From Bacteroidota bacterium (lineage in GTDB: Bacteria > Bacteroidota > Bacteroidia > Bacteroidales > B18-G4): 41,050 nucleotides of DNA. Positions 1 to 41,050 of this stretch are shown here, piece after piece. Within the stretch, counting starts at the first letter, position 1. Every line of letters starts with the position of its first letter. Under the pieces are notes generated by a model, which saw only the letters and a list, made by a program, of their open reading frames with translations, searched no databases and had not been told where the DNA came from. Made by a program: the position numbers and the translations under genes. The stretch covers positions 1 through 41,050 of the forward strand of contig JBDLIJ010000001.1 of NCBI GenBank assembly GCA_039714935.1, written 5' to 3'.

Positions 1-25
1 AGTTTTGAGTTTTGAGTTTTGAGTT
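1..25. repeat. Tandem heptamer array (TTTTGAG)x3, truncated by the window edge
   Basis: Read directly: ag-ttttgag-ttttgag-ttttgag-tt. It has the same NNNTGAG core as the TAYTGAG arrays at 4261, 4732 and 9946, and ends 12 nt before the ATG at 37. Confidence 0.8.
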
Positions 26-36
26 ACTTTTGCATT

Positions 37-468
37 ATGATTGAGATATTTTCTTTTCAAGCTGGCGAGAATCCGGATTTAGCAAAGCTATCACATCATA
101 TCCGGCAAAAAGTATTTGTTGAGGAACAGCATGTGGATCCTGTACTGGAGTATGATGAGTATGAATCTACAGCATTGCATTACTTACTGTACATGAATAA
201 GATTCCTGTTGCCACTGCCAGATGGCGGGAAACTGACAGGGGAATCAAACTTGAACGGTTCGCAACACTCTTTTCACACCGCAATAAAGGCTTGGGGGCT
301 CAACTATTGCACAGGGTATTAAATGATGTCCTTCCTAAAAACAGAACAGTGTACCTGCACTCCCAGCTGAAAGCCATTCCTTTTTACGAGCGTCATGGTT
401 TTATAAAAATAGGGAAACAGTTTACGGAGGCAGAGATAGAGCATTTTGAAATGATACTCAAAATCTGA
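37..468 (+). CDS. GNAT-family N-acetyltransferase
   Basis: The ORF carries an acetyl-CoA-loop-like 'RNKGLGAQLL' and a C-terminal 'FYERHGF'. The ATG at 37 is preferred over the TTG at 19, which lies in the repeat array. Confidence 0.8.
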   Translation: MIEIFSFQAGENPDLAKLSHHIRQKVFVEEQHVDPVLEYDEYESTALHYLLYMNKIPVATARWRETDRGIKLERFATLFSHRNKGLGAQLLHRVLNDVLPKNRTVYLHSQLKAIPFYERHGFIKIGKQFTEAEIEHFEMILKI

Positions 469-480
469 TATCCGAAATTA

Positions 481-1932
481 TCAGTTTTCTATGACTTTTT
501 TATAATGCTCGTACCTTTCAAGGATCTCCACCACAAATGCATATGTTTCTTCACCGCGGGCATAGCCGTATTTCACAACCGAATCGCGATAATAATCAGG
601 GTTAGATTTATTCAGGATGAAAAAGTCAACATTATTTGTCCAGGTATCCGGATCCTTTCCATGTTTTTCTGCCAGGCGACGGGCATCATAGATATGGGCA
701 ATGCCAACATTATATGCTGCCAGCACAAACCTGATCCTTTGCTCAGCATCATCAATTTCTTCGGGGAGCTGGCCATCGAGCCAACGTAAAAATTTAATGC
801 CTGCCTGTATCTGATCAGAAGCAGAAGATGTTGAATCTACACCATAGACTTCAGCAGTTGCAGGCATCAGCTGCATCAATCCAAAAGCACCAACCCATGA
901 TTTTACATCAGGATGAAAACGTGACTCCTGGTAAATCAAAGAAGCTACAAGCCGCCAATCAAGTCCATATGCCAGGCTCAGTTCGCGGATAATATCATCA
1001 TATTGGGATATTTTTCCTCCGCCGATTGAGTGATATTCACTCTGTGCTATATTTACTGAGCGCGGATTATTAAAATATTTATTATAAACATAACGTGATG
1101 CAACACTTTTCTTATAGTTTAGCATCCACTCATTAATGGTGATTCTCAGACTGTCATTACCTGGTTTTACGGCCCAGGCCACATGTTGTGGAAAACTCAA
1201 GGCCGTGCCCACATCAAGGTTAGTATAATACTTCTGGTTTACTTTGGCAATATGTTCATCCGCAACAGTAAACTCAATATCTCCATTAGCCACATCTGTA
1301 ATAAGTTGTTCAACTTCTTTCTCAGTATCCTCATAAATATGGATGGTGTCGCCAATTTCATTTGCCAGGATCTCCAGCCGGTCAACAAATATGGTCCCCT
1401 TCTGAACGTATACACTTTTCCCTGCGAGTTCGAGTGGGTTTCGGATAAGTTGCTCTTCAATTTCATCCCATGTTCGCAACTTTCGCCAATTTTCAGGTTT
1501 CCGTTGCACAAGCACCTGCTTTGTTTGCATCTGAGGTGATGTAAAATCAACCAGCTTTTGCCTGTCGCGGGTAACCGTAAGACCCAAGGCCATCAGGTCA
1601 ACCTCTTCCTCAGCAATTAAATTAAAAGCTTTATGCATATCATTCACAATCACCAACCTGAGTTTAACTCCCAGGTGATCGGCAAACTGTTTCAGCATCT
1701 CAAACTGATAACCCATGGGCTCACCCCTGTATATAAAATAATTGGTTGAATTGTAATCGGTGAGTGCAATGAGTGTATCCCGTGCCAGAACCTTCTCAAG
1801 GCTGAGATCATTTTTAACATTTGGGCCTTCATTAACAATTGCATCAGTCTTTCCTTCATTTCTGTCCAGGCAGGAGGACAAACCAATCATCAAAGCACTG
1901 ATTATGATAACGTTACCTAATATGTTTCTCAT
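481..1932 (-). CDS. mltF: Membrane-bound lytic murein transglycosylase F-like lipoprotein (solute-binding domain + SLT domain)
   Basis: It has a lipoprotein signal 'GLSSC', an N-terminal SBP_bac_3-like half, and a C-terminal SLT half with 'IYQESRF', 'GLMQLMP' and 'AAYNVG'. The ATG at 1932 is preferred over the TTG at 1947. Confidence 0.85.
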   Translation of the reverse strand: MRNILGNVIIISALMIGLSSCLDRNEGKTDAIVNEGPNVKNDLSLEKVLARDTLIALTDYNSTNYFIYRGEPMGYQFEMLKQFADHLGVKLRLVIVNDMHKAFNLIAEEEVDLMALGLTVTRDRQKLVDFTSPQMQTKQVLVQRKPENWRKLRTWDEIEEQLIRNPLELAGKSVYVQKGTIFVDRLEILANEIGDTIHIYEDTEKEVEQLITDVANGDIEFTVADEHIAKVNQKYYTNLDVGTALSFPQHVAWAVKPGNDSLRITINEWMLNYKKSVASRYVYNKYFNNPRSVNIAQSEYHSIGGGKISQYDDIIRELSLAYGLDWRLVASLIYQESRFHPDVKSWVGAFGLMQLMPATAEVYGVDSTSSASDQIQAGIKFLRWLDGQLPEEIDDAEQRIRFVLAAYNVGIAHIYDARRLAEKHGKDPDTWTNNVDFFILNKSNPDYYRDSVVKYGYARGEETYAFVVEILERYEHYKKVIEN

Positions 1933-2040
1933 TTTAGTCAAACACAAATAATCCTAAATTATATTCTAATGTAAGAAAAATGATGCATAAAAGAACAAAA
2001 AAATATCAACGAAGATAAATATAGTTGTCAAAAGGGAGCA

Positions 2041-3153
2041 CTATGCAACTTTCCGATACCTCCATACAGCCAATATATTCAACACTATTGCCAGTATCAG
2101 TAGTGAGAAAAATTGTCTTGATACATCGCTGAATCCTGATCCTTTTAAGAGAACCATCCGCATGACGTCAATAAAGTAAGCGATTGGATTAATCTGATTC
2201 ATCCACTGTGCCCATTCAGGCATGCTCTGGACCGGGGTGAACAAGCCACTCATCAGGATGAAAACGATCATAAAGAAAAACGTCAGGAACATCGATTGTT
2301 GCTGAGTATTTGTGAGTGTTGATATCAACAGCCCTAGCCCCAGTGCAACAAGCAAATATACTCCTGCAACAAAAAAGACCAGACCCAGGCTGCCAAGCAT
2401 CGGAATATCAAACACCACTTTGGCAATAAGCAAACCAAAAGCAAGTTCAAAAAGAGCGATAAACCAGAATGGTATCAGCTTTCCAAGAACAAACTGATAT
2501 TTCCGGATCGGTGTAACGTTAATCTGTTCTATGGTGCCTATTTCCTTTTCTCTTACAATATTCATCGCCGAGAGAAAAGCACTGATGACCGTTACCAATA
2601 ATACGAGTATCCCCGGAACCATGTAGGTAAAATAGTTGAGCTCGGGATTATACCAAAAGGCATGGCTGAGTTTGATGGCTTCAGGACTTTTTTGTAATCC
2701 CAGCTGATCAACAATAACATTGATATTGTAATCATTGATAATTGACAGGGAATAGGCACTCATCAGGCTGGCAGCACTTCCGTTGATGGCATTGGTGGTG
2801 ACCTGAAGCCGGGCTTTTTTATTCTTTGCCATATCCTTTTCAAAGCCTGCAGGAATTTGCAATATCTGATCTGTTTCGTTGTTGATCAGGCTTTCTTCAG
2901 CAATGCTAAATGATTCGGAAAAATCTACAATAGTAAAAAAAGGGGAACCCCTGAATTTTGCAAGCAGCTCGCGTGAAGCCGGGCTTTTGTCCTGATCTAC
3001 AACAAAAAGATTCACATTCTTAATTTCGAAAGTGGCTGTAAAGGACAGCACCAATAGTTGAATGATCGGCACCACAAAGATTATCGGAAGCATGGTTTTG
3101 TTTCTGAAAACCTGGATGAACTCTTTTTGCAATATGAAAATGATGGTTCTCAT
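2041..3153 (-). CDS. ABC-2 type transporter permease (YbhR/YbhS-like)
   Basis: The layout is an N-terminal TM, a large extracytoplasmic loop, then about 5 C-terminal TMs. It lies 3 nt downstream of a paralogous permease gene. Confidence 0.85.
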   Translation of the reverse strand: MRTIIFILQKEFIQVFRNKTMLPIIFVVPIIQLLVLSFTATFEIKNVNLFVVDQDKSPASRELLAKFRGSPFFTIVDFSESFSIAEESLINNETDQILQIPAGFEKDMAKNKKARLQVTTNAINGSAASLMSAYSLSIINDYNINVIVDQLGLQKSPEAIKLSHAFWYNPELNYFTYMVPGILVLLVTVISAFLSAMNIVREKEIGTIEQINVTPIRKYQFVLGKLIPFWFIALFELAFGLLIAKVVFDIPMLGSLGLVFFVAGVYLLVALGLGLLISTLTNTQQQSMFLTFFFMIVFILMSGLFTPVQSMPEWAQWMNQINPIAYFIDVMRMVLLKGSGFSDVSRQFFSLLILAIVLNILAVWRYRKVA

Positions 3154-3156
3154 ATA

Positions 3157-4254
3157 CTATTCCAATCTTATCTTGAAATTTTTCACACTTAAGCCGATAA
3201 ATACTACTGTAATGCCAATAATGATCAATGTTTCCTGCCAGATATGCATCAGCCCAACACCTTTGATCATAATATCTTTTATGATAATGATAAACCACTT
3301 AGTGGGCATGATATTACATAACCATTGAAGTACCACCGGCATATTTTCAATGGGAAAGATAAATCCTGAAAGAAGGATGGTAGGCAACATCAAAGCAAAC
3401 ATTGACATCATCATAGCTGTTTGCTGGTTGTTGGCTACTGTAGAAATCAGGATACCAAGTGCCAGTGCCATAATGATAAAGAGTAAGGTTTCTGCCAGGA
3501 GTAATATCAGGCTTCCCTGCACAGGCATGCCAAAGACGAAGAATGCCAGCAAGAGGATGGTAATGGCATTGACAAAAGACAATACAACATAAGGTATTAC
3601 CTTTCCTATAACTATTTGAATGGGCTTCAAAGGTGATACAAGTAACACTTCCATGGTGCCTAATTCCTTCTCCCTGGCAATTGATATTGAAGTCATCATG
3701 GCAGATATCAGCATAAGCAGAATGGTGATGACACCGGGCACAAACATGAAAACACTTTTCAATTCCGGATTAAATAACATCTTGTAATCGGTACTGATCA
3801 CTACCGGTAATCCTTTATCACCAATTTTTTCTGTCATATAGTTCCTGATAATGCCGCTGGTATAATTCACCAACAGGTTGGCAGTATTGGGGTCAGAAGC
3901 ATCAGCAATAATATGGATTGATGCATTTTGCTCCTTTTCTATCCTTCGGGCAAAGTTGTCACCAAAGATGATAACTTCTTTCACTTTCCCCGCTTTAAAC
4001 GCAGTTTCTATCTGCCGCTCATTCTGCAGGTTCTCGCCGAGGATAAAATATTCTGAAGAGATGATCTTGTTACTCAACTCAAGGCTCATATGATCTTTGG
4101 AGTAATCCAGTATGGCTATTTCAGCATCCTTGATTTCTGTAGAAATGGCGAAGCCAAAGATCAATACCTGCGCGATAGGCATACCAAACAGGATGACCAT
4201 GGTCCGGACATCTCTGAAGATGTGGTAGAATTCTTTTATGATAAAGCCTTTCAT
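3157..4254 (-). CDS. ABC-2 type transporter permease (YbhS/YbhR-like)
   Basis: It has the same ABC-2 layout as the neighbouring permease. The ATG at 4252-4254 is only 6 nt from the heptamer array. Confidence 0.85.
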   Translation of the reverse strand: MKGFIIKEFYHIFRDVRTMVILFGMPIAQVLIFGFAISTEIKDAEIAILDYSKDHMSLELSNKIISSEYFILGENLQNERQIETAFKAGKVKEVIIFGDNFARRIEKEQNASIHIIADASDPNTANLLVNYTSGIIRNYMTEKIGDKGLPVVISTDYKMLFNPELKSVFMFVPGVITILLMLISAMMTSISIAREKELGTMEVLLVSPLKPIQIVIGKVIPYVVLSFVNAITILLLAFFVFGMPVQGSLILLLAETLLFIIMALALGILISTVANNQQTAMMMSMFALMLPTILLSGFIFPIENMPVVLQWLCNIMPTKWFIIIIKDIMIKGVGLMHIWQETLIIIGITVVFIGLSVKNFKIRLE

Positions 4255-4260
4255 TGCAGG

Positions 4261-4323
4261 TGATTAGTATTGAGCACTGAGTATTGAGTACTGAGTATTG
4301 AGTACTGAGTACTGAGTACTGGG
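4261..4323. repeat. Tandem heptamer array, about 9 units of TAYTGAG (+ strand orientation)
   Basis: Read directly: tgattag tattgag cactgag tattgag tactgag tattgag tactgag tactgag tactggg. Confidence 0.95.
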
Positions 4324-4353
4324 ATTCAAGCGCCTCTGGTCAATAATCCCAAA

Positions 4354-4698
4354 TTATAAATTAGATATTTTATATGTCATCTTTTGAATTTCAAAAATCT
4401 CTTTTGATAAATATTTAAAATCATTATTTAGTAAAAACCCATTTCTATTTGCTATGATCAGTTGTGTTTCAAGCTCACAAGCTGACCCATACGCAACACT
4501 CAAGAAATATTTAAACTCTTTTTCTGACCTTCGTCCAGATCCCTCAGCGATATTTGAAGGTATTGAAACAGCAGATCTTCTGATTTGTTGAGTGAGTCCA
4601 AACTTTTCTTCTGTTGGAAACTTTCTAGTTACTTTATATACTTCTATTGACAGATTCATTGCCTTTTGCCAAACTGTAAGTTTTTTATATTGATGCAT
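4354..4698 (-). CDS. Four-helix-bundle protein (23S rRNA intervening-sequence protein / S23p family, related to DGR Avd)
   Basis: The 114 aa product has the family hallmarks 'LxVWQKAMxL', 'VYxxTxxFPxEEKFGLTxQIRRSAVSIPSNIAEG' and 'FLxxAYGSxxELETQL'. Confidence 0.9.
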   Translation of the reverse strand: MHQYKKLTVWQKAMNLSIEVYKVTRKFPTEEKFGLTQQIRRSAVSIPSNIAEGSGRRSEKEFKYFLSVAYGSACELETQLIIANRNGFLLNNDFKYLSKEIFEIQKMTYKISNL

Positions 4699-4731
4699 TT
4701 ATTAATAGGTTAAGTGAAATTAAGATCATAT

Positions 4732-4766
4732 CTCAGTACTCAGTACTCAATACTCAATACTCTCAT
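4732..4766. repeat. Tandem heptamer array, 5 units of CTCARTA (reverse complement of TAYTGAG)
   Basis: Read directly: ctcagta ctcagta ctcaata ctcaata ctctcat. It is the inverted partner of 4261-4323. Confidence 0.95.
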
Positions 4767-4787
4767 CTATTAATTAATACCCAAATT

Positions 4788-5525
4788 TCAATTTTGTCCC
4801 CTGGCAATTTTTATAAACACCTCTTCCATGGAATCAGCTTCAAATTGCTTTTTAAGTTCTTCCGGCTTGTCCAGGGCTTCTATCCTGCCCTCAACCATTA
4901 TTGATACTCTCTGGCAATATTCTGCTTCATCCATATAATGTGTTGTAACAAATACTGTGGTGGCTGTTGCTGCTGCTTCATAGATCATTTCCCAGAATTG
5001 CCTGCGCGTAACCGGATCCACACCCCCGGTTGGCTCATCCAGGAAAATGATCTTCGGATCATGCATGACAGCCACAGAAAAAGCCAGCTTTTGTTTCCAG
5101 CCGAGCGGCAGAGAGCTGATTACCGAATGCGCTTCTTTTTCCAGACCGAGTTTCTTCAGGTAATGGCTGGTCTTTTCACGAATAGCCTTGCCCGACATGC
5201 CATAGATGCCACCATAAAAACGGAAGTTCTCCCTGATGGTCATATCTTCATACAGAGAAAACTTCTGGCTCATATAACCAATATTCTTTTTCACCTTATT
5301 TGATTGGCTGGATACATCAAATCCTGCCACTTCAATACGGCCCTTTGTTGGTAATAAAAGTCCACAGAGGATCTTCATCGCAGTAGTTTTTCCGGCACCA
5401 TTGGCACCCAGGAAACCAAATACTTCTCCTCTTTTTACAAAAAAGCTGAGGTCGTCGTTAGCAATAAAGCTTCCAAACTTTTTAGTAAGATGATCCACTT
5501 TAATGATATGGTCTTCCATGAACAT
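4788..5525 (-). CDS. ABC transporter ATP-binding protein (second half of a split YbhF-like ATPase)
   Basis: Walker A is 'GANGAGKTT' and Walker B is 'IIFLDEPTGGVD', with an H-loop 'TTHYMDEA'. The ATG directly abuts the stop of the upstream ATPase gene. Confidence 0.9.
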   Translation of the reverse strand: MFMEDHIIKVDHLTKKFGSFIANDDLSFFVKRGEVFGFLGANGAGKTTAMKILCGLLLPTKGRIEVAGFDVSSQSNKVKKNIGYMSQKFSLYEDMTIRENFRFYGGIYGMSGKAIREKTSHYLKKLGLEKEAHSVISSLPLGWKQKLAFSVAVMHDPKIIFLDEPTGGVDPVTRRQFWEMIYEAAATATTVFVTTHYMDEAEYCQRVSIMVEGRIEALDKPEELKKQFEADSMEEVFIKIARGQN

Positions 5526-6443
5526 TTATTCTTGTGTCATCAACTCCATGAAACAATCTTCAATCCCGGGAGGGATGCTTTCAATTTCAATATCCTTATG
5601 CCCCAGGCCTGCAAGTTGATTGTGAAGTACATCTGCATTAAATATTTCTCCTGTAGATGAATAATGCACAGTTGCACCAAAGCGGTAAGCAGCATGACAG
5701 TCATGCAATGATAAGAGATCATTTACCAATCGAAACATGTTGTTGGTTTTAACCGAGGCGAGTAATTTTGTGTGTGACTCAATAATACCTTCCGGGGTGT
5801 CAATGCTCATGATCTCTCCATCCTGCATCAGGGCCACCCTGTCGCAGAGGATAGCTTCATCCATGTATGGTGTTGAAACAATGATGGTGATCCCCCATTC
5901 CTTCAACCGCTTTAACATTTCCCAAAACTCTCTTCTTGAAACAGCATCCACCCCTGTAGTGGGCTCATCAAGGAAGAGAATATCCGGTTTATGGATCAGG
6001 GCACATGACAGGGCAAGTTTTTGCTTCATCCCTCCACTCAAACGGCCGGCAAGGCGTGTTTTGAAAGGTTCTATATGCTTATAGATATCCTCTATAAGAT
6101 AATAGTTCTCTGCTATTGTGGTTTTAAAGCTGCTTGCAAAAAATTTCAGATTTTCTTCTACTGACAAATCCTGGTACAGAGAAAATCTTCCCGGCATATA
6201 GCCAACGATCTTTCTGATCTCCTTATATTCTTTTACTACATCCAGGCCTTCTACCTTGACTTTCCCTTCATCAGGCAATAATAATGTAACCAGTATCCTG
6301 AAAAGAGTGGTCTTCCCCGCCCCGTCAGGGCCAATACACCCAAAGATCTCTCCTTTATCTACCGTAAAGGAGATATCTTTAAGTGCCCTGACCTTATCAT
6401 AGGATTTAGATAAGTTTTCTATATAAACGGATGGAGATTTCAC
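5526..6443 (-). CDS. ABC transporter ATP-binding protein (first half of a split YbhF-like ATPase, with C-terminal extension)
   Basis: Walker A is 'GPDGAGKTT', the signature is 'LSGGMKQKLAL', Walker B is 'ILFLDEPTTGVD', and the H-loop is 'STPYMDEA'. Confidence 0.9.
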   Translation of the reverse strand: MKSPSVYIENLSKSYDKVRALKDISFTVDKGEIFGCIGPDGAGKTTLFRILVTLLLPDEGKVKVEGLDVVKEYKEIRKIVGYMPGRFSLYQDLSVEENLKFFASSFKTTIAENYYLIEDIYKHIEPFKTRLAGRLSGGMKQKLALSCALIHKPDILFLDEPTTGVDAVSRREFWEMLKRLKEWGITIIVSTPYMDEAILCDRVALMQDGEIMSIDTPEGIIESHTKLLASVKTNNMFRLVNDLLSLHDCHAAYRFGATVHYSSTGEIFNADVLHNQLAGLGHKDIEIESIPPGIEDCFMELMTQE

Positions 6444-6455
6444 TTTTAAATATTA

Positions 6456-6920
6456 TTATTCTTTTACTCTGGTCCAATAGGTTGTGCGTCCTATCAATGA
6501 GATCCCAATATATCCTCTGATCCTCAGCAGGTCATATTCTTCCATGATAATATAACAGCTGTATGTTTTTCCACTTTTAGGATCATAAATATCACCATCA
6601 TCCCACTCGTTGTCTTCATCCCATACAAAGTCGGTAAGGAGTTGGATCCCAAGCGAGGGGCGGGTTTGAAGAGCAGGGTCCGGGTTATGCTTATCAAGTT
6701 TTGGTTTTCCGGTCTCGTCATCAATGGGGTTTTTCAACCAGATAATTTTTCCAAAATACAAATCTCCATCCTGATAGACTTCTATGTGAGCATCTTTATC
6801 TTCATTTAACCACACACCAAGAATATCACCTGCTTTGTAATCTTGCGCAACGAGATTGTTTGTTGTAAAAATCCCTGCGGCAATAAACATTAATACAATA
6901 CTGAGCTTTTTCATAATCAT
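6456..6920 (-). CDS. DUF2147-family secreted protein
   Basis: It has a signal peptide plus 'GVWLNEDKDAHIEVY', 'GDIYDPKSGKTYSC' and 'LRIRGY...GRTTYWTRV', which are typical of DUF2147. Confidence 0.7.
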   Translation of the reverse strand: MIMKKLSIVLMFIAAGIFTTNNLVAQDYKAGDILGVWLNEDKDAHIEVYQDGDLYFGKIIWLKNPIDDETGKPKLDKHNPDPALQTRPSLGIQLLTDFVWDEDNEWDDGDIYDPKSGKTYSCYIIMEEYDLLRIRGYIGISLIGRTTYWTRVKE

Positions 6921-6952
6921 AGTTTTAGTTAGTATTTAAGTTTAAGATACAT

Positions 6953-7831
6953 TTAAAAATTCACTTCGCCCGGCATCCCGATTTTGATCGTCCCATCATT
7001 TTTCACAAAGATCTTCACGGCATATACCAGGTTTACTCTTTCTTCTTTTGTTTGAATCGTTTTGGGTGTAAATTCTGCTGTTGAGGATACCCAGCTAATG
7101 GTCCCTTCCAGGCTTCTGTTTTTTGTTTTGCTCTCATCAATCTGCACTTCAACCTTCTGGCCTATTTTTATGTGTGGAAGCTGATCTCCGCTAACATACA
7201 CCTTAAGCTTCATTTTACTCATATCAGCAAGCTTAAAAAGAGGTTTGCCTATTGCTGCTACTTCACCAGGTTCAGCATATTTTGTCAGCACTGTTCCTGA
7301 TACTGAAGGTCTGATATGACACTTTGATAATGCTTCTATCAGCTGGTCTGTCTGGGCATCCAGTGTGCCTATTTCAGCAATGATCTTTTGCTTTTGTGAT
7401 TTTGCAGCCTTCATCTGTGCTTCCAGAAGATCAATGGCACCGTTCATATCATCAAGCTGTTTCCTGGTGGCAGCTCCATCAGCATATAATTTCTCAAGTC
7501 TGTCCTTATCTTTCAGCAGGTTCTCTTTCTGCTGCAATTGTACTTCAATCTGGGCATCAATGGTAATTAATCCGGTTCTTACAGCATCTTTGGCCCTGGC
7601 CAATTGCTTCTTTCTAAGAACCAGGTCTACAGTATCTATCAGCCCTATTTCATCACCCTTATGAAGTAGGTCACCTTCATTTATCTCCAGTCGCAGAATT
7701 TCACCCTGCGCCATTGCAGAGATCACTACTTCTTTAGCCTCAAAGTTTCCATATGCATCGGCTTTATCATGATTGGTGCTGCATGCAAATAAGCCAAGCG
7801 AAATCATGGTGATAATAATCAGTTTTCTCAT
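6953..7831 (-). CDS. HlyD-family periplasmic adaptor (membrane fusion) lipoprotein
   Basis: It has a lipoprotein signal 'GLFAC', a long central coiled coil and a C-terminal beta-barrel region, and sits next to the TolC and ABC genes. Confidence 0.85.
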   Translation of the reverse strand: MRKLIIITMISLGLFACSTNHDKADAYGNFEAKEVVISAMAQGEILRLEINEGDLLHKGDEIGLIDTVDLVLRKKQLARAKDAVRTGLITIDAQIEVQLQQKENLLKDKDRLEKLYADGAATRKQLDDMNGAIDLLEAQMKAAKSQKQKIIAEIGTLDAQTDQLIEALSKCHIRPSVSGTVLTKYAEPGEVAAIGKPLFKLADMSKMKLKVYVSGDQLPHIKIGQKVEVQIDESKTKNRSLEGTISWVSSTAEFTPKTIQTKEERVNLVYAVKIFVKNDGTIKIGMPGEVNF

Positions 7832-7840
7832 TATATATAT

Positions 7841-9154
7841 TTATAAGATTCCTAATGTTGTCAGGTAGTCTACCCTTGCCTGTGCCAGCCTGACCTTATG
7901 CAGCTCAAGGTTAAGCCTTGACTGCGCTTCCTCGTTAAGCCTGCTCACATAATCGGAGGATGTGATCACTCCGTTATTCAGTTGTGAAGAGGCAGTTTTA
8001 GAAATATTTTCCCTTAATTCAATAACTTCCATGTCTTTAACGATCAAGGTCTCATATTTGCTTATGCTGGCGATATGCTGTTTCAGTGCAACATTAAGTT
8101 TGATGTCAAAAGTTTCTTTTTCCTTGTCGATCATATCCTGCCTGAGTCCCAGGATCTGTTTCTCTTTTTTATTCTGGTTCCAATTCCAGATCTGCCATTG
8201 CAGGCGGGCTCCAACGATATAGAAGGGAGAGAAATTATCTTCAAGCATGTTGAGCCCTGGATTGCCATATCCCAGCTGACCAAAGCCTGAAAGTTTTGGA
8301 TTCCAAGTGCTTGTTATAAGCTCTTTACTATCTTCCAGCATGGATTTTTGCATATCATAAATTTGTAATTCCGGCCGCAAAGGGTCATGCGAAAAGGATA
8401 TAAAATCATTCTCTGGCAAAGCCAGCATAACCTCTTCCGGAATATCTTCCGACATCAGGTCCCCCAGGATCATTGTAAAAGCCTGCTTTTGAATACTGGT
8501 TTCATCAAGTTGCTGTTCAATCCGGAGAATCTCCGCTTTTAAAACATCCCTGTCAGTTGACAAAGCAACACCATATTCAACAGCTGCATTAATTTCTTTC
8601 AATTTTTGATTCATCTCATCCATGAGTATGGATAATAACTTCTCATTTTCCTGCATCAGGATAATACTGAAAAAAACTGAATTGATACTTTCTTTTAGTT
8701 GATGTAAAACTACTTCCACTTTCTGCTCCTCAATCTCATAGGCTGCCAGCTCCATTTTTTTCTGCTTCCCTGTAATGCCCCCATCATAGATCACCTGGTT
8801 GATGTCCATGGTAATTCTGTACTGGTCTTTTGGCGGTACAGGAGTATCAAATGGAGCAGGGCTGACTTCGATATCAATTGGAGGAGGGATATAGAATGGA
8901 GGAACAACAACATCTACTTTTGTAACGTCAGACTGATACGACACCTGACCACTGATCTGTACCCTGGGCAGATAATTGGCATTAAGCTTTTTCTGTTCTA
9001 TCTCACTGGCGGCCTTAAGTAAGCTTGTGTGATCGCTCAGCGGATAATTGACCAACGCCATTTCATGGCAATATTCCAGCGTGAGTATATCAGCTACCTG
9101 GCCATAAACGGTGCCAAGCAAAAGCGACCCTATGATCAACATTATTTGTTTCAT
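7841..9154 (-). CDS. TolC-family outer membrane efflux protein
   Basis: It has a signal peptide and two internally repeated halves with long helical segments. It sits between the TetR and HlyD genes. Confidence 0.85.
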   Translation of the reverse strand: MKQIMLIIGSLLLGTVYGQVADILTLEYCHEMALVNYPLSDHTSLLKAASEIEQKKLNANYLPRVQISGQVSYQSDVTKVDVVVPPFYIPPPIDIEVSPAPFDTPVPPKDQYRITMDINQVIYDGGITGKQKKMELAAYEIEEQKVEVVLHQLKESINSVFFSIILMQENEKLLSILMDEMNQKLKEINAAVEYGVALSTDRDVLKAEILRIEQQLDETSIQKQAFTMILGDLMSEDIPEEVMLALPENDFISFSHDPLRPELQIYDMQKSMLEDSKELITSTWNPKLSGFGQLGYGNPGLNMLEDNFSPFYIVGARLQWQIWNWNQNKKEKQILGLRQDMIDKEKETFDIKLNVALKQHIASISKYETLIVKDMEVIELRENISKTASSQLNNGVITSSDYVSRLNEEAQSRLNLELHKVRLAQARVDYLTTLGIL

Positions 9155-9759
9155 CCTTTTTTAATTGCATTTAAAATGAACTCCGGGACTTCCTTTTTCC
9201 TTTCCACCAGAAATTGATGATATGCATCTTCATCATTACTGAAAAGCATCCTCTGTATTAAAGGTCTGGCTGCAAAAGGGAATACACATAAACCAACCAG
9301 GTTCACCAGAAACTGTCGTGGGTCTTTAAGTGTTACATTTTCCTTCTCCAGTGTTCTTGTGATATTTTCGATCATGATCTCCGGGTTGATCCCGGCCTCC
9401 CTGATAAGTTCTGCGAGATGTTGCGGGTTTTTACTCAACTCCTGCATGACAAAGATGGGAATGAGCGGGTTTTCTATAAATACATCAATATACCGGTCTG
9501 TAAAAGAGTATACCTTTTCTTCCAGGCTCATGTCAGAAAGAAATATCACACCAACATGAGGAATGAACTGGATGAAGACTTTTTCAAATACCTTGCCGAA
9601 CAAACGCTCCTTACTCCTGTAATAATAATGCAACAACGACTTGTTAATCCCAGCGGCATCAGCGATCATCTGCATGCTAGTGCCGTCATAAGAATTTTGC
9701 ATAAAAACCTCACGCGCCACCTTAAGTATATGCTCTTCTGTATTGAGCTTATCATCCAT
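9151..9759 (-). CDS. TetR/AcrR-family transcriptional repressor
   Basis: The N-terminal HTH is 'TSMQMIADAAGINKSLLHYYYRSKERLF'. It is the first gene of the efflux operon and overlaps tolC by 4 nt. Confidence 0.9.
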   Translation of the reverse strand: MDDKLNTEEHILKVAREVFMQNSYDGTSMQMIADAAGINKSLLHYYYRSKERLFGKVFEKVFIQFIPHVGVIFLSDMSLEEKVYSFTDRYIDVFIENPLIPIFVMQELSKNPQHLAELIREAGINPEIMIENITRTLEKENVTLKDPRQFLVNLVGLCVFPFAARPLIQRMLFSNDEDAYHQFLVERKKEVPEFILNAIKKG

Positions 9760-9774
9760 AAATATTGACTATTT

Positions 9775-9809
9775 AGTTTAACTAATTGAATTAACCATTT
9801 GGTTAAACT
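9775..9809. promoter_or_regulatory. Candidate TetR operator: three TTAAC-containing half-sites, two direct and one inverted
   Basis: Positions 9775-9782 (agtttaac) are the exact reverse complement of 9802-9809 (gttaaact). A nested perfect palindrome ttaacca-tt-tggttaa lies at 9791-9806. The site lies between the predicted -7 box and the TetR start codon. Confidence 0.5.
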
Positions 9810-9816
9810 GATTAGA

Positions 9817-9824
9817 CAAATATA
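9817..9824 (-). promoter_or_regulatory. Bacteroidota-type -7 promoter box for the TetR/efflux operon
   Basis: The + strand caaatata reads TATATTTG on the minus strand, which matches TAnnTTTG. It is about 58 nt upstream of the TetR ATG. Confidence 0.4.
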
Positions 9825-9945
9825 TTTCATAAAAACTCGTTTGTCAAGGAGTTTCTAAAATAATTATTGTGCCATACCTGCATGTTACTGATTATCTTGA
9901 CAGTATGTGTGCAGGGACAAAAAGGGTGGGGCTACGAATAGCAAG

Positions 9946-9997
9946 TGTTGAGTATTGAGTACTGAGTATTGAGTATTGAGTATTGAGTATTGAGTAG
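9946..9997. repeat. Solo tandem heptamer array, about 7 units of TAYTGAG
   Basis: Read directly: tgttgag tattgag tactgag tattgag x4 tag. It shares a run of more than 20 nt (tattgagtactgagtattgagta) with the array at 4282-4304. No inverted partner is visible nearby. Confidence 0.95.
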
Positions 9998-10049
9998 CGA
10001 AAATGATTCTGAATTCTGTATAAAATTAAAGTAAACCAAGAAATACCAT

Positions 10050-10057
10050 TATTTTTG
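10050..10057 (+). promoter_or_regulatory. Possible -7 promoter box (TATTTTTG)
   Basis: It matches TAnnTTTG but ends only 4 nt before the ATG at 10062. That implies either a leaderless mRNA or a downstream start. Confidence 0.25.
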
Positions 10058-10061
10058 TATT

Positions 10062-10967
10062 ATGCGTTGGCTTCCGATAAATATCAGCATCATTTTTATG
10101 ATCCTCTCAGGAATAGTCTTTGGCCAGATGAGGATTGATTGCGATGGTCTGGAGATGGAAGCCGGAAGTGATTTCATCAGCAAGGGCAAGTATGCATCAT
10201 CTGTCAGGACATGGCATTCAGATTCATTATCAGATGCTTCAATTGTGTTGTGTCCGGCAGGGCTTCACCGATCCTCACAGGACGATATAAAAAAGCGATA
10301 TTCATTTGACTGGACGGTTAAATACAATAACATCTACCTGAAGACAAAAGAAGGGCTGATCATTGAGGGCCTGAATGAGCATGGATTTTCAGCCTCATTA
10401 ATGTTTCTCAATAATAGTCAATTAGCAGGTAAAGAAAAGGAACACATTCCGATTGCCGCATCTCTGGTCATTAATTTTTTTATCGATCACTTTAAGTGTG
10501 TCGATACGGCCTTACTGGCAGTATGGGATGTCAGGATCTATGACGATCTGGGAATGACATGTGGCTGGCCATTTCGAATTGTTTTGCATGACTCTGCAGG
10601 ATCGACTGCTTACATAGAACATATTGATGGACACAAAAGGGTTTATACTCCGGGCTCACCCGCCTTGATTGTTGATGGACCTGATTACGCCCGCTTAATC
10701 ACCATAAAATATCTGCAGGACTCCATTCCTGGCAATAAGGCTGAAATGCGCTATTTACAAATTCAAAAAGAAATAGATTCGGATAGTTTTGATGGAATGA
10801 TATTCTATTACATTAAGAACCATCCTGAGATTCCATTTTTAGAAATCACCAGAGGGCATTCTCGGAATGCACAACTATTAATTTTGAAACGAACTGATGC
10901 GATCTGCTTTGAGATTCAAAAACTTGAATTCAAAACAGGAGTTGAAACAATTCTCAAAGTCTTTTAA
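10062..10967 (+). CDS. Secreted Ntn-hydrolase-like protein, choloylglycine hydrolase / linear amide C-N hydrolase family (divergent)
   Basis: By-eye motif matches to CBAH-family proteins are 'C27-DGLEME' (compare the CTGLALE N-terminal nucleophile), 'GLNEHGF' (compare GMNEKGL) and 'IVLHDSAGSTAYIEH' (compare LHWMISDITGKSIVVE). It has an N-terminal signal-like segment. Confidence 0.55.
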   Translation: MRWLPINISIIFMILSGIVFGQMRIDCDGLEMEAGSDFISKGKYASSVRTWHSDSLSDASIVLCPAGLHRSSQDDIKKRYSFDWTVKYNNIYLKTKEGLIIEGLNEHGFSASLMFLNNSQLAGKEKEHIPIAASLVINFFIDHFKCVDTALLAVWDVRIYDDLGMTCGWPFRIVLHDSAGSTAYIEHIDGHKRVYTPGSPALIVDGPDYARLITIKYLQDSIPGNKAEMRYLQIQKEIDSDSFDGMIFYYIKNHPEIPFLEITRGHSRNAQLLILKRTDAICFEIQKLEFKTGVETILKVF

Positions 10968-11578
10968 ATCTCTGACAAGCGGGTTTTCACCTTGGAGGCC
11001 AGCACGTCAATCGCTACATGGTTTTCACCTCCCTGAGGCACGATAATATCCGCATATCTTTTCGACGGCTCAATAAACTGCAGGTGCATGGGTTTAACAA
11101 AGGTGTAATAATGTCTGAGCACATCCTGTACATCCCTCCCACGTTTTACGATGTCTCTTTTCATGATACGGGCAAGCCTGTCGTCATCTTCGGCATCCAC
11201 AAATGCCTTTACATTAAAACGCGCGCGCAAATCAGGGTCAGTGAAGATAAGTATCCCTTCAACGATGGTTACAGACCGTGGTTCTACCCTGATGGTCTCA
11301 TCCAGCCTTGCACATTCAACATATGAATATGTGGGCATATCAACTGCATGTCCGTCACTAAGCAAATCTAGATGGCGGCCCAGTAAGTCCCATTCAATAG
11401 AATCCGGATGGTCGAAATTAATTTTTTTCTTTTCCTCAGGAGGGAGGTGGCCATTATCCCAATAGTAGGAATCCTGAGAGATGACAGAAACGCTTTCCTC
11501 AGGGAGTAGCTCTATCATACGGTTTACCACTGTTGTTTTACCCGAGCCTGAACCGCCGGCTATTCCTATAATGAGCAT
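10964..11578 (-). CDS. udk: Uridine kinase
   Basis: The P-loop is 'GIAGGSGSGKTT', with 'SQDSYY' and 'NFDHPDS' motifs. The length of 204 aa is typical of Udk. Confidence 0.9.
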   Translation of the reverse strand: MLIIGIAGGSGSGKTTVVNRMIELLPEESVSVISQDSYYWDNGHLPPEEKKKINFDHPDSIEWDLLGRHLDLLSDGHAVDMPTYSYVECARLDETIRVEPRSVTIVEGILIFTDPDLRARFNVKAFVDAEDDDRLARIMKRDIVKRGRDVQDVLRHYYTFVKPMHLQFIEPSKRYADIIVPQGGENHVAIDVLASKVKTRLSEI

Positions 11579-11631
11579 AAGTGTAATTTTTGTTTTGCTA
11601 AGATAAGAATTATTAAAGATGCCATCCTGTA

Positions 11632-12057
11632 TTAAAAGATCGTTATCCCCAACGCTCCGACCCCTGCCAGCAGAATGCTCCAGATCACATTCCCGATCAA
11701 GGTCCAGACTAGTAATCGCTTCGTTGCACTGACGATGGTAATACCAATGGCCATGCCCAGCATCGGACCAAATATTCCCGGGAGTAGAAGTCCCAGGCCG
11801 ATCACACCGTATTTATTAAGGTAGCGATGCATCCTGGCTTTTGACCTGCCCAGGTATCGTTCACCCCTTTTGCTGCTTACATATTTTCTCACCTTGTTCC
11901 CCAGGGCATACACCAGTGTGGTGCTGGCAGTTGATCCCAGGATGATTGTGATAATGATAAGCCATGTGCTAAAACCATAAGCAAGGCCAACGGGAATGGC
12001 CATCCACAACCCTATGGATCCCACACAGAATAATATGAGTAAATGTAAAAAGGTCAT
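11632..12057 (-). CDS. Small integral membrane protein (possibly small multidrug-export-like family)
   Basis: The 141 aa product has 4 predicted TMs and a basic central loop. The family assignment is tentative. Confidence 0.6.
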   Translation of the reverse strand: MTFLHLLILFCVGSIGLWMAIPVGLAYGFSTWLIIITIILGSTASTTLVYALGNKVRKYVSSKRGERYLGRSKARMHRYLNKYGVIGLGLLLPGIFGPMLGMAIGITIVSATKRLLVWTLIGNVIWSILLAGVGALGITIF

Positions 12058-12118
12058 GAGAAGCCTCTTTATATATCAAGACAGAATATAAGCCGAAGAT
12101 ATAAAAAAGCAAGCATAT

Positions 12119-13465
12119 TTACATCAAAAAGCTGATCAGGATACCTGCAGCTACTGCAGAGCCTATCACTCCCGCCACATTGGGCGCCATCGCATGCATG
12201 AGCAGGTGGTTTGTGGGATCTGATTTAAGTCCTTCAGCCTGCACCACCCTGGCACTATCAGGCACAGCCGAAACACCTGCAGCCCCTATGAGTGGGTTGA
12301 TCTTGTTTTCCCCTGAAAGGAACAGGTTCATGACTTTTGCAAAGACAAGTCCACCACTGGTAGCAACCATAAAAGATACCGCTCCAAGTGAAAATATCAT
12401 CATCGATTCAGTTGTCAGAAATACATCAGCCTGTGTTGAAGCCCCAACGGTTAATCCAAGCAAGATTACAACTATATCGATCAGTGAAGTCCGGGCTGTT
12501 TCTGCCAGACGTTTTGTAACTCCGCTTTCTTTTAAAATATTCCCAAAAAACAACATGCCAAGCAAAGGCATTGCTCCGGGAGAAATAAATGTTGTTAAGA
12601 TAAGGCCCACTATTGGGAAGATGATCTTTTCCAACTTTGACACCGAGCGTGGAGGTTTCATTTGGATTTTCCGTTCACGTTCAGATGTAAGCATTCGCAT
12701 GATAGGAGGCTGAATGATAGGGACTAAAGCCATATAAGAATACGCCGCTATGGCAATAGGGCCAATCAGGTTAGCTGTCTGCACCCCATTAATGATCTCC
12801 CCGTTGGCCAACTTTGATGAAAGGAAAATAGCCGTTGGGCCATCAGCGCCGCCAATGATTCCTATTGAAGCCGCCTCCGGAAGATTAAACCCAATGGTAA
12901 GTGCTCCCAGCAAGGTCAGAAAAATACCAAGCTGGGCTGCTGCACCTAAAAGCATCAGGCGGGGATTTGAAATAAGGGATGAAAAATCTGTCATGGCCCC
13001 TATACCTAAAAAGATCAGGGGAGGATAAATCCCTTTGGTAACGCCATAATACAAATAATTCAGCACACTCCCATCCTGATAAACACCAAGCTGAAGGTTA
13101 ATATCAGGAGATTGAAAAAATGGAATATTCCCAATAATGATACCCGTTCCGATAGGTACCAGAAGCAGTGGCTCATAATCATATTTTATTGCAAGAAAAA
13201 TAAATACAAGCCCTATTAGTATCATGATAAGGTGTCCGGGAGTAGCATTCGCAAAGCCTGTATAGGAGAGGAATTTATTAAACCCTGTTAAAGCACCATT
13301 TTGCATTTCTGAATGCTGAATACTATGGGATGCTCCGTCATCTGAGTGTTCTGTCTGAATCTTCACAATAGTTGAACCATAAGCTTCAAATCTGTGAAGC
13401 CCTGTGGTGAGGATAGTCAATATGGCAATAATACCAAAGACGGTAAATGCTTTTCTTTTACTCAT
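12119..13465 (-). CDS. mmdB: Na+-translocating decarboxylase beta subunit (methylmalonyl-CoA / oxaloacetate decarboxylase family)
   Basis: It is polytopic with an OadB-type 'IGIIGGADGPTAIF' motif and is the last gene of the mce-mmdADCB-like operon. Confidence 0.85.
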   Translation of the reverse strand: MSKRKAFTVFGIIAILTILTTGLHRFEAYGSTIVKIQTEHSDDGASHSIQHSEMQNGALTGFNKFLSYTGFANATPGHLIMILIGLVFIFLAIKYDYEPLLLVPIGTGIIIGNIPFFQSPDINLQLGVYQDGSVLNYLYYGVTKGIYPPLIFLGIGAMTDFSSLISNPRLMLLGAAAQLGIFLTLLGALTIGFNLPEAASIGIIGGADGPTAIFLSSKLANGEIINGVQTANLIGPIAIAAYSYMALVPIIQPPIMRMLTSERERKIQMKPPRSVSKLEKIIFPIVGLILTTFISPGAMPLLGMLFFGNILKESGVTKRLAETARTSLIDIVVILLGLTVGASTQADVFLTTESMMIFSLGAVSFMVATSGGLVFAKVMNLFLSGENKINPLIGAAGVSAVPDSARVVQAEGLKSDPTNHLLMHAMAPNVAGVIGSAVAAGILISFLM

Positions 13466-13468
13466 GTC

Positions 13469-13888
13469 TTATTCAATTTCCAGTAAGACATCTCCCTGAA
13501 GGATACTGTCACCAACCATAACTTTCACCGACCTCACAACACCTCCCTTTTCAGCCAGTAATTTGTTCTCCATCTTCATAGCTTCATACACGAGGAGCGT
13601 AGTTCCCCTTTTTACCTCATCACCTTCCTTTACCTTTACATGCATAATGGTTCCCGGCAAGGGAGCTTTGATCATTTGTACAGCTGCGTTTTTTTTGATC
13701 TTATGTGCATCTTTGGCTCGTGGGATTTCTTTACGAACCAATGTAGGTGTTTTTGATGCTCTCTTCTCAGCATGGATTTCCACTTCGTAAAGCGTACCAT
13801 TAACCTCGATCTCTGCAATGCTGCCTTCAAGGCTTTTCACGTCCACCTCATAATTGTGGCCCTTGATTGTGAATTTGAAATTTTTCAT
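13469..13888 (-). CDS. mmdC: Biotin carboxyl carrier subunit (gamma) of the decarboxylase
   Basis: The C-terminal biotinyl domain carries the 'EAMKMEN' biotinylation motif. Confidence 0.9.
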   Translation of the reverse strand: MKNFKFTIKGHNYEVDVKSLEGSIAEIEVNGTLYEVEIHAEKRASKTPTLVRKEIPRAKDAHKIKKNAAVQMIKAPLPGTIMHVKVKEGDEVKRGTTLLVYEAMKMENKLLAEKGGVVRSVKVMVGDSILQGDVLLEIE

Positions 13889-13896
13889 GCCTTTTC

Positions 13897-14268
13897 TTAA
13901 CTTTTCTTAGCCGGAGACTCTCTCAGCGAATAAATTTTTGAATTCCAGGGGGAATATGCCTTTGACACTCTCTTTATAGTAATCACATTGCTTTCCTCGT
14001 CATGCAGCTCATGATATAAATAAAGAGCCATCCCGATTGCCGCCGAAATATCGCCACCAATAAATAATTGCTTTTCTTCCGCCGCTGTATATCTTCCTTC
14101 TTTTCTTAATCTTTTCCTGGCCCTGTAATTCAATGTTTTCGACAGGTAGGTGAATACTAAGTACAGAACCACCAAAGCCATAAATACGGTAATATATCCC
14201 ACGATGGCAATAATGATCCCTTCGGGAAAAAGCGCAGATATATCAAAGTCTATAAATAAATTTTTCAT
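13897..14268 (-). CDS. mmdD: OadG-like small membrane subunit (delta) of the decarboxylase
   Basis: The 123 aa product has a single N-terminal TM and sits between the alpha and gamma subunit genes, as in known mmd operons. Confidence 0.65.
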   Translation of the reverse strand: MKNLFIDFDISALFPEGIIIAIVGYITVFMALVVLYLVFTYLSKTLNYRARKRLRKEGRYTAAEEKQLFIGGDISAAIGMALYLYHELHDEESNVITIKRVSKAYSPWNSKIYSLRESPAKKS

Positions 14269-14280
14269 CCGGAAATTTGT

Positions 14281-15843
14281 TTATAGTGGAATGTTTCCAT
14301 GTTTTTTAGGAGGATTGCTGAGTTTCTTTGTAGCCAGGGTCCGTAATGACCTGATAATGCGGAAACGTGTATTGCGTGGTTCTATCACATCATCAATATA
14401 GCCATAACGCGCTGCTTCATACGGGTTGGCAAATTTCTCTTTATAGTCCTGTTCCTTTTCCTTAATAACTTTGAGCCTTTCCTCATCATCCGTTATCTCC
14501 CTGATGGCTTTCCCATCAATAACCTCAATGGCTCCAGCAGGGCCCATCACAGCTATCTCAGCTGTAGGCCATGCATAATTGATATCACCCCGCAGTTGTT
14601 TTGAGCTCATCACATCATGTGCCCCGCCATACGATTTTCTGATTGTTATGGTGATCTTAGGTACTGTTGCTTCCCCATAGGCAAACATCAGTTTTGCCCC
14701 GTGAGTGATGATACCGCCATATTCCTGGCCGCTGCCAGGTAAAAAGCCCGGGACATCCACCAGCGTAACGATTGGAATATTAAATGCATCACAAAACCTG
14801 ACAAAGCGAGCTGCCTTCCGCGAAGCATCAATGTCGAGTACGCCTGCCAGAAAGTTGGGCTGATTAGCAACGATACCAGCTGGCATGCCATCAAAACGGG
14901 CAAATCCGGTGATGATGTTTCTTGCCCAGTTGCGCTGAACCTCAAGGAACTCACCATTATCTGTTATGCTTGAGATAATATCAAGCATTTCATAAGGCAG
15001 ATTAGGATCTTCCGGGATCACATCATTCAGGAAATCATCCTTGCGATTGATCGGGTCATCACATTCAACAGCAGGAGGATCTTCTAAATTATTTGAAGGA
15101 AGATAGCTCATCAGCTTCCTTATCAGTAACAGGCCCTCCTCCTCATGTTCAGCCACAAAATGAGCTACACCGGATTTACTTCCGTGCACATGAGCTCCCC
15201 CCAGGTCTTCCGTGGAAATATCTTCACCTGTAACGGTCTTTGTCACTTTGGGCCCGGTTACGAACATATAGCTGCTCTTCTCACTCATGACAATAAAGTC
15301 AGTTAGTGCCGGTGAATAGACGGCACCACCTGCACAAGGTCCGAAGATGGCTGATATCTGGGGGATCACACCGGATGCCATTATATTCCTTTGAAAGATT
15401 TCTGCATAAGCGGCCAGGCTTTTTACCCCTTCCTGTATCCTGGCACCTCCGCTGTCATTGATCCCGATTAGCGGGGCACCAACCTTCATGGCCTGATCCA
15501 TGATCTTACATATCTTGATCGCATTCGTTTCAGACAATGATCCGCCAAATACAGTAAAATCCTGGGAATACACATACACAACCCTGCCATCAATAGTTCC
15601 ATGGCCGGTAACTACGCCATCTGAGAGATAATGCTGTTTTTCCAGCCCAAAGTCGTGGCTGCGATGGGTCATGAACATATCATACTCTTCAAAGCTGCCT
15701 TCATCCAGCAGCATGTTGATCCTTTCCCTGGCAGTATATTTACCTTTATTGTGCTGCGCATCAATGCGTTTTTGTCCACCACCGGCCTTGGCCTCCTCCC
15801 TTTTATCGAGAAGTTGCTGGATCTTGTTTACGAATGACATCAT
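14281..15843 (-). CDS. mmdA: Methylmalonyl-CoA decarboxylase alpha subunit (carboxyltransferase)
   Basis: It is a two-domain carboxyl transferase with 'NDSGGARIQEG' and 'GPCAGGAVYSPALTDF'. Confidence 0.9.
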   Translation of the reverse strand: MMSFVNKIQQLLDKREEAKAGGGQKRIDAQHNKGKYTARERINMLLDEGSFEEYDMFMTHRSHDFGLEKQHYLSDGVVTGHGTIDGRVVYVYSQDFTVFGGSLSETNAIKICKIMDQAMKVGAPLIGINDSGGARIQEGVKSLAAYAEIFQRNIMASGVIPQISAIFGPCAGGAVYSPALTDFIVMSEKSSYMFVTGPKVTKTVTGEDISTEDLGGAHVHGSKSGVAHFVAEHEEEGLLLIRKLMSYLPSNNLEDPPAVECDDPINRKDDFLNDVIPEDPNLPYEMLDIISSITDNGEFLEVQRNWARNIITGFARFDGMPAGIVANQPNFLAGVLDIDASRKAARFVRFCDAFNIPIVTLVDVPGFLPGSGQEYGGIITHGAKLMFAYGEATVPKITITIRKSYGGAHDVMSSKQLRGDINYAWPTAEIAVMGPAGAIEVIDGKAIREITDDEERLKVIKEKEQDYKEKFANPYEAARYGYIDDVIEPRNTRFRIIRSLRTLATKKLSNPPKKHGNIPL

Positions 15844-15865
15844 AAAAAAGAAATATCAGAAATGA

Positions 15866-16276
15866 CTACTTGTTTTTGTCTTCACAGAATTCGGTTAGGA
15901 CACCGAAGGTAGATTTAGGATGTAAAAAAGCAATATCAAGGCCTTCTGCACCCTTACGTGGTTGCTTATCGACAAGCCTGATACCATTGTCTTCGGCTTT
16001 TTTCAGGTGAGTTTCAATATCCTCAACAGCAAAAGCGATATGATGGACCCCTTCGCCCCGCTTTTCAATGTGTTTTCCTATAGGGCCTTCCGGGTCGGTT
16101 GACTCCAGCAGTTCGATCTTGGTTTGCCCAATCTTCAAGAAAGCCGTCTTCACTTTCTGGTCTTTTACTTCCTCAACTGCATAGCAAGCTGATCCAAGCA
16201 TTTTTTCATAAAAAGGAATCGCTTCATCAAGACTTTTTACTGCTATTCCAATGTGTTCAATATGAGATGGTTTCAT
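15866..16276 (-). CDS. mce: Methylmalonyl-CoA epimerase (VOC/glyoxalase fold)
   Basis: Metal-ligand contexts are 'IEHIGIAV' and 'GVHHIAF'. The ATG at 16276 is preceded by TAGGAGGGAATAAT and is preferred over the GTG at 16306. Confidence 0.85.
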   Translation of the reverse strand: MKPSHIEHIGIAVKSLDEAIPFYEKMLGSACYAVEEVKDQKVKTAFLKIGQTKIELLESTDPEGPIGKHIEKRGEGVHHIAFAVEDIETHLKKAEDNGIRLVDKQPRKGAEGLDIAFLHPKSTFGVLTEFCEDKNK

Positions 16277-16459
16277 ATTATTCCCTCCTATTGTTAAATA
16301 TTTCACAAAGGTAGATTAAATTTTGAATCCACAAACAATTAAGTGCTCTTTTTACAATTAAGGATGCATATTTGTGCAAGAAACTGCAAACTGATTACAG
16401 GATACGGAATTAAGGTACAGGCTAGTTTCTTCTAACTTTTTCCATTTGCCATTTATCCC

Positions 16460-16467
16460 TAACTTTG
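16460..16467 (+). promoter_or_regulatory. Possible -7 promoter box (TAACTTTG)
   Basis: It matches TAnnTTTG and lies 25 nt upstream of the ATG at 16492. Confidence 0.35.
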
Positions 16468-16491
16468 CCGTCCCTTAAAAACCAATAAGAA

Positions 16492-17295
16492 ATGAGAAGA
16501 ATAGTACTATTGATCGCCTGTTTCATCCTATTTACATCGCATGAGCTGTTTCTTAAATCAAATTCATATTACCTGAAGCCCGATACAAACAGTGAATTGT
16601 ATCTGTACAATGGATCTTTCAATAAGAGTGAGAATACAATCAGCCGCGACAGGATCGTAAATGCCATGATCCTTGGTCCTGAATATAAATTCAGTCCATC
16701 ACCGGATGATTATCATGAGCAGGGTGAAGTTACTTATCTGAATTTTAAAACCGGCAATGAGGGCACTTATGTAGCTGGGATATCAACCTTACCCAGAGAA
16801 ATAGAGTTGAGTTCACAGGAATTTCTTGAATACCTAAAACATGGAGGTCTCCATGAAATGATCGCCGAACGTAAAGAAAAAGGACTCAGCGGCAAAGCTG
16901 CCAGGGAAGAATATTCAAAACATGTGAAAGCCATTTTGCAGGTTTCAGGAAAGAAAACAACTCATTATGATATTGCCCTGGGGTATCCAATTGAATTTAT
17001 TCCATTATCAAATCCATACGAACTGAAAATCGGTGATATTTTAGCAATCCGACTTCTTAAGGATGGAGAAGAATTGAAAAAGCAAACCATTCACTATAGC
17101 CTGCAAACACAAGCCGGTGAAGACCCTCTGGAGGTAAAGTCAACAAAGACCGATAAAGATGGTTTATTCAGTATAACAATAGATAAACCAGGCATTTGGT
17201 ATGTTGCTACTATTCATATGGAGGAAAGTAACACCCCCGGCATCGATTACGTTTCAAACTGGGCAACGCTTACATTTGAGATCAGGCATTCTTAA
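16492..17295 (+). CDS. DUF4198-family secreted protein (NikM-like metal-binding fold)
   Basis: A signal peptide is followed by 'HELFL' (the mature N-terminal His motif of the family). A C-terminal '[19 protein letters not shown]...' beta-sandwich region is also present. Confidence 0.6.
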
Positions 17296-18475
17296 TGGCT
17301 GCAACACCCGGTAGTTCTTTTCCTTCAATATATTCGAGCATGGCACCGCCACCGGTGGAAACATAGCTTACTTTTTCTTTCAGGTCGTATTTATTGATGG
17401 CGGCTACAGAATCACCTCCCCCAATGAGCGAGAAGGCCCCTTTTTGAGTTGCTTCAGCCACGGCGATAGCAATGGCTCTGGTTCCTGTTTCAAAATTATT
17501 CATCTCAAACACACCCATAGGGCCATTCCACAGGATGGTCGCAGAATTGCCAATGGCCTCCTCAAATGCCCTGATGCTTTCCGGCCCAATGTCGAGACCC
17601 ATCAAGCCTTCTGGGACGGTGCCTGCATCAACCAGCTTCGTATTAGCATCATTATTAAAAGCGTCAGCGGCAATTGTGTCGGCAGGGATGTACAGGTTTA
17701 CGCCTGATTCCTTTGCTTTGTAAAGAGCTCTTTTCGCAGTGTCGATCAGGTCTTCCTCGACCAGAGAATTGCCAACACTCCCACCCATAGCCTTGATAAA
17801 TGTAAACATCATGCCCCCGCCAATGATCATATTATCAACCTTGTCAAGGAGGTTATTGATGATCTCGATCTTTCCGGATACTTTGGCGCCGCCAAGTATT
17901 GCAGTAAAAGGTCTTCCTGAATCATGAAGGACCTTATCAATGCTTTTTATTTCATTCTCCATGATATATCCAAATAGCTTATCATTGGGAAAGAACTGTG
18001 CAATGATGGCTGTTGAGGCATGAGCCCTGTGGGCCGTCCCAAAAGCATCGTTAACATATACATCACCCAGGGCGGCAAGTTTCGATGCAAAGCCTTCATC
18101 TCCTTTGGTCTCTTCTTTATAAAACCTGAGGTTTTCCAGCAGCAACACCTGCCCTGCCTGCAGTGCGCCGGCTTTTTCTTTTGCCTGTTCACCTATACAA
18201 TCATCGACAAAATCAAGCTCAACACCCAGCTCTCCGGAGAGATAAGGAAGCAGGTGTTGCAATGAGAACTTCTTCTCAGGCCCTCCTTTTGGCCTGCCCA
18301 GATGCGACATAAGAATAACCGCCCCACCGGAATCCAGGATTTTTCGGATGGTAGGAAGTGCAGCATCTATTCTAGTTGTGTCTGTGATCTCAAATCGCTC
18401 ATTGAGTGGAACGTTAAAATCAACCCTTATCAGGGCATTTTTTCCTTTGAAACTATAATTATCAATCGACTGCAT
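17282..18475 (-). CDS. pgk: Phosphoglycerate kinase
   Basis: The 397 aa product has 'RVDFNVP' and 'SHLGRPKG' and matches Pgk over its full length. Confidence 0.95.
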
Positions 18476-18580
18476 AGGATTGTATTTAATCGTTAAAAAT
18501 TAGCATTTGTTATGTCGCAAATTTATAAAAAGGAAACTAATTATCATTACATTTGCTTTGCTGCTAAACAATCTACTTCA

Positions 18581-19738
18581 ATGGCTAAATTTACAGGTAC
18601 CATTAAATCCAAGCTTCCCCGTACCGGGACTTCCATTTTCGCTGTAATGTCACAGCTCGCTCATGCACACAATGCCATTAACTTATCACAGGGGTTTCCT
18701 GACTTCGATGTTTCAACGGAATTGATTGGATTAATCAATAATTACATGAAAAAGGGTTATAACCAATATGCCCCTATGGCAGGCGTGCAATTATTAAGAG
18801 AGCGTATCTCCGAAAAAATAGAAAAATCCTATAACATTAACTATCACCCTGATAAAGAGATCACCATTACTGCCGGCGCTACGCAGGGCATATTTACAAT
18901 AATTTCCAGTATGATCAGGGATGATGATGAGGTGATCATATTCGAGCCGGCCTACGACAGTTATGCACCGGCTGTAGAGCTTAACGGGGGCATCGTAAAA
19001 TATGCACGCATGGAGCCGCCCGACTATAAAATTAACTGGGTGAAGGTGGCCCGCATGATAACTCACCGAACCAGGTTAATCATCATTAACACTCCGCATA
19101 ATCCTACCGGAAGTGTTTTAACTAAGGAGGACCTCCTTTCCCTGCAGCATCTCACAAAAAAAACTGATATTGCCGTTCTCAGTGATGAAGTATACGAACA
19201 CCTGATCTTTGATGGGAAATCCCACGAAAGTGTTTGTAAATACCCCGAATTGGCCGAAAGGAGCTTTATCACAGCATCATTCGGTAAAACTTTTCATGCC
19301 ACCGGTTGGAAGATGGGATACGTATTAGCTCCCGAAAACCTTATGAAAGAATACCGAAAGTCGCATCAGTTTGTTGTATTTGCATGTAACACTCCGATTC
19401 AATATGCAATGGCAGACTTCCTTGAAGATGAAAACAATTATAAAGGCCTGGGAGAATTTTATCAGAGAAAAAGGGATTATTTTGTAAATCTGGTCAAAGA
19501 TTCCAGGTTTGGGATCATCCCTTGCCATGGCACCTATTTCCAGCTACTGGACTATAGCAGGATCTCGGAGGAAAGCGAAATGGACTTCGCCACACGCCTC
19601 ATAAAAGAAAAAGGGGTCGGCACAATTCCAGTATCCCCATTTTATAACCAGAACGGGGACCATAAAGTGCTCCGTGTATGCTTCGCAAAAAGAGAAGATA
19701 CCCTGGAAAAAGCAGCTGAAATCTTATGCAGGATCTAA
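18581..19738 (+). CDS. Class I/II PLP-dependent aminotransferase, YbdL (methionine/glutamine transaminase)-like
   Basis: Motifs are 'INLSQGFPDF', 'NTPHNPTG' and the PLP-lysine context 'SFGKTF'. The ATG at 18581 gives an N-terminus that aligns with YbdL-type proteins, whereas the ORF-track start at 18512 adds 23 aa. Confidence 0.85.
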   Translation: MAKFTGTIKSKLPRTGTSIFAVMSQLAHAHNAINLSQGFPDFDVSTELIGLINNYMKKGYNQYAPMAGVQLLRERISEKIEKSYNINYHPDKEITITAGATQGIFTIISSMIRDDDEVIIFEPAYDSYAPAVELNGGIVKYARMEPPDYKINWVKVARMITHRTRLIIINTPHNPTGSVLTKEDLLSLQHLTKKTDIAVLSDEVYEHLIFDGKSHESVCKYPELAERSFITASFGKTFHATGWKMGYVLAPENLMKEYRKSHQFVVFACNTPIQYAMADFLEDENNYKGLGEFYQRKRDYFVNLVKDSRFGIIPCHGTYFQLLDYSRISEESEMDFATRLIKEKGVGTIPVSPFYNQNGDHKVLRVCFAKREDTLEKAAEILCRI

Positions 19739-20517
19739 CAATCACACTGGTTCAGACTACGCTTGCCTGGGAAGACCCGGATGCAAACATCTCGAATTTT
19801 GATACCTTGATGCAAAATTTCGATATAAGCACCGATCTGATCATCCTTCCCGAGATGTTCAATACCGGCTTTACCATGAATGCCAGACAAAACGCTGAGT
19901 TGATGGAGGGTAAGACCATGCAATGGATGACAGGAATGGCAAAAGATAAACAATGTGCAGTCTGTGGCAGCTTGATTATCAATGACGCAGGTGGTTTTTA
20001 TAACCGTCTGATATGGATGGAAGCAGATGGCAGCTACCAATATTACGATAAAAAGCATCTTTTCAGGATGGGCGATGAACATCTTCATTTCCATGCCGGT
20101 AATAAAAGGTTGATCGTTGATTTGAAAGGGTGGAAGCTTATGCCACTTATTTGTTATGACCTCCGCTTTCCTGTTTGGAGCAAAAACACATACCTTGACG
20201 GGAAATATGCTTACGACCTGCTGATATATATTGCAAACTGGCCCGCTATTCGTTCATTGGCATGGACTTCATTGGTCAAAGGAAGAGCCATTGAAAATAT
20301 GGCTTATGCAGCAGGTGTAAACAGAACAGGTAAAGATGGCAGAGCTTATGAATACACAGGAAATTCATTGCTTTCCGATCCGGGCGGAAAAATTCTCACT
20401 GATGCCGGCTCAAAGCCTGACGCTGTTATCACCACACAACTTAAAGCATCCAAACTCACTGATATACGTGAGAAACTTGGTGTTGGGAAAGATTGGGACA
20501 AATTTGAATTGTATTGA
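19726..20517 (+). CDS. Nitrilase-superfamily amidohydrolase, YafV (omega-amidase)-like
   Basis: The E-K-C triad contexts are 'LPEMF', 'YDKKHLF' and 'ICYDLRFP'. It overlaps the upstream aminotransferase gene by 13 nt. Confidence 0.85.
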   Translation: MQDLTITLVQTTLAWEDPDANISNFDTLMQNFDISTDLIILPEMFNTGFTMNARQNAELMEGKTMQWMTGMAKDKQCAVCGSLIINDAGGFYNRLIWMEADGSYQYYDKKHLFRMGDEHLHFHAGNKRLIVDLKGWKLMPLICYDLRFPVWSKNTYLDGKYAYDLLIYIANWPAIRSLAWTSLVKGRAIENMAYAAGVNRTGKDGRAYEYTGNSLLSDPGGKILTDAGSKPDAVITTQLKASKLTDIREKLGVGKDWDKFELY

Positions 20518-20608
20518 TTTTCAATGAATAAAAATAATAATTGCAAGGAAGTATTTGCTTTTTATGTTTTGTTTGTATTAATTTGGCAAGCGTTTATAAG
20601 ATGAAGTC

Positions 20609-21955
20609 ATGAATATTATTATTGCAGGTGATGGTGAAGTAGGATTACATCTGGCTCAGGAGCTTTCCTTTGAGAACCAGAACATTACTATTGTTGACCC
20701 TCATGAAGACCTGCTCAAGATGGTGGAATCGCATAATGATGTTATGGCGATCACAGGAGATTCAACATCCGTTGAGGTTTTAAGAAATGCCAATGTAAAA
20801 AAAGCAGACCTGCTGATTTCAGTACTGCATGATGAGCGAACCAATATTCTAACCGCAGCATTGGGCAAGCAACTGGGAGCAAAAAAAACCATCGCCAGGA
20901 TCAACAATCTTGAATATTTACGCCCTGAGAATGAGGAGAGATTCAAAAATATGGGCATCGATGCTATGGTATGCCCCGAAGATATTGTTGCTACAGAAAT
21001 TGCTACTCTGCTCAGTCAGTCAGCAGCTACCGAGGTCTTTGATTTTTCCGAAGGCAAGTTATACCTGTTCCTCATCAAGCTTGAAGAAAATGCTCCTGTT
21101 CTGAATAAATCTCTTAACGACGTTGTAGCCATGTATCCGCATCTTGATTTCAGGGCTGTTGCTATCCACAGGAGTTCTAAAACAATCATCCCAAAAGGCG
21201 ATGATATGTTTATGAATCAGGATCTCTCATACGTGATCACCAAGCCAGGTGGCATTGATGATCTGCTCAAGCTTGGTGGGAAACAAAAATTCGATATCAA
21301 AAACGTGATGATCGTTGGCGGAGGCCGTGTCGGGCGCACCACAGCCAGAAAGCTGGAACACTCCCTACATGTAAAGCTTTTAGAGGTTGATAAGGAAAAA
21401 AGCTTGTCGCTGGCTAATTCGCTCGAACGTACGCTGGTCATCAATGGCGATGCCAGAGACATTCACCTGATGGAAGATGAAGACATACAGGGCATGGATG
21501 CATTTATTGCAGTTACCGACAGTTCGGAAACAAATATCCTTGCCTGTCTTCATGCCCGTAAATTTGGTGTCAAACGCACCATTGCACTCGTTGAGAACAT
21601 TGATTATATAGATATTTCCCAGAATATTGGTATTGACACTATCATCAATAAAAAGCTCAGTACTGCAAGTTATATTGTCCGTTTTACTATGGATGCAGAA
21701 GTCACTTCCATTAAATGCCTGAGCGGCATCAACGCTGAGGTCATGGAATTGGTGGCTTATCCGCACAGTACCGTTACCAAAAAGCTCATCAGGAACCTGA
21801 ACATGCCAAAAGGAGCTATCATTGGCGGGATCATTCGTGGCGACGACAGCTTTATTGCCGTAGGTGACTTCCAGATAGAAGAAGGTGATAAGGTGGTTGT
21901 GTTCTGTATGCCGGAAGCCATCCACAAGGTTGATAAACTTTTTAAGAGGCAATGA
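20609..21955 (+). CDS. trkA: Trk potassium uptake system NAD-binding subunit
   Basis: It has two Rossmann repeats, 'IIIAGDGEVG' and 'VMIVGGGRVG', each followed by a TrkA-C region. Confidence 0.9.
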   Translation: MNIIIAGDGEVGLHLAQELSFENQNITIVDPHEDLLKMVESHNDVMAITGDSTSVEVLRNANVKKADLLISVLHDERTNILTAALGKQLGAKKTIARINNLEYLRPENEERFKNMGIDAMVCPEDIVATEIATLLSQSAATEVFDFSEGKLYLFLIKLEENAPVLNKSLNDVVAMYPHLDFRAVAIHRSSKTIIPKGDDMFMNQDLSYVITKPGGIDDLLKLGGKQKFDIKNVMIVGGGRVGRTTARKLEHSLHVKLLEVDKEKSLSLANSLERTLVINGDARDIHLMEDEDIQGMDAFIAVTDSSETNILACLHARKFGVKRTIALVENIDYIDISQNIGIDTIINKKLSTASYIVRFTMDAEVTSIKCLSGINAEVMELVAYPHSTVTKKLIRNLNMPKGAIIGGIIRGDDSFIAVGDFQIEEGDKVVVFCMPEAIHKVDKLFKRQ

Positions 21956-23415
21956 AAGACTGGAAGGGCATCAATGTAAAGGTAATCATTCGTGTAATCG
22001 GCTTTTTGCTCGTGGTTGAAGGCTTATTTATGCTGAGCGGACTTCCCTTTTCCATCTATTATTGCGAACAGGAGTGTTTTGCGCTCTTATATTCCGGGAT
22101 AATTACCATTATTTCAGGAGGAGTGTTATGGTTTTCAACACGTAAGCATCCAAAAAATATTGGACGAAAAGAAGGTTATGTTATTGTTACCGTCAGTTGG
22201 ATCATCATCTCTCTGTTTGGCACTTTACCCTTTATTATCAGTGGTGCGATCCCGAATTTTACCAATGCTTTTTTTGAAACCATTTCAGGTTTTACGACCA
22301 CGGGAGCAACGATACTTACCGATATTGAATCCGTACCGAAAGGGATCCTTTTCTGGAGGAGCATGACACACTGGATCGGAGGGATGGGAATTATTGTTTT
22401 TACGGTGGCACTACTCCCTATTCTGGGCATTGGTGGCATGCAGTTATATGTTGCAGAAATGCCCGGCGTGACAAAAGATAAACTACATCCACGAATTACC
22501 GCAACAGCCAAGCGTTTATGGGGTATATATGTGATCTTTACAGCACTTGAAACTATCTTGCTGATGCTAGGAGGAATGAGCCTGTTTGATGCTCTTTGTC
22601 ATGCCTTCGGCACCGTGGCAACAGGCGGATTCTCAACACATTCAGAAAGTATAGCGGCCTTCTCCCCATATATTCAATATGTCATCATTATTTTTATGAT
22701 CCTGGCGGGAACAAATTTCACACTGCACTACTTTTCTTTGCACGGACAGTTCAGGAAGGTATGGAAAAGTGAAGAGTTCAGATACTTCATATACCTTATC
22801 CTTATTGGCACGATCGGGATTACACTGGTACTGGCACTGAGCAAGGAAGGGATGTCAGCCGAAGAAGCATTCAGAACCTCCTTTTTCCAGGTTGTTTCCA
22901 TCATTACAACAACCGGCTACATCACCGATAATTATCTGAACTGGCCCGGGACGATATGGTTTTTTATTTTTCTGATGATGTTCATCGGTGGGATGGCAGG
23001 ATCAACCGGAGGCGGGATAAAAGTTGTAAGACAATTATTATTGCTTAAAAACAGCCTGCTGGAACTAAAGAGGCTTATCCACCCGCAGGCCATTATTCCT
23101 GTCAGAATGAATGGCAAAGTGGTGTCGCAGGATATTATCTTTAAAGTGATGGCCTTTTTTCTGATATATTTTATCGTCTTTATTATAGGCTCCTCAGTGA
23201 TGGCCTTGATGGGTCTGGATGCTCAAACAGCCATTGGTGCCACTGCAGCAACCATTGGAAATATCGGACCCGGGATCGGACATGTAGGCCCTGTTGATAA
23301 TTATGATTTCATCCCATATGCCGGCAAATGGGTCCTGTCATTTTTAATGCTCCTCGGCCGACTTGAACTTTTTACTGTCCTCATCCTTTTATCCCCTGCA
23401 TTCTGGAAAAAATAG
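21952..23415 (+). CDS. trkH: Trk/Ktr family potassium transporter membrane subunit
   Basis: It is polytopic with repeated pore-loop motifs ('GFTTTGAT', 'GGFSTH', 'TTTGY'). Its start forms an ATGA overlap with trkA. Confidence 0.9.
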   Translation: MKDWKGINVKVIIRVIGFLLVVEGLFMLSGLPFSIYYCEQECFALLYSGIITIISGGVLWFSTRKHPKNIGRKEGYVIVTVSWIIISLFGTLPFIISGAIPNFTNAFFETISGFTTTGATILTDIESVPKGILFWRSMTHWIGGMGIIVFTVALLPILGIGGMQLYVAEMPGVTKDKLHPRITATAKRLWGIYVIFTALETILLMLGGMSLFDALCHAFGTVATGGFSTHSESIAAFSPYIQYVIIIFMILAGTNFTLHYFSLHGQFRKVWKSEEFRYFIYLILIGTIGITLVLALSKEGMSAEEAFRTSFFQVVSIITTTGYITDNYLNWPGTIWFFIFLMMFIGGMAGSTGGGIKVVRQLLLLKNSLLELKRLIHPQAIIPVRMNGKVVSQDIIFKVMAFFLIYFIVFIIGSSVMALMGLDAQTAIGATAATIGNIGPGIGHVGPVDNYDFIPYAGKWVLSFLMLLGRLELFTVLILLSPAFWKK

Positions 23416-23445
23416 ATGCCGGAAGGCCGTCATGCGGAAATATAT

Positions 23446-23453
23446 TATCTTTG
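23446..23453 (+). promoter_or_regulatory. Possible -7 promoter box (TATCTTTG) for the LPS-core cluster
   Basis: It matches TAnnTTTG and lies 29 nt upstream of the ATG at 23482. The same 11-mer tattatctttg occurs upstream of lysS. Confidence 0.4.
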
Positions 23454-23481
23454 AAAACGTTCGCCATTCAAAAACCTGTAT

Positions 23482-24246
23482 ATGTCCAAGCTTTCAGCTG
23501 TAATCATCACTCTAAACGAAGAACGGAACATAGGTAGGTGTATCGATTCATTATCTGATGTTGCAGATGATATCCTGGTAGTGGATTCCGGGTCGACAGA
23601 TCTCACTGAAACTATCTGCAAGAAAAAAGGAGTACGTTTCTTCTTCCATGAGTGGGAAGGCTACCTTGAGCAAAAGAATTATGCGAACGATCTTGCTGAA
23701 AATCCATGGATATTATCAGTTGATGCTGATGAAGCTTTATCTAAAGAGCTCAGAGAATCAATTCTGGCTATTAAAAACGATCTGAAAGCAGATGGATATG
23801 AGATGAACCGCCTAACCAATTATTGTGGTAAATGGATCAGGCATGGCGGGTGGTATCCCGACAGAAAATTAAGGTTGTTCCACCGGGATAAGTTTGAATG
23901 GGGAGGCGAGCGGATACATGAAACTGTGGTAATGAAAATGGCTAATGTTCATATCTCCAGACTGAAAGGCGACCTGCAGCATTATTCATATTATAATATT
24001 TCAGACCATATCGCCCAGGCAAATCATTTTACCAACATGACTGCTGAACTTGCTGTTGACAAGGGGAAAAAAGCGCCCTTCCTCAAAATTATTTTCAGTC
24101 CCATTGTAAAATTTGTAAGGGATTATTTTATCAGGCTCGGGTTTCTGGATGGGTATTATGGATATATCGTATGCAGGATCTCTGCCCAGGCAAGCTTTAT
24201 GAAATATTCTAAGATCAGGCAGATCAGCAAAAGCCGGAAAAATTAA
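23482..24246 (+). CDS. Family 2 glycosyltransferase (LPS core, WaaE/KdtX-like)
   Basis: Motifs are 'SAVIITLNEERNI', 'VVDSGSTD' and the DXD motif 'VDADE'. Confidence 0.85.
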   Translation: MSKLSAVIITLNEERNIGRCIDSLSDVADDILVVDSGSTDLTETICKKKGVRFFFHEWEGYLEQKNYANDLAENPWILSVDADEALSKELRESILAIKNDLKADGYEMNRLTNYCGKWIRHGGWYPDRKLRLFHRDKFEWGGERIHETVVMKMANVHISRLKGDLQHYSYYNISDHIAQANHFTNMTAELAVDKGKKAPFLKIIFSPIVKFVRDYFIRLGFLDGYYGYIVCRISAQASFMKYSKIRQISKSRKN

Positions 24247-24256
24247 TCCATTGGAA

Positions 24257-25270
24257 ATGGAGGTGTACAATCGTATTATCATCAGCAGGACAGACAGCAT
24301 TGGAGACGTTATCCTTACCCTGCCGGTAGCAGGATTATTAAAAAGAAAACTTCCGGATTGTGAGATCATATTCATGGGTCGGTCTTATACACATGATGTG
24401 ATCATGGCCTGTGAACACATTGACAGATTCCTGAACTGGGATGATCTTAGATCCGGCAATGAATCTGACGCAATTCGGGCATTACAAGATATCCGGGCAG
24501 ATCTCATTATTCATGTGTTTCCAAGGCGGGAAATTTCAAGCCTCGCAAAAAAAGCCGGCATCCCTGCACGGCTGGGGACCACCAATAGATTATATCACTG
24601 GTATTCCTGCAATAAACTTGTACGATTATCAAGAAAAAAATCTGAACTGCATGAAGCACAATTAAATCTGAAGCTGGTAGAAAGTATTACCGGAGAAAGG
24701 AATATCGCCAAAAATGACATTCCCACTTTGTATGGACTTACAAGAACCGAATCCCTGAGCAGTGAGTTCCTGCATTTATCAGATACACCAGGAAATAAGA
24801 TTGTCCTCCACCCAAAATCAAAAGGCAGTGCAAGGGAATGGGGTATTGATAACTTCATAAAACTTATTGATATCCTCCCGGAGGAAAAATTCAAAATCTT
24901 CATCAGCGGCACGAAAGAAGAAGGTGAATTGATTAGAAATTCAGGCATTTTTGATGCTGATCATGTCATCGACCTGACCGGGAAAATGTCGCTGCAACAA
25001 CTGATGAGTTTCATTAAAAGTTGTGATTGTCTTATTGCAGCAAGTACAGGGCCATTGCACCTGGCTGCTGCCCTGGGCACTTGTGCCATTGGAATATATC
25101 CGCCTATCAAGCCGATGCATCCCGGCAGATGGGCTCCTATCGGGGAAAAAGCGGAATTTTTAGTGAAAGAAAAAAAATGCAATGATTGCCGCAAACAGGG
25201 GCCCTGCCATTGCATGCAAGACATCCGGCCTGAAGATGTTAAAAAACAAATACTTCGGATATCGCATTAA
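24257..25270 (+). CDS. Family 9 glycosyltransferase (heptosyltransferase-like)
   Basis: The N-terminus has 'SRTDSIGDVILTLP' and the C-terminus has 'STGPLHLAAALG'. A TTG at 24251 is an alternative start. Confidence 0.85.
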   Translation: MEVYNRIIISRTDSIGDVILTLPVAGLLKRKLPDCEIIFMGRSYTHDVIMACEHIDRFLNWDDLRSGNESDAIRALQDIRADLIIHVFPRREISSLAKKAGIPARLGTTNRLYHWYSCNKLVRLSRKKSELHEAQLNLKLVESITGERNIAKNDIPTLYGLTRTESLSSEFLHLSDTPGNKIVLHPKSKGSAREWGIDNFIKLIDILPEEKFKIFISGTKEEGELIRNSGIFDADHVIDLTGKMSLQQLMSFIKSCDCLIAASTGPLHLAAALGTCAIGIYPPIKPMHPGRWAPIGEKAEFLVKEKKCNDCRKQGPCHCMQDIRPEDVKKQILRISH

Positions 25271-25301
25271 ATATGTATTATTGAACATTGAATAGGTAGT
25301 T

Positions 25302-26981
25302 TTGAGCGACAGCACTACACATATTAAATCCAGGGATCTGCTTCCCCACTTGTACTTCTGGGGACTGGTGCTGATGGCTATATCGCTCCCGTTTTCCAAA
25401 TTCATGATGAGTGTACTGCAGTTTACCTTGTCAGGGATCCTTATCCTCGAATTTATGTCACTGGAAAAGGTCCACAAGTTTGTAAATAAATATCCTTATT
25501 ATATCAGTATTTTCCTGATTTTGCCGGCCATCATAATCTGGATAGCTGAAAGCCTTGGAAAGATATTATTACAATTCCTGCGCAAAGAGAACCTTCCGGC
25601 AATAGTTTTTACATCTTTATATATTCTTCATGTCACAGGATTATTATTCACCATAGATTTTGACTATGCCCTGAAAGATCTTCGCATTAAATTGCCTCTT
25701 ATCGTTCTGCCGGTAATTTTTTCAGTTTCAGGTTCTTTGGATAAAAAGAAATTTCACACATTAATGCTGTTTTTCTCAGCTGCAGTGATCGTGGGCACTT
25801 TTGTGAGTACTTACATACTGTTTACACAGGAAATTGGAGACCTGAGAGATATTTCCATCTTTATCTCTCATATCCGGTTCAGCCTGCTGATCAGTATTGC
25901 TATATTTACACTGGCATACTTAACCACCAGAAAGGACTTATATAAACGATACTTCCGTGTCCTCTTTATGCTTTTCACAGTATGGCTCATTCTATATCTT
26001 CTCCTGTCGGCTTCAATGACCGGGCTGGTTGTTCTATTTATTGCTGTTTTTGTTATGGCAATAAACTACTCCCTGAAGAAAAAAAACCTGTATTCCCGAA
26101 TTGCTACCGTCATATTGCTTCTGACCCCTGTGGTTATTACCGTATTTATTATGGGTATCATTACAGATGTTTATAAGGTTCACATAGTAGATTTTTCACA
26201 ACTTGATAAACAAACTGCAGCCGGGGCTTACTACTGGCATGATACAAGTAATCTGCAAACGGAAAATGGTCATTATGTTTGGCTTTATGTCGCTACTGAT
26301 GAATTAAGAAGTGCCTGGAATAATCGAAGTTCAATTGATTTTGATGGTAAAGACAATAAAGAACAAGAGCTTAAGCATACACTGATCCGCTACCTGACAT
26401 CCAAAGGCTTTAGAAAAGATGCTGCAGGCGTTGAGCAACTGTCACCAAACGACATTGCCCTCATTGAAAACGGAGAAGCCAGCAGCCACTATCATGAGCG
26501 GTCTGTCTTTTATATTCGCCTGTATAAGATTATCTGGGAAACCCAACAGTATTTTCGTACAGGTAATCCTTCCGGGCACTCTGCCATGCAACGCATTGAA
26601 TATTGGAAGACATCCATGATGATCATCAAACAGCATCCGGTTTTCGGAGTGGGAACGGGAGATATGAACATTGCGTTCGAAAATCAATATGAACTAATGA
26701 ACAGCCCATTACATCCCGAATTCCGTTGGCGATCACATAATCAGTTCCTTTCAATTACAGTGGGTTTCGGAATCATCGGGATCATCTGGTTTCTGGTGGT
26801 TCTTATATATCCTCCAATTAAAACCGGCAGGATGACAGACTTCTTTTACCTGGCATTTTTTGTGATCATGATAGTGTCAATGGTTTCAGAGGATACTATT
26901 GAAACCCAGACCGGCGTGACAACATTTGCATTTTTCACCTCCCTTTTCCTCTTTGGGAAAAAAGACAAATCCACGATCTAG
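25302..26981 (+). CDS. O-antigen ligase (Wzy_C/WaaL)-family membrane protein
   Basis: It has 10 or more TM segments, a large soluble loop and a 'RSHNQFLSI' region. The start is uncertain, being TTG at 25302 with the next in-frame ATG at 25374. Confidence 0.75.
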   Translation: MSDSTTHIKSRDLLPHLYFWGLVLMAISLPFSKFMMSVLQFTLSGILILEFMSLEKVHKFVNKYPYYISIFLILPAIIIWIAESLGKILLQFLRKENLPAIVFTSLYILHVTGLLFTIDFDYALKDLRIKLPLIVLPVIFSVSGSLDKKKFHTLMLFFSAAVIVGTFVSTYILFTQEIGDLRDISIFISHIRFSLLISIAIFTLAYLTTRKDLYKRYFRVLFMLFTVWLILYLLLSASMTGLVVLFIAVFVMAINYSLKKKNLYSRIATVILLLTPVVITVFIMGIITDVYKVHIVDFSQLDKQTAAGAYYWHDTSNLQTENGHYVWLYVATDELRSAWNNRSSIDFDGKDNKEQELKHTLIRYLTSKGFRKDAAGVEQLSPNDIALIENGEASSHYHERSVFYIRLYKIIWETQQYFRTGNPSGHSAMQRIEYWKTSMMIIKQHPVFGVGTGDMNIAFENQYELMNSPLHPEFRWRSHNQFLSITVGFGIIGIIWFLVVLIYPPIKTGRMTDFFYLAFFVIMIVSMVSEDTIETQTGVTTFAFFTSLFLFGKKDKSTI

Positions 26982-26987
26982 GAAAAT

Positions 26988-27959
26988 ATGGGGACAAAAG
27001 CAAAGAACAATTCAGATAAGTGGCTGGTGGTTGTTAACCCTAATGCAGGAAGTCGTAAAGGGGAAAAAGACTGGCCAAAGATCAATGATCTGCTTATTCA
27101 TCATGGATTCATATTCGAATCAATGTTCACAAAAAACCGCAGGCATGCGATAGCGTTAACATCAGATATGATCAAAAAGGGATTCAGGCAGATCATTGTT
27201 GTTGGAGGAGATGGAACATTAAATGAAGTAGTAAATGGCATCTTTCAGCAAGACAGTTGCAAGCCTGATGATATCATCATTGGATTGATCCCTGTAGGCA
27301 CCGGCAATGATTGGGGAAGAACATATAAGTTCCCCAAAAAATACCATGAAGCCATAAAAGTGCTCAAAAAAGGACATCACTTTACCCAGGATGTAGGATA
27401 CGTAACTTATCATGATGCAGAAGGTGAGCATGAAAGATATTTTATCAATGTCAGTGGAATGGGATATGATGCCCTTGTAGCACAAAAAACAAACCGACTG
27501 AAAGACCAGGGGAAAGGCAATGCTTTTTCTTACTTACTTAATATTTTCACCGGGCTCTTCCAATATAAATATGCTCATTTCTGCATCAAAGCAGATGGCA
27601 TAGAGGTATTTAACGACAAAGTGTTAAGTATGAATCTTGGCATATGTAAGTATAATGGCGGTGGATTGATGCAGGTGCCTGATGCGATCCCTGACGATGG
27701 CATGCTGGATATTACTATTATTCATGCCATCTCGAAATTTAAGATCATAAAACATGTAGCACAACTTTACGACGGGTCCTTTATAAAACAAAAGTTTGTA
27801 GACACCCACCGTGCAAAGGAATGTAAGATCGTATCAAAACCACAGGGAAAGGTATTCCTCGAAGCCGACGGGGAGTCGCTGGGTCATTCCCCCCTGCTGT
27901 TTACTGTTAAAAAAAGAGCATTACGCTTTATAATTCCTCAGGATGAAGACATTGATTAA
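26988..27959 (+). CDS. Diacylglycerol-kinase-catalytic-domain lipid kinase (YegS/BmrU-like)
   Basis: Motifs are 'VVNPNAGS', 'VVGGDGTLNEVVNG' and 'PVGTGNDW'. Confidence 0.85.
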   Translation: MGTKAKNNSDKWLVVVNPNAGSRKGEKDWPKINDLLIHHGFIFESMFTKNRRHAIALTSDMIKKGFRQIIVVGGDGTLNEVVNGIFQQDSCKPDDIIIGLIPVGTGNDWGRTYKFPKKYHEAIKVLKKGHHFTQDVGYVTYHDAEGEHERYFINVSGMGYDALVAQKTNRLKDQGKGNAFSYLLNIFTGLFQYKYAHFCIKADGIEVFNDKVLSMNLGICKYNGGGLMQVPDAIPDDGMLDITIIHAISKFKIIKHVAQLYDGSFIKQKFVDTHRAKECKIVSKPQGKVFLEADGESLGHSPLLFTVKKRALRFIIPQDEDID

Positions 27960-28018
27960 ACATTATATCAATCAGGCTGTTATTAATAATAATTGATCTG
28001 TTAATTAGAACGCAAACC

Positions 28019-28423
28019 ATGGAATTCCCGGAAATAAATTATTGGGCTGTTCTTGTTTCCGCCCTCGCAAGTTTTATGATTGGCAGCTTATGGTATTCAC
28101 CCCTTTTATTTGCCAGTGTCTGGATGAAAGAACTTGGTTTCACAAAAGAAGGGATGGGCCGTACAAATATGGTTAAGATCTTTGGTATTTCATTTTTGTT
28201 ACTGCTGATCATCGCCTTCAACCTGGCTGCATTTATCGGCCCGGATGCTGATATGCGCTTCGGCCTTATCGCAGGCGCTTTATCCGGTATTGGGTGGGTG
28301 GGAGCTGCCCTGGGGGTAAATTATTTATTCGAGCGAAAATCATTTCGTTTCTGGCTTATCAATGCCGGTTATATGGCTGTATCCTTTATCATTATGGGTG
28401 GCATTATCGGTGCCTGGCATTAA
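28019..28423 (+). CDS. DUF1761-family membrane protein
   Basis: The 134 aa product has 4 TMs and an N-terminal 'NYWAVLVSALASFMIGSLWYSPLLF' typical of DUF1761. Confidence 0.65.
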   Translation: MEFPEINYWAVLVSALASFMIGSLWYSPLLFASVWMKELGFTKEGMGRTNMVKIFGISFLLLLIIAFNLAAFIGPDADMRFGLIAGALSGIGWVGAALGVNYLFERKSFRFWLINAGYMAVSFIIMGGIIGAWH

Positions 28424-30104
28424 TTAGTTCAAGTAGCTCGGTCAAAGCATCCTCCTCCGGAATATTTTTCTTCACCACCTCTCCTGAATGATAGAGGCTG
28501 ACTTTCCCTTTTCCGGAGCCTACATACCCAAAATCTGCGTCTGCCATCTCACCGGGCCCGTTCACGATACAACCCATCACTGCGATCTTAATATTTTTCA
28601 TACCCTGAGTATGTTCCTTGATCTTCCTTAAACTCTGCTGGATATCAAACTCCGTCCGACCACAGCCAGGACATGAAATATATTCAGTCCCTGTAATGCG
28701 TACACCTGTGGCCTGCAGAACGGCATATACTATATCCACCTGTTTGGATGTTGCTGATTCGTCATTCTCCAGGCAATATGCATTTCCATATTTACGCAAT
28801 ATCAGGGTAGAAAGATCTGAGCTGCTTCTCAATAATAAGGTGTCAGTGTCTTCTTCCGCATATGATAACTTAATGACGACCGGGTTTGAACACTTATGCT
28901 GAACCAGCATATCAAACATCTTACTGACAGGCGCAATATTGCCATTTATAACGGTAAAAAGGAATATTATCTCTGCATTATGATCAGTTTTTCCCTTAAT
29001 ATAGCTTTCAAGATCTTCAGGCCCGTTAACAATGAGCGCAGGATATTCCCTGCCTTCACGGTCTGTCAGCATTTTATGTTCATCCAATATTAGGTCCGGC
29101 TGCAATTCTGTATCATTCTGATGCTTTGCATTTCCTACAACAGCAATTGGGTTGCTCCCTCCGATGATACCAAAAACTTTAGTTTTCTTATGATCAAAAA
29201 TGCGATGGGGCGCTTTACTTTGTGCATCAGAATGGGAGCCTCTTTCTTCCTGATACATATCAGCTAAACATTTTGCAACCGGAATTTCTGCCACAGGATC
29301 CTCTGTGAGCGATACCCTGATCGTATCTCCAATGCCCAGTGCCAGCAAGGGGCCTATTCCGGCTGCTGACCTGACCCTTCCGTCTTCACCTTCTCCTGCT
29401 TCTGTAACTCCCAGGTGAACAGGATAATCCATTCCGGCCTGCATCATTTCATTCACCATTCCAATGCTCGCTTTTACCATGGTTTGAACATGGCTGGATT
29501 TCATGGAAACCACAAGATCATGAAAGTCGGCATTGCGACAAATATTCAGAAACTCCATAGCAGAGGCAATCATTCCTTCCGCTGTATTGCCATATTGCTG
29601 AAGAATCCTGTCTGACAAGGAGCCATGGTTTACACCCACCCTGATCACTGTATTGTTTTTTCGGCAAATATCAGTAAGACGATTGATCCCTTCTCTGATA
29701 AGCTCAGGTTGAGCGTGGCTTGCTTTCTGCTTTTTAGCTTTCGCGAGAAAATGTTGCTGGTCAAAATAATTCCCCGGGTTGATCCTGATCTTATGCACTA
29801 TCTCAGCAGCACGTTCAGCAAGCAGCGGATTGAAATGAATATCGGCCGCCAGCGGAACGAAAATGCCACGGTTTTCCAACATCGTACGAATAACACCAAT
29901 ATTCTCAGCTTCACTGATATTTCTTGCAGTCAGCCGTACCAATTCACAACCGGCCTCATGTAAATCCATTATCTGTCTGAAGGAAGCCTCAGTATCCATG
30001 GTGGGCGTATTTGTCATTGACTGAATCCTGATTCGTTCAGAGCCTCCCAGCTTGAGCCCGCCAATCTGCAGAACGCGCGAAATATAGTTCACATGTGTAA
30101 TCAT
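28404..30104 (-). CDS. ispG: 4-hydroxy-3-methylbut-2-en-1-yl diphosphate synthase, long form with insert domain
   Basis: The N-terminal TIM barrel has 'IRIQSMTNT'. The C-terminal 4Fe-4S ligand contexts are 'SCPGCGRT' and 'GCIVNGPGE'. A long central insertion is present, as in Bacteroidota, plant and chlamydial enzymes. Confidence 0.9.
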   Translation of the reverse strand: MITHVNYISRVLQIGGLKLGGSERIRIQSMTNTPTMDTEASFRQIMDLHEAGCELVRLTARNISEAENIGVIRTMLENRGIFVPLAADIHFNPLLAERAAEIVHKIRINPGNYFDQQHFLAKAKKQKASHAQPELIREGINRLTDICRKNNTVIRVGVNHGSLSDRILQQYGNTAEGMIASAMEFLNICRNADFHDLVVSMKSSHVQTMVKASIGMVNEMMQAGMDYPVHLGVTEAGEGEDGRVRSAAGIGPLLALGIGDTIRVSLTEDPVAEIPVAKCLADMYQEERGSHSDAQSKAPHRIFDHKKTKVFGIIGGSNPIAVVGNAKHQNDTELQPDLILDEHKMLTDREGREYPALIVNGPEDLESYIKGKTDHNAEIIFLFTVINGNIAPVSKMFDMLVQHKCSNPVVIKLSYAEEDTDTLLLRSSSDLSTLILRKYGNAYCLENDESATSKQVDIVYAVLQATGVRITGTEYISCPGCGRTEFDIQQSLRKIKEHTQGMKNIKIAVMGCIVNGPGEMADADFGYVGSGKGKVSLYHSGEVVKKNIPEEDALTELLELINARHR

Positions 30105-30317
30105 AAAACAGCCCCCGTATTAAAAACCCTAAATTATTTCCTTTGCTTTGCAGGCAACCATTTTGTAAAAATACTATTCTTACAATAAATAAAAGAAATA
30201 ATAGTTTATCATATTACAATCAAAATAAGCTGAAAAAGCTATTTTTGACAAAGTTCCGGCACGCTTACATTTACTGAAAAGTTTACCGGCTTTGATAATA
30301 CAAAACACCATACGCTG

Positions 30318-32648
30318 ATGAATATACCTAGACAAGCGCTAATCATTTTTCTGATAGGATTATTTTCAATACAGGCATTCAGCCAGAATGCAGGAGTTGG
30401 TGAATGGCGTGATCATTTGCCTTTTAACAGGTTCATTGCAGTTGCAGAAGCTGAAAATACAATATTTGGAGCTACCGAATATGCAGTATTAACCTACGAT
30501 AAAGATGAGAAGGCCATTGAGAGATACACAAAGATCAACGGACTTTCTGATATTGGCATCAGTGATATAAAATACAGCAATGAGCTTCAAACGGTGGTGC
30601 TCGCCTACACCAATACCAATATTGACCTTTTTAAAGGAAACAGTATTGTCAATATTCCCGATATCAAGCGAAAGCCTATCCTTGGGAACAAGGTCATCAA
30701 CAAAATTACACTCAGGGGCGACTACGCATATCTATCCTGTGGTTTCGGCATTGTGGTGCTGGATGTTAAGCGGGAAGAAATATTCGACACATGGTATATC
30801 GGTACTTCAGGGAGTCAGATCAATGTGCTGGATATAACCTATAACGATACAGCTTTCTTTGTAGCTACTGAAAATGGAATTTATCAGGCATCTGTTGATC
30901 ACCCTAACCTGGCTGATTATTCTGCCTGGTCAAAAATGTATGATGCACCTTATCCAAGCTATCAGTATAACCTGATTGAAGCATACGCAGGAAAAGTCTT
31001 TGTGAACCTGAAGGCATCAGGCATCATAGAGCAGGATAGTGTTTTCTACTACGATGGAACAGCCTGGATACCATTCCTGACTGAGAATGGTCATGCTGTA
31101 AATAACATAAATGTATGCCATGGAAAACTTGTTTTCGCCCTGGCTTACTCCGGTAAAGTGTTTAATGAATCCCTTGAGCAGGAACAGAATATCTACACCT
31201 ATAACCCCGGAAGTCCGGCTATGAATGATGCAATTTACGATAAGGATGGGAGTGTGTGGGTTGCCGACAATAAGAAAGGACTTATTGAGTCATTCAGCAA
31301 TGGCTGGGGAAGCATGATGATAAATCCCGGAGGGCCGTATACTGCCAATGTCTTTTCAATGACTTCTTCGGATAATCATGTTTGGGTGGCGCCGGGAGGA
31401 TATACAAGCACATGGTCGCCTTTATTTCTCAACTACGGGACATATCGTTTTCATGATGAAGAATGGAAAAATCTTAATTCCAGTACTGTTCCAGAAATGC
31501 TTGGAATTCGTGATATAGTTACTATTGCTGTCAATCCGACAAATTCAAACCAGGCATATTTAGGTGTCTTCAGAAACGAATTCGGGCTGCTGGAAATGAC
31601 CGGTAATGAGGTAACAGAAAAATTCAATATTGAAAATAGTGAACTTCAGCTCTGGGAGGCAGCAGGTACCATAGCGCTGGCAGGGCTCGGATTTGATTCA
31701 CAGGGTAGTTTATGGGCGCTTTGCTCCGGTGCTGAGAAGTTGCTTGCCGAGAAAAAATCCGACGGCAGCTGGGCATCATATGGCCTGGGAGGCAGTGCTT
31801 CTTCTGTCGACTGCCGCGACCTTTTTGTAGACTCTTATGACCAGAAGTGGGTTCTCTTCAGGCACACCAATAGTAACCCAAACTTCATTGCGGTATACTA
31901 TGAAAAAAATCCTCCCGGAGATCAGCTCAAGCTACTGCGTTCTGAAACAGGTTTTGGCAATATTCCGGGCACGAATGTTTTTAGCATTGCCCAGGATCAT
32001 GACGGCGAAATCTGGATTGGCACTGATGAAGGTATTGGTATTTTCTACTCCCCCACTACGATACTTACCACATCGGATTATGATGCAGTCAGGCCATTGG
32101 TCAACTTTGACGGTTATGTTCAATATTTACTCGAAACGGAAGTTGTTACGTCCATTGCCGTTGATGGTGATAACCGGAAATGGATTGGGACGGAACGATC
32201 AGGAGTATTTTTTCTTTCACAAGATGGAACTGAACAGATCGAGCATTTCACAGAAGATAACAGCCCTCTGTTCTCAAACCAGATCATTGATATCGTGATA
32301 AATGATGATGGGGAAGTATTCATTGCCACGGCCAATGGCATCTTAGGCTACAAAGGAACAGCCTCCAGTCCGACAGAAAGCTATGACGAGATATATGCTT
32401 ATCCAAATCCGGTAAAAGACGGGTTTGATGGCTTGATTGCTGTAAAAGGACTGATCAAAGATTCTGATGTAAAAATCACCGATATCAACGGCACTCTTAT
32501 CTATGCTACGCGTTCTGAAGGTGGTCAGGCTGTGTGGAATGGCAGAAACTTTGATGGCAGAAAGGCCAGGCCCGGAGTTTACCTTGTATTTGCCGCTACA
32601 GAAGATGGCTTGGAAAAGGTCGTTACCAAGATCATGATTATCGACTGA
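30318..32648 (+). CDS. PorZ-like T9SS protein: two beta-propeller regions plus a T9SS C-terminal sorting domain
   Basis: The 776 aa product has a signal peptide and repeated two-component-regulator-propeller-like blades ('WIGT..GI', 'VWVA'). Its C-terminal CTD is 'YAYPNPV...WNGRNFDGRKARPGVYLVFA...KIMIID'. Confidence 0.6.
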   Translation: MNIPRQALIIFLIGLFSIQAFSQNAGVGEWRDHLPFNRFIAVAEAENTIFGATEYAVLTYDKDEKAIERYTKINGLSDIGISDIKYSNELQTVVLAYTNTNIDLFKGNSIVNIPDIKRKPILGNKVINKITLRGDYAYLSCGFGIVVLDVKREEIFDTWYIGTSGSQINVLDITYNDTAFFVATENGIYQASVDHPNLADYSAWSKMYDAPYPSYQYNLIEAYAGKVFVNLKASGIIEQDSVFYYDGTAWIPFLTENGHAVNNINVCHGKLVFALAYSGKVFNESLEQEQNIYTYNPGSPAMNDAIYDKDGSVWVADNKKGLIESFSNGWGSMMINPGGPYTANVFSMTSSDNHVWVAPGGYTSTWSPLFLNYGTYRFHDEEWKNLNSSTVPEMLGIRDIVTIAVNPTNSNQAYLGVFRNEFGLLEMTGNEVTEKFNIENSELQLWEAAGTIALAGLGFDSQGSLWALCSGAEKLLAEKKSDGSWASYGLGGSASSVDCRDLFVDSYDQKWVLFRHTNSNPNFIAVYYEKNPPGDQLKLLRSETGFGNIPGTNVFSIAQDHDGEIWIGTDEGIGIFYSPTTILTTSDYDAVRPLVNFDGYVQYLLETEVVTSIAVDGDNRKWIGTERSGVFFLSQDGTEQIEHFTEDNSPLFSNQIIDIVINDDGEVFIATANGILGYKGTASSPTESYDEIYAYPNPVKDGFDGLIAVKGLIKDSDVKITDINGTLIYATRSEGGQAVWNGRNFDGRKARPGVYLVFAATEDGLEKVVTKIMIID

Positions 32649-32670
32649 TCCAATTCCGTATCTTAGCGGT

Positions 32671-33396
32671 ATGCTGCATAAGACCCGTGGAATAGTTTTA
32701 CATCAAATCAGGTATTCTGAAAGCAGCCTGATCGTTAAGATCTTTACCAGAGATCTGGGTTTGCAATCCTACCTGGTCAAAGGAGCACGTTCGAAAAGAT
32801 CTTCAATGAGAAGCAGTTTATTCCAGCCTATGACGCTGCTTGATCTTGTTGTTTACCACCGTGAAAAAAATGATCTTCAACATATGCGGGAAGCTGCTCT
32901 GGCTGAACCTTTCCATTCTATTGCTTCCGATCTGAGAAGAAGCTCTATTGCACTCTTTCTGGCAGAGATCATCACAAAAACACTGAAAGAAGGTGAAGCA
33001 AATGAAGATATGTTTGATTTTTTAGCTTCCTCACTTCACTACCTGGATATACAATCCGGGGGGCTGGAGAATTTTCATCTCTATTTCCTTATACAATACA
33101 GCCGTTTTCTTGGCTTTAATCCCCAGGGAAAACCTCAGGGCTCCAATGCCTGCTTCGATCTCAGAGAGGGGAAATTTGTTTCTGAACAACCTGCTCATTC
33201 CGATCGGATAGAAGGAGAGCCTGGCAAGTCTTTCTATATGCTGACCATGGCTTCCGCCGGAGGCCTGGATAAGCTTACAATCCCAAAAAGTATCCGTGAC
33301 AAGCTGCTGAATGCACTTATTATGTATTATCAAATACACCTCAGCGGATTAGGTACCATTAAATCACTTGATGTACTCAGGGAGGTGTTCCGTTAA
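32671..33396 (+). CDS. recO: DNA repair protein RecO
   Basis: The 241 aa product has an N-terminal OB-fold region 'TRGIVLHQIRYSESSLIVKIFT' and typical RecO length and layout. Confidence 0.8.
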   Translation: MLHKTRGIVLHQIRYSESSLIVKIFTRDLGLQSYLVKGARSKRSSMRSSLFQPMTLLDLVVYHREKNDLQHMREAALAEPFHSIASDLRRSSIALFLAEIITKTLKEGEANEDMFDFLASSLHYLDIQSGGLENFHLYFLIQYSRFLGFNPQGKPQGSNACFDLREGKFVSEQPAHSDRIEGEPGKSFYMLTMASAGGLDKLTIPKSIRDKLLNALIMYYQIHLSGLGTIKSLDVLREVFR

Positions 33397-34073
33397 TTGC
33401 CGGTGATAAGATCTATGAGGATGCTTTTTAAAGCAGATTTAATATCTGCCATATCCTGTCGCTTTCCCAGTTCTTTTGCCATAGACGTCACCCCTTTATC
33501 CGTGAACCCGCAGGGATTGATATAATTATAAAAACCGAGGTCAGTATTTACGTTAAAAGCAAATCCGTGCATGGTAACAAAACGGCTGGATCGCACTCCT
33601 ATAGCACATATTTTTCTTGCTTGCTGTGGTGTATCAGCATCAAGCCATACTCCGCTTGCACCTTCCAATCTGGTGGAAACGATATTATATTCTTTAAGAA
33701 GAATCATGACGGCCTCCTCAAGTATTTCGATATACTTTCTGATTCCCAGATTAAATTGTTCAAGATCAAGAATGGGATAGCCAACTATCTGCCCCGGCCC
33801 ATGATAGGTTATATCTCCACCTCTGTTGGTCCTGAAAAATGTAGCACCCTTACTTTTCAACACCTGCTCATTGATCAGCAGATTTTGATCAGAACCGCTT
33901 TTCCCCAGGGTAAATACATGCGGATGCTCACAAAACAACAGATAGTTAGGAATAGGATTATTGCCTTGACCATCTTTCCCCCCGATGATCTTCCTGAACA
34001 ACTCTTCCTGATACTCCCAGGCTTCTGCATAGGGGATCTTTCCGAGGTCCTTATAAACAATCTCTTTATTCAT
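33393..34073 (-). CDS. lipB: Octanoyltransferase (lipoyl(octanoyl) transferase)
   Basis: It carries 'RGGDITYHGPGQ' and the 'PCG' catalytic Cys context. The ATG at 34073 (MNKEIVYKDLG) is preferred, with ATGs at 34079 and 34097 as alternatives. It overlaps the lipA stop. Confidence 0.9.
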   Translation of the reverse strand: MNKEIVYKDLGKIPYAEAWEYQEELFRKIIGGKDGQGNNPIPNYLLFCEHPHVFTLGKSGSDQNLLINEQVLKSKGATFFRTNRGGDITYHGPGQIVGYPILDLEQFNLGIRKYIEILEEAVMILLKEYNIVSTRLEGASGVWLDADTPQQARKICAIGVRSSRFVTMHGFAFNVNTDLGFYNYINPCGFTDKGVTSMAKELGKRQDMADIKSALKSILIDLITGN

Positions 34074-34941
34074 GGTCATCAGGCCGCCTGGCGACATGTT
34101 TTTCTGCTTTATAAGAAGATCTCACAAGAGGCTGGCTTTCAACATGCACAAAGCCCTTATCGAGTCCCGCAATGCGAAAGGATTCAAACGCTGACGGAGT
34201 AGTGAATGAACATACCTCTAAATGTTCCTTGCTTGGCTGCAGGTACTGCCCGATGGTGAAAACCTCACAGCCAACGGAAATCAGGTCATCCATTGTCTCC
34301 AGTATTTCTTTGTGGCTTTCTCCCAGGCCGGTCATGATTCCCGATTTAGCCCTCACACCGGATTGCGATATGAAACGGATCACTTCAAGGCTCCTGTCGT
34401 ATGATGCCACACTTCTTACTTCCGGAGTAAGCCGTCGAACTGTTTCCAGGTTGTGGGAGATCACCTCCGCCCCGGCATCAATAACCAACTGTATAAGTTC
34501 CTTTTTTCCCTGGAAGTCGGGGATCAATGCCTCTATGGTGATACCAGGGCTCTTCTCTTTTACTGCCCTGATGGTATCAGCCCATATCCCTGCCCCGCCA
34601 TCTTCCAGGTCATCTCTGTCGACTGACGTTAATACACAATGCTTAAGGCCCATAAGTTTTACCGATTCCGCCACACGTTCGGGTTCGCCATAATCAACAG
34701 CAGAAGGACGGCCCGTTTTTACATTACAAAATTTACAGGAACGGGTACAGATATCACCCAGTATCATCAGGGTAGCGGTTCCACGCTCCCAGCAATCACT
34801 CATATTCGGACAGTTACCACTTGTACAGATCGTATGCAACTTATGCTTTTTAACGATCTCCCTCACCCCAAGATACTCCTTGCCCGCGGGCACCCTGATC
34901 TTCAGCCAGTCGGGTTTCTGTCTTTTGCGTTTCTCTTCCAT
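34066..34941 (-). CDS. lipA: Lipoyl synthase (radical SAM)
   Basis: The radical SAM motif is 'CTRSCKFCNV' and the auxiliary cluster context is 'CTSGNCPNMSDCW'. The ATG at 34941 is preferred over the TTG at 34953. Confidence 0.95.
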   Translation of the reverse strand: MEEKRKRQKPDWLKIRVPAGKEYLGVREIVKKHKLHTICTSGNCPNMSDCWERGTATLMILGDICTRSCKFCNVKTGRPSAVDYGEPERVAESVKLMGLKHCVLTSVDRDDLEDGGAGIWADTIRAVKEKSPGITIEALIPDFQGKKELIQLVIDAGAEVISHNLETVRRLTPEVRSVASYDRSLEVIRFISQSGVRAKSGIMTGLGESHKEILETMDDLISVGCEVFTIGQYLQPSKEHLEVCSFTTPSAFESFRIAGLDKGFVHVESQPLVRSSYKAEKHVARRPDDHE

Positions 34942-35003
34942 ATGCTGATGCAAAATTACAAATTAAGATTACAAATCACTACTGTCCGGGTAAACAGAAT
35001 TTT

Positions 35004-35038
35004 ACCTAAAACCCAACACCCAACACCTAACACCATTA
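35004..35038. repeat. Tandem heptamer array, about 5 units of ACCYAAC (a second heptamer family)
   Basis: Read directly: acctaaa acccaac acccaac acctaac accatta. It lies in the divergent lipA/lysS intergenic region, just upstream of the lysS -7 box. Confidence 0.85.
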
Positions 35039-35044
35039 AAGTAT

Positions 35045-35052
35045 TATCTTTG
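35045..35052 (+). promoter_or_regulatory. Possible -7 promoter box (TATCTTTG) for lysS
   Basis: It matches TAnnTTTG and lies 15 nt upstream of the ATG at 35067. Confidence 0.4.
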
Positions 35053-35066
35053 CAAAAATTTTTACC

Positions 35067-36788
35067 ATGAGTCAGGAACTTAGCGAACAGGAACAGATTA
35101 GAAGAAATTCTCTGGAAGAATTAGCCAGGATAGGAATCAACCCTTATCCTGCTGATACCTATGAGGTAAATGCAAACACAAGAGATATACTTGAAAAGTT
35201 TCCGGAAGATGATTCACTTTTTCAGGATATTAGTATCGCCGGTCGTATTATGGGCCGTCGCATTATGGGCGCTGCTGCATTTGTTGAGTTGCAGGACAAG
35301 AGCGGAAAAATACAGCTGTATTTTAAAAGAGATGAAATTTGTCCGGGAGAGGACAAGAGCCTGTATAATATAGTGTTTAAGCGTCTGCTTGACATTGGTG
35401 ATATCATCGGAGTGAAAGGCTATGTCTTTACTACGAAAATGGGAGAGATCACCGTTCATGTGAAGGAGTATACCTTGCTGAGCAAGTCATTGAAACCGCT
35501 TCCTGTTGTTAAGGAAAAAGATGACAAAGTGTGGGATGCCTTTACGGATCCTGAGCAACGCTATCGTCAGCGTTATCTTGACCTCATTGTAAACCCTGAG
35601 GTAAGGGATACATTCAGAAAAAGGGCAGAACTTATCAACTCCATGAGAGGGTTTTTAGATAAGCAAGGATACCTGGAAGTTGAAACACCTATTTTGCAAC
35701 CTCTGTACGGTGGAGCTGCAGCCCGTCCGTTCAAGACGCATCACAACAGCCTTGACATGACGCTATACCTGAGGATTGCCAATGAGCTATATCTGAAAAG
35801 ATTGATCGTTGGAGGATATGAAGGGGTTTATGAATTCAGCAAAGACTTTCGCAATGAAGGGATGAGCAGGTTTCATAATCCTGAGTTTACTCAGATGGAA
35901 CTTTATGTGGCCTATAAAGATTATGAGTGGATGATGGATCTGGTAGAAGAAATGGTAGAAAATATTGCCACTGATATTCATGGTACCACCAAAGTAAGTG
36001 TAGGGGAGAATGTAATTGATTTTAAGCGGCCTTGGAAGCGCTATAGCATGCATGCCGTGATCAATGAGTTTACAGGCATTGATATCACAGAGATGGACGA
36101 AGCCGAGCTGCGGTCTACTGCCAATAAACTTGGTGTTGAAACTGATCCCAGCATGGGTAAAGGGAAATTAATTGATGAGATCTTTGGTGAAACCTGTGAG
36201 CCCAGGCTGATACAACCAACATTTATTACTGATTACCCGGTTGAAATGTCACCACTTGCAAAAAAGCATCGTAACAAAGAAGGTCTTGTTGAAAGATTCG
36301 AAGCTATTTGCAATGGCAAAGAGCTATGCAACGCCTTCAGTGAGCTCAATGATCCTGTCGACCAGCGGAAACGCTTTGAGGATCAGCTGGAGCTAGGCAA
36401 ACGTGGAGACACCGAATCCATGGTTCTTGATGAAGATTTCCTCAGGGCACTGGAATATGGCATGCCTCCTACTGCCGGCCTCGGTATTGGCATCGACAGG
36501 CTCGCCATGATCATGACGAATTCCCCTTCCATACAGGATGTGCTCTTCTTCCCTCAGATGCGGCCTGAAAAAAAAGCAGAAGTTTCCGAGGATGGAGAAT
36601 TCATTGCACTGGGGTTCCCCGCAGAGTGGGTCCCTTTTCTTCGCCAGAAGGGCTATAACACCCTGGAAGAACTGAGAGAAGCCAATCCGAATAAGCTCAC
36701 CAACGACCTGAATGGCCTGAGAAAAAAGAATAAACTCAATATTCCGGCCCTTAATCCCGGTGAAGTAAAAGAATGGTTATCTTCCTAA
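35067..36788 (+). CDS. lysS: Lysine--tRNA ligase, class II, with a C-terminal extension of about 70 aa
   Basis: It has the OB anticodon-binding region '[19 protein letters not shown]', motif 2 'FRNEG' and motif 3 'GLGIGIDRL'. Extra residues follow 'FFPQMRPE'. Confidence 0.95.
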
Positions 36789-36923
36789 ATCAGCATTAAT
36801 TGCTTTGATCCCGGCATGATGCTTGTATATTCATTCAAGATTTTTAAATTTGCACCCCTTAATATACAATCTATTACATATTAATTCGTTAAAAAAACAA
36901 ATCATTAAAATCTAAATATTATT

Positions 36924-37874
36924 ATGAAAAAATTGACAATTATCCTGACAGCATTATCTCTCATCTTTACCATGAGTATATCTGCTCAGGACCTGAATGA
37001 CGCCGGCAAAGCATACAATAAAGGCATTGGCTTTGCAAAAGAGAATAAAACGATGGAGGCAATCCAATCTTACCAGAAATGTGCAAACATTGCCGGTGAA
37101 CTTGGAGATGTTGGTGAAGGACTTAAGGTGAAAGCGGAAACACAGATCACCAGTCTATACATGAAACTTGGTATTGATGCTTATAAGGCAAAAACATGGG
37201 ACACTGCTATATCACTCTTTGTATTATCATCCGATTATGCTATCACTGCTGGAAAATCTGAAAGCGTGGTGAAAGCTAATAATTACATCGCTACATCCTA
37301 TGCCGCCAGAGGAAATGGCTTGTATAAAGAAAAGAAATATGATGATGCCCTTGCCAGTTTTGAAAAAGCACTGGAATACAATCCTGAATATTTCAAAGCT
37401 TATTATGGTAAAGCCATCTGCTACAATAAAACTGCAAACACTGAAGGATTGGAAGAAGCAGTGAACAAAGTTATTGAGTTGGGTGGAGAAGACAAGACCG
37501 TAGAAAAATCAACCACCATGGCAGCAAAATATTTTCTCAAATTAAGCAATAAAGCTTTACAGGTAGAAAATTACGGAGAAGCAGCTATGATGGCAAAAAA
37601 GTGCATTGAATACAATTACCTTGAAACAACAGCTTATTACATACAGGTTGTTGCTCATAATAATCTTGAGAATTGGGATGAAGCTATAAAAAATGCTGAA
37701 TACGGCCTGAAAACCGAGAAGGATGATAAGTCAAACCTGTATTTTGAACTTGGCCGTGCATATGAAGGGAAAGGGGATGCGACCAAAGCCTGTGAATCAT
37801 ATAAAAATGTTTCCAGTGGTCCCAATGTTGACGCGGCAAATTACCAGCGTAATACCGTTCTGAATTGTAATTAA
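36924..37874 (+). CDS. Secreted TPR-repeat protein
   Basis: It has the signal peptide 'MKKLTIILTALSLIFTMSISAQ'. It also has repeated TPR-like A/Y/G patterns such as 'YDDALASFEKALEYNPEYFKAYYGKA'. Confidence 0.75.
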   Translation: MKKLTIILTALSLIFTMSISAQDLNDAGKAYNKGIGFAKENKTMEAIQSYQKCANIAGELGDVGEGLKVKAETQITSLYMKLGIDAYKAKTWDTAISLFVLSSDYAITAGKSESVVKANNYIATSYAARGNGLYKEKKYDDALASFEKALEYNPEYFKAYYGKAICYNKTANTEGLEEAVNKVIELGGEDKTVEKSTTMAAKYFLKLSNKALQVENYGEAAMMAKKCIEYNYLETTAYYIQVVAHNNLENWDEAIKNAEYGLKTEKDDKSNLYFELGRAYEGKGDATKACESYKNVSSGPNVDAANYQRNTVLNCN

Positions 37875-37895
37875 AGAGATAAACATACTATATAA

Positions 37896-37931
37896 GCCCT
37901 TCATTCCATACCAGGGATGAGGGGCTTTTTT
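37896..37931 (+). terminator. Rho-independent terminator after the TPR gene
   Basis: The stem gcccttcat (37896-37904) pairs with atgaggggc (37917-37925) as 9 bp including one G-U. The loop is 12 nt and is followed by TTTTTT (37926-37931). Confidence 0.7.
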
Positions 37932-37979
37932 GATACCGCCAAAACATCTGAGCCTGTTTCCTGATGCCCAAAATATTCC

Positions 37980-37987
37980 TATATTTG
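37980..37987 (+). promoter_or_regulatory. Possible -7 promoter box (TATATTTG) for the hybrid kinase gene
   Basis: It matches TAnnTTTG and lies 43 nt upstream of the ATG at 38030. Confidence 0.4.
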
Positions 37988-38029
37988 CCCGAACCCGATC
38001 AATAAACCCTGCATACAAATATCTGCTTC

Positions 38030-40891
38030 ATGATCAGAACCTTCTTTTATGCATCGTTTATCCTTTGCTTCTTAACATTAAGTTTTAATGTTTATTCCGG
38101 CGTTCAGAGCCCTGTACCTGAGGATAATGAGCGTAAAATCGCCTTTGCAGGTGACGATTCAGTCTCCGTTCTTATTAACCTCATCGAAGCATATCGCCAT
38201 TCTGATCCTGAAAAAGCCATTGCCGTTGCTGATAGTGCCCTGAATATGATCAGGCGGTCTGAAGAGCCTGGAACAACAGCGGAGATCTTTACACATCTTG
38301 GTCATATATATTTCGAGATGGGCGTATATTATCAAGCCCTTAACTCCTATTCATCTGCTCTGAGCAAATACCTCAACTTTGATAATAAGGTGTATGTAGC
38401 AAGTTGTCTCAATAATATCGGTAGCGTTTATCATCAGCTAAATATGCATGGCCTGGCCCAAAAAAGCTTTGAGCAGGCTGCCAGAATATTTCAGGAATAT
38501 GAATTTATAGTTGGTCTGGCAATGAGCTATAATCATATAGGCAACTCATATTGCGAAATGGGTGAATTTGATATTGCCATGCAATATTATAATGACGTTC
38601 TTGACCTTGACTCCGACAGTATAAGCCCGCAAATCAGGGCCTGTACATACAGCAATATAGGGAAAGTATTTTTATGCCGGGGTGACTATGACCTTTCAAG
38701 GGAATTTAACAACAGGGCAATGGAAATATATAGCCGCCTTGAAAACCAAAAGGCTATTGCTGAAGCCCATGAACACAGTGGAAACATAGCATATCAAAAT
38801 GGAGATCTGATGTCAGCCATGAATGAATATGGCAGCGCCTCAGAGCTTTATAGCAAAATCCAAAACAAAAAAGCGCTTGCTAATTCCTTATTGCTGCAGT
38901 CTGAAATAAAGATAGAATCAGGCAATTACAATGAGGCAATCCAACTTGCAAACGAGGCGATGTCATTTGCTCAGGCCTATCGTTATCGGGATATCATCAA
39001 AAAGGCTTACCTCTTACTTTCGGAATTATATACGCACCTGGATGATATACATACTGCACATGAATACTACTTACATTATAGCCGGGTAAAGGATTCTGTT
39101 TATAGCCAGGAACTTATCAGCAGTATTGCCGAAACAGAGACGATTATTACTTTTCTAAAGTATGAGATAGATATTGATCACTTTGAGGAAAACAAGACCT
39201 ATGAGCTTTATTCGAAGAGGTTTATTATGATCCTTCTTTCCCTTTTATTGCTAACTGTTATTTTAACCATATCCCAGGTAATAAGCCAGCGAAGGGCAAA
39301 CCGTATTCTTGCACATCAACGTAATATCCTAAAGAAAACACTGTCAGAACATCGCATAAGCGAAATGAAGTATAAAGCACTCTTTTCGCAGGCCAATGAT
39401 GCCATCTTTATCATGAATCAGGAAACCTTTGTTGATTGTAATGAGAAAACCCTGGAGATGTTTGCATGCAAGCGGGATGATATTATCGGTCATCCTCCCT
39501 ATACATTTTCACCTGATATACAACCGGATGGTAAAGATTCAAAAGAGAAAGCACTTCAGCTGATCGAAGGCTGTTATAAAGGCGAAGCCCAGCGTTTCTA
39601 CTGGGTACACACACGCAAAGATGGCACCCCCTTTGATGCAGAAGTCAGCCTGAATGTTGTTAAGCTGGAAGGAAGTACATACGTTCAGGCAATTGTAAGA
39701 AACATAAGTGAGCGTGTTCGTGCAGAAAAGGAAATGGTTCAGGCACGTGAAAAAGCCGAAAACGCAACACAGTCAAAGACATTCTTTCTGGCAAAAATGA
39801 GCCATGAAATACGTACGATGCTGGGCGGCATTACCAGCTCATCACAATTATTAAAAGGCACCAAAGTTGATACCCATCAGGAAGAGCTGTTGGGTATTAT
39901 CAACACCTCGGCCGATAATCTTCTTTCTATTGTAAATGAGATCCTTGACCTTTCAAAAATTGAGGCAGGAAAGATAGATGTCGAGTCCCGTCCATTCAAG
40001 CTGCGAAAGGCAATTGAAAATACTGTAAATACATACAAGCAAAAATCAAAAGAAAAAAATATCGCCCTCTATCTCAGCATCCACCCGAAGATACCGGAGT
40101 TTATTATCGGAGATGAACTAAGAATAAAGCAGGTTCTTGCCAACCTTTTATCCAATGCCATTAAATTTACGCAAAAAGGTAATGTTACCTGTGAATTATC
40201 ACTGGTCAAAGAATACGTTAACAGCTATCTAATTGGAATAAAAATATCAGATAGTGGTATTGGTATTCCGGCAAACAAGATCAAGGATATGTTTGCAGAA
40301 TATTCTCAATCAGACGTGTCTATCAGCCGTCAGTATGGTGGGACCGGACTCGGCCTTAATATTGTCTACAAGCTGGTCAACCTTATGAAAGGGACCATTG
40401 AGGTAAGCAGTAAATTAAATGAAGGAACCCAGTTTATCATCAATCTGCCTTTGCAAAAGACTGAAGAAACCCCTGTGGAAGACCCCGGCATATCAAAACT
40501 AAAATTAAACTCTTTAAAAAAGTATAAGATCCTGCTGGCTGAAGATAACATTATTAACAGGAAAGTAACCGTTATTAATCTTGAGAACCTTGGTTATCAC
40601 GTTGACATTGCCAAGGATGGCAATCAAACATGGGACAAATACCGGCAAAAAGGATATGATATCATATTAATGGATATTCATATGCCGGGATTGGATGGCA
40701 TAGAGGTAACACGAATGATCAGAAAGCATGAAAAAAGTCATCCGGGAAAATCCAGAACAAGGATTATTGCGCTCACGGCAAACATTTTAAGTCAGGATGC
40801 AGATTATTGCCTGTCGGAAGGGATGGATGCGTACATTTCCAAGCCTTTCAAGGTAGAAGACATCATTGCCAGCCTGGATTCGGAAGATTAG
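38030..40891 (+). CDS. Hybrid sensor histidine kinase/response regulator with an extracytoplasmic TPR sensor domain and a PAS domain
   Basis: An N-terminal hydrophobic segment is followed by about 330 aa of TPR repeats and a TM ('FIMILLSLLLLTVILTISQVI'). The cytoplasmic part has PAS, the H-box 'MSHEIRT', the N-box 'LLSNAIKFT', G-boxes 'DSGIGI' and 'GGTGLGL', and a receiver ('ILLAEDN', 'LMDIHMPGLDG', 'KPF'). Confidence 0.9.
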   Translation: MIRTFFYASFILCFLTLSFNVYSGVQSPVPEDNERKIAFAGDDSVSVLINLIEAYRHSDPEKAIAVADSALNMIRRSEEPGTTAEIFTHLGHIYFEMGVYYQALNSYSSALSKYLNFDNKVYVASCLNNIGSVYHQLNMHGLAQKSFEQAARIFQEYEFIVGLAMSYNHIGNSYCEMGEFDIAMQYYNDVLDLDSDSISPQIRACTYSNIGKVFLCRGDYDLSREFNNRAMEIYSRLENQKAIAEAHEHSGNIAYQNGDLMSAMNEYGSASELYSKIQNKKALANSLLLQSEIKIESGNYNEAIQLANEAMSFAQAYRYRDIIKKAYLLLSELYTHLDDIHTAHEYYLHYSRVKDSVYSQELISSIAETETIITFLKYEIDIDHFEENKTYELYSKRFIMILLSLLLLTVILTISQVISQRRANRILAHQRNILKKTLSEHRISEMKYKALFSQANDAIFIMNQETFVDCNEKTLEMFACKRDDIIGHPPYTFSPDIQPDGKDSKEKALQLIEGCYKGEAQRFYWVHTRKDGTPFDAEVSLNVVKLEGSTYVQAIVRNISERVRAEKEMVQAREKAENATQSKTFFLAKMSHEIRTMLGGITSSSQLLKGTKVDTHQEELLGIINTSADNLLSIVNEILDLSKIEAGKIDVESRPFKLRKAIENTVNTYKQKSKEKNIALYLSIHPKIPEFIIGDELRIKQVLANLLSNAIKFTQKGNVTCELSLVKEYVNSYLIGIKISDSGIGIPANKIKDMFAEYSQSDVSISRQYGGTGLGLNIVYKLVNLMKGTIEVSSKLNEGTQFIINLPLQKTEETPVEDPGISKLKLNSLKKYKILLAEDNIINRKVTVINLENLGYHVDIAKDGNQTWDKYRQKGYDIILMDIHMPGLDGIEVTRMIRKHEKSHPGKSRTRIIALTANILSQDADYCLSEGMDAYISKPFKVEDIIASLDSED

Positions 40892-40908
40892 CCATTTCCT
40901 TTATAAGG

Positions 40909-41050
40909 CTATCGTTTTATGATCTTCCCACTACTCCTCCCCTGATCTGTTTGAATTACAAGGTAATATATCCCTGCAGGGCAAGTTATCCCGGCTTGAT
41001 TCCGACCATCCCATCTAAGCCTGATATCACCGGCCTTATAAACTCCTTCT
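40909..41050 (-). CDS. 3' end of a gene encoding a T9SS C-terminal sorting domain protein (partial, continues beyond the window)
   Basis: My own reverse-strand translation is EGVYKAGDIRLRWDGRNQAGITCPAGIYYLVIQTDQGRSSGKIIKR*. It shows the 'WDG.N..G....G.Y' and terminal 'K.I.K' pattern of Por_Secre_tail domains. It is too short to appear in the ORF track. Confidence 0.55.
   Translation of the reverse strand, partial: EGVYKAGDIRLRWDGRNQAGITCPAGIYYLVIQTDQGRSSGKIIKR

What the first reader, a model, noticed from the sequence alone, without database searches (positions are those of the whole stretch)
4255..4787. Four-helix-bundle (rRNA-IVS / Avd-family) gene bracketed by inverted heptamer arrays, inserted inside an ABC efflux operon
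The other gene junctions in the 9759-to-2041 minus-strand operon range from a 4 nt overlap to 32 nt, but the ATPase-to-permease junction is 533 bp. That gap holds one visibly AT-rich 114 aa ORF with the hallmarks of the 23S-rRNA intervening-sequence protein family, which also includes the DGR accessory protein Avd. The ORF is flanked by about 9 units of TAYTGAG on one side and 5 units of the reverse complement CTCARTA on the other. Positions 4289-4316 can pair with 4732-4759 at 27 of 28 positions, enclosing a loop of about 415 nt that contains the whole ORF. This is the architecture of rRNA intervening sequences (a long stem cut by RNase III with an ORF in the loop), but here it sits in a polycistronic mRNA. 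My inference is that this is a self-contained, possibly mobile IVS-like cassette. Its stem could cause the efflux mRNA to be processed into an ATPase half and a permease half. The element carries no recognisable transposase, integrase or RT, so how it spreads is unexplained.
Basis: partly seen in the sequence, partly recalled or inferred. Interest (0 to 1): 0.75.

Follow-up and report, generated by a model that had tools for sequence, protein, structure and literature searches.

The report
IVS-like gene cassette inside an operon

Summary
Window 4255-4787 contains a 114-aa ORF (4354-4698, minus strand) that matches PF05635 and TIGR02436 far above their cut-offs. It is bracketed by inverted heptamer arrays: 8.0 units at 4266-4321 and 4.4 units at 4732-4762. 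In RNA these arrays fold into a 31-bp helix, 45 pairs with extensions, with pair probability 0.99.

It is an insertion. One close relative has an empty site where the ATPase stop overlaps the permease start (ATGA). Three others carry an orthologous cassette under purifying selection.

The design is general:
- In 96-98 related genes (98 scored for flanking repeats, 96 for orientation), 57 have strong flanking inverted repeats, against 5 of 253 control genes.
- Where a tandem period is detectable it is 7.
- The heptamer sequence differs between loci, yet each pair of arms stays complementary.
- 90 of 96 genes lie in sense orientation between co-directional genes.
- The arms abut the upstream stop and the downstream start.
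- Xanthomonas has the same layout between accB and accC.

Heptamer-array hairpins also occur without the ORF.

RNase III processing is inferred only from homologous 23S rRNA intervening sequences. The mode of spread and the protein's function remain unknown. I found no paper linking this protein family to inverted heptamer arrays at operon junctions. I rate it a new variant of a known kind.

The parts
4255..4787 (-). Whole insert between the ABC ATPase stop and the ABC-2 permease start.
   Evidence: The gap is 533 nt, against 32 nt or less at the other junctions. The block is absent from the orthologous junction of L085, where stop and start overlap as ATGA.
4354..4698 (-). Four-helix-bundle protein gene (114 aa, predicted pI 9.6) of the 23S_rRNA_IVP / TIGR02436 family.
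   Evidence: PF05635 E = 1.4e-41 and TIGR02436 E = 5.8e-40. PDB 2GSC matches at E = 3e-24. An identical protein, P0001, is annotated as a four helix bundle protein. dN/dS is about 0.05 in the one orthologue pair for which dS could be computed.
4732..4762 (-). 5' arm in the sense of the operon: 4.4 heptamer units (GAGTATT GAGTATT GAGTACT GAGTACT GAG).
   Evidence: Tandem Repeats Finder, inverted repeat I2 and a 31-bp helix in the minimum-energy fold.
4266..4321 (-). 3' arm in the sense of the operon: 8.0 heptamer units (CAGTACT/CAATACT type). It ends 11 nt before the permease ATG.
   Evidence: Tandem Repeats Finder and inverted repeats I1-I7. Positions 4286-4316 pair with the 5' arm.
4776..4792 (-). 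Outer 5' strand of the stem base. It contains the ATPase stop codon UGA (4790-4788).
   Evidence: The minimum-energy fold has helices 4792-4788/4273-4269 (5 bp) and 4784-4776/4285-4277 (9 bp).
4269..4285 (-). Outer 3' strand of the stem base, 15-31 nt upstream of the permease start codon (4254-4252).
4788..5525 (-). Upstream host gene: ABC transporter ATPase (245 aa).
   Evidence: PF00005 E = 1.6e-30.
3157..4254 (-). Downstream host gene: ABC-2 permease (365 aa).
   Evidence: PF12698 E = 1.2e-48.

Best explanation
This is an IVS-type stem-loop gene cassette sitting in a protein-coding operon.

**Shown**
- A four-helix-bundle gene (PF05635/TIGR02436), bracketed by inverted arrays of heptamers, was inserted into what used to be an overlapping stop/start junction (ATGA) between the ABC ATPase and permease genes.
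- Cassettes of this kind recur widely. They lie almost always in sense orientation between co-directional genes.
- Each locus has its own heptamer sequence, but its two arms stay complementary.
- The arms start right after the upstream stop codon and end right before the downstream start codon.

**Inferred**
- The cassette is transcribed as part of the operon mRNA.
- The two arms pair into a duplex of about 31-45 bp. This loops the insert out and brings the ATPase stop and the permease start to the base of the stem.
- The duplex is cut by RNase III, as in homologous 23S rRNA intervening sequences. Cutting would release a separate mRNA for the four-helix-bundle protein and split the efflux mRNA into an ATPase half and a permease half.
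- A ribosome terminating at the ATPase stop, which lies inside the outermost helix, would have to melt the stem base. That would expose the region just upstream of the permease start.
- The protein is probably a basic, RNA-binding pentamer that acts on its own stem or transcript. Its exact role is unknown.
- Cassettes are gained and lost at operon junctions by an unknown route.
For: **Family and anatomy:**

**Insertion**
- L085 has permease 88% and ATPase 84% identical to the window, and the two genes overlap by 4 nt.
- Most of the more distant relatives have overlaps of 1-10 nt or gaps under 35 nt.

**Orthologous cassettes**
- The closest homologues (79-81% identity) sit at the same junction in L081-L084.
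- Their arrays have changed sequence but remain inverted. In L081 the 5' units run GTA, GAT, GTA, GAC and the 3' arm mirrors that order.
- Purifying selection: dN 0.11-0.16 with dS saturated.

**Family-wide inverted repeats**
- Flank inverted-repeat score is median 32, against 16 for 253 control genes. 57 of 98 genes score at least 30, against 5 of 253 controls.
- A gene's own flanks pair better than flanks swapped between loci (median 32 vs 16). 47 of 96 exceed the 95th percentile of the swapped pairs.
- 72 of 96 folds have at least 15 long-range closing pairs.

**Period**
- Where a tandem period is detectable it is 7 in 35 of 36 flanks.
- 92 period-7 arrays were found, against 4 or fewer for any other period.

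**Orientation and geometry**
- 90 of 96 genes are co-oriented with both neighbours; 2 are antisense.
- The 5' arm starts a median of 5 nt after the upstream stop. The 3' arm ends a median of 9 nt before the downstream ATG.
- The 5' arm is purine-rich in 50 of 54 cassettes, with unit consensus D-A-G-W-N-N-T.
- ORF-less heptamer hairpins keep the same polarity relative to the flanking genes in 13 of 13 detections.

**Cross-phylum case**
- In Xanthomonas the XCC0516-like gene lies between accB and accC. It is flanked by inverted GGGAATC arrays that abut the accB stop and the accC ATG, and the fold closes.

**Precedent**
- The Coxiella IVS has an S23p ORF in a 28-bp stem cut by RNase III in vitro, with tandem heptamers upstream of the ORF and cleavage at the first repeat (PMC4990558).
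- The related Avd pentamer binds a structured RNA element (bioRxiv 10.1101/2023.10.23.563531).
- 2GSC and 2RLD each have 5 chains.
Against: - There are no transcript data, so neither stem formation in vivo nor RNase III cleavage is shown.
- Mismatches in the arms show no excess of G.U-compatible over A.C-type changes (37 vs 32). Complementarity could therefore be kept by a DNA-level process rather than by selection on RNA.
- The arms abutting the stop and start codons is also what one expects trivially when a compact element lands in a zero-length spacer.
- Heptamer arrays are common away from four-helix-bundle genes: 31 of 33 arrays in the permease-selected loci. The arrays and the gene may therefore be separable.
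- No general target-site duplication was found. No second copy exists in the window. The route of spread is unknown.
- The D-A-G rule does not hold in Xanthomonas, where the unit is GGGAATC.
Confidence: 0.55

Rival explanations
1. The cassette is a domesticated host module rather than a selfish insert. The stem-loop and its protein are kept because they set the relative expression or mRNA stability of the genes on either side, through intercistronic processing or translational coupling. The patchy distribution then reflects lineage-specific regulation.
For: - The cassette has stayed at the same junction while synonymous sites saturated, and it is under purifying selection.
- 51 of 100 related genes lie next to a thiolase gene, and in 11 loci from several orders the thiolase is flanked by a four-helix-bundle gene on both sides. 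Within families the upstream copies group with upstream copies and the downstream with downstream.
- The Xanthomonas protein in the accB/accC junction was recorded on 241-293 index blocks; at all five places examined it lay at this junction.
- The arms sit exactly at the stop and start codons.
Against: - An empty site exists in a relative that is just as close.
- The same junction elsewhere holds unrelated fillers: other four-helix-bundle lineages, ORF-less hairpins, REP-like hairpins and a membrane ORF.
- The host operons are functionally unrelated (efflux, fatty-acid oxidation, acetyl-CoA carboxylase).
- Upstream and downstream copies do not form separate groups at phylum level, and in one locus (L015) the two copies are 83% identical, which suggests turnover.
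Confidence: 0.2
2. The element works at the DNA level. The inverted heptamer arrays are terminal inverted repeats or hairpin/cruciform sites handled by a recombinase or transposase encoded elsewhere, as for MITEs. ORF-less heptamer hairpins would be the miniature forms. The RNA stem would then be a by-product.
For: - ORF-less inverted heptamer hairpins occur at the same kinds of sites.
- There is no G.U versus A.C asymmetry in arm mismatches.
- An AATGAA direct duplication flanks the insert in L083/L084.
- Presence/absence occurs among close relatives.
- Inverted heptamer pairs number 70-75 per Xanthomonas genome (PMC4692102).
Against: - Direct repeats in the outer flanks are no longer than in shuffled controls.
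- Arm length, unit number and unit sequence vary freely, unlike recognised transposon ends.
- Orientation is 90 sense to 2 antisense, and the ORF-less hairpins also have a fixed polarity relative to transcription. A purely DNA-level palindromic element would not show this unless strong selection acted after insertion.
- No transposase is present in the window.
Confidence: 0.15
3. The co-occurrence is coincidental. Heptamer arrays are slippage-prone simple repeats that build up in any spacer, and the four-helix-bundle gene merely creates spacers. The apparent stem is then an accident of using one repeat unit on both strands.
For: - Period-7 arrays are the dominant tandem repeat throughout these genomes and mostly lie away from four-helix-bundle genes in unselected loci.
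- Heptanucleotide repeats are reported as the most abundant long simple repeats in many bacteria (cited in PMC4679880).
- The window has solitary arrays at 9944-9996 and 1-25.
Against: - Slippage makes direct arrays, not matched inverted ones.
- Flank complementarity is locus-specific and far above controls.
- Heterogeneous unit order is mirrored between the arms in L081.
- Polarity is constant.
- The same design is seen in two phyla and in the Coxiella rRNA IVS.
Confidence: 0.04
4. The ORF is the accessory protein (Avd) of a diversity-generating retroelement, or a remnant of one.
For: Weak similarity only: PF22296 bAvd at 20.7 bits, NF033474 at 24.5 bits, and PHROG 'Avd protein of DGR' at E = 2e-8.
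Against: - Both Avd models score below their cut-offs (40 and 80 bits).
- No reverse transcriptase domain was found among the ORFs of at least 140 aa that were scanned in the 41-kb window; template/variable repeats were not specifically searched for.
- The neighbours on both sides are ABC transporter genes.
Confidence: 0.02

Closest known systems
23S rRNA intervening sequences carrying an S23p/PF05635 ORF (Coxiella burnetii, Leptospira, Brucella, Xanthomonas; PMC4990558)
   Same: - Same protein family.
- The ORF lies in the loop of a roughly 28-31 bp stem formed by terminal inverted repeats, in sense to the host transcript.
- The element is about 0.4-0.5 kb.
- Coxiella also has tandem heptamers (GACAGAT) upstream of the ORF, in variable number between strains.
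   Different: - The host transcript here is a polycistronic mRNA, at the junction of two protein genes, not helix 45 of 23S rRNA.
- Both arms here are tandem heptamer arrays.
- The protein here is under purifying selection, whereas the Coxiella ORF is reported to be decaying.
- RNase III excision is demonstrated there and only inferred here.
Inverted pairs of GGGAATC heptamer arrays in Xanthomonas intergenic regions (Rehm et al. 2015, PMC4692102)
   Same: - Period-7 arrays, usually about 4 units long.
- Mostly located between co-oriented genes.
- 70-75 convergent pairs per genome that could form stem-loops.
- I found that one such pair encloses the XCC0516-like four-helix-bundle gene between accB and accC.
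   Different: - That paper treats the repeats as G-quadruplex-forming sequences and does not mention the four-helix-bundle gene.
- The window's heptamers are AT-rich and have no G-runs.
Intergenic heptamer direct repeats (TAACTGA) of Beggiatoaceae, Cyanobacteria and some Bacteroidetes (MacGregor 2015, PMC4679880)
   Same: Tandem heptamers in intergenic spacers, often just upstream of start codons. A post-transcriptional role was proposed for them.
   Different: Those are mostly direct arrays of one fixed heptamer. No inverted partner and no enclosed gene were described.
Transcribed miniature inverted-repeat elements that form RNase III-cleaved hairpins in mRNAs (Correia/NEMIS elements of Neisseria; from my own knowledge, not checked here)
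   Same: Inverted-repeat insertions within transcription units whose RNA hairpins are processed by RNase III, which changes the stability of the flanking mRNA.
   Different: - Correia elements carry no gene.
- They have defined terminal repeats and a TA target duplication.
- They are not built of tandem heptamers.
DGR accessory protein Avd (bAvd, PDB 4DWL)
   Same: Distant homologue. It is a basic pentameric barrel of four-helix bundles and binds a structured RNA element.
   Different: It works with a dedicated reverse transcriptase and template repeat, and none is present here. The Avd models score below their cut-offs.

Membership tests
Four-helix-bundle protein / 23S_rRNA_IVP (PF05635, TIGR02436) | Whole-protein score above the curated cut-offs of the family models. 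| tested here: met
   PF05635 141.4 bits (cut-off 33.8), TIGR02436 135.9 bits (cut-off 24) and NF008911 139.8 bits (cut-off 137).
Four-helix-bundle protein / 23S_rRNA_IVP (PF05635, TIGR02436) | About 110-130 aa, with the conserved SIPSNIAEG-GR and GS-xELETQ motifs. | tested here: met
   The ORF is 114 aa. Invariant columns S45, S48, N49, I50, E52, G53, G55, R56, E75, L76 and Q79 hold in a 30-sequence alignment.
Four-helix-bundle protein / 23S_rRNA_IVP (PF05635, TIGR02436) | Four-helix-bundle fold assembling into a homopentamer. | not tested
   Only sequence homology to 2GSC (E = 3e-24) and 2RLD, each deposited with 5 chains.
23S rRNA intervening sequence (IVS) element | Located inside a 23S (or 16S) rRNA gene. 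| tested here: not met
   The cassette lies between an ABC ATPase gene and a permease gene. No Rfam family, including rRNA, matches anywhere in the window. None of the related genes in L001-L080 lies in a non-coding context.
23S rRNA intervening sequence (IVS) element | Bordered by complementary sequences that form a long stem enclosing the element. | tested here: met
   A 31-bp helix, 45 pairs with extensions, pair probability 0.99 and z = -5.2.
23S rRNA intervening sequence (IVS) element | S23p-family ORF in the loop, in sense to the host transcript. | tested here: met
   [quoted passage not shown] 90 of 96 relatives are co-oriented with both neighbours.
23S rRNA intervening sequence (IVS) element | Excised from the precursor RNA by RNase III. 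| not testable with these tools
   Needs transcript-end mapping or an in vitro RNase III assay. Precedent exists only for rRNA IVSs.
Diversity-generating retroelement (Avd component) | Scores as Avd (NF033474 / PF22296) above cut-off. | tested here: not met
   24.5 bits against 80, and 20.7 bits against 40.
Diversity-generating retroelement (Avd component) | Adjacent reverse transcriptase and template/variable repeat pair. | tested here: not met
   No reverse transcriptase domain in the window ORFs of at least 140 aa that were scanned. Template/variable repeats were not searched for.
MITE / transposon with terminal inverted repeats | Target-site duplication at the ends. | tested here: inconclusive
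   AATGAA is duplicated at both ends in L083/L084 but is degenerate in the window and L081. Across 55 cassettes the outer-flank direct repeats are no longer than in shuffles.
MITE / transposon with terminal inverted repeats | Several near-identical copies at different loci of one genome. | not testable with these tools
   Only one 41-kb contig of the source genome is available, and it holds a single copy.
Inverted heptamer-array pairs (as described in Xanthomonas) | Two arrays of period 7 in convergent orientation, located between co-oriented genes. | tested here: met
   Period 7 dominates in related loci.
Inverted heptamer-array pairs (as described in Xanthomonas) | G-tracts able to form G-quadruplexes. 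| tested here: not met
   The units are GAGTAYT and contain no G-runs.

The most novel reading that the evidence does not exclude
Four-helix-bundle cassettes and ORF-less inverted heptamer hairpins together form one widespread, cross-phylum class of 'operon intervening sequences'. In this reading:
- The elements insert at stop/start junctions.
- Their periodic-heptamer stem loops them out of the mRNA, so the flanking cistrons stay coupled or are separated by RNase III.
- They depend on the pentameric four-helix-bundle protein, which recognises the 7-nt periodic arms (about five units per arm for five subunits). The protein would control stem formation or mediate gain and loss.
- The ORF-less hairpins are the non-autonomous forms.

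This would give a function to a very large protein family that has had none since the rRNA IVS ORFs were found.
Probability: 0.2. Interest if true: 0.85.

Novelty: new variant of a known kind. Interest (0 to 1): 0.68.

Why it matters
PF05635/TIGR02436 is a very large family: about 8000 candidates were scored in each of two searches here. No function has been assigned to it since its members were found inside rRNA intervening sequences.

This locus and its relatives show three things:
- The rRNA case is one instance of a broader design: gene in the loop, inverted heptamer arms, sense orientation, arms at the stop and start codons. The design also occupies junctions of ordinary operons for efflux, fatty-acid oxidation and acetyl-CoA carboxylase.
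- The design ties together three scattered observations in the literature: heptamers in the Coxiella IVS, 'G-quadruplex' inverted heptamers in Xanthomonas, and intergenic heptamers in Bacteroidetes.
- It yields direct tests in culturable organisms: RNase III dependence, protein-heptamer binding and translational coupling across the stem.

If the stems are processed, many operons in Bacteroidota are split post-transcriptionally at these sites. That matters for reading transcriptomes and for operon engineering.

Tried and rejected
- **Exact look-up of the window protein** found no record, although an identical cluster representative exists (P0001).
- **Rfam.** No family matched in the window, nor at relaxed threshold in 4200-4850.
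- **Defence and phage libraries.** PADLOC gave no match and PHROGs only a weak Avd match. A defence-system reading was dropped.
- **RNA versus DNA selection.** I compared G.U-compatible with A.C-type arm mismatches and got 37 vs 32, which is uninformative.
- **General target-site duplication.** Not different from shuffles.
- **Loss or gain in L085.**
  - Neighbour-joining on three concatenated proteins nests the empty site inside the filled clade: 82% bootstrap for L081+L083+L085, and 1% for monophyly of the filled sites.
  - Counts of shared derived sites are tiny and conflicting, 4:3:3:1.
  - I therefore leave precise loss versus gain unresolved.
- **Site-specific monophyly of cassettes at ABC junctions.** The window protein is nearer to thiolase-adjacent genes of Balneola (61-63%) than to other permease-adjacent ones (51-54%). 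The differences are small.
- **D-A-G periodicity as a universal protein-binding code** (resembling HutP/TRAP sites, from memory). It holds in Bacteroidota but not in Xanthomonas (GGGAATC), so I kept it only as a lead.
- **Own promoter or intrinsic terminator inside the cassette.** The sigma-70-type scan gave only near-background hits (31 against 22.9 expected in shuffles), including two promoter-like matches at the 3' end of the ORF, and no terminator-like site. The scan does not model Bacteroidota promoters.
- **Literature.** Searches for TIGR02436, PF05635, S23p and heptamer terms found no paper linking the protein family with inverted heptamer arrays.
Full report
**1. What is in the sequence**

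The minus-strand operon runs from 9759 to 2041. Its genes, in order, are:
- TetR regulator (9151-9759)
- outer-membrane efflux protein (7841-9154)
- HlyD-type adaptor (6953-7831)
- DUF2147 protein (6456-6920)
- two ABC ATPases (5526-6443 and 4788-5525)
- two ABC-2 permeases (3157-4254 and 2041-3153)

All junctions are a 4-nt overlap or gaps of 0-32 nt, except ATPase|permease, which is 533 nt.

That gap holds one ORF, 4354-4698(-), of 114 aa.
- It scores 141.4 bits on PF05635 (cut-off 33.8), 135.9 bits on TIGR02436 (cut-off 24) and 139.8 bits on NF008911 (cut-off 137).
- The DGR Avd models are below threshold: NF033474 at 24.5 bits against 80, and PF22296 at 20.7 bits against 40.
- Its nearest solved relative is XCC0516 of Xanthomonas (2GSC, E = 3e-24). 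That entry and 2RLD each contain five chains.
- The region is AT-rich, GC 0.28-0.35 against about 0.42.

The arrays and stem are as follows.
- Tandem Repeats Finder gives 8.0 heptamer units at 4266-4321 and 4.4 units of the reverse complement at 4732-4762.
- The arms 4286-4316 and 4732-4762 are 31 nt long and 97% complementary.
- The pattern occurs 18 times in the window, against 0.15 expected by chance.
- As RNA in the sense of the operon, 4240-4800 folds to -141.3 kcal/mol (z = -5.2) with the long stem closing the whole ORF.
- In detail, the 31-bp helix 4762-4732/4316-4286 is extended by 9 bp (4784-4776/4285-4277) and 5 bp (4792-4788/4273-4269). Mean pair probability is 0.99.
- The outermost helix contains the ATPase stop codon. 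The last paired base lies 15 nt before the permease AUG.

**2. It is an insertion, and an old one in this lineage**

The window is a 41,050-bp contig of a Bacteroidota MAG.

The two closest homologues of the ORF (81% and 79% identity) lie at the same junction of syntenic operons in other assemblies (L081/L082 and L083/L084).

A scan of metagenome contigs with the permease gave 80 related loci.
- The closest, L085 (permease 88% and ATPase 84% identical), has no insert. The ATPase stop and the permease start overlap as ATGA.
- Most of the more distant relatives have overlaps of 1-10 nt or gaps under 35 nt.
- The alignment places the insert between ...GGGGGACA and AATGAAAGG.
- L083/L084 carry AATGAA at both ends. 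The window and L081 have degenerate versions.

Between the window, L081 and L083 the ORF has dN 0.11-0.16 while dS is saturated. The flanking genes behave in the same way. The protein is therefore under purifying selection, and the cassette has stayed put for a long time.

The flanking arrays in L081 and L083 use a different mix of heptamers (GAGTATT, GAGATAT, GAGACGT). The 3' arm still mirrors the unit order of the 5' arm.

Whether L085 lost the cassette precisely or branched before the gain is unresolved.
- Neighbour-joining nests it among the filled sites: 82% bootstrap, and 1% for monophyly of the filled sites.
- The shared-derived-site counts are tiny and conflicting.

**3. The same junction elsewhere**

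In other relatives the ATPase|permease spacer holds a variety of fillers:
- different four-helix-bundle genes with different inverted heptamers (L158, GTGAGTA/TACTCGC; L123)
- a distant 125-aa member flanked by inverted octamers (L091)
- inverted heptamer hairpins without any ORF (L093; L162, z = -7.7)
- a 240-nt direct heptamer array (L142)
- other REP-like hairpins
- a roughly 150-aa membrane ORF

The junction is thus a recurrent landing or accumulation site.

**4. The design is general**

A scan of 185,579 species genomes with a 30-sequence profile found 591 confirmed relatives. The best 80 loci were kept. With the other loci this gave 102 four-helix-bundle genes.

*Flanking inverted repeats*
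- The 160-nt upstream flank aligned to the reverse complement of the downstream flank scores a median of 32, against 16 for 253 control genes from the same loci.
- 57 of 98 genes score at least 30, against 5 of 253 controls.
- Own-flank pairs beat cross-locus pairs (median 32 vs 16), and 47 of 96 exceed the cross-locus 95th percentile.
- 72 of 96 minimum-energy folds have at least 15 pairs between the two flanks.

*Period*
- Where a tandem period is detectable it is 7 in 35 of 36 flanks.
- In these loci there are 92 period-7 arrays, against 4 or fewer for any other period from 5 to 11.

*Unit sequence and polarity*
- The heptamer differs from locus to locus (GAGATGT, GAGTATT, AAGTACC, TAGTCCC, AAGTCGT and others), but the two arms of a locus match.
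- In the sense strand the 5' arm is purine-rich in 50 of 54 cassettes.
- Its unit consensus is D-A-G-W-N-N-T, with A at 85% and G at 91%.

*Orientation and geometry*
- 90 of 96 genes are co-oriented with both neighbours, and only 2 are antisense to both.
- The 5' arm begins a median of 5 nt after the upstream stop codon.
- The 3' arm ends a median of 9 nt before the downstream ATG.
- None of the genes in L001-L080 lies in a non-coding, rRNA-like context.

*Host operons*
- About half (51 of 100) lie next to a thiolase gene, and 11 lie next to ABC-2 permease genes.

**5. A second phylum**

Homologues of XCC0516 in Xanthomonas lie between accB and accC, in sense orientation.
- Directly after the accB stop come GGGAATC GGGAGTG GAGAATC GGGAATC.
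- Directly before the accC ATG come CATTCCC CATTCCC GACTCCC TATTCCC.
- The predicted fold closes the ORF with these arms (z = -4.0).

These are the heptamers that Rehm et al. described as G-quadruplex-forming repeats, with 70-75 convergent pairs per genome. They made no mention of this gene (PMC4692102).

In the Coxiella 23S rRNA IVS, the S23p ORF sits in a 28-bp stem that RNase III cuts in vitro. Two or three tandem heptamers (GACAGAT) precede the ORF, and the 5' cut falls at the first repeat (PMC4990558).

The gene-plus-heptamer-stem design therefore spans Bacteroidota, Balneolaceae, Xanthomonas and the classical rRNA IVS.

**6. Arrays without the gene**

Period-7 arrays are also common away from four-helix-bundle genes. 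In the permease-selected loci 31 of 33 arrays are elsewhere.

ORF-less inverted heptamer hairpins occur at other operon junctions. In all 13 detections, about 9-10 independent hairpins, the A-G-type arm is the 5' arm in the direction of the flanking genes.

The window itself has a solitary (GAGTATT)x7.6 array at 9944-9996 and a truncated array at 1-25.

The arrays are therefore a broader phenomenon, and the gene occupies a subset of them.

**7. How it most likely works**

*Shown*
- family membership
- insertion into an ATGA junction
- conserved, locus-specific complementarity of periodic arms
- sense orientation
- arms placed at the stop and start codons
- purifying selection on the protein

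*Inferred*
- The cassette is read through as part of the operon mRNA.
- The arms pair. The duplex loops the insert out and is a substrate for RNase III, as in the homologous rRNA elements.
- A ribosome terminating at the ATPase stop must open the base of the stem, which lies just upstream of the permease start. Some coupling of the two cistrons could then survive the insertion.
- The protein is basic (pI 9.6; family median 8.6).
- It is related to pentameric XCC0516 and to Avd, whose pentamer binds a structured RNA. An RNA-binding role on its own transcript is therefore plausible.

*Against an RNA-only view*
- Arm mismatches show no excess of G.U-compatible changes (37 vs 32).
- The arm positions follow trivially from insertion into a zero-length spacer.

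*In favour of a transcript-level constraint*
- The 90:2 orientation bias.
- The fixed polarity of the ORF-less hairpins.

How cassettes are gained or lost is unknown.
- No transposase, integrase or reverse transcriptase domain was found among the ORFs of at least 140 aa that were scanned in the window.
- No general target duplication was found.

**8. Comparison with what is known, and novelty**

The locus is a full member of the PF05635/TIGR02436 protein family. It works like, but is not, a 23S rRNA IVS, because the defining location is not met. It is not a DGR Avd.

The accessible literature contains the separate pieces. I found no paper that links the protein family with inverted heptamer arrays or with operon junctions. 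Subscription-only papers and database comments could not be searched.

I classify it as a new variant of a known kind and score interest at 0.68. The anatomy is solid and general, and it opens direct tests of the function of a very large orphan family. The processing step, the protein's role and the mode of spread remain unproven.

Noticed in passing
window 9944-9996: A solitary array of 7.6 units of GAGTATT, the same heptamer as in the cassette. It lies in the divergent spacer between the TetR gene (9151-9759, minus strand) and ORF 10062-10967 (plus strand). No inverted partner and no enclosed ORF were found.
   Followed up: partly
window 1-25: (AGTTTTG)x3.6. The contig begins inside a heptamer array, downstream of the SLT/SBP_bac_3 gene (481-1947, minus strand). 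The assembly probably broke at the repeat.
   Followed up: no
window 34953-35034: Short heptamer runs (AAATTAC x3.6 and ACCCAAC x3.4) in the divergent spacer between a lipoyl synthase gene (minus strand) and a class II aminoacyl-tRNA synthetase gene (plus strand).
   Followed up: no
window 9764-9813: A 26-nt unit repeated 1.9 times (ATTAACCATTTAGTTAAACTAATTGA), immediately upstream of the TetR start codon. It may be the operator of the efflux operon.
   Followed up: no
L005, L006, L011, L014, L015, L026, L032, L063, L072, L078, L079 (about 1300-5300 in each): - A thiolase (acetyl-CoA acetyltransferase) gene is flanked on both sides by four-helix-bundle genes, in genomes from Balneolaceae, Flavobacteriia, Sphingobacteriia and Cytophagia.
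- 51 of 100 related four-helix-bundle genes lie next to a thiolase gene.
- Within families, upstream copies group with upstream copies. In L015 the two copies are 83% identical.
   Followed up: partly
L165-L169, 2424-2875: In Xanthomonas the XCC0516-like four-helix-bundle gene sits between accB and accC. It is flanked by inverted GGGAATC-type heptamer arrays that touch the accB stop and the accC ATG. This links the published 'G-quadruplex' inverted repeats to this gene family.
   Followed up: yes
L162 1365-1590 and 2328-2488; L093 2306-2501; L054 2762-2998 and 3349-3512; L033; L048; L022; L005; L061: Inverted heptamer-array hairpins with no ORF in the loop, at operon junctions. In every case the A-G-type arm is 5' in the direction of the flanking genes. 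In L054 two such hairpins flank a four-helix-bundle gene.
   Followed up: partly
L091 2011-2498: A distant 125-aa member of the family at the same ABC ATPase|permease junction. It is flanked by inverted arrays with a period of 8 rather than 7.
   Followed up: no
L101, L104, L116, L120-L123 (ATPase|permease junction): A conserved membrane ORF of about 150 aa (MxxxEKxKPGxxxRxLLLIAGCAWSIAGG...) occupies the same junction in several relatives. In L123 it is followed by a four-helix-bundle cassette.
   Followed up: no
L096, L103, L112, L119, L127, L132, L159, L164 (ATPase|permease junction): Other GC-rich, REP-like hairpin repeats (for example GTCATTGCGAACG...CAATCTC and GTCATCCTGAGCTTGTCGAAGGAT) fill the same junction in more distant relatives.
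   Followed up: no
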